From a virus (taxonomy: Duplodnaviria > Heunggongvirae > Uroviricota > Caudoviricetes): a stretch of DNA of 5,822 nucleotides. The position numbers and the translations under genes are program-made. A model generated the notes under the pieces. The model did not search any database and was not told the origin of the DNA. It saw nothing but the letters and a program-made list of their open reading frames with translations. Positions 1 to 5,822 of the stretch are shown here, one piece after another (positions within the stretch are counted from its first letter, which is position 1; the number at the start of each line of letters is the position of its first letter). The DNA is taken from the IMG/VR virus record IMGVR_UViG_2541047425_000019, one strand, 5' to 3'.

Positions 1-120
1 GTGACGTTAACCAGTTAACAATTAACGCCGGATACAGAGAATCCCCCCATAACACTGTTTTTGGCTTTAACTGTTCCGCGTGCGCTCAGCCGCATTCACC
101 GCATCACAAAATTCACTTTT

Positions 121-164
121 AAAAAAGGGCGGCAGAGCAGTTACGGAGTAAAACTGATACCGCC
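121..164 (-). terminator. Possible intrinsic terminator (minus-strand orientation), interrupted stem
   Basis: Outer arms GGCGG (128-132) / CCGCC (160-164) and inner arms CAGTT (138-142) / AACTG (152-156); the A6 run at 121-126 is a U6 tract immediately 3' of the stem on the minus-strand transcript. The stem is interrupted and the enclosed region is long, so this is weak. Confidence 0.2.
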
Positions 165-514
165 AAATGTCACCAGAATATTGATAACAGAGGGCGTTGC
201 AGCGGGGTTGTCACTTAAGCGTATGGTCAACCTGACAACCCGGTGTCCTCAACGGGGAAAGAATAACCCCGCCATACTTACCGCCGCGCCATTTCGCGGA
301 TTGCCACAACCGGAAGCGCACGGTCGAATTAAATTTAACGACGGCTCTAAGGGAGAAGGACTTCGCCGTGCACTTTCGTGTTATGCCCTGACTTTTCAGG
401 GATATATCCTTTCAGTAAACTGTCAGTGCCGGATTCTTATCTGTGTCCGGCGCACGACCACACGTAGCAGCGTGTTGGTCTCCATTTTTAATTCAGCCCT
501 TAATGGAGGATAAA

Positions 515-700
515 ATGCCAAACAAACCATGCCCTGCCTGTAACGCTCTTTCTGGCTTTTTAGAGAAGGGCGGTTATTACATTTTTAACTGTCCAGAACA
601 TGTTGAATTTCATATATCAAAACTTGACAGTATCATTACAAAGCCAAATCAGTATCAGTCTGATTTACTGAATAAAGAGTTAAACGCCGCCCGAGATTAA
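515..700 (+). CDS. Small hypothetical protein (61 aa) with Cys/His motifs (CPAC ... CPEH), possible zinc-ribbon-like protein
   Basis: ATG at 515 is preceded by GGAGG (505-509) with a 5-nt spacer; it is the in-frame internal start of track ORF 443..700. The upstream part of that ORF lacks an RBS. Product MPNKPCPACNALSGFLEKGGYYIFNCPEHVEF...; stop TAA at 698-700. Confidence 0.45.
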   Translation: MPNKPCPACNALSGFLEKGGYYIFNCPEHVEFHISKLDSIITKPNQYQSDLLNKELNAARD

Positions 701-737
701 GGGCGTAGTGGCCCATTAAAAATATTGCAAAGACCAA

Positions 738-1037
738 CTATTGTTGAACTGGATTAAACCAGTAATTCTCTATTGCTCTTATTGTTACCATCGGATGATT
801 GCCGGGGGTTATTTTAAGTTCGGGAGGAAAAGGCTCTCCATCAGCAGCCATCATTGAGTATGTGAAATCCGCCGACGCAGTCCCTTTCATGATAATTCCG
901 AATTTTTCAAGTAATGAGAGCAGTTCCGGTAATCCTGTGTCATCTGAATAACTTTCCTCATAGAAAGAAGCGATTGCCGCAGGAGATGACAGTTCTCGCT
1001 CTGCAATTTTTTTGTAGTTTTCCAGAATTCTTTTTTT
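738..1037 (-). other. -1-frame C-terminal extension of the 887..1276 gene (about 97 codons, no start codon of its own); fusion product about 179 aa
   Basis: Hand translation of the minus strand in the -1 frame from the A7 run (complement of plus T7 at 1031-1037) gives RILENYKKIAERELSSPAAIASFYEESYSDDTGLPELLSLLEKFGIIMKGTASADFTYSMMAADGEPFPPELKITPGNHPMVTIRAIENYWFNPVQQ, stop at 738-740. There is no ATG/GTG/TTG in this frame between the upstream in-frame stop (about 1086) and the internal Met, so it cannot be an independent gene of this length. Confidence 0.45.
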
Positions 1038-1276
1038 GAATACTTTTCCTCGACATGAAAACCCATCACCGAGGCAATCCGCTTTGCAGTTTCTTCAGTA
1101 TTCTGGTTGTTTGTTACCGAAACAGAGTACAATCCGGTAAACGCATCGCGCACATTACGAGCCATATTATCAATGTATTTCTTCGTTGCAGATTCTAATT
1201 CAACTTCGTTCAGACGTTGGTGAAGTGCATGTGCTGCAATTTCCTGGATTTCTTTTAGTAAATCTTTAAATTCCAT
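887..1276 (-). CDS. Hypothetical protein, zero-frame product (129 aa) of an AT-rich gene interrupted by a frameshift
   Basis: Track ORF 887..1276. ATG (complement of 1274-1276) is preceded by GGAG with a 6-nt spacer, placed directly after the stop of the upstream small ORF. The N-terminal 82 aa look like real protein; the zero-frame tail after the A7 runs looks low-quality. The region looks AT-richer than its flanks. Confidence 0.55.
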   Translation of the reverse strand: MEFKDLLKEIQEIAAHALHQRLNEVELESATKKYIDNMARNVRDAFTGLYSVSVTNNQNTEETAKRIASVMGFHVEEKYSKKEFWKTTKKLQSENCHLLRQSLLSMRKVIQMTQDYRNCSHYLKNSELS

Positions 1277-1287
1277 CTTTAACTCCG

Positions 1288-1416
1288 TTAGTCGTTAGAT
1301 TTTGCCGAACTGGAAAGCGCCTGTTTAAACTCACTGAAGCTGAGAGCTTCCTCGCCTTCGGCAAGGCCTTCGAAGTATTCTTCGTAAGCCTTTTCCATGA
1401 TTGTGTCGAAATCCAT
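1288..1416 (-). CDS. Small acidic hypothetical protein (42 aa)
   Basis: Below the track's size cutoff; found by hand. ATG (complement of 1414-1416) preceded by AGGTGA with a 5-nt spacer; product MDFDTIMEKAYEEYFEGLAEGEEALSFSEFKQALSSSAKSND; stop TAA (complement of 1288-1290) followed directly by the RBS of the next gene. Tightly coupled with its neighbours. Confidence 0.5.
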   Translation of the reverse strand: MDFDTIMEKAYEEYFEGLAEGEEALSFSEFKQALSSSAKSND

Positions 1417-1417
1417 A

Positions 1418-1573
1418 TCACTCACCTGAGTTTCTTTCCAGCCAGCGACGGGCACCATTTTCGGTTTTAAACGTTTTGCTTTTGGTATACGTCATCGCGG
1501 TGAATGTACCGTCCTGGTTGGGAAACACGCCGTACACCAGAGATTCGTTGTTGCCAAGATCGATAGTATCCAT
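1418..1573 (-). CDS. Small hypothetical protein (51 aa), first gene of the leftward early operon
   Basis: Track ORF 1418..1612 trimmed to the internal ATG (complement of 1571-1573), which has GAGG 6 nt upstream; product MDTIDLGNNESLVYGVFPNQDGTFTAMTYTKSKTFKTENGARRWLERNSGE. Its stop lies 1 nt before the ATG of the 42-aa ORF. Size and position recall the small ORFs left of the repressor in Rac-like prophages, but I do not claim identity. Confidence 0.5.
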   Translation of the reverse strand: MDTIDLGNNESLVYGVFPNQDGTFTAMTYTKSKTFKTENGARRWLERNSGE

Positions 1574-1759
1574 GTTGACCTCATTTCCCCTTAACGCCGG
1601 GTAGCGGAACAAAAACCTGCTGCATAGTTATTAAAGTTGAACCCTGCCGTCATGTTCATACGCCTCGGGCTGGCTACTTACCCCCTGACCACTGCTTGGT
1701 AACTCGAAGTATTGCCCGGCGTTCTGTGGGGCGGGGTGGGTGGTTGGTGTATGTAATCT

Positions 1760-1799
1760 ACAATAAAAAACTGTTTTTGTGTCAACAGTTTTTAATTGT
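1760..1799. promoter_or_regulatory. Operator-like inverted repeat (OL analogue) with candidate leftward promoter
   Basis: ACAATAAAAAACTGT (1760-1774), 10-bp spacer, ACAGTTTTTAATTGT (1785-1799); the left arm is identical to the 15-mer at 2795-2809. A perfect TTGACA -35 hexamer on the minus strand (complement of 1780-1785) lies inside the element; the -10 is ambiguous (TAGATT at a 19-nt spacing). Confidence 0.5.
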
Positions 1800-1809
1800 T
1801 GTTTTGGGC

Positions 1810-1832
1810 AAAAAAATCCCTCGAAAGAGGGA
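1810..1832 (-). terminator. Rho-independent terminator of the repressor/TA operon (t_imm-like)
   Basis: Minus-strand transcript reads TCCCTC-tttc-GAGGGA followed by TTTTTTT, 19 nt after the parE stop: a 6-bp GC-rich stem, 4-nt loop and U7 tract. Confidence 0.5.
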
Positions 1833-1850
1833 GTATGAAAATTGTTCAAC

Positions 1851-2138
1851 TCAGATAGAGAAGGGAAATTGTCGCCGAGAATGTGTCACGCTTACAATCT
1901 CAATGCTTGAAGCAGCTACTCTGTACAGGATTATGTAGTTAGGGTGGGTCACGATCTCTCTCAATCCAGAAACCCGTTCGCTTGGTGGATATAAGTACGG
2001 ATGCTCAGATAGAGGTAATACCGATGTTTCAATGCGTATTTTTAGTCTACGTGCTGCCGGTGGGTTCTCCTTGGCGATGTAAGTTATGATCTGGCGCAAA
2101 TCATCGCGAGCAGACGGTAGCCATAAAATGGGTAACAT
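1851..2138 (-). CDS. parE: ParE/RelE-family type II toxin (95 aa)
   Basis: Track ORF; the sequence (…ARDDLRQIITYIAKENPPAARRLKIRIETSVLPLSEHPYLYPPSERVSGLREIVTHPNYIILYRVAASSIEIVSVTHSRRQF…) has the characteristic ParE pattern. Its start overlaps the antitoxin stop as TAATG (2136-2140), a classic translational coupling. Confidence 0.85.
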   Translation of the reverse strand: MLPILWLPSARDDLRQIITYIAKENPPAARRLKIRIETSVLPLSEHPYLYPPSERVSGLREIVTHPNYIILYRVAASSIEIVSVTHSRRQFPFSI

Positions 2139-2329
2139 TACTCGCTCTTGTTAGTTACAGCAATTTGAGCAATAAGATTTTCCATTTCAGCCATTACCTC
2201 GTCATGTGGAATTGCGGGGCGAGTGTCTGCAAGGCTTGACGTTACTTTAGTGCGCAACCATTCGTTGTAACTGTTTTCTTGTTCGGTAGTTTCGAATTCT
2301 GAAACTATCGGAGAAAGGGCTGTACCCAT
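2138..2329 (-). CDS. paaA: PaaA-like antitoxin (63 aa) partnered with ParE
   Basis: Track ORF; ATG (complement of 2327-2329) preceded by GGAG with a 7-nt spacer. The product (…SPIVSEFETTEQENSYNEWLRTKV…RPAIPHDEV…) resembles, from memory, the PaaA2 antitoxin of the E. coli O157 paaR2-paaA2-parE2 module. Small, acidic, immediately upstream of and coupled to parE. Confidence 0.75.
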   Translation of the reverse strand: MGTALSPIVSEFETTEQENSYNEWLRTKVTSSLADTRPAIPHDEVMAEMENLIAQIAVTNKSE

Positions 2330-2356
2330 GGCATAACTCCTCTTCTTGTACTGTGG

Positions 2357-2758
2357 TCACGCCCGGCGGCTTTTTTGTGCCGCCAGCCACCTAGCAATGG
2401 TTTCTTCCATTGATTTTTTCTTGTCTTTGATTTCTTGAAGCATTTTTTCTTGGTCTTCCTCAGGAAACGCACTAAAAGCTTGGAGCAGTTCGCGTTGGCG
2501 AGGACCAATTTTCATCGTGTCAGGGGTGAAAATTTGCTCACACTCTTCAGGAGGCAATAAAAACCAATGCAATGGATGCCCTGAAACCTCAACCAGTTTA
2601 TCCAAACTTGAGGCTTTAGGTGTAGCCTTACCGCTGACCCATTGTTGAACAGTTTGTTGTGTCACACCAATTCTACGGGCAAGCTCAGCCTGGCTCCATC
2701 CAGTTTCCTGAAGAAGCTTGCTGATTCTGTACATAGATACTTCTAGGGCGCTCATCAT
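2357..2758 (-). CDS. paaR: DicA/PaaR-like HTH (XRE-family) transcriptional repressor; likely the CI-type prophage repressor and TA regulator (133 aa)
   Basis: Track ORF; N-terminal HTH (…WSQAELARRIGVTQQTVQQWVSG…) and a C-terminal region resembling the DicA C-terminus (…RQRELLQAFSAFPEEDQEKMLQEI…). Transcribed divergently from the cro-like gene. No SD before the ATGATG start, and a TAAAAT -10-like hexamer sits 7 nt upstream, so the mRNA may be leaderless. The exact start (M1, M2 or M9) is uncertain. Confidence 0.8.
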   Translation of the reverse strand: MMSALEVSMYRISKLLQETGWSQAELARRIGVTQQTVQQWVSGKATPKASSLDKLVEVSGHPLHWFLLPPEECEQIFTPDTMKIGPRQRELLQAFSAFPEEDQEKMLQEIKDKKKSMEETIARWLAAQKSRRA

Positions 2759-2866
2759 TATTCAATTTTACAGGTAAATACTGTTAAAAGCATCACAATA
2801 AAAAACTGTTGATTGCATACAGTTTTTTATTGTAGGCTTTGCTTATAGTTTTTAGAGGAGGGCAAA
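2759..2866. promoter_or_regulatory. Divergent promoter/operator region (OR analogue; PRM-like leftward and PR-like rightward promoters)
   Basis: Perfect 15-bp inverted repeat ACAATAAAAAACTGT (2795-2809) / ACAGTTTTTTATTGT (2819-2833) with a 9-bp spacer; extra ACTGTT / ACAG half-site-like motifs at 2770-2785. Rightward TATAGT (2844-2849) lies just upstream of the cro SD; leftward TAAAAT (complement of 2765-2770) lies 7 nt before the repressor ATG. The -35 elements are weak or ambiguous. Confidence 0.6.
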
Positions 2867-3139
2867 ATGCTAGATAGCACTCGCGAAAAAATTAGGCAGA
2901 AATACACTCAGGCTGAAATAGGTCGTTATATGGGGGTCGCTCAACAGACTGTTTGGCAATGGTTTAGCTTTGGCGTTCCCCCAAAGCAGGTAATTCCGTT
3001 ATGCCAACTAATGAAGTGGGAAGTTACCCCGCATGAAATCCGCCCAGATATTTATCCTAACCCAACCGACGGTTTACCTGTTGGATGTAAGGTTAACACA
3101 TCAAATGCGCCGGAGTTGATTCATGAAAATCAAGCATGA
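2867..3139 (+). CDS. ydaS: Cro-like HTH regulator of the YdaS family (90 aa)
   Basis: Track ORF; GGAGG 6 nt upstream of the ATG; HTH (…IGRYMGVAQQTVWQW…) and the YdaS-family hallmark …VTPHEIRPDIYP…. First gene transcribed rightward from the operator region. Confidence 0.8.
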   Translation: MLDSTREKIRQKYTQAEIGRYMGVAQQTVWQWFSFGVPPKQVIPLCQLMKWEVTPHEIRPDIYPNPTDGLPVGCKVNTSNAPELIHENQA

Positions 3140-3548
3140 ACACATCCGCATGGCGATGAATGCCTGGGCGCATCCGGACGGCGAAAAAGTACCGGCTGCG
3201 AAAATTACCAAAGCGTATTTCGAGCTGGGAATGACGTTCCCGGAACTGTATGACGACAGCCATCCGGAAGCCATGGCTCGCAATACTCAGAAAATTTTCC
3301 GCTGGGTGGAGAAAGACACTCCTGATGCGGTTAAAAAAATTCAGGCGTTGTTACCAGCGATCGAAAAAGCGATGCCGCCTCCGCTGGTGGCCCGAATGCG
3401 CAGCCACAGTTCCGCTTATTTTCGGGAGTTGGTAGAGACGAAGGAACGGCTGGTGAAAGATATTGATGATTTCGTTGCATCAGCGATCGTTCTGTTCGAT
3501 CAGATGAATCGTGGTGGCCCGGCAGGAAACACTCTGGCTGTGCATTAA
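3123..3548 (+). CDS. ydaT: YdaT-like protein (141 aa), proposed functional analogue of CII in Rac/CP-933P-type prophages
   Basis: Track ORF; N-terminus MKIKHEHI… matches my recollection of YdaT proteins. It overlaps the end of the cro-like gene by 17 nt in another frame, typical of a coupled operon; GGAG lies 7 nt upstream. Confidence 0.75.
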   Translation: MKIKHEHIRMAMNAWAHPDGEKVPAAKITKAYFELGMTFPELYDDSHPEAMARNTQKIFRWVEKDTPDAVKKIQALLPAIEKAMPPPLVARMRSHSSAYFRELVETKERLVKDIDDFVASAIVLFDQMNRGGPAGNTLAVH

Positions 3549-3561
3549 TTGGGTAATAAAT

Positions 3562-4071
3562 ATGAGTAATGACAAAAAATTGACACTGAGCGTTTACGAA
3601 AACAGTCCGCACATCTGGCGTGGCGGTTTATCTGATGTGGAGCTGGCAGAGTGGTTGATACATAAAGCTAATGCGCTGCTCTGGCGTTTGTCAGCCAGAG
3701 AACAGCGCAAGGAAACCAGAATAAAGCTGGCTGATGCAGAAGCGTGTGCCGGGCTTATTGAGGATTATACAAATCTTGGTATTTCTTCAGCAGAGAGTGA
3801 TCCCATTCAGCCTCTGAGCAGGGAGTCAATCCAGCACGCTGGTTGTATGGCACATCTTGTAACTGCTCGTCAACATGAGGTGGGTATTGGATCACTTCCG
3901 GCGGGATATTCGCTGATTCCAGAGCTGGTTGAAGCAAGAAAATCAGTTCAGAAAAAGAGAGATGACGCACTTCAATTATTGAGAGAGCACTATGGCGCGA
4001 TACCAGAATGCGAACAGCGTCGATACCCTGAAGGTTATGAATGGATGCAGTCTCTTTTTGAAGTTCGCTAA
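3562..4071 (+). CDS. Hypothetical protein (169 aa), inserted between the CII analogue and the replication genes
   Basis: Track ORF 3511..4071 trimmed to the ATG at 3562; the track's GTG start at 3511 would overlap ydaT. First-codon-position G is about 36% by hand count, typical of real coding. The RBS is weak, and a long antisense ORF with a strong RBS overlaps it (see findings). Confidence 0.5.
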   Translation: MSNDKKLTLSVYENSPHIWRGGLSDVELAEWLIHKANALLWRLSAREQRKETRIKLADAEACAGLIEDYTNLGISSAESDPIQPLSRESIQHAGCMAHLVTARQHEVGIGSLPAGYSLIPELVEARKSVQKKRDDALQLLREHYGAIPECEQRRYPEGYEWMQSLFEVR

Positions 4072-4288
4072 TCAATATGTCGAGACGAAGGTATGTTTCG
4101 GCGCGCAGCCAGGCTCTGTAATCCGGGAGCATTTCGGGGCTGTTACACCAGCGGTTTGTTGCTGCAACATTTAATACATGAGCCTGATAAAGGCTTTTCA
4201 AAAAATACATGTCGAACCTCCTCTGGTTCTGTCGATTGGGAACCACAGATTATATCCGGAGGAAGGTTCGGCACCAGATGAGGTAGCC

Positions 4289-5380
4289 ATGCGTGATTAC
4301 GCAAAAGTTTCTCCGCGATTCTGGCTGGGAGAAACGGGGAGAGAACTTAGAAAGGCGGGTGCAGAAGCGCAAGTTGTTGCTTTTTACCTGATGACATCCC
4401 CTCACGCAAATATGCTGGGTTTGTATTACCTGCCAGTTTTATACCTTGCTCATGAAACCGGGCTTGGTCTGGAAGGGGCTTCAAAGGGGCTTAAAAGGGC
4501 TGTTGAAGCTGGTTTTTGTAGCTATGACCATGATGCAGAGATGGTCTGGGTCCATGAAATGGCAGCCTGGCAGGTTGGGGAAACGTTGAAGCCTGGCGAT
4601 AACCGTTGTGCAGGTGTCAGGAATGAGTATGCATCATTACCTGAAAACGCTTTTCTGTCAGTGTTTTACGACAGATATAAAACGGATTTCCATCTGGATG
4701 TGAGGCGGAATAATAGCCGAAATTCGGTAAGGGGCTTCGAAGGGGCTTTTAAGGGGCTTCGAAGCCAAGAACAGGAACAGGAGCAGGAGAAAGAACAGGA
4801 ACAGGACAAAAACACTATGGTTCATGGCAAAAAAAACACCACGAACCAGGCAGGGGATGTTCAGACCGTCAATCCTGGTCAGCCAGCAGGCACGACACCG
4901 GAAGCCGATTCGGGCGCTGTGCAGCAGGTGATGACCGCAGGGTCGGAGCAATCACACCAACTGCAGCAGCCTGAAGCCGATTCCGCCATTCAGCGGGAAG
5001 CCGATCGGGTAGTCCCGGAAAGCACCGGGCAGTCTGTGGGACGAGTGGATTATCCGGATGTGTTCGAACAGGTCTGGCGGGAATACCCGTTGCGTGCTGG
5101 GGCAAACCCGAAGAAATCCGCTTTCAGTGCCTGGAAGGCCAGATTGCGCGAGGGGGTGCCACCAGAGACCATGCTGGATGGTGTGAGGCGTTACGCGAGA
5201 TACCTGGCGGCGACCGGGAAAGCGGGAACGGAATTTGTTCAGCGAGCGACGACGTTTTTTGGGCCGGACCGGAATTTTGAAAACCCCTGGTTGCTCCCGG
5301 TAAGCGGCACGAACAACCAGCGTTGTGTGAATCATATTTCTGAACCGGATACCGAAATTCCGCCGGGATTCAGGGGGTGA
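4289..5380 (+). CDS. Phage replication initiation protein (O-like; N-terminal DNA-binding region, low-complexity EQ-repeat linker, C-terminal domain of the conserved phage type) (363 aa)
   Basis: Track ORF 4178..5380 trimmed to ATG 4289, which has GAGG 5 nt upstream. Sits directly upstream of the DnaC-like gene with a 6-nt gap. The C-terminal region (…YPDVFEQVWREYPLRAGANPKKSAFSAWKARLREG…) recalls the conserved C-terminus of phage replication proteins; the family assignment is from memory. Confidence 0.7.
   Translation: MRDYAKVSPRFWLGETGRELRKAGAEAQVVAFYLMTSPHANMLGLYYLPVLYLAHETGLGLEGASKGLKRAVEAGFCSYDHDAEMVWVHEMAAWQVGETLKPGDNRCAGVRNEYASLPENAFLSVFYDRYKTDFHLDVRRNNSRNSVRGFEGAFKGLRSQEQEQEQEKEQEQDKNTMVHGKKNTTNQAGDVQTVNPGQPAGTTPEADSGAVQQVMTAGSEQSHQLQQPEADSAIQREADRVVPESTGQSVGRVDYPDVFEQVWREYPLRAGANPKKSAFSAWKARLREGVPPETMLDGVRRYARYLAATGKAGTEFVQRATTFFGPDRNFENPWLLPVSGTNNQRCVNHISEPDTEIPPGFRG
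4726..4812. repeat. Iteron-like direct repeats and hexanucleotide repeat inside the O-like gene (candidate origin)
   Basis: AAGGGGCTT-type 9-mers repeated three times at 4728-4760, including palindromic GGCTTCGAAGCC (4755-4766), then (GAACAG)-like repeats at 4767-4806 and an A-rich tract. A related cluster AAGGGGCTTCAAAGGGGCTTAAAAGGGCT lies at 4473-4501. Confidence 0.4.
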
Positions 5381-5386
5381 TGTGGC

Positions 5387-5822
5387 ATGAAAAACATTGC
5401 GGCAGCCGGGGTTCTTGAACGTATTCGCAGACTTGCACCACAGGCGTCGGTTCCACCGTACCGGACGGTGGAGGAGTGGCGGGAATGGCAACTTGCTGAA
5501 GGACGAAAACGCAGCGAGGAGATTAACCGCCAGAATCACCAGTTGCGGGTGGAAAAAATCCTGAACCGTGCGGGCATCCAGCCGCTTCACAGGAAGTGCT
5601 CATTCGGGAACTACCGGGTGCAGAACGACGGTCAGCGCCATGCTCTGAGCCAGGCGAAATCCATTGCCGATGAATTGATGACCGGATGTACAAACTTCGT
5701 GTTCAGCGGTAAACCTGGTACCGGTAAAAATCACCTGGCAGCAGCGATTGGCAATCGGCTGATGGCGAAGGGGAGAAGCGTGATTATCGTCACCGTGTCC
5801 GATGTCATGAGCGTGTTGCATG
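5387..5822 (+). CDS. DnaC-like replicative helicase loader (AAA+ ATPase), 5' part; continues beyond the window
   Basis: Not in the ORF track because there is no stop in the window. Hand translation from ATG 5387: MKNIAAAGVLERIRRLAPQ…CSFGNYRVQNDGQRHALSQAK…FVFSGKPGTGKNHLAAAIGNRLMAKGRSVIIVTVSDVMSVLH; the Walker A motif GKPGTGKNHLA and overall strong resemblance to E. coli DnaC are clear. Confidence 0.85.
   Translation, partial: MKNIAAAGVLERIRRLAPQASVPPYRTVEEWREWQLAEGRKRSEEINRQNHQLRVEKILNRAGIQPLHRKCSFGNYRVQNDGQRHALSQAKSIADELMTGCTNFVFSGKPGTGKNHLAAAIGNRLMAKGRSVIIVTVSDVMSVLH

Follow-up and report, generated by a model that had tools for sequence, protein, structure and literature searches.

Programmed −1 ribosomal frameshifting in Escherichia coli is known from the dnaX cassette, in which an A_AAA_AAG heptamer is accompanied by an SD-like element 10 nt upstream and a stem-loop, and the shift shortens the product. 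In the orfA–orfB genes of the IS3 family (IS911, IS3, IS600 and others), a −1 shift at A_AAA_AAG or A_AAA_AAA yields a longer fusion protein; the overlap is conserved between diverged members of these elements, as is a stem-loop or pseudoknot that stimulates the shift. In E. coli reporters, −1 frameshifting at A_AAA_AAA amounts to 0.405% without a stimulator, 0.82% with IS911-type stimulators and 24.8% with the IS3 pseudoknot; with the moderate IS911 stimulators, A_AAA_AAG gives 4.26%, as against the 0.82% of A_AAA_AAA (PMC4066793 Table S3). Values of 25–60% have been reported for a C_AAA_AAA site under T7 overexpression (PMC1851650). Another described class comprises authentic-frameshift genes with homopolymer indels, in which a one-base lesion in an A run is followed by an intact downstream frame and intact orthologues exist. 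Restoration of such genes by −1 slippage or by transcriptional insertion of an A is formally possible (PMC1088944; PMC5009743, 'savior' indels).

We analysed a 5,822-nt stretch of viral DNA (IMG/VR record IMGVR_UViG_2541047425_000019; hereafter referred to as the window), in which the initial annotation had described an AT-rich gene split by a dnaX-like −1 frameshift. The comparisons reported here argue for a simpler event. We consider it highly likely that this accessory gene of a lambda-like prophage of the Sakai Sp4 type has suffered an ordinary one-base frameshift truncation, from A8 to A7, and that no programming is involved. The split gene resembles dnaX in the lysine-codon phase of its heptamers and in a GAGG placed 10 nt upstream, whereas its heptamer ends in A rather than G, it lacks a significant hairpin, its shift would lengthen rather than shorten the product, and its arrangement is not conserved among homologues. 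It shares with the IS3-family genes the heptamer and a −1 shift towards a longer fusion, but its overlap is allele-specific and no stimulator was detected. Intact orthologues, a one-base A-run lesion and an intact downstream frame are what it has in common with the authentic-frameshift genes; it differs from them in being a non-essential prophage accessory gene, and nothing indicates that restoration matters.

The window corresponds to a lambda-like prophage of enterohaemorrhagic E. coli: 601 nt of it occur at 100% identity in many O157:H7 chromosomes, and the Sakai record names the site "prophage Sp4, lambda-like phage". Its minus strand encodes a helix-turn-helix (HTH) repressor (2357–2758), RelB (2138–2329), a RelE/ParE toxin (1851–2138), a DUF1391/YdfA protein (1418–1573), YdfB (1288–1416, stop codon 1288–1290), the split gene and the DicF small RNA (127–178), the last being a full-length match to Rfam RF00039 (76.9 bits; gathering score 48); dicB lies just beyond the window edge, after DicF. 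DicF and the flanking ydfA and ydfB homologues identify the region as the dicB operon, in which the split gene occupies the ydfC slot, with ydfA and ydfB on one side and DicF and dicB on the other. Its earlier assignment to a leftward early operon was therefore right in the sense that it is a member of the dicB operon. The gene is also AT-richer than its surroundings, as had been noted (40.3% G+C against 47.7% for the window), but the description of it as moron-like is not supported: it starts 11 nt past the ydfB stop codon, and the upstream sequence has no conspicuous promoter-like site.

In the dicB operon of the K-12 Qin prophage (dicA, ydfA, ydfB, ydfC, dicF, dicB), the gene order and the slot are the same, and the flanking ydfA (DUF1391), ydfB and DicF are recognisably conserved. 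By contrast, K-12 YdfC has no sequence resemblance to the split-gene protein, and the slot is mosaic. We rejected K-12 YdfC (b1573, 72 aa) as a homologue, since by inspection, without a pairwise alignment, the two proteins are unrelated and have only the operon position in common; RefSeq labels the window-type gene 'hypothetical protein' only, not YdfC. The RelB and RelE/ParE pair (1851–2329, minus strand) has the prophage repressor on one side and the ydfA homologue on the other. This pair is carried by the Sp4-type module, whereas K-12 and the other examined loci do not have it; neither K-12 Qin nor loci L002, L003, L007 and L009 have it at the matching position, and it thus looks like a prophage-type-specific insertion. 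Further plus-strand homopolymers occur in the window at 1810–1816 (A7), 3333–3339 (A7) and 4829–4836 (A8), the first of which adjoins a terminator-like hairpin (1817–1832, minus strand) that closely follows the RelE/ParE gene.

The zero-frame ORF of the split gene (887–1276, minus strand) is preceded by a GGAG ribosome-binding site (1283–1286, minus strand) 6 nt before the ATG and encodes 129 aa, identical to RefSeq WP_000394511.1 and Sakai ECs_1063; a literature search for ECs1063, WP_000394511 and ybl81 returned nothing. The −1 frame is open from the 5′ side of both A7 runs to the TAG at 738–740, and a −1 shift at either run leads to a 179-aa product. All coordinates of this layout were re-read and agree with the initial annotation. 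Residues 1–90 of the zero-frame ORF are ancestral and residues 91–129 form an out-of-frame tail of 39 residues, whereas the ancestral C-terminal segment (738–1006, minus strand; 89 codons plus TAG) now lies in the −1 frame, where its own first start codon is the ATG at 888–890. The earlier description of this segment as open and protein-like is accurate: such a frame goes far beyond chance, simply because it is the ancestral one, and 87 of its 89 residues are the same as in the intact protein P0001. It is protein-like because it was coding until recently and is under purifying selection in intact relatives. We did not accept the 50-aa ORF at 738–890 as an independent gene: no convincing ribosome-binding site precedes it, and it simply represents the end of the ancestral frame. 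Peptides expected from the two frames are IAERELSSPAAIASFYEESYSDDTGLPELLSLLEK and GTASADFTYSMMAADGEPFPPELK for the −1 frame and LQSENCHLLR for the zero-frame tail.

We searched for homologues with the 179-aa fusion as the protein query, and then fetched the DNA of the homologues and aligned it at the site. Intact, single-frame relatives are readily found. P0001 (179 aa) is 94% identical to the fusion, P0002 84% and P0003 (180 aa) 80%, these three being 179–180 aa long, and P0004–P0009 (177–186 aa) are 63–70% identical. RefSeq likewise annotates this slot with unbroken ORFs in strains TUM9812 and ETEC4068, where they encode 177 and 186 aa. At the DNA level, loci L004–L009 are single ORFs of 179–180 aa in which the second run is A8, the three closest intact alleles reading ACA/GCA AAA AAA ATT GCA there; L002 and L003 read AAACGCATC at this site, and more distant alleles read GCC AAA CGC ATC GCA. 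The window and the Sakai, O103 and O121 loci have A7 there (1007–1013, minus strand; ACA AAA AAA TTG). Adding one A to the window restores the junction EFWKTTKKIAERE, an exact match to P0001. The first run (1031–1037, minus strand), by contrast, is A7 in all loci but L009, and intact genes read through it in frame as ...EEKYSKKEFWK.... As the intact single ORFs carry A8 at the second run, the split is an A8-to-A7 contraction at 1007–1013, which is the lesion site. The recent pseudogene that the initial annotation had listed among its options is borne out by this loss relative to intact relatives of 179–180 aa. GTDB species representatives, scanned for the pattern, and a phage collection, searched by megablast, gave no match; at the protein level the phage collection contains distant relatives only, in Stx-converting phages (31% identity over 127 aa).

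The A7 state is genuine DNA sequence rather than an assembly artefact. A 200-nt segment was altered to A8 and to A6, and each version was used to query 5,426 complete E. coli genomes; both queries found the same 386 genomes, with a best identity of 99.5% each time, and none of these 386 carriers has an exact A8 or A6 version. Roughly 330–350 of them, as estimated from an evenly spaced listing, share a 601-nt stretch with the window at 100% identity. Carriers include Sakai, EDL933, and O103:H2 and O121 strains, and in the three annotated loci that were examined, from O157:H7, O103:H2 and O121, both the protein accession and the neighbourhood are the same; nine IMG/VR contigs also carry the identical A7 allele. 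The mutation predates the spread of the prophage module among O157:H7, O103:H2, O121 and related strains.

The lesion falls in a protein of two parts. Against PHROGs, the N-terminal part matches phrog_1363 (E = 2.4e-37, residues 1–92), phrog_2151 (3.8e-29, residues 1–83) and phrog_9419, all families of uncharacterised phage proteins; Pfam, NCBIfam and PADLOC returned sub-threshold noise only for the protein, and no family in any of these four libraries corresponds to the C-terminal domain. In a whole-library profile search, nearly all of the 83 representative matches are confined to the N-terminal ~55 residues. P0136 is the only protein related over the whole C-terminal domain; the other C-terminal matches are P0122, which is the window's own 50-aa downstream ORF, and short pieces, near the E-value cutoff, of two very long multi-stretch proteins. 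The N-terminal part recurs alone and fused to unrelated C-terminal parts, for example in a 212-aa 'Ybl81' type. Its first ~55 residues (MEFKDLP..IQEIAA..L...NVRDAFTGLY; window positions 1100–1276) are common to proteins with at least five unrelated C-terminal parts, among them P0019, P0051, P0053, P0087 and P0113, and also occur as stand-alone proteins of 50–100 aa. This distribution suggests a recombination boundary within the gene or a modular adaptor domain. AlphaFold2 models of the intact P0001, computed from 9- and 31-sequence alignments, have a mean pLDDT of 50–51, with two helices (residues 8–24 and 32–55) at about 75–83 and the C-terminal domain below 50. As the truncated product keeps an N-terminal module that is found alone elsewhere, it may retain the activity of that module.

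The C-terminal frame encodes a real domain, on which purifying selection acts in the intact relatives (dN/dS 0.17–0.21 at a dS of about 1.3). In 270 nt of this downstream segment, the window differs from all of L004, L007 and L009 at one position only, which creates an ATG codon (789–791, minus strand) and replaces an arginine present in all nine intact homologues (GNHP-R-V) by methionine (R163M). A single window-specific substitution of this kind suggests, but does not demonstrate, relaxed constraint on the downstream part. The neighbouring convergent gene (515–700, plus strand, stop codon 698–700; WP_001133046.1) encodes a 61-aa protein whose CPAC...CPEH motif is zinc-ribbon-like. A nonsense change from TCA to TAA at 698–700 shortens it relative to the 80-aa version in loci with an intact A8 gene, where the longer version overlaps the 3′ end of that A8 gene by 20 nt. 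This change points the same way as R163M and likewise suggests relaxed constraint. In the Sp4-type module, two adjacent accessory genes are both shortened.

These observations are consistent with a simple course of events. One A has been lost from the A8 tract in this lineage, most likely by replication slippage. The tract corresponds to codons 88–91, about ten residues inside the C-terminal domain. With this A lost, standard decoding yields a 129-aa protein, in which the conserved N-terminal helical module is most likely followed by the initial residues of the C-terminal one and then by the 39-residue out-of-frame tail, and the 89-codon C-terminal domain would now go untranslated. The recency of the deletion, with its one differing position in 270 nt, accounts for a C-terminal frame that is still protein-like. 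A minor full-length fraction could arise without any programming, by −1 ribosomal slippage at either heptamer, the first run being possibly a secondary slippage site, or by the addition of an extra A during transcription. The run length of A7 is below the threshold of about 9 A/T for transcriptional-slippage sites (mxiE, Thermus dnaX and the 9A/9T IS genes). Given this threshold and the published reporter values, full-length protein is expected at well under a few percent; extrapolating from those values, the share from unprogrammed slippage may perhaps be 0.4–1%. The 25–60% reported at C_AAA_AAA indicates that context can raise this figure considerably, so that rescue could be higher than assumed here.

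Among the alternatives, the one that fares best holds that the A7/A8 tract is a contingency locus, heritably turned on and off by replication slippage, or a transcriptional-slippage site, and that full-length protein is present in a meaningful subpopulation or fraction. A7 and A8 both occur among closely related alleles, a widely shared N-terminal module meets a rare C-terminal one at this tract, and disrupted ORFs that can be restored by slippage at A/T runs are documented (PMC1088944). However, the allele itself gives no sign of switching, A8 being seen only on differently diverged alleles and in none of the carrier genomes; selection against transcriptional slippage becomes evident in many bacteria at about 9 A/T (PMC1088944), which suggests that A7 would be a rather weak site. 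We regard this explanation as quite unlikely. An A6 variant, P0011, was considered as evidence for phase variation and rejected, because it comes from an indel-laden assembly and A6 is found in no complete genome.

We consider it very unlikely that the junction tract is a used recoding or contingency site, at which a minority of full-length protein would be made by −1 slippage beside an abundant form with the N-terminal module only, giving two functional isoforms from the Sp4-type allele. A counter-point to the truncation reading is that the allele is widespread, at 386 of 5,426 genomes, and that no revertant was observed, which fits a neutral or mildly advantageous truncation and, equally, a tolerated two-product arrangement.

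Programmed −1 frameshifting in the manner of dnaX or IS3, with A7 selected to supply 129-aa and 179-aa isoforms at a set ratio, was the explanation placed foremost in the initial annotation. Both A7 runs, at 1031–1037 and 1007–1013, are indeed in the zero-frame phase A_AAA_AAA, a slippery heptamer of the type X_XXY_YYZ, and the −1 frame is open; moreover, A_AAA_AAA is used at proven IS3-family frameshift sites (PMC4066793). The ORF is lysine-rich, however, and holds ten AAA codons, and when its codons are shuffled the probability of at least one A7 run is 0.35 and that of at least two is 0.05, so two such runs in an AAA-preferring ORF are only mildly unusual. The SD-like GAGG (1048–1051, minus strand) does lie exactly 10 nt upstream of the first heptamer, a dnaX-like distance. 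The first heptamer and GAGG are not at the lesion, however, and no SD-like element precedes the second heptamer, which is. They are ordinary codons of the intact genes: GAGG falls within the Glu-Glu codons GAG GAA and is present in the intact L002–L008, and the first run (TCA AAA AAA) encodes Ser-Lys-Lys. Both are lost in L009, which has no GAGG and reads TCG AAA AAA at the first run. The first heptamer, which had originally been given weight, is read in frame by every intact homologue.

The proposed downstream element is weaker than first described. The imperfect stem-loop (GCAGA...UCUGC-like; 978–1005, minus strand) is the minimum-energy fold of the 32-nt fragment that contains it (−7.5 kcal/mol), but it is weak and does not stand apart from shuffled sequence (z = −0.15; 84 of 200 shuffles equalled or exceeded it), and longer fragments around it gave z = −0.39 and, for a 64-nt fragment, z = −1.04. 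The stem begins 2 nt after the second heptamer, closer than the 5–9 nt expected of a stimulatory structure, and no structure better than shuffles was found. The two-frame layout, whose conservation the initial annotation had proposed to check by alignment, is confined to a single cluster of alleles of at least 99% identity, and among the homologues of less than 99% identity whose site was compared, none has two frames; all are single ORFs, with A8 or no run. Uninterrupted homologues with A8 are the outcome that had been named beforehand as counting against programming. Furthermore, an otherwise invariant arginine has been replaced in the part of the protein that a programmed shift would express. 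We therefore hold programming to be extremely doubtful. Overall, the interpretation in the initial annotation is partly supported, and its dnaX-like headline is unsupported.

That the true DNA has A8 and an intact gene, the split being a homopolymer sequencing or assembly error as had also been suggested, has a virtually nil probability: although homopolymer miscalls are known in this gene, as in the L014 assembly that encodes the A6 variant (six indels relative to the window in 2.8 kb, including four in homopolymers) and in L022 and L023, contigs of one draft genome that disagree in run lengths, error is excluded by 386 concordant complete genomes of several serotypes, Sakai and EDL933 included, and further differences set the A8 alleles apart from the window, so that they are distinct alleles, not corrected reads of the window allele. 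In L022 and L023 (IMG genome 648276671) and in P0016, P0017 and P0018, the frame changes at one or other of the two A runs, in some cases leaving the frame and returning to it. Both runs are indel hot spots in assemblies, and sequencing errors are probably among the changes.

WP_000394511.1 (ECs_1063) is annotated in RefSeq, across hundreds of EHEC genomes, as an ordinary 129-aa hypothetical protein. Our analysis indicates that it is really the frameshift-truncated form of a 179-aa protein, and that its last 39 residues are out of frame. If the two-isoform reading were true, the gene would be an example of recoding in a prophage, within the dicB operon of EHEC; nothing that we found points there. 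For an accessory gene of a prophage, such an event is ordinary. The split gene illustrates that a recent homopolymer deletion can yield an in-phase A_AAA_AAA, an SD-like tetramer and an open −1 frame, so that a comparison with homologues should precede claims of recoding.

Follow-up and report, generated by a model that had tools for sequence, protein, structure and literature searches.

The 5,822-nucleotide stretch of viral DNA analysed here (the window) exhibits two copies of the same palindrome, at 1760-1799 and 2795-2833 (start-to-start distance 1035 bp), on either side of a repressor/toxin-antitoxin operon. A first-pass annotation compared this arrangement to the OL and OR of phage lambda. 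Are the two elements operators of one repressor, and is the palindrome itself the unit to which the repressor binds? Coordinates and sequences of the duplicate palindromes were exact in that annotation, including the single mismatch in the left copy and the gaps of 10 bp (left) and 9 bp (right) between the arms, and the minus-strand TTGACA (1785..1780) noticed across the left site is present. We consider it quite probable that the palindromes belong to the lysogeny switch of prophage Sp4/CP-933M, the right one as its operator pair OR1-OR2 and the left one as OL1-OL2.

Immunity region of prophage Sp4

The window is the immunity region of Sp4 (= CP-933M), a lambda-like, dormant prophage of E. 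coli O157:H7. Its minus-strand operon comprises adjacent genes in the order regulator, PaaA-type antitoxin, ParE toxin, which is that of the three-component PaaR-PaaA-ParE systems, in which the antitoxin has no DNA-binding domain. The immunity repressor gene (2357..2758, minus strand, 133 aa; Pfam HTH_3, E-value = 2.3e-12) is called PaaR1 here by analogy with PaaR2. The antitoxin gene (2138..2329, minus strand, 63 aa) matches PaaA2 in Pfam (E-value = 5.6e-19) and in the PDB (3zbe, E-value = 1.4e-20), and its stop codon shares one base (2138) with the ATG of the ParE-family toxin gene (1851..2138, minus strand, 95 aa; Pfam ParE_toxin, E-value = 2.9e-17; RelE/ParE toxin in RefSeq), the cargo of the immunity operon. 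An intrinsic-terminator-like hairpin with a T-run ends the operon (1810..1832, minus strand), the hairpin and T-run at 1832..1817 lying directly to the right of the left palindrome. On the plus strand are the Cro-like gene ydaS (2867..3139, 90 aa; Pfam YdaS_toxin, E-value = 8e-10), with the recognition helix AQQTVWQW, and the CII-like gene ydaT (3123..3548, 141 aa; Pfam YdaT_toxin, E-value = 1.2e-9). Their junction carries a perfect inverted repeat, TTGATT-N6-AATCAA (3116..3133), likely, by analogy, the high-affinity YdaT site of a PRE-like promoter; in CP-933P the YdaT motif and its position were set by footprinting (PMC9986795). Another TTGATT, at 2809-2814, was considered as a YdaT half-site and rejected, there being no AATCAA partner 6 nt away.

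The Sp4 region appears to be the homologue, mentioned in a 2021 mBio paper (PMC8630535), of the experimentally dissected paaR2-paaA2-parE2 / ydaS-ydaT switch of CP-933P. A search of the available literature on the four 15-mers given below, on 'paaR1', and on CP-933M with repressor/operator found no description of these operators. The homologue was reportedly named by Hallez et al. in 2010.

In the repressor, a linker joins a 434-like HTH domain to a helical C-terminal domain that PaaR2 also has. Its N-terminal domain exhibits similarity to the 434 repressor (E-value = 3e-5 over 57 residues), the DNA-binding domain of which is the best solved relative (QAELAqkvGtTQQsieQ in 434, QAELArriGvTQQtvqQ in the Sp4 repressor). 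In the HMMER alignment to the 434 structures 2r63 and 1per, the recognition helix tTQQsieQ of 434 stands against vTQQtvqQ. Homology to PaaR2 does not extend over the whole length: the C-terminal part (residues 37-133) is 42% identical over 98 aa, and the N-terminal DNA-binding domains are unrelated, that of PaaR2 belonging to another fold family (PDB 7nkv). Pfam gave no Peptidase_S24 (autocleavage domain) match in the 133-aa repressor. An AlphaFold model exhibits helices at residues 4-67, a disordered segment at 75-82 and helices at 86-132, the C-terminus being composed of two helices; a fold search with this model returned only generic XRE/434-type HTH proteins (434 repressor 1pra, TM 0.78), and no match for the C-terminal domain. 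YdaS exhibits local similarity to the repressor HTH.

Five 15-bp sites in two control regions

The 15-mer ACAATAAAAAACTGT is found on the plus strand at 1760-1774 and 2795-2809, and its reverse complement at 2819-2833 (perfect) and 1785-1799 (one mismatch). These four matches at up to 3 mismatches compare with 0.28 expected, and none of 200 dinucleotide shuffles gave four. The predicted binding unit is a 15-bp pseudo-palindrome, ACA(A/G)T-N5-A(C/T)TGT, and not the 39-bp palindrome, each palindrome being two adjacent sites. The pattern ACAR-N7-YTGT has exactly five matches in the 5822 bp, all inside the two control regions (0.42 expected; five were reached by 0/200 shuffles), and none was found elsewhere in the 9.5-kb Sakai locus. 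With a position weight matrix (PWM) made from the sites of relatives only, the five window sites scored 18.0-19.8 bits, the next best position 6.0, and the top of 200 shuffles 15.3.

Three of these sites (2770-2833) lie between the divergent repressor (2758, minus strand) and ydaS (2867, plus strand) genes, interleaved with predicted -35 and -10 hexamers. The predicted operator OR3 (ACAGGTAAATACTGT, 2770..2784, PWM 18.3 bits), the centre of which is more G+C-rich, is located in the PRM -35/-10 spacer; OR2 (ACAATAAAAAACTGT, 2795..2809, 19.8 bits) is centred at about -44 of PRM and about -43 of PR; and OR1 (ACAGTTTTTTATTGT, 2819..2833, 19.6 bits) is located in the PR -35/-10 spacer. The second cluster, past the repressor operon, is composed of two sites (1760-1799) around TTGACA and abutting TAGATT. 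They are the predicted operators OL1 (ACAATAAAAAACTGT, or ACAGTTTTTTATTGT in the PL direction; 1760..1774, 19.8 bits), in the PL -35/-10 spacer, and OL2 (ACAGTTTTTAATTGT, 1785..1799, 18.0 bits). The window and all the relatives examined were without a third OL site.

The promoters PR, PL and PRM were all missed by a consensus promoter scanner at its thresholds; they were assigned by hand from the conserved register and are predictions. For PR, the predicted -35 hexamer TTGATT (2809..2814, plus strand) occupies the 9-bp OR2-OR1 gap and is followed at 18 bp by TAGGCT (2833..2838, plus strand), the first T of which is the last base of OR1. For PL, the predicted -35 hexamer TTGACA (1780..1785, minus strand) lies in the 10-bp OL1-OL2 gap and overlaps the last base of OL2, and the first T of the predicted -10 hexamer TAGATT (1755..1760, minus strand; also assigned on the register in relatives) is the last base of OL1. 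Both -10 hexamers are weak, and the PL spacer of 19 bp is unusual. A stronger-looking PR -10, TATAGT at 2844-2849, was ruled out: it has no -35, its start would fall inside the Shine-Dalgarno sequence, and it is missing in relatives. The left and right modules are alike past the 15-mers (17 nt at 100%; 18 nt at 94%).

The predicted -10 of PRM, TAAAAT (2765..2770, minus strand), precedes the repressor ATG (2758) by 6 nt, which contain no Shine-Dalgarno sequence. The succession TA(A/G/T)AAT, 6 nt, ATG is conserved across the enterobacterial relatives, and paaR2 of CP-933P has a leaderless start by 5' RACE (PMC8630535). The repressor mRNA is thus probably leaderless from PRM, as the first-pass annotation had proposed.

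Conservation in relatives and competing explanations

Relatives were found by exact-protein look-ups in Salmonella (L083-85), Raoultella (L086/87), Pluralibacter (L091) and Morganella (L092), and one in Arsenophonus (L003) by a one-genome-per-species scan with repressor alignment; the repressors are 48-80% identical. Nearly all proteins from that scan were generic HTH proteins, and only the Arsenophonus locus was useful. The motif search in related prophages, suggested at the outset, recovered three OR and two OL sites in the same layout in all five genera. The OR sites are in register with a 24/25-bp spacing and the OL sites are spaced by 23-24 bp; the pattern misses Morganella OR3 and Arsenophonus OR2 by one or two bases. 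The ACA/TGT ends are kept in 59-60 of the 60 half-sites of the relatives while the central 7 bp vary, and the cargo genes between OR and OL differ. The OL arrangement is kept in six diverged lineages, and OL and OR are both present in 12 of the 13 same-immunity IMG/VR loci that extend far enough.

The register between sites and hexamers is conserved as well. In the relatives, a -35 (TTGAnn) always lies between O2 and O1, and a -10 (TAnnnT) begins on the last T of O1 or OR3. TTGAC is kept at the PL -35 position in all of them; the PL -10 equivalents abutting OL1 are TAGATT, TAGCAT and TAATCT in the Enterobacterales relatives, the Arsenophonus locus being less clear. TAGTCT, TATTCT, TAGTAT, TAATAT, TATCCT or TATTTT is found at the PR -10 position. 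This conserved register bears out the earlier suggestion that each element overlaps a predicted outward early promoter, an overlap shown in CP-933P (PMC8630535).

Among other explanations, the one that fares best takes each 39/40-bp palindrome as one operator, its 15-bp arms being half-sites for a single symmetric oligomer, with A-tract bending and the 9/10-bp spacer setting affinity. The arms in the window are indeed complementary, perfectly at OR and nearly so at OL; OL is also a perfect palindrome in most same-immunity relatives, and in several lineages the O1/O2 pairs lean to inverted rather than direct similarity, which fits a dyad-symmetric dimer of dimers. However, the arm centres are 24-25 bp apart, beyond the reach of the two HTH domains of one dimer, and every arm is itself pseudo-palindromic (ACAR...YTGT). 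OR3 is a lone 15-mer, in register but without a partner arm. Neighbouring sites are not always inverted copies in relatives: in Raoultella and at the Salmonella OL they are not, yet the architecture is kept. We consider a single operator per palindrome quite unlikely. The A6/T6 tracts, first seen as a pre-bending feature, are not conserved, the centre being merely A/T-rich. The 10-bp gap at OL corresponds to a 1-bp insertion; this insertion and the mismatch, which had been thought to tune affinity, are both limited, in the sampled contigs, to loci with the OL sequence of the window. The extra base is in the gap that holds the PL -35 and would therefore lengthen the -35/-10 spacer from the 18 bp of 9-bp-gap variants to the 19 bp of the window, not tune operator affinity.

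Left and right might also be alike only because a promoter module (PL and PR) was duplicated or recombined, with the repressor acting at OR alone and the left copy having no regulatory sites. A match that takes in TTGA from the -35 and TAG from the -10, besides the 15-mers, is what such a duplication would leave. In diverged relatives, however, PL and PR differ in their centres and hexamers and both keep the ACAR...YTGT ends, and PaaR2 and YdaS each repress the PL equivalent of CP-933P about 100-fold (PMC8630535). We consider this reading very improbable. Instead of being protein operators, the palindromes might form hairpins or cruciforms in DNA or RNA and serve, for example, for bidirectional termination, recombination or replication, but this is scarcely credible: single-strand folding beats shuffles (OL -10.4 kcal/mol, z = -3.7; OR -13.6 kcal/mol, z = -5.7) and the OL element adjoins a terminator, but the hairpin potential varies among relatives (Raoultella OR has z = -0.1, and the Salmonella OL sites each self-fold), which rules out such a function, the stems are A/T-only, Rfam has no match in the control regions, and conservation extends to the ACA/TGT ends, kept in register with the -35 and -10, but not to complementarity between the arms.

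The strict motif is absent where the recognition helix of the repressor has Gln39 changed to Lys or Arg (loci L094, L088 and L095). At the equivalent places, L094 exhibits sites of the ACAC...GTGT type, L088 other repeats common to OL and OR, and L095 a looser ACA-N9-TGT. The QQ helix of YdaS is kept in relatives having ACA-type operators. This covariation of helix and site, with the CP-933P experiments, suggests that the repressor and the Cro-like YdaS bind the sites and repress PR and PL. The OL/OR-like flanking of the repressor/toxin-antitoxin operon under one repressor, conserved in relatives and shown for CP-933P, very probably stands; the part of the claim that fails is the palindrome as unit, and OR3 had been missed.

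The predicted switch and known systems

With the palindromes read as the two operator pairs of the Sp4 switch, we infer binding, promoter activity, order of occupancy and looping from the observed architecture, conservation and covariation with the recognition helix. Each 15-bp unit would hold a single dimer of the 133-aa repressor, the recognition helix TQQTVQQ keeping the three glutamines which in the 434 repressor read ACAA, and the A/T-rich operator centre would act by indirect readout, as in 434. The Gln-Gln and the third Gln we take to be residues 28, 29 and 33 of 434, numbering and contacts being those of the 434 co-crystal structures. Each operator pair would bracket the -35 of an outward early promoter: PR (TTGATT-18 bp-TAGGCT), rightward, would drive ydaS/ydaT and the replication genes, and PL (TTGACA-19 bp-TAGATT), leftward, the DUF1391 gene and the genes past it. 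Since O1 lies in the promoter spacer, RNA polymerase should be kept off when repressor sits on O1 and O2. Transcription from PRM would yield a leaderless mRNA for the repressor-PaaA-ParE operon. Repressor bound at OR2 (centre about -44) would be positioned for PRM activation, and at high repressor levels OR3, in the PRM spacer and presumably the weaker site, would be filled and PRM shut off. YdaS, with the same Gln-Gln helix, probably competes for the same sites. Octamerisation of the repressor is assumed from the C-terminal helical domain in common with octameric PaaR2; such octamers could therefore bridge OL and OR in a loop.

A more elaborate scheme seems to us unlikely. The repressor would be a natural chimera of a 434-type Gln-Gln domain and a PaaR-type octamerisation domain, reading ACA...TGT sites of 15 bp instead of 14 bp, and the O1/O2 super-palindrome of the E. 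coli lineage would have been selected, a dyad-symmetric dimer of dimers clamping the -35 and two tetramers (at OL and OR) forming an octamer loop. If this is true, OL1 and OL2 would be put out of phase by the 1-bp insertion in the window OL, and PL and the loop would in part be uncoupled in this defective prophage.

The closest described counterpart is CP-933P (Sp12; Jurenas et al. 2021, mBio, PMC8630535), from the same E. coli O157:H7 host strain. The gene order and cargo are alike (regulator, PaaA, ParE, divergent ydaS-ydaT), as are OR between the divergent genes, OL/PL past the toxin-antitoxin operon, a leaderless regulator (predicted for Sp4) and the YdaT site TTGATT-N6-AATCAA at the ydaS/ydaT junction; both repressors lack an autocleavage domain and have the C-terminal domain in common. 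In CP-933P, the OR footprints of PaaR2 and YdaS overlap, and both proteins repress PR and PL; PaaR2, an octamer, activates PRM at low levels (PMC8630535). In contrast, the operators are unrelated. Sp4 has 15-bp ACAR-N7-YTGT sites, three at OR and two at OL, which do not correspond to the PaaR2-type operators (18-bp palindromes with the half-site GTTTAGTAA), and the control regions of the Evi/CP-933P-type locus contain no ACAR-N7-YTGT. The two prophages should therefore be heteroimmune. As the DNA-binding domain of PaaR2 is unrelated to that of the Sp4 repressor, the CP-933P analogy covers the circuit, not the protein-DNA interface.

That interface resembles phage 434 instead. The five-helix HTH, the Gln-Gln opening the recognition helix and a third Gln four positions later are alike, the Gln-Gln helix is found in both the repressor and the Cro-like protein, and OR is tripartite. 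The 434 operators are 14-bp ACAAT-N4-ATTGT with non-contacted centres (PMC1636474), and Sp4 sites agree with them in the invariant outer ACA, A/G at position 4, mostly T at position 5 and the A/T-rich centre (PMC1636474). However, Sp4 sites are 15 bp, not 14 bp, and do not fit the 14-bp ACAA-N6-TTGT, so the contacts modelled for 434 may not apply exactly here. There are two OL sites, not three; overall protein similarity is low, and the Sp4 repressor has a short helical domain and no RecA-sensitive C-terminal domain.

The arrangement of lambda, for which we rely on established knowledge (also summarised in PMC8630535), is similar in the PRM co-transcription of repressor and non-essential cargo (cI-rexAB in lambda) and in operator clusters overlapping PL and PR, both predicted for Sp4. 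The operator spacing (23-25 bp), the OR2 centre at about -42 to -44 of PRM and the leaderless repressor mRNA (again predicted here) are also alike. The operators differ in length and sequence, and past the generic HTH the repressor folds are also unlike; Sp4 has two OL sites, not three, and its repressor is not SOS-cleavable. OL and OR are about 1.0 kb apart in Sp4; the separation in lambda is larger, about 2.4 kb.

The Sp4 switch is a commonplace version of a genetic circuit that has been studied in depth, and its operators leave the accepted picture of lambdoid switches unchanged. EHEC O157:H7 has many lambdoid prophages, and for this one a predicted operator map is now available, with five sites, three promoters and a consensus for the half-site. 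Cargo is carried between the repressor gene and OL: ParE/PaaA in E. coli, and genes unrelated to these in Salmonella, Raoultella, Pluralibacter and Klebsiella, all of which would be transcribed from the lysogenic promoter. Sp4/CP-933M and Sp12/CP-933P, predicted to be heteroimmune despite the C-terminal domain in common, form a natural pair for questions of mixed oligomers and cross-talk between co-resident prophages.

Gene layout of the Sp4 immunity region

In E. coli O157:H7 Sakai the central 1521 bp (1620-3140) are matched at 100% identity, within a feature labelled "prophage Sp4, lambda-like phage", which is equivalent to CP-933M. The same segment is 100% identical in EDL933 and many further O157:H7 genomes; of 5426 complete E. 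coli genomes, 509 contain at least 80% of it. The minus strand encodes a ParE-family toxin (1851-2138), a PaaA-type antitoxin (2138-2329) and a helix-turn-helix (HTH) repressor of 133 aa (2357-2758), named PaaR1 here by analogy with PaaR2 of CP-933P. A YdaS-family Cro-like gene (2867-3139) and a YdaT-family CII-like gene (3123-3548) lie on the plus strand, with the replication genes right of the latter. The window appears to be the homologue, mentioned in a 2021 mBio paper, of the CP-933P paaR2-paaA2-parE2/ydaS-ydaT switch. Left of about 1742 the sequence is conserved among prophages whose immunity types differ, and a four-way alignment shows no variation at 1715-1741. Divergence by immunity type begins at the -10 element of the predicted early promoter PL and the predicted operator OL1, and continues rightwards. 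Such a boundary fits the classical idea of an immunity region that can be exchanged.

Prophages of different immunity regions (loci L002, L088 and L110) conserve the PL leader (1613-1745), an untranslated sequence of about 135 nt that separates PL from the DUF1391 gene and includes the invariant stretch. Its transcript is C-rich (ACCCACCCCGCCCCACAG), and the leader could serve as a signal for antitermination or processing. Downstream of PL, the early-left region contains a full-length gene for the small RNA DicF (127-178, minus strand; Rfam RF00039, 76.9 bits, E = 2.8e-16). The replication-initiator gene (4178/4289-5380) contains iteron-like GGGGCTT(C/T)NAAGGGGCTT repeats (families D1 and I1) together with AAGAACAGGAACAGGA repeated in tandem (4468-4509, 4724-4776 and 4767-4806). 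These repeats may indicate an intragenic origin; the lambda origin is likewise within a gene, O.

The 15-bp site and its conservation

The first-pass annotation described two operator-like palindromes flanking the repressor operon, and their coordinates and sequences are exact. On the minus strand the operon terminator (1832..1817) and TTGACA (1785..1780) are likewise confirmed, as is TAAAAT, which ends 6 nt ahead of the repressor ATG. ACAATAAAAAACTGT occurs at 1760-1774 (OL1) and 2795-2809 (OR2), and its reverse complement at 2819-2833 (OR1, perfect) and 1785-1799 (OL2, one mismatch). These four matches at up to 3 mismatches compare with 0.28 expected, and four were reached in none of 200 shuffles. 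Each of the 15-mers is a pseudo-palindrome in its own right, ACAAT-AAAAA-ACTGT. The window contains exactly five matches to the degenerate pattern ACAR-N7-YTGT (0.42 expected; five reached in 0/200 shuffles): the four palindrome arms and ACAGGTAAATACTGT at 2770-2784 (OR3), 25 bp left of the right-hand pair.

We searched loci encoding repressors 48-80% identical to PaaR1, including an Arsenophonus locus (L003) from a separate scan. Degenerate 15-bp sites were found at the equivalent OR and OL places. Salmonella, Raoultella, Pluralibacter, Morganella and Arsenophonus all exhibit three 15-mers in the same register, with 24/25-bp spacing, between the repressor and the ydaS-like gene (Morganella OR3 and Arsenophonus OR2 deviate from the pattern at one or two bases), and, downstream of the repressor operon, two more at 23-24-bp spacing. 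When a weight matrix is trained on the relatives' sites alone, the window's five sites reach 18.0-19.8 bits, against 6.0 for the next-ranking position and 15.3 for the highest of 200 shuffles. This conservation, together with the CP-933P experiments, supports the OL/OR interpretation and the proposed control of both early operons.

The same comparison argues against one long palindromic operator as the unit. In relatives, one site is often not an inverted copy of its neighbour. A long hairpin is predicted in the window (z = -3.7 and -5.7), but the Raoultella OR has lost it (z = -0.1), while at the Salmonella OL every site folds on itself. What is conserved is therefore the 15-bp site, and the 39-bp palindrome is peculiar to the E. 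coli lineage, where OR1 happens to be the reverse complement of OR2. Among 60 half-sites, 59-60 have ACA at positions 1-3; position 4 is A in 28 and G in 32, and position 5 is T in 46. The centre of the sites is A/T-rich but variable, which does not bear out an emphasis on A-tract bending.

The slot between repressor and OL carries PaaA/ParE in E. coli, a shorter insert in the IMG/VR contig L172, and unrelated 112-306-aa proteins without Pfam match in Salmonella (L083 3553-3915), Raoultella (L086 3530-4171), Pluralibacter (L091 3550-4008) and Klebsiella (L093 3523-4443). It behaves like the rexAB moron position of lambda. In Klebsiella michiganensis (L093 2926-2989) the recognition helix starts AQQ, not TQQ, and a single half-site is changed in both OR1 and OR2 (ACAACAAAAAACAGT and ACCGTTTTTTATTGT), which could reflect a specificity shift or decay.

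Register with the predicted promoters

A promoter scanner called none of PR, PL and PRM in the window, so all three are predictions. PR (plus strand) has TTGATT at 2809-2814, an 18-bp spacer containing OR1, and TAGGCT at 2833-2838. PL (minus strand) has TTGACA at 1785..1780, a 19-bp spacer containing OL1, and TAGATT at 1760..1755. Of PRM (minus strand) only the -10 is assigned, TAAAAT at 2770..2765; OR3 falls in its spacer. In the window and its enterobacterial relatives, a TTGAnn hexamer begins on the last T of operator 2 (O2) and fills the gap to operator 1 (O1), a TAnnnT hexamer begins on the last T of O1, and the PRM -10 is followed by 6 nt and the ATG (2758 in the window). The Arsenophonus locus fits this register less cleanly. 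The repressor mRNA is probably leaderless, as first proposed, which this conservation and the CP-933P experiments support. In E. coli prophages with a P0062-type repressor (L088 2985-3001), TAAAAT, 6 nt and ATG indicate a start three codons upstream of the called one (ATGAAGCGAATGACT); the annotated N-terminus is thus probably three residues too short.

Operator centres fall at about -19 (O1) and -43/-44 (O2) from the predicted PR and PL starts, and at about -19 (OR3) and -44 (OR2) from that of PRM. These positions resemble those of lambda OR (summarized in PMC8630535). The OR3 centre is consistently the most G+C-rich (mean 3.5 G+C in positions 4-12, versus 1.0-1.7 for the other sites). Since A/T-rich centres of 434 operators bind better than G/C-rich ones (PMC1636474), OR3 is predicted by analogy to be a weaker site.

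The 9 versus 10 bp gap had been read as possible affinity tuning. In an IMG/VR sample, 14 contigs have the OR1/OR2 pair and 13 reach far enough left to show OL, which lies about 1035 bp from OR in 12 and 683 bp in one (L172). Ten have the perfectly symmetrical ACAATTAAAAACTGT-N9-ACAGTTTTTAATTGT; the extra gap T and the ACAATAAAAAACTGT arm occur only in two loci, those sharing the OL sequence of the window. Among complete E. coli genomes, the OL region is found at ≥99% identity in 243 and at 95-99% in 202, the latter group being 1 bp shorter among the matches listed. The insertion sits in the gap containing the PL -35, which does not support affinity tuning; its most direct effect is predicted to be a PL spacer of 19 rather than 18 bp and a 1-bp change in OL1/OL2 phasing.

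Likeness to phage 434 and CP-933P

The nearest solved relative of PaaR1 is the phage 434 repressor's DNA-binding domain (E = 3e-5), with 434 QAELAqkvGtTQQsieQ aligned to QAELArriGvTQQtvqQ. In the AlphaFold model of PaaR1, a disordered linker joins a five-helix HTH domain to two C-terminal helices; a fold search with this model confirms only a generic 434/XRE-type HTH. The 434 operators are 14-bp ACAAT-N4-ATTGT-like sequences in which the outer bases are contacted and the centres are not (PMC1636474). The window sites have the same motif with one extra central base pair. Where the last Gln of the recognition helix is Lys or Arg, the strict motif is absent from the locus. ACAC...GTGT-type sites (locus L094), looser ACA-N9-TGT sites (locus L095) and other repeats common to OL and OR (L088) occupy equivalent places in the same overall layout. 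The Gln-Gln helix recurs in the YdaS proteins of all ACA-type loci (AQQTVWQW in the window) and is absent from CP-933P-type YdaS. This supports operators shared by the repressor and the Cro-like protein, as in 434, and matches the overlapping PaaR2 and YdaS footprints of CP-933P (PMC8630535).

The end of ydaS and the start codon of ydaT are spanned by a perfect TTGATT-N6-AATCAA inverted repeat (3116-3133). Its motif and its position are both the same as those of OM, the footprinted high-affinity YdaT site of CP-933P (PMC9986795), which suggests a conserved PRE-like, YdaT-activated promoter that would read back into the repressor operon's direction.

The PaaR2-type regulator of phage Evi, which begins MQKKE like purified PaaR2, can be aligned with PaaR1 over the C-terminal part only (42% identity over 98 aa); the solved PaaR2 structure covers the N-terminal domain only (7nkv, 8c3k, 8c3l). 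CP-933P operators are of the GTTTAGTAA type (PMC8630535). The two O157:H7 prophages therefore differ in DNA-binding domain and operators, with a common C-terminal domain. As PaaR2 is an octamer (PMC8630535), octamer-mediated OL-OR looping is a plausible possibility here. No description of the operators of this prophage was found in the searchable literature; its switch is a predicted heteroimmune example of an already known kind.

Follow-up and report, generated by a model that had tools for sequence, protein, structure and literature searches.

The DNA analyzed here (the window, 5,822 nucleotides at full length) contains three co-oriented genes on the minus strand, paaR1, paaA1, and parE1, and, opposite them, the plus-strand genes ydaS and ydaT. 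The first gene of the operon, paaR1 (2357–2758), was examined using the open reading frame list, Pfam, NCBIfam, PDB, and blastp, and encodes a 133-aa HTH repressor, an analogue of CI and DicA. Its protein has an XRE-type HTH at the N-terminus (approximately residues 9–70) and then a helical C-terminal domain common to PaaR2. Pfam assigned it to HTH_3 (PF01381, E = 2.3e-12) with a weak Phage_CI_repr match, and among solved structures the 434 repressor comes closest (E = 3e-5); the PDB search returned only the 434 repressor and HipB-type HTH domains, and a PaaR2 structure was absent from it. Residues 11–130 matched the NCBIfam DicA model (NF007257, 8.4e-14) with 51.5 bits, below the 101-bit cutoff, and by this measure PaaR1 is only a distant relative of the DicA family. 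Its N-terminal domain is 45–55% identical to CI of Stx2 phages and phi467, the identity to Gifsy-type and SPN3UB-type CI is 28–32%, and that to PaaR2 of prophage CP-933P is 42% over 98 aa, mostly in the last ~45 aa. No Peptidase_S24 domain was detected in PaaR1 by the Pfam profile search. Considering this absence and the length of only 133 aa, PaaR1 is a functional CI analogue from outside the CI/LexA family, and RecA-mediated induction is not expected for a protein lacking the S24 autocleavage domain. PaaR2 likewise lacks an S24 peptidase domain (PMC8630535).

The gap between paaR1 and paaA1 is 27 nt, and no terminator was found between the genes by a terminator scan. The paaA1 gene (2138–2329, minus strand) encodes a 63-aa antitoxin without a DNA-binding domain; its only Pfam domain is PaaA2 (PF21217, E = 5.6e-19), and the PDB match is PaaA2 of CP-933P (3zbe, E = 1.4e-20). 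A Shine-Dalgarno sequence, GAGGAG, is located at plus-strand positions 2337–2342, with the ATG 7 nt further on. The two antitoxins are 70% identical and diverge in the last ~18 residues, in agreement with the initial annotation, which had described the antitoxin as different from PaaA2. As that annotation had also stated, the toxin start overlaps the antitoxin stop: the TAATG at 2136–2140 (minus strand; CATTA on the plus strand) contains the paaA1 stop and the parE1 start, which share one base.

The parE1 gene (1851–2138, minus strand), translationally coupled to paaA1, encodes a 95-aa ParE-family toxin (Pfam PF05016 ParE_toxin, E = 2.9e-17; PDB ParE2 5cw7, E = 3e-36), so that similarity to ParE/RelE toxins, whose absence would have spoken against the module, is evident. 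ParE1 and ParE2 share ~67% global identity, with differences mainly in the N-terminal ~40 residues. The suggested comparison with PaaR2, PaaA2, and ParE2 thus identified relatives for all three proteins. It is extremely improbable that parE1 encodes a ribosome-dependent mRNA interferase of RelE type instead of a ParE-type toxin. NCBIfam RelE_StbE (TIGR02385) matches the 95-aa protein barely over the cutoff (28.4 vs. 27.9 bits) and RefSeq names the antitoxin "RelB family"; however, the best matches of the toxin by far are ParE2 and further ParE structures, its Pfam class is ParE_toxin, and nucleoid colocalization and SOS induction have been described for ParE2 (PMC8630535). Both GyrA59 binding and gyrase inhibition by ParE2 were reported negative (PMC10886550).

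On the plus strand, ydaS (2867–3139) encodes a 90-aa Cro analogue (PF15943 YdaS_toxin, 8e-10) and ydaT (3123–3548) a 141-aa CII analogue (PF06254 YdaT_toxin, 1.2e-9). YdaT is matched in the PDB by 8bt1, the CP-933P YdaT (1.4e-82), and by 3c4r (3.9e-83). No blastp match was found between YdaS and the YdaS of CP-933P (locus L006), YdaS being specific to the present immunity type, and the PDB search revealed no solved relative of it. The cI position proposed for the first gene, divergent from cro and CII analogues, was borne out by these Pfam assignments.

Regulatory regions and the gene-end hairpin

The paaR1–ydaS intergenic region (108 bp) contains an OR-like operator cluster (2770–2833) of three 15-bp ACA-N9-TGT sites at 2770–2784, 2795–2809, and 2819–2833, whose starts are 25 and 24 bp apart and whose centers lie at approximately −19, −44, and −68 from the paaR1 ATG. 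Six ACA-N9-TGT matches were found in the window (1.47 expected), five of them in two regulatory regions. The site positions are conserved across four genera: −75, −51, and −26 from the repressor ATG are all occupied in E. coli L005, Salmonella L007, and Klebsiella L010, and two of the three in Morganella L012. The second region (1755–1799, minus strand) is OL/PL-like, with ACA-N9-TGT at 1760–1774 and 1785–1799 and a candidate leftward promoter, TTGACA (1785–1780)-N19-TAGATT (1760–1755), directed at ydfA/ydfB/DicF/dicB. An identical 16-nt sequence, ACAATAAAAAACTGTT, is present at 1760 and 2795, and in L005, L007, L010, and L012 the cargo is followed by a pair of OL-like sites. This region is analogous to PL933P of CP-933P, for which repressor–operator binding and bistable expression have been shown with PaaR2/YdaS (PMC8630535). 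From their position, repetition, and conservation, we infer that the ACA-N9-TGT sites would be bound by PaaR1; a search of the literature library yielded no experimental work on PaaR1 itself.

A PRM-like −10 element, TAAAAT (plus-strand 2765–2770; feature 2758–2770, minus strand), lies 6 nt before the paaR1 ATG, and the sequence contains no Shine-Dalgarno for this gene. A −10 at this distance implies a leaderless paaR1 mRNA, which is a prediction here. Its register is that of GATAAT-N6-ATG in paaR2 (L006), and TAAAAT or TAGAAT followed by N6–7 and ATG likewise occurs in L003, L007, L010, and L012. In paaR2, the leaderless start was mapped via 5' RACE and N-terminal sequencing (PMC8630535). For ydaS-ydaT, a putative PR-like promoter, TTGATT-N18-TAGGCT, was read from the sequence at 2809–2838 (plus strand), with one operator within the spacer and another abutting the −35; the same position holds TTGACC-N18-TAGTCT in Salmonella and TTGACC-N18-TACTCT in Klebsiella. 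A generic sigma-70 promoter scan stayed below threshold throughout both regulatory regions, and PR and PRM were therefore assigned from analogy and cross-genus conservation. Directly 3' of the parE1 stop, an intrinsic-terminator-like site (1810–1832, minus strand; UCCCUC-UUUC-GAGGGA then UUUUUUU, −9.6 kcal/mol) is where the operon transcript probably ends.

The YdaT high-affinity operator OM (3116–3133; TTGATTcatgaaAATCAA, TTGATT-N6-AATCAA) lies across the ydaT start codon. It matches the published YdaT operator exactly and is the sole zero-mismatch site in the window. OM is found at the equivalent place in the CP-933P-type locus L006, the two sequences being nearly identical from 3112 to the right, and it was footprinted in CP-933P (PMC9986795). 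By analogy with that prophage, OM marks a PRE-like alternative start of leftward transcription into paaR1-paaA1-parE1.

A hairpin at the end of the repressor gene had been put forward as an element that could give different stability or translation to the regulator and toxin–antitoxin (TA) parts of the transcript. Its existence was confirmed, with GGCGGC-ttttttgt-GCCGCC exactly at 2365–2384 (feature 2363–2386, minus strand; CUGGCGGC-ACAAAAAA-GCCGCCGG) and a stem extending to 8 pairs (approximately −19 kcal/mol); its regulatory role is unsupported, as it lies in coding sequence, within the last paaR1 codons (..WLAAQKSRRA), has no U-run beside it, and is not conserved in register. The candidate terminator was rejected: on neither strand is there a U-run beside the hairpin, the minus-strand stem being followed by GGGCGUGACC, and the terminator scan was blank there. 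No other all-GC 6-bp hairpin occurs in the window, but one or more turn up in 16% of composition-matched shuffles, and hence the hairpin alone is not beyond chance.

It is also very unlikely that the hairpin functions at the RNA level, for instance by limiting processing or decay or by modulating translation, so that regulator and TA pair are made at different levels. The stem is stable, the fold of the 101-nt hairpin region is more stable than that of shuffles (z = −3.2), and a gene-end hairpin of −14 to −22 kcal/mol is possible in four of the five TA-bearing variants, compared with only −8 to −12 in three TA-less homologues; these eight sequences are related and not independent. On the other hand, the hairpin falls within the codons of a conserved peptide, AAQK[S/G/C]RRA, and the pairing potential follows from these codons being GC-rich and quasi-palindromic. 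Registers differ among the variants with no compensatory changes; synonymous codons break the hairpin in two of the five TA-bearing variants (L003 loses the stem in this way), and the persisting hairpins are in a different register. As a conserved RNA element, the hairpin was thus rejected.

Identity of the locus and its relatives

Window positions 1851–2866, which cover the three genes and the paaR1–ydaS intergenic region, are 100% identical over 1016 bp to E. coli EDL933 (NZ_CP008957.1, 1254787–1255802). A base-for-base comparison of 88–5565 with the same locus gave zero mismatches; differences are confined to the far ends, 40–87 and 5566–5800, the latter in a DnaC-like gene. The EDL933 locus is inside a prophage whose boundary is an integrase adjoining yccA; a literature search tying CP-933M/Sp4 to the yccA/serT integration site gave no match. 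The paaR1-paaA1-parE1 paralogue on CP-933M of E. coli O157:H7 EDL933 is said to have been described by Hallez and colleagues in 2010 (Mol Microbiol 76:719). In the same strain, CP-933M carries a homologue of paaR2-paaA2-parE2 (PMC8630535), and the assignment to CP-933M is based on this report together with the EDL933 coordinates and context. There are two paralogous systems, without cross-neutralization between PaaA1 and PaaA2 (PMC4803016), each toxin being reported as toxic and as neutralized only by its cognate antitoxin (PMC4803016, a secondary citation). Based on its sequence, the stretch is the already known paaR1-paaA1-parE1 operon of CP-933M, with no difference within the present finding; the label "system 1" for this exact locus is based on secondary citations and elimination. 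The three-gene module of paaR-paaA-parE type in a lambdoid immunity region is therefore established by gene order, Pfam and PDB matches, and EDL933 identity, whereas the suggestion of a distinct antitoxin variant was ruled out, since the sequence is identical to the published locus and already bears a name.

All five proteins of the locus have unchanged copies on at least 1000 contigs, their clusters bearing generic names and no CP-933M label, and the O157:H7 strain PV15-279 carries both system types, at 1.154 Mb and 2.125 Mb. The module was found in no record of the phage collection searched, in which phage Evi is the only ParE carrier; judged from the match levels (ParE 67%; PaaR 41.8% over residues 37–133), the Evi ParE is apparently of system-2 type.

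The closest well-studied relative, paaR2-paaA2-parE2/ydaS-ydaT of CP-933P, has the same gene order and orientation (PMC8630535, PMC9986795), and shares with system 1 the PaaA and ParE similarity given above, a closely related YdaT, an identical OM, a near-identical PRE region, and the leaderless geometry (−10 hexamer-N6-ATG). Its immunity specificity is different. PaaR2 has 123 aa and starts with MQKKE; its N-terminal HTH sequence is unrelated to that of PaaR1, whereas the last ~45 residues are conserved. The operators are ACA-N9-TGT 15-mers here and GTTTAGTAA-type repeats in CP-933P, and the intergenic regions are 108 and 97 bp long, respectively. Both repressors share the conserved C-terminal domain.

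Similarity to lambda cI-rexA-rexB is seen in the divergent repressor and cro genes, three operators ~24 bp apart over PRM and PR, a second set at PL, a leaderless repressor mRNA (predicted here), and nonessential cargo downstream in the repressor operon. The centers of lambda OR3, OR2, and OR1 resemble those found here (approximately −19, −44, and −68 from the PRM start). Unlike lambda, however, PaaR1 lacks an S24 domain, only two OL-like sites are present, YdaT as the CII analogue forms a POU-type tetramer, and the cargo is a TA pair instead of RexAB. In size and architecture (~130 aa, N-terminal XRE HTH and helical C-terminal domain), PaaR1 is similar to DicA of the DicA-DicC pair of Qin and to the short non-cleavable repressors of Gifsy-1/Gifsy-2 and SPN3UB. 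DicA also occupies the cI position in a defective lambdoid prophage, but is not followed by a TA pair. No antirepressor was identified at the present locus. Canonical parDE systems (RK2, Caulobacter, and Vibrio) have in common with paaA1-parE1 a ParE-fold toxin, a small, labile, and partly disordered antitoxin, and addiction behavior; in contrast, an RHH DNA-binding domain is missing from PaaA1, and a separate prophage repressor takes over the autoregulation.

PaaR1 homologues occupy the same slot in Salmonella (80% identity), Klebsiella (68%), and Morganella (~68%), with the same operator layout and divergent ydaS-ydaT, together with other cargo or none, and no TA pair. Thus, paaA1-parE1 is exchangeable cargo. 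The slot between the repressor and OL may behave as an exchange site, in which paaA-parE would be one of several cargoes on DicA-like repressors across Enterobacterales. These homologues also bear on whether the operon is a self-contained three-component TA system, in which PaaR1 is the detached DNA-binding half of an antitoxin that autoregulates the operon and its cI-like position is incidental. The three genes are indeed tightly packed and co-oriented without intervening terminator, PaaR2 together with the PaaA2-ParE2 complex was reported to repress the operon of system 2 (PMC4803016), and E. coli variants are conserved at the DNA level over parE and paaA and on into the 3' third of paaR (matches over query 14–674). 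However, close homologues with the same operators exist in the same prophage slot without the pair, the operators are repeated at the OL-like site outside the operon, the N-terminal domain of PaaR1 is like phage CI DNA-binding domains and the whole protein like DicA, and PaaR2 primarily represses ydaS-ydaT (PMC8630535). We consider that there is very little chance of such a self-contained system, and regard PaaR1 as a prophage repressor with cargo.

Proposed regulation and role of the pair

We propose, with a probability of about 0.85, that paaR1-paaA1-parE1 of this CP-933M/Sp4-type cryptic lambdoid prophage of enterohaemorrhagic E. coli, located between the OL/PL- and OR/PRM/PR-like regions, where lambda has cI-rexA-rexB, combines a lysis–lysogeny switch with an addiction module. 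In this model, PaaR1 would act as a DicA/CI-like HTH repressor, short and not cleavable, and would be translated from a leaderless, PRM-like transcript. It would bind the three ACA-N9-TGT sites between paaR1 and ydaS and the two past the terminator downstream of parE1, thereby repressing two operons, ydaS-ydaT-replication to the right and ydfA-DicF-dicB to the left, and tuning its own promoter. YdaS, as the Cro analogue, may compete for these operators, and YdaT, as the CII analogue, may act on TTGATT-N6-AATCAA at the ydaS/ydaT junction to switch on the PRE-like leftward promoter that reads into the operon. PaaA1 would be translated from its own ribosome-binding site, with ParE1 coupled to it through TAATG; the antitoxin, which lacks a DNA-binding domain and is probably protease-labile, would neutralize ParE1 through direct binding. 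Loss or recombining away of the immunity region would then poison the cell, so that the pair would be addiction cargo stabilizing the prophage rather than a trigger that induction sets off. As CP-933M is considered a cryptic prophage, its switch may have partly decayed in vivo.

CI/Cro/CII-like regulation, bistability, leaderless translation, and post-segregational killing in this model come from the literature on the paralogue, and their transfer to system 1 is our extrapolation. The paaA2-parE2 pair is transcribed in both switch states, neither of which raises SOS, and ParE2 acts only on locus loss, in post-segregational killing that depends on ClpAP/ClpXP (PMC8630535). These data on the paralogue speak against the earlier proposal that ParE might be freed on induction or when the repressor is lost.

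On the other hand, paaA1-parE1 might serve mainly in rexAB-like defense or superinfection exclusion, that is, abortive infection of other phages, rather than in addiction. The pair occupies the rexA-rexB position (PMC9986795), cargo in the slot is varied and unrelated in other genera, as at defense hot spots, and one Salmonella cargo protein has a sub-threshold match to the EACC1 conflict system. However, PADLOC models matched neither PaaA1 nor ParE1 (PaaR1 gave generic HTH matches alone), no phage-challenge data were found in the literature, and published data on system 2 report plasmid stabilization and, for the conditions used, no activation of the toxin (PMC8630535). A mainly defensive role thus seems unlikely, and addiction remains our preferred interpretation. 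The two roles are not mutually exclusive.

The heteroimmune prophages CP-933M (system 1) and CP-933P (system 2) are co-resident in O157:H7, and regulatory coupling between them is a tentative, rather doubtful possibility. As their YdaT proteins are closely related and the OM and PRE regions virtually identical, YdaT of one prophage could switch on expression of the repressor and the TA pair in the other. PaaR2 octamerizes, and mixed PaaR1/PaaR2 oligomers might also form.

That the regulator acts as a CI analogue was shown experimentally for paaR2-paaA2-parE2 on CP-933P (Jurenas 2021, PMC8630535). Since both the locus and this idea have been published, the operon is real and well organized but ordinary: a textbook-style TA pair riding inside a prophage lysis–lysogeny switch, in which little is new. 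The present analysis contributes the gene identities, the identity with EDL933, the anatomy of operators, promoters, and terminator, and the view of the TA pair as exchangeable cargo; what it adds is modest, namely an explicit operator and promoter map of system 1. The existence of the repressor family without the TA pair supports the published idea of TA insertion into a pre-existing immunity region, and a testable hint is provided that two co-resident O157:H7 prophage switches may have a common CII-like input.

Identity of the locus and its products

The region at 1851-2866 (1016 bp) is 100% identical to positions 1254787-1255802 of the E. coli O157:H7 EDL933 genome (NZ_CP008957.1). Of 5426 complete E. 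coli genomes, 507 contain it at a coverage of at least 80%. In the full alignment to EDL933, there are no differences across 88-5565, and mismatches are confined to 40-87 and 5566-5800. The latter contains 42 substitutions relative to EDL933 CP-933M, all within the gene for a DnaC/IstB-like ATPase, whereas the patch near 40-87 combines indel and substitution changes. This clustering of differences at the ends suggests recombination patches, and the strain of origin is distinct from EDL933. In EDL933, the locus lies within a lambdoid prophage whose starting integrase adjoins yccA, followed by exonuclease, dicB, ydfB/ydfA, the three genes, ydaS/ydaT, replication genes, hokD, rusA, and Q.

It has been reported that CP-933M carries a homologue of the paaR2-paaA2-parE2 system of the same strain (PMC8630535). 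We also recovered the system-2 locus in E. coli (L006), which has a 97-bp intergenic region with GTTTAGT repeats and a PaaR2 starting with MQKKE, in agreement with published N-terminal sequencing (PMC8630535); it is clearly distinct from the locus in the window. In the O157:H7 genome PV15-279, both types are present, that of the window at 1.154 Mb and that of system 2 at 2.125 Mb. Because of the identity to EDL933, the reported CP-933M homologue, and the separate system-2 locus, the locus in the window is paaR1-paaA1-parE1. The initial annotation had noted that the antitoxin differs from PaaA2, which holds (70% identity), and had proposed a distinct variant, which instead is this named paralogue.

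As that annotation had described, three co-oriented genes are present on the minus strand, confirmed by the ORF list, the sequence, and Pfam: paaR1 (2357-2758, HTH repressor, 133 aa), paaA1 (2138-2329, antitoxin, 63 aa), and parE1 (1851-2138, toxin, 95 aa). The overlap of antitoxin stop and toxin start was likewise correct: Base 2138 is common to both genes, and the plus-strand CATTA at 2136-2140 reads TAATG on the coding strand. Divergent from paaR1 are a ydaS-family gene (2867-3139, plus) and a ydaT-family gene (3123-3548, plus), both assigned by Pfam.

Protein and HMM comparisons identified the 95-aa protein as a ParE toxin (PF05016, E = 2.9e-17), with ParE2 of E. coli O157 as its best solved relative (5cw7, E = 3e-36), and the 63-aa protein as PaaA type (PF21217, E = 5.6e-19; PaaA2 structure 3zbe, E = 1.4e-20). 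PaaR1 has an XRE-type HTH (PF01381, E = 2.3e-12) and a weak Phage_CI_repr match, and an S24 peptidase domain was not found by Pfam. Its closest solved relative is the DNA-binding domain of 434 repressor, and in the N-domain it shares 45-55% identity with the CI proteins of Stx2 phages and phi467. Similarity to DicA spans almost the full length, with a score under the family cutoff. PaaR1 also resembles the short non-cleavable CI of Gifsy and SPN3UB phages.

Other genes in the window include a leftward "ECs1072 family phage-associated protein" gene (RefSeq; 3755-4210, minus). It is situated after ydaT and before the replication gene, runs antisense to the early operon transcribed rightwards, and overlaps a 186-aa ORF (3511-4071, plus) without a Pfam match. 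The ORF in the replication-initiator position (4178-5380, plus), also without a Pfam match, contains an (EQ)n low-complexity stretch, QEQEQEQEKEQEQD, at 4757-4810; its RefSeq start is later (1092 nt) than that of the longest ORF. A small ORF (513-700, plus), annotated as hypothetical only, has two Cys pairs (CPAC ... NCPEH); it lies between DicF and a 129-aa ORF, in an orientation facing the leftward operon.

Operators, promoters, and hairpins

Six matches to ACA-N9-TGT were detected in the window (1.47 expected), five of which fall in two clusters: One between paaR1 and ydaS (starts 2770, 2795, and 2819; 25 and 24 bp apart) and one downstream of parE1 (starts 1760 and 1785). An identical 16-mer, ACAATAAAAAACTGTT, is found at 1760 and 2795. 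The three intergenic sites lie at -75, -51, and -26 relative to the repressor ATG, and the motif occupies the same positions in E. coli L005, Salmonella L007, and Klebsiella L010, with two of the three kept in Morganella L012. The inner bases vary among these four loci, each of which has a site pair downstream of the cargo position. In L001 (strain 2013C-3277), whose prophage is near-identical to that of the window and adjoins potC, a different insertion site, two substitutions (window-equivalent 1765 and 1774) fall within the OL-like operator at 1760-1774; the other operon sequence is identical.

By analogy, a PRM-like -10 (TAAAAT) is predicted on the coding strand 6 nt upstream of the paaR1 ATG, and no Shine-Dalgarno sequence was seen ahead of this ATG. 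The placement of the hexamer matches, in register, GATAAT-N6-ATG of paaR2, for which a leaderless start has been mapped by experiment (PMC8630535). If +1 is at 2758, the operator centres would lie at about -19, -44, and -68. Lambda OR3, OR2, and OR1 occupy close to these positions relative to PRM.

In a PR-like candidate, TTGATT-N18-TAGGCT (2809-2838), the spacer contains one operator and the -35 abuts another, an arrangement that recurs in Salmonella and Klebsiella (TTGACC-N18-TAGTCT or TACTCT). The PL-like candidate TTGACA-N19-TAGATT (1785-1755, minus) is arranged likewise with respect to the two operators downstream of parE1. Ahead of it, separating it from the operon and immediately 3' of the parE1 stop, lies a hairpin that resembles a terminator and ends in a U7 run (1832-1810, minus). 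Downstream of ydfA/ydfB is a DicF small RNA gene of full length (127-178, minus; Rfam RF00039, 76.9 bits with the gathering score at 48, E = 2.8e-16). Since the PL-like promoter would drive the leftward operon to which this gene belongs, DicF expression is probably under PaaR1 control. The YdaT operator OM has been defined as TTGATT-N6-AATCAA at the ydaS/ydaT junction, over a PRE-like start (PMC9986795); an exact site at 3116-3133 spans the ydaT ATG.

The hairpin GGCGGC-N8-GCCGCC noted at the end of paaR1 is present at exactly 2365-2384 and, extended to 8 pairs, is stable (about -19 kcal/mol). The initial annotation suggested that it could give the regulator and TA parts of the transcript different stability or translation. 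It lies within the codons of ...WLAAQKSRRA, 5-30 nt ahead of the stop, and neither the sequence nor a terminator scan revealed an adjacent U-run on either strand. Synonymous codons remove it in E. coli L003 and yield another hairpin, in a different register, in L004, the L005 alternative, and L006; no compensatory changes were seen among the homologues compared. Local folds tend to be stronger in TA-bearing than in TA-less variants, only a hint from eight related sequences. A regulatory role is unsupported.

Cargo and mosaic boundaries

PaaR1 homologues in three other genera occupy the same cI-like slot, with divergent ydaS-ydaT and the same operator layout. The Salmonella homologue (80% identity) is followed by an unrelated 112-120-aa protein and the Klebsiella homologue (68%) by 84- and 170-aa proteins, and Morganella has OL-like sites without preceding cargo. 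Within E. coli, paaA-parE occurs in at least five immunity types (window/L005, L003, L004, L006, and L014). That homologues hold the slot without paaA-parE and these immunity types carry it supports the published suggestion that the TA pair was inserted into a pre-existing immunity region. The alternative, that PaaR is simply a split-off antitoxin domain, is argued against by the homologues in three genera, which keep slot and operators without the TA pair.

The Salmonella L008 cargo in place of paaA-parE (4553-4915) has a sub-threshold match (22.4 vs 23.6 bits) to EACC1 (Effector Associated Constant Component 1), a hint that this slot can house a protein of a conflict system. A search of 50,697 phage genomes gave a single PaaR/ParE-type module, in Escherichia phage Evi (LR597642.1, 24413-25192); by match levels it resembles the system-2 type, and its ParE is unannotated.

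To the right of about 3112, the sequence is almost the same as in the CP-933P type; to the left it is unrelated. Because near-identity begins there, the immunity module, as judged from these alignments, is a mosaic cassette with one boundary at the end of ydaS. The other lies inside paaR, at about 2520 in paaR1: DNA similarity among E. coli variants covers parE, paaA, and the 3' third of paaR, and PaaR1 and PaaR2, whose N-terminal HTH domains are unrelated, are conserved in their final ~45 residues.

Differences between the two TA pairs concentrate in the C-terminal ~18 residues of PaaA and the N-terminal ~40 of ParE, so system specificity may plausibly reside there. ParE2 induces SOS and binds the nucleoid (PMC8630535), and GyrA59 binding and gyrase inhibition were reported as negative (PMC10886550). 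In one E. coli assembly, an IS91-family element (Zn_Tnp_IS91/Y2_Tnp; L006 1319-2871) interrupts parE2, inactivating the toxin and leaving paaR2 and paaA2 intact.

Relation to the CP-933P switch

The initial annotation was right to place a paaR-paaA-parE operon in the immunity region with its regulator as the CI analogue, as published for the paralogue: PaaR2 is a CI analogue that has a leaderless mRNA and forms octamers; the operators to which it binds overlap PRM- and PR-like promoters, and it also represses a PL-like one, with YdaS and YdaT as Cro and CII analogues in a bistable region (PMC8630535). The locus and the main idea are already known. PaaR2 lacks an autocleavage motif and is unresponsive to mitomycin C (PMC8630535). 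The further proposal that induction could release ParE is contradicted for the paralogue, in which paaA2-parE2 is transcribed in both switch states without toxin activation; the CP-933P region stabilised an unstable plasmid via post-segregational killing (PMC8630535).

It appears rather unlikely that the two co-resident switches are regulatorily coupled through their near-identical YdaT/OM/PRE and common PaaR C-terminal domain. Most likely, the switch in the window is a heteroimmune relative of the one on CP-933P, and paaA1-parE1 serves as its addiction cargo at the place that rexAB takes in lambda.

Follow-up and report, generated by a model that had tools for sequence, protein, structure and literature searches.

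A tail-to-tail pair of probable protein-coding genes on opposite strands in the early region of lambdoid prophages

The locus between ydaT and the O-like replication gene

We analysed a stretch of 5,822 nucleotides, referred to below as the window, which comes from a lambdoid prophage of E. coli O157:H7 and comprises its immunity and early region. The chromosome NZ_AP018488 and many further O157:H7 chromosomes proved 100% identical to the window, and the segment was found in 479 of the 5426 complete E. coli genomes. The gene order begins with the DicF RNA (127-178), the sole Rfam match in the window, and runs through a RelE/ParE-RelB toxin-antitoxin pair, a cI-like HTH repressor gene (2357-2758, minus strand), ydaS (2867-3139, plus strand), ydaT (3123-3548, plus strand; PF06254 match and PGAP annotation) and the pair of open reading frames (ORFs) studied here to an O-like replication gene and a DnaC-like gene. 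The O-like gene (4289-5380, plus strand, with the PGAP start) encodes a DnaD-like helicase loader (phrog_1701, E 8.9e-149). This order agrees with that of the paaR2-paaA2-parE2/ydaS/ydaT switch known from CP-933P, of which a homologue has been reported in CP-933M (PMC8630535); in the CP-933P switch, YdaS acts as the analogue of Cro and YdaT as that of CII (PMC8630535).

The two ORFs lie tail to tail between ydaT, their upstream neighbour, and the O-like gene downstream, one at 3562-4071 on the plus strand and the other at 3755-4210 on the minus strand, with an overlap of 317 nt (3755-4071). These coordinates, given in a preliminary description made from the sequence alone, were confirmed. The same description had regarded the segment as an insertion relative to the simplest arrangement of ydaT followed by replication genes; it is indeed an accessory insertion, and in other prophages the position between ydaS/ydaT or cro and the replication gene is occupied by different cargo.

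The plus gene (169 aa; ATG at 3562, stop at 4069-4071) is co-directional with the early rightward operon ydaS-ydaT-...-O-like and carries no RefSeq/PGAP annotation. It matched the PHROGs family phrog_8304 over its full length (398.8 bits, E 4.2e-120, residues 1-169 on profile positions 1-169), a family with no assigned function, and it is the only one of the two ORFs for which PHROGs holds a family. Its ATG begins 13 nt past the ydaT stop, and in E. coli a weak GGGT is all that precedes it, as the earlier remark on a weak ribosome-binding site had stated. An SD-like sequence stands before the same plus start in every genomic context, the upstream DNA being non-homologous, and in Salmonella it is of the AGGAGG type, AGGAGGATATATG. 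No conserved promoter belonging to the plus gene itself was found. The AlphaFold2 model of the plus protein was poor (pLDDT 65.5, pTM 0.40) and consisted mostly of long helices; the conserved N-terminal motif, KVTLTVFKDSPHIWxGGL, was modelled with low confidence.

The minus gene encodes 151 aa plus the stop (152 codons; ATG at the complement of 4208-4210, stop at the complement of 3755-3757; WP_000273724.1). RefSeq/PGAP annotates this ORF alone, as an "ECs1072 family phage-associated protein", and leaves 3549-3754 empty. The minus ORF is likewise the only one with an NCBIfam match, to NF033230, at 105.7 bits against a curated whole-protein cut-off of 70 bits (E 2.1e-30; residues 4-145 on profile positions 3-141 of 142); the family carries no function. 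The minus protein gave a confident AlphaFold2 model with a pLDDT of 90.1 and a pTM of 0.86 from only 17 sequences. Gene callers applied to further contigs chose one strand or the other, and both genes are called in L017, a GenBank Salmonella assembly. For either protein, searches of Pfam and PADLOC returned no match, and no toxin, antitoxin or defence match was found in Pfam, NCBIfam or PADLOC; PDB sequence profiles yielded no credible match, and the fold search with the minus model gave no hits. The literature searched with ECs1072, WP_000273724 and convergent overlapping prophage genes contained no description of the pair.

Homologues and codon constraint across the overlap

For both ORFs, protein searches recovered relatives that were full length and as little as about 50% identical, and a profile search widened the plus family to about 31-35% amino acid identity, with Salmonella enterica subspecies and Serratia fonticola among the named sources. 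The minus family is small, with 23 representatives in 1.84 billion clustered proteins. The DNA of 20 loci was obtained via the proteins, and that of 53 more from IMG/VR via the plus-family alignment alone. Both frames were open and full length in 11 of the 16 distinct modules of the first set, and usually open in the roughly 23 distinct modules from Escherichia, Salmonella and Serratia that extend to about 35% amino acid identity. Among the divergent IMG/VR loci L053-L074, found via the plus family alone, an antisense minus-family ORF was present in all 22; their plus proteins were 34-45% identical to that of the window in 19 cases and 80% in L053-L055, and the overlap measured 257-323 nt where the plus ORF was intact. 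Both protein alignments were scanned against the contigs of one genome per species, and no relatives were recovered; a tblastn search of 50,697 sequenced phages with the minus protein found nothing. The module is known from prophages and metagenomic viral contigs only, in which the pair is kept together across several unrelated genomic contexts.

Each gene can also be lost. The plus ORF is cut to 148 aa in L003/4, frameshifted in L005-7, broken by a frameshift in L062 and absent from L008/9, where an intact minus gene remains. In L021 it is the minus ORF that is broken, by a 21-nt deletion and a nonsense codon at W34. The plus gene is thus damaged or missing in four lineages (L003/4, L005-7, L062 and L008) and the minus gene damaged in one, and neither depends strictly on the other. 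A programmed -1 frameshift at T AAA AAC was considered for L005-7 and set aside, as it is indistinguishable from a simple 1-nt deletion in the A-run.

Within the overlap (3755-4071, about 104 codons per gene), the first codon positions of the two genes lie opposite each other, plus second positions face minus third positions and plus third positions face minus second positions; each base is a first or second codon position in at least one gene. Codon-position identity was measured in a protein-guided codon alignment of lineages below 65% amino acid identity, comprising 23 distinct modules with 239 minus-frame and 176 plus-frame pairs. Both single-coding zones showed coding wobble, with identities at positions one, two and three of.54/.66/.36 in the minus-only 5' zone, where it is clear, and.59/.68/.38 in the plus-only 5' zone. 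Across the overlap the profile was flat whichever strand was read, at.59/.58/.52 for the minus frame and.59/.53/.56 for the plus frame. Third-position identity there reached 0.52 vs 0.36 in the single zone for the minus gene and 0.56 vs 0.38 for the plus gene, and in 2000 column bootstraps the overlap value never came down to the single-coding level (P<0.0005); a smaller set of homologues gave the same result. L008, which lacks the plus ORF, served as a natural control, and here wobble was back in the former overlap (.51/.58/.32, with third-position identities of 0.30-0.32).

The preliminary description had supposed that one ORF must be a shadow, had favoured the plus gene, and had proposed wobble in homologue alignments as the deciding test. 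This test dismisses neither ORF, since no wobble remains in either frame within the overlap and normal wobble is seen in each outside it, and the preference for the plus gene did not hold. The statement that two long antisense frames are not a chance product fared better. In a simulation with the protein fixed and its synonymous codons drawn at random, the other frame of the window stayed open in 0.5% of cases for the plus frame given the minus protein, and in 9.5% for the minus frame given the plus protein. The probability was 0.004-0.5 per lineage, and the product over 13 lineages was about 1e-15 in either direction, a conservative figure since it is conditioned on amino acid sequences already shaped by the overlap.

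F3, an unrelated family with a 97-aa cargo (92-99 aa across the family), has another frame relation between cargo and convergent partner. Its cargo frame retains wobble in the overlap (.62/.68/.41), and the tail of its partner looks unconstrained in this comparison. This result indicates that the codon-position test can separate dual-coding from single-coding overlaps. Flat codon-position conservation may in principle also arise from a single coding frame combined with an RNA-level constraint; such a combination is insufficient here, since it leaves unexplained that both frames stay open.

Judged from the alignments and the simulation, both ORFs are very probably protein-coding genes, and together they would make up a two-gene module conserved in enterobacterial lambdoid prophages. 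If only the minus gene were real over the overlap, the plus ORF would be a shadow, or a protein of about 64 aa with an unconstrained C-terminal extension of 105 codons. The PGAP annotation of just the minus gene, the low-confidence model of the plus protein, the loss or breakage of the plus gene in four lineages and the example of F3 all speak for this explanation. However, minus third positions should then match those of the minus-only zone, against which they stand at 0.52 vs 0.36 (P<0.0005); they are free only in the plus-less L008 (0.30-0.32), and for the plus frame to stay open over 13 lineages, given the minus proteins, the joint probability is about 1e-15.6. We consequently regard a minus-only reading as quite improbable. 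The opposite explanation, the earlier preference, takes the plus gene alone as real and the minus ORF as its shadow. It draws on the higher first-position G of the plus frame (34.3% vs 26.5%; the hand count of 36% vs 26% was roughly right) and on the existence of a PHROG family for the plus protein. Against it stand the clear wobble of the minus-only zone, the minus ORF intact without a plus ORF in L008/L009, the nearly invariant SD, leader and promoter region of the minus gene, the NF033230 match above cut-off together with the minus AlphaFold2 model at pLDDT 90, and the constraint on plus third positions in the overlap (0.56 vs 0.38), and a plus-only reading is hardly credible. Of the two, the minus gene is if anything on firmer ground, as it has the NCBIfam family, the pLDDT 90 model, a conserved SD and promoter region, and persistence in a lineage without the plus gene.

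The leftward start region and the cargo site

The stretch 4072-4288 had been described as a 217-bp gap before the O-like gene. It is not a gap, since 139 of its 217 nt encode the N-terminus of the minus protein, with 4072-4210 corresponding to the first 46 codons of the minus gene. The translation start region of this gene (4211-4229, minus strand) carries the SD GAGGAGG (4223-4217), and the reported start, with GGAGG (4221-4217) separated from the ATG by the 6 nt TTCGAC, was confirmed. The sequence AGAACCnnAGGAGGTTCGACATG, covering the minus SD and leader, is nearly invariant across clades whose coding sequences and proteins are only about 35-50% identical. A 5-bp hairpin is possible round the SD, between GAACC (4229-4225) and GGTTC (4218-4214); RNAalifold predicted this 5-bp SD stem, with 0 compensatory changes. 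A long-range inverted repeat that pairs the promoter spacer CGAACCT(T)CC with the SD GGAGGTTCG was considered as a possible anti-SD structure and received no RNAalifold support.

Further upstream, a sigma-70 promoter of the minus gene is predicted at 4249-4277 (minus strand) from the sequence and the cross-clade alignment. It would consist of a -35 element CTGGTG (4277-4272), the conserved 17-nt spacer CCGAACCTTCCTCCGGA (4271-4255) and a -10 element TATAAT (4254-4249). The other clades have TTGGTG or CTGGTG as the -35 element and TATAAT, TATTCT or GATAAT as the -10 element, at a spacing of 16-18 nt. A strict consensus promoter scan did not call this predicted promoter, owing to the weak -35 element. 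The SD, leader and promoter region of the minus gene are conserved in all clades, and the start region of the O-like gene overlaps the predicted promoter. A terminator was found for neither gene, the minus strand having been scanned over 3400-4450.

The mini-ORF ATG AGG TAG (4278-4286, plus strand), which ends 2 nt short of the O-like ATG (4289), and the upstream GGAGGAAGG at 4258-4266 were both found in the window as described. A role of the mini-ORF in translational coupling had been suggested; this did not stand up, as the 2-codon ORF is lost in three of the five close variants (L011, L013 and L021) and absent from all other clades, being kept in the window and in L010. The GAGG of the mini-ORF is the SD of the O-like gene (GAGGT, 4280-4284), and GGAGGAAGG is the complement of the conserved spacer in the predicted promoter of the minus gene. 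We judge the mini-ORF to be a by-product of the O-like SD and of the flank of the -35 element.

The promoter and leader pattern TGGTGCCGAAC-N35-65-GGAGGTTCGACATG occurred in 99 IMG/VR stretches, where it precedes 45 distinct proteins of several families, among them a BssS homologue. In the cases checked, the leader stood after ydaS/ydaT or cro and before a replication gene. The same leader and position combined with varied cargo mark the site as a hot-spot for cargo genes that share a leftward signal for expression. Since the same promoter and leader precede unrelated cargo genes at this site in other prophages, the minus gene resembles a moron-like, autonomous cargo unit. Small cargoes (56-88 aa) occur alone, and larger ones occur with a convergent partner.

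One such family, F2, combines a cargo of 151-157 aa with a partner of 125-141 aa over an overlap of 194-239 nt. It bears the same signature of dual constraint, with.44/.58/.36 and.46/.54/.33 in the single zones and.57/.59/.49 in the overlap. When compared by hhalign with the present pair (F1), the partners matched at Prob 82% and E 1e-5 and the cargoes at Prob 71% and E 3.6e-5; the N-terminal motif of the partner is common to F1 and F2, and the C-termini are variable. For a second module in L008, single-sequence comparisons with the two families were not significant, and only profile-profile comparisons were. The ECs1072/phrog_8304 pair might be one branch of an old superfamily of convergent dual-coding modules (F1 and F2, about 15-28% identical on both sides) that have in common a conserved leftward promoter and leader at the early-region hot-spot of enterobacterial lambdoid prophages, and in which the overlap itself would be a functional device for joint inheritance and diversification of two proteins that are never co-expressed. 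We offer this proposal as a speculative one. If true, the overlap would weld a lysogen-state protein to an early-lytic partner, so that a change in one tail alters the other.

A more prosaic possibility is that both genes are real and that their overlap is a frozen accident of overprinting or compaction, with the two proteins independent and free of reciprocal regulation. Compaction is favoured in phage genomes, each gene persists without the other in some lineages, and no functional link was found, with PADLOC and Pfam empty and no fold hits. The pair nevertheless co-travels through several unrelated contexts, and its layout is retained in the distantly related F2. In addition, convergent transcription over the promoter and the whole of the minus gene would be expected to cause interference, an expectation that rests on coliphage 186 pR/pL and lambda oop/cII. 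On balance, we consider a frozen accident unlikely, while giving it some weight.

Proposed expression and relation to known systems

The plus gene was co-directional with the early operon, and the minus gene opposed to it, in the E. coli, IMG/VR lambdoid and Salmonella Cox-type loci that we examined. This layout suggests the following scheme. During lysogeny, with the early operon repressed, the predicted minus promoter would be free and the minus protein made; the minus mRNA would be antisense to leaky plus and early transcripts and, having no terminator, perhaps also to ydaT and ydaS. Once the early operon fires, polymerases would cross the plus gene and then run antisense over the whole minus gene and its promoter to the replication genes. 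Such read-through would yield the plus protein and silence the minus gene, by transcriptional interference and by duplex formation between the RNAs. From the convergent gene layout we infer mutually exclusive expression, with the minus gene on in the lysogen and the plus gene on early after induction; as a convergent-transcription toggle, the scheme is put forward tentatively, and its odds may be somewhat less than even. The lysogen/lytic reading would also not be universal, since in L005-7 the module lies beside the repressor gene and is oriented differently relative to the switch. A microarray probe for ECs1072 was reported to give a regulated signal with a 2.1-fold change in uninduced Sakai cultures, which is weak evidence (PMC2241611). 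Searches of the literature and of supplements, including Sakai RIBOseq supplements, returned nothing direct on expression or translation of either gene. Dual coding, an autonomous minus cargo unit and mutually exclusive expression, taken together, form what we consider the best explanation of the locus, and a reasonably probable one.

We also considered a toxin/antidote-like or defence/self-immunity relation, in which the minus protein would be a lysogen effector that the plus protein neutralises at the protein level during lytic growth. An autonomous cargo gene adjoining a partner in the early operon would suit such a relation, as would the partner's N-terminal motif shared by F1 and F2 with C-termini that vary; furthermore, the plus protein is largely helical in its model with a low-confidence N-terminal region, and could fold on binding a partner. 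PADLOC and Pfam gave no match, however, and L008, L005 and L062 retain the minus gene intact in the absence of the plus gene, so that it is not a toxin in need of a plus antidote. An effector and antidote relation is accordingly doubtful. A type II toxin-antitoxin system was rejected, as the genes are convergent rather than co-directional, match no toxin or antitoxin domains in Pfam, NCBIfam or PADLOC, and the minus gene persists without the plus gene.

Long antisense overlaps of bacterial coding genes are still contested. Most reported cases, according to the papers concerned, are young ORFs inside older genes, supported mainly by expression (PMC8850804, PMC9927249, PMC5960689, PMC6294744, PMC7103648). 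What would be new here is a tail-to-tail overlap of two apparently equally old accessory genes. The pair offers clean evolutionary evidence, in that wobble is lost in both frames, each gene brings its own control zone, and a lineage exists as a natural "knockout". The pathogen that carries it is well studied, and conservation of the pair extends to about 35% identity and probably further. The locus also reveals a systematic gap in annotation, with RefSeq omitting the 169-aa protein in hundreds of E. coli genomes and PHROGs omitting the 151-aa one, and its conserved promoter and leader cassette marks a cargo hot-spot beside the ydaS/ydaT switch. Single base changes can knock out either gene while being silent in the other, and the biology is directly testable.

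Among known systems, the antisense genes of EHEC O157:H7, namely nog1, laoB, ano, asa, pop and oloz0137/4542/5029 (e.g. PMC9927249, PMC5960689, PMC6294744, PMC7103648), are the closest by organism. They are young ORFs, mostly lying within an older and wider-spread "mother gene", and the evidence for them comes chiefly from competition assays and expression data (PMC9927249, PMC5960689, PMC6294744, PMC7103648); the ECs1072/phrog_8304 locus is absent from these papers and from the supplement searched. Like them, the present pair places a long coding ORF opposite an annotated gene, of which pipelines retain one strand. Unlike them, neither gene is embedded in the other, the two share their distribution, which reaches about 35% identity and includes a second, paralogous family, and the support is evolutionary (dual constraint) rather than expression-based. 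The Pseudomonas aeruginosa olg1/olg2 are described as evolutionarily novel ORFs inside conserved chromosomal genes (PMC8850804). They resemble the present pair in being long antisense overlaps argued to be under purifying selection in both frames, and differ from it in that the latter is a tail-to-tail pair of accessory prophage genes moving as a unit.

A second comparison is with lambda oop, a 77-nt non-coding RNA, for which Krinke and Wulff reportedly described oop RNA acting on cII and the paQ antisense promoter. As in lambda, a leftward promoter, here predicted, stands just before replication gene O and points antisense into the 3' end of the preceding early gene. Unlike oop, the leftward transcript would encode a 151-aa protein translated from a strong SD, and both strands of the overlap are coding. 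The position is equivalent to that of oop, since ydaT is the CII analogue (PMC8630535). An oop-like antisense RNA was rejected as an explanation, because the minus unit is a 151-codon gene with coding wobble, no terminator was found, and Rfam gave no match at the locus; only the position is analogous.

Morons, accessory phage genes that have their own promoter and are inserted between conserved phage genes, are said to have been described in lambdoid phages by Juhala et al. in 2000 and by Hendrix. The minus gene is like a moron in being an accessory gene between conserved phage genes, at a fixed site with variable cargo, and with its predicted promoter it may also share the moron's transcriptional autonomy. 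It is unlike a moron in that no terminator was found, the promoter and leader are themselves conserved across cargoes, and the larger cargoes overlap a convergent partner.

Finally, the convergent pR/pL switch of coliphage 186 was reportedly analysed by Callen et al. in 2004. In phage 186, the overlap between the two promoters amounts to 62 bp and does not encode two proteins. The layout described here would share with it face-to-face transcription as the proposed basis of reciprocal interference.

A leader shared among unrelated cargoes

The leftward minus gene is preceded by a predicted promoter and leader, TGGTGCCGAAC...GGAGGTTCGACATG (4211-4279, minus strand), which also occurs at the loci L075-L153 and beyond. 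In total, this promoter/leader was found in 99 IMG/VR stretches, where it lies ahead of 45 distinct proteins from several unrelated families, a BssS-family protein among them. The site of these cargoes is constant, between cro/ydaT and the replication gene. The predicted promoter/leader of the minus gene is an expression cassette common to many cargoes.

Other convergent modules

Convergent overlapping modules of a second family, F2, were represented by locus L008 (3554-4009, plus strand, and 3771-4187, minus strand) and by the IMG/VR leader cassettes c18, c30, c33, c36 and c40. The cargo and partner genes of F2 overlap by 194-239 nt, and within this overlap the third-codon-position divergence (wobble) is lost, as in the plus/minus pair of the window, to which F2 is distantly related on both the cargo and the partner sides. 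L008 carries two modules in tandem, one from each family.

The 92-99-aa cargo family (MKVQAVGLFWFRDAIQYHE...; cassettes c2, c5, c14, c17, c23, c26, c28, c31, c35 and c37-39, for example at L076 and L080) also faces a convergent partner ORF, which covers nearly all of the cargo in a frame relation that differs from that of the window's pair. Since wobble is retained in the cargo frame of this family, the partner tail opposite it looks unconstrained.

Variants of the module genes and the start of the O-like gene

The plus-family gene is split at L005 (3394-3645 and 3140-3502) through a 1-nt deficit within an A-run (CGT AAA AAC C). The identical split was present in three independent assemblies (L005-L007), and the frame beyond it is open for 120 more codons; either a slippage site or a frameshift of recent origin may lie behind it. 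The E. coli genomes H60-H63 contain a module shorter by 1 nt (648/649 nt aligned; e.g., NZ_CP027331.1 633387-634034), a possible counterpart of the 166-aa plus variant P0014. A broken minus gene was seen in a single lineage, L021 (Logan SRR14866938), in which a nonsense mutation at W34 is accompanied by an in-frame 21-nt deletion inside the overlap; the plus ORF is still open there (162 aa).

The O-like replication frame can be read without a stop from an in-frame ATG at 4178 (4178-4288, plus strand). A start at this codon would give a protein of 400 rather than 363 aa, and the gene would then run over both the predicted promoter and the beginning of the minus gene. We favour the start at 4289, based on the PGAP call and the Shine-Dalgarno sequence at 4280-4284. 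Within this gene, a Gln/Glu low-complexity run, SQEQEQEQEKEQEQDK (about 4870-4920, plus strand), separates N- and C-terminal halves that match different PHROG families.

DicF and toxin-antitoxin genes

The left part of the window encodes a full-length DicF antisense RNA (127-178, minus strand; Rfam RF00039, 76.9 bits, E 2.8e-16), and dicB is annotated immediately outside the left end in the matching RefSeq record. Genes for a RelE/ParE-family toxin, a RelB-family antitoxin and a cI-like HTH regulator follow at 1851-2329 and 2357-2758 (minus strand). Their arrangement resembles that of paaR2-paaA2-parE2, the three-component system of CP-933P, a homologue of which was reported on CP-933M (PMC8630535).

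Follow-up and report, generated by a model that had tools for sequence, protein, structure and literature searches.

We infer that positions 4473-4809 of the window (the whole stretch of DNA that was analysed, 5,822 bases) probably form the replication origin of a Rac/lambdoid-type O157 prophage, and that this lambda-style origin is embedded in the gene of its own initiator, which belongs to an unannotated family. The first-pass annotation had made the core claim that iterons and hexamers are origin DNA elements superimposed on the initiator coding sequence. This is supported by selection at the DNA level, by retention of the hexamer array and by the replication module in which the gene lies. 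On this reading, which is an inference in these respects, the encoded protein would bind the sites, replication would start (the origin firing) here, and the hexamer array is the candidate segment for opening or loading.

Gene order and repeats in the window

The window corresponds to the region for immunity and replication in a Rac/lambdoid-type prophage of E. coli O157:H7. Many O157 chromosomes match positions 4178-4830 with 100% identity, and this segment is present in 477 of 5,426 complete E. coli genomes. Matches in plasmid collections were rejected as autonomous replicons; they are misassigned chromosomal or prophage pieces. The features of the window are as follows:

2357-2758, minus strand: short HTH repressor gene
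2867-3139: YdaS/Cro-like gene
3123-3548: YdaT/cII-like gene
between the YdaT/cII-like and O-like genes: gene of no assigned product
3562-4071 (plus strand) and 3755-4210 (minus strand): overlapping ORFs
4289-5380, plus strand: initiator ("O-like") gene, 363 aa
4473-4503, plus strand: iteron cluster 1, two copies of AAGGGGCTT (at 4473 and 4484) plus a degenerate third copy
4729-4759, plus strand: iteron cluster 2, three exact copies of AAGGGGCTT, 256 nt downstream of cluster 1
4762-4809, plus strand: anchor AAGCCA (4762-4767) and about seven RGARCA hexamers (4768-4809)
4818-4848, no strand assigned: imperfect inverted repeat with a 12-pair stem and A8/T8 in the loop (dG -16.6, z -3.8)
5387-5822, plus strand: DnaC/IstB-type helicase loader gene (Pfam, PHROG), cut by the window end

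The gene that starts at 5387 matches Pfam IstB_IS21 (E 2.8e-8) and PHROG 50, "DnaC-like helicase loader" (E 9e-41); its full length, taken from relative L001, is 747 nt, and the DnaC/IstB-type loader is presumed to be the partner of the initiator. The O-like gene belongs to a replication module; in 75 relatives, the next gene downstream encodes a DnaB-type helicase (23), a DnaC/IstB loader (19) or lambda P (3), approximately 45 of the 75. The DNA of the Sakai prophage Sp4 was reported to be amplified only passively after induction, via the neighbouring Sp5; the Sp4 repressor has no domain that SOS could cleave, and the O gene and the DnaC-type gene of Sp4 were considered intact (PMC2669165). 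If the window prophage is Sp4, then this copy may not fire by itself after induction, because Sp4 is amplified passively.

Exact copies of AAGGGGCTT occur five times in the 5,822 bases, at 4473-4481, 4484-4492, 4729-4737, 4740-4748, and 4751-4759, all on the plus strand, versus a chance expectation of 0.06 (mean of 200 shuffles, maximum 1). All five lie inside the O-like gene with a spacing of 11 nt within clusters, and Tandem Repeats Finder (TRF) reports period 11 at both clusters. The two iteron-like clusters that had been claimed are thus borne out. The degenerate third copy of cluster 1, AAAGGGCTG, occupies 4494-4502. Cluster 1 codes for aa 62-71 (EGASKGLKRA), which is the N-terminal half of helix alpha3, and cluster 2 codes for aa 147-157, at the start of a disordered linker. 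As a period of 11 is not divisible by 3, each successive copy falls in a different frame, and all three frames are used. In cluster 1, these are gaA GGG GCT Tca, AAG GGG CTT and aaA AGG GCT, encoding EGAS, KGL and KRA; the corresponding peptides of cluster 2 are RGF, EGAF and KGL. The repeated peptides noted earlier (GLEGASKGLKRA, RGFEGAFKGLRS and QEQEQEQEKEQEQ) read as described. Palindromic cores had also been ascribed to cluster 2, and CTTCGAAG is indeed present twice (4735-4742 and 4757-4764), but it is created solely where CG separates two sites, and this spacer varies in relatives.

Selection on the repeats as DNA

The comparison set consisted of 80 diverged relatives of the N-terminal domain, one genome per species, from Gamma- and Betaproteobacteria, with amino-acid identities of 41-79% and a gene GC content of 0.37-0.67. 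The same 9-mer is found at the same two places in the 80 relatives. Counting either strand, the zone of cluster 1 contains 26.9 exact copies per kb and that of cluster 2 contains 11.1, versus 0.015 per kb outside these zones (the remaining 474 kb of the same loci). Neighbouring sites are spaced by 11 nt in 157 of 174 pairs. Phased direct repeats inside the initiator coding sequence are kept in 80 + 66 relatives, the 66 being drawn from the viral contigs described below.

Whatever the GC content of the gene, the cluster-1 codons of the 80 relatives are frozen as GAA GGG GCT TCN AAG GGG CTT. The two Gly codons are GGG in 74 of 75 and 66 of 76 cases, versus 20% elsewhere in the same genes; Ala is GCT in 61 of 77 (versus 17%), Leu is CTT in 71 of 79 (versus 13%), and Glu is GAA in 72 of 72. 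TCN, the codon across the 2-nt spacer, varies freely. Among the degenerate codons of the N-domain, the third positions of cluster 1 are the most constrained. Cluster 2, with two to three copies, is inverted (AAGCCCCTT) in 55 of the relatives, mixed in 13 and direct in 10. Inversion changes the encoded peptide from EGASKGL to EAPSKPL, while the DNA site and its phase are unchanged. Use of three frames, frozen synonymous sites and strand inversion are together accounted for only by selection of the 9-mer as DNA, and these data show that it is conserved as DNA irrespective of reading frame, strand, and base composition.

That the repeats matter only as protein or RNA, either as a peptide motif or through long-range pairing of the clusters in mRNA, is scarcely credible. 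EGASKGL-type peptides do recur, and the clusters are complementary in relatives with an inverted cluster 2; against this stand the three frames, the orientation flip that changes the peptide, and the fixed synonymous sites. The peptide-repeat reading is ruled out by the frame, strand, and codon data. Pairing is not possible where both clusters are direct, as in the window and in 10 of the 80 relatives, and long-range RNA pairing was rejected for the window on this ground. Additionally, no Rfam family matches at the repeat region, the sole match in the window being DicF at 127-178.

A GAACAG-type repeat had been reported after cluster 2, and TRF confirms it as 6.3 units of GAACAG at 4769-4806. 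The anchored array at 4762-4809 codes for SQEQEQEQEKEQEQD, and in 131 relatives the anchor AAGCCA follows the last iteron in 11-nt phase. Positions 2, 3, 5 and 6 of the hexamer are fixed (G, A, C and A), and positions 1 and 4 are purines. The array is translated as S-Q-(E-Q)n in 115 loci. In three relatives (L048, L068 and L080), a 12-nt spacing shifts the frame of the array, and the same array DNA then encodes (GA)n, (RA)n or (GT)n, with the frame of the N-domain kept. Comparison of repeat number among relatives, which the first-pass annotation had named as a check, gives two to three sites at cluster 2 and from 1 to at least 16 hexamers (median 6). One unit has already been lost in close E. 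coli variants (L002-L004), which differ only in a single hexamer unit and some point changes and are too close to inform. A tandem repeat of 6, 12 or 18 nt immediately follows the last site in 80% of 174 loci, versus 5% of random control segments. Because the pattern survives in other frames and a tandem repeat is present in 80% of loci, the hexamer array, too, is kept at the DNA level; it is a candidate unwinding or loading element.

Third positions in the hexamers drift like ordinary codons, a point against the origin reading. Such drift taken alone would not reveal that an array is retained at the DNA level.

The main alternative is that the 9-mers bind the encoded protein, but serve solely to restrict initiator expression, as autoregulatory operators or roadblocks, with the origin elsewhere. 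Iteron initiators commonly autoregulate, and in Acinetobacter phages and a few other relatives, extra copies cover the ribosome-binding site, no more than 60 nt upstream of the start codon (11 exact upstream copies, or 2.3 per kb). The window, however, has no copy of AAGGGGCTT upstream of the O-like gene. What is invariant across 174 loci is instead the pair of clusters within the gene together with the tandem array next to it. This is the anatomy of known intragenic phage origins, and the 5.8-kb replication region shows no further repeat system. A purely regulatory role is unlikely on this evidence, and an origin within the gene is the preferred reading.

The A-rich stretch downstream of the hexamers had been included in the candidate origin and is its weakest element; by the nearest-neighbour profile it is not convincing as an AT-rich unwinding region. 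The duplex instability of positions 4799-4839 (41 bp) ranks no higher than the 81st percentile of the window, the hexamer array is of average stability, and the profile contains no clear stability minimum adjoining the iterons; the least stable stretch of the gene is at 4650-4690, between the clusters. The A8 run (4829-4836) forms the loop (4830-4836) of the inverted repeat. On the minus strand, this inverted repeat resembles an intrinsic terminator, followed by UAGUGUUUUU, and it is kept in four relatives with G-U pairs on that strand. Both the inverted repeat and the A-rich tract sit in a C-terminal module that is common to phages with other iterons.

The initiator and the wider family that shares the site

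One such phage is E. coli phage vB_EcoS-689R5. No phage match to the window gene starts before 4809, where the hexamer array ends, and from this position the uncharacterised "DNA replication protein O" of vB_EcoS-689R5 has a C-domain in common with the window (92% nucleotide identity). The layout is also alike, with a cluster, approximately 260 nt, a second cluster, a short tandem repeat, and the C-domain. In contrast, its N-domain is different, its repeat is GTCACG at 10-nt spacing (four and five copies), and its tandem repeat is a 12-nt unit, ACAGATAAAGAT. As host, C-domain and layout are the same and N-domain and repeat both differ, the N-domain, and not a host factor, would set the site. 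This single comparison argues that the repeat type follows the N-domain and not the host.

The same boundary could be taken to mean that the hexamer array is maintained chiefly as a recombination joint for exchange of N- and C-modules, perhaps along with the iterons, and that these elements have no role in initiation. The mosaic boundary with other phages at approximately 4809 coincides with the array end, and the C-domains downstream of the array are highly diverse. Such a joint would nevertheless leave unexplained the 11-nt phasing, the frozen synonymous sites of cluster 1 within a folded domain, and the orientation flips, and it is compatible with an origin rather than an alternative to one. 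As a sole explanation it is thus extremely improbable, and the origin reading is retained.

The O-like protein is named "hypothetical protein" or "DNA-binding protein" in RefSeq, and "DnaD-like helicase loader" by PHROG 1701. Neither Pfam nor NCBIfam has a model for it: no Pfam family was found for the whole protein at E<=0.01 or for the N-domain (aa 1-160) at E<=1, and Phage_rep_org_N does not match it. Membership of the lambda O family (Pfam Phage_rep_O) was rejected, there being no sequence match; the earlier label "O-like", taken as sequence kinship with lambda O, is without any Pfam match and does not stand. Primosomal protein DnaT was likewise rejected, as only the last 24 residues match (NF002770, 17.8 bits versus a cut-off of 201). 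These residues weakly resemble the DnaT C-terminus (PDB DnaT chains, E 0.02-0.07), and because of this likeness some GenBank records name relatives "primosomal protein I".

An AlphaFold2 model built from 74 sequences has a pLDDT above 90 for aa 11-140. Its elements are alpha1 (25-36), a beta strand (45-47), alpha2 (50-57), alpha3 (61-73), two further beta strands (77-80 and 85-88), and three more helices. This alpha1-beta1-alpha2-alpha3-beta2-beta3 topology has confident structural matches, and the N-terminal domain (aa ~10-135) is predicted with high confidence to be a winged helix. The linker (aa ~146-255) is disordered in the model, and the C-terminal helical domain is modelled with lower confidence. 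The DNA element had been described as superimposed on the protein linker, which holds for cluster 2 and the hexamers; cluster 1, however, lies inside the folded winged helix, on alpha3.

A scan of IMG/VR for three phased copies found 100 viral contigs. In 66 of these, the array lies in a BLAST-detectable relative, mostly as cluster 2 and in either orientation. In most of the other 34, it lies in low-GC phage genes, for which tblastn and hhalign detect no link to the window protein beyond the iteron-encoded peptide. The layout of these genes consists of two clusters approximately 190 nt apart, followed by (GGTATAGGTAAT)n, (AAGGAA)n or other repeats. A winged helix of the same topology is predicted for the low-GC family, cluster 1 again coinciding with alpha3, and predicted topology is all that would link the window N-domain to the low-GC families. 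In another subfamily, cluster 1 is near the N-terminus instead, and the coincidence with alpha3 is therefore common but not universal. The identical 9-mer is present in genes ranging from 29% to 67% GC.

Such invariance might also be expected if the motif is read by a host factor, or if it acts through DNA structure, with phased G-runs forming a G-quadruplex or curved DNA. The identical 9-mer does occur from 29% to 67% GC and in protein families that profiles do not link, and the GGGG runs are 7 nt apart, within quadruplex loop limits. The clusters, however, hold only two to three G-runs, and the AAG and CTT flanks are as conserved as the G-run itself. With respect to a host factor, a different N-domain comes with a different repeat (GTCACG) in E. 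coli, the low-GC family again places cluster 1 on alpha3 of the same predicted topology, and the region contains no DnaA boxes, none being near the repeats and their count in the window being below chance. Recognition by a host factor or through structure is accordingly very unlikely, and recognition by the initiator itself is preferred.

A more far-reaching proposal is that phage initiators from 29% to 67% GC form a very large superfamily without annotation, including families that sequence does not link, and that all of it uses one invariant iteron, AAGGGGCTT, phased at 11 bp. The site may be frozen because cluster 1 encodes the recognition helix, alpha3, that reads it, such that neither partner can drift alone, and the hexamer array would stand in for the AT-rich region as an unwinding or helicase-loading element of a new kind. 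This proposal is tentative and, as a whole, rather doubtful.

Proposed mechanism and comparison with known systems

In the mechanism proposed here, the N-terminal winged helix would bind the 9-bp quasi-palindrome AAG-GGG-CTT (AAG-SSS-CTT). With a site every 11 bp, about one helical turn, bound proteins would align on one face of the DNA. The two clusters, with two to three sites each and 256 bp apart, may be joined through a DNA loop or wrapped together as a single nucleoprotein complex. The (RGARCA)n array that adjoins cluster 2 would be the place of duplex opening or helicase loading, and the C-terminal domain would recruit the DnaC-type loader encoded by the next gene, together with host DnaB.

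These features offer a sequence-level way to locate origins where the initiator is called "hypothetical" or "DNA-binding protein". The phages concerned include Stx1 phages (POCJ13, 75/02), O157 prophages, and Acinetobacter, Klebsiella and Burkholderiales prophages. The 9-mer is also a clean natural case of DNA-level selection within coding sequence, with one site in three frames and on both strands. As a single site that would serve initiators whose hosts differ widely in base composition, it is a candidate for broad-host-range mini-replicons, and it suggests decoys that titrate the initiator as a form of phage-encoded resistance. The frame-independent hexamer array poses the question of how a duplex opens at an origin that has no AT-rich region.

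As a kind, the iteron origin inside an initiator gene is textbook. A literature search, which included the motif on either strand and the iterons of POCJ13, O157 prophages or non-lambdoid Stx phages, found no published description of this origin or family. The literature found does not describe the family, its site, the splitting of the sites into two clusters, the superposition of one cluster on the DNA-binding helix, the hexamer array that takes the place of an AT-rich tract, or the presence of one invariant 9-mer in widely differing genomes.

In bacterial oriC, DnaA-trios reportedly adjoin DnaA boxes, as described by Richardson et al. in 2016. In both cases, a short periodic motif adjoins the double-strand sites of the initiator where opening would start, and RGA-RCA can be read with a 3-nt period like that of the trios, by analogy only. 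The trios differ in sequence, however, the window initiator is not an AAA+ protein, and single-strand binding would be attributed to it only by analogy. Iteron plasmids of the RepA / pi type, whose initiators are winged-helix proteins, are also unlike the window. Their iterons, of about 17-22 bp, lie between genes, and each initiator contains two winged-helix domains, whereas only one is evident in the model of the window protein.

Closer counterparts are found among phages. In lambda, the origin is inside gene O (PMC7466680). As in the window, ori-lambda (lambda and Stx phages; the O-some) lies in the middle of the initiator gene, with direct repeats that in lambda are bound by the N-terminal part of the initiator. 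The lambda unwinding region is downstream of the repeats, where the layout would also place its counterpart in the window. In both, the loader gene comes next and the unit is downstream of cro/cII-type genes. The differences lie in the details. Lambda has one block of four to six iterons of ~19 bp, whereas the window has 9-bp sites at 11-bp phase in two clusters 256 bp apart, the first of them inside a folded DNA-binding domain. In place of a clear AT-rich tract, the window has a hexamer microsatellite of 50% GC; its loader is DnaC-type and not P-type, and there is no sequence similarity to lambda O.

Similarly, oriL of Bacillus phage SPP1 is inside gene 38 (PMC6316719), and the replisome organizer gp38 is accompanied by the loader gp39 and the DnaB-type helicase gp40. 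Unlike the window, the SPP1 origin includes an AT-rich DNA unwinding element (DUE) and is present again at another place in the genome (oriR), and no sequence relationship with the window protein was detected. The proposed window origin matches ori-lambda and SPP1 oriL not in sequence or detail, but in logic.

Phased repeats in other phages and contigs

The 'protein O' gene of Escherichia phage vB_EcoS-689R5 (locus L085) contains two clusters of short repeats.

L085 1154-1192: GTCACG, four copies, 10-nt spacing
L085 1414-1462: GTCACG, five copies, 10-nt spacing

The clusters are 260 nt apart and are followed by three copies of ACAGATAAAGAT. With these repeats, the gene has a candidate origin of its own, which appears to be undescribed so far and provides a natural control for iteron specificity.

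In Acinetobacter phage YMC/09/02/B1251 (locus L087), additional iterons are present upstream of the initiator gene.

L087 2501-3394: initiator gene
L087 2462-2482: two additional inverted sites, overlying the ribosome-binding site of this gene

The GenBank record of YMC/09/02/B1251 places the start of the gene internally, at locus position 2768, and the entire winged-helix domain and cluster 1 are thus left without annotation.

Additionally, a few IMG/VR viral contigs carry at least three phased AAGGGGCTT sites (the 9-mer iterons) that are not within any recognisable initiator gene.

L136 5248-5278: phased AAGGGGCTT array, at the beginning of a 716-aa ORF
L165 834-875: phased AAGGGGCTT array
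L170 3579-3609: phased AAGGGGCTT array
L126, L176 and L179: further arrays of this kind

Such an array may be a second origin, a remnant or the product of chance.

Genes flanking the initiator gene

Several other features were recognised in the window.

127-178, minus strand: full-length match to the DicF antisense RNA (Rfam RF00039, 76.9 bits, E = 2.8e-16)
1851-2138 and 2138-2329, minus strand: RelE/ParE-RelB toxin-antitoxin pair, from the annotation of the identical O157 locus
3562-4071, plus strand: ORF matching PHROG 8304 (E = 4e-120)
3755-4210, minus strand: ORF matching the NCBIfam 'ECs1072 family phage-associated protein' (E = 2e-30)

The annotation of this identical O157 locus places dicB upstream of the immunity region and the toxin-antitoxin pair between the repressor and the dicB-side genes. 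The last two features are long ORFs that overlap on opposite strands, each with a family-model match, and one of them is probably a shadow ORF. RefSeq annotates the minus-strand ORF at this position.

Beyond the window, in O157:H7 strain PV15-279, an IS66-family element, ISEc8 (L001 8764-11627), interrupts the DUF977 gene, with the DnaC-like gene two genes upstream of it; the PV15-279 prophage is otherwise identical.

Further repeats and a hairpin within the initiator gene

In the initiator gene, the variable linker of the C-terminal module includes three copies of a CCGGAAGCCGATTC-like sequence.

4898-4911: first copy, encoding PEADS
4970-4983: second copy, encoding PEADS
4994-5007: third copy, encoding READR

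In phage POCJ13, a piece of this repeat region is also duplicated directly upstream of the initiator gene.

On the antisense strand within the initiator gene, a terminator-like hairpin is found.

4818-4848, minus strand: hairpin of 12 pairs (dG -16.6, z -3.8), followed by UAGUGUUUUU

The hairpin is retained in four relatives, in which the G-U pairs function on the minus strand only. It could be the terminator of an antisense transcript or an origin-flanking palindrome, as in lambda.
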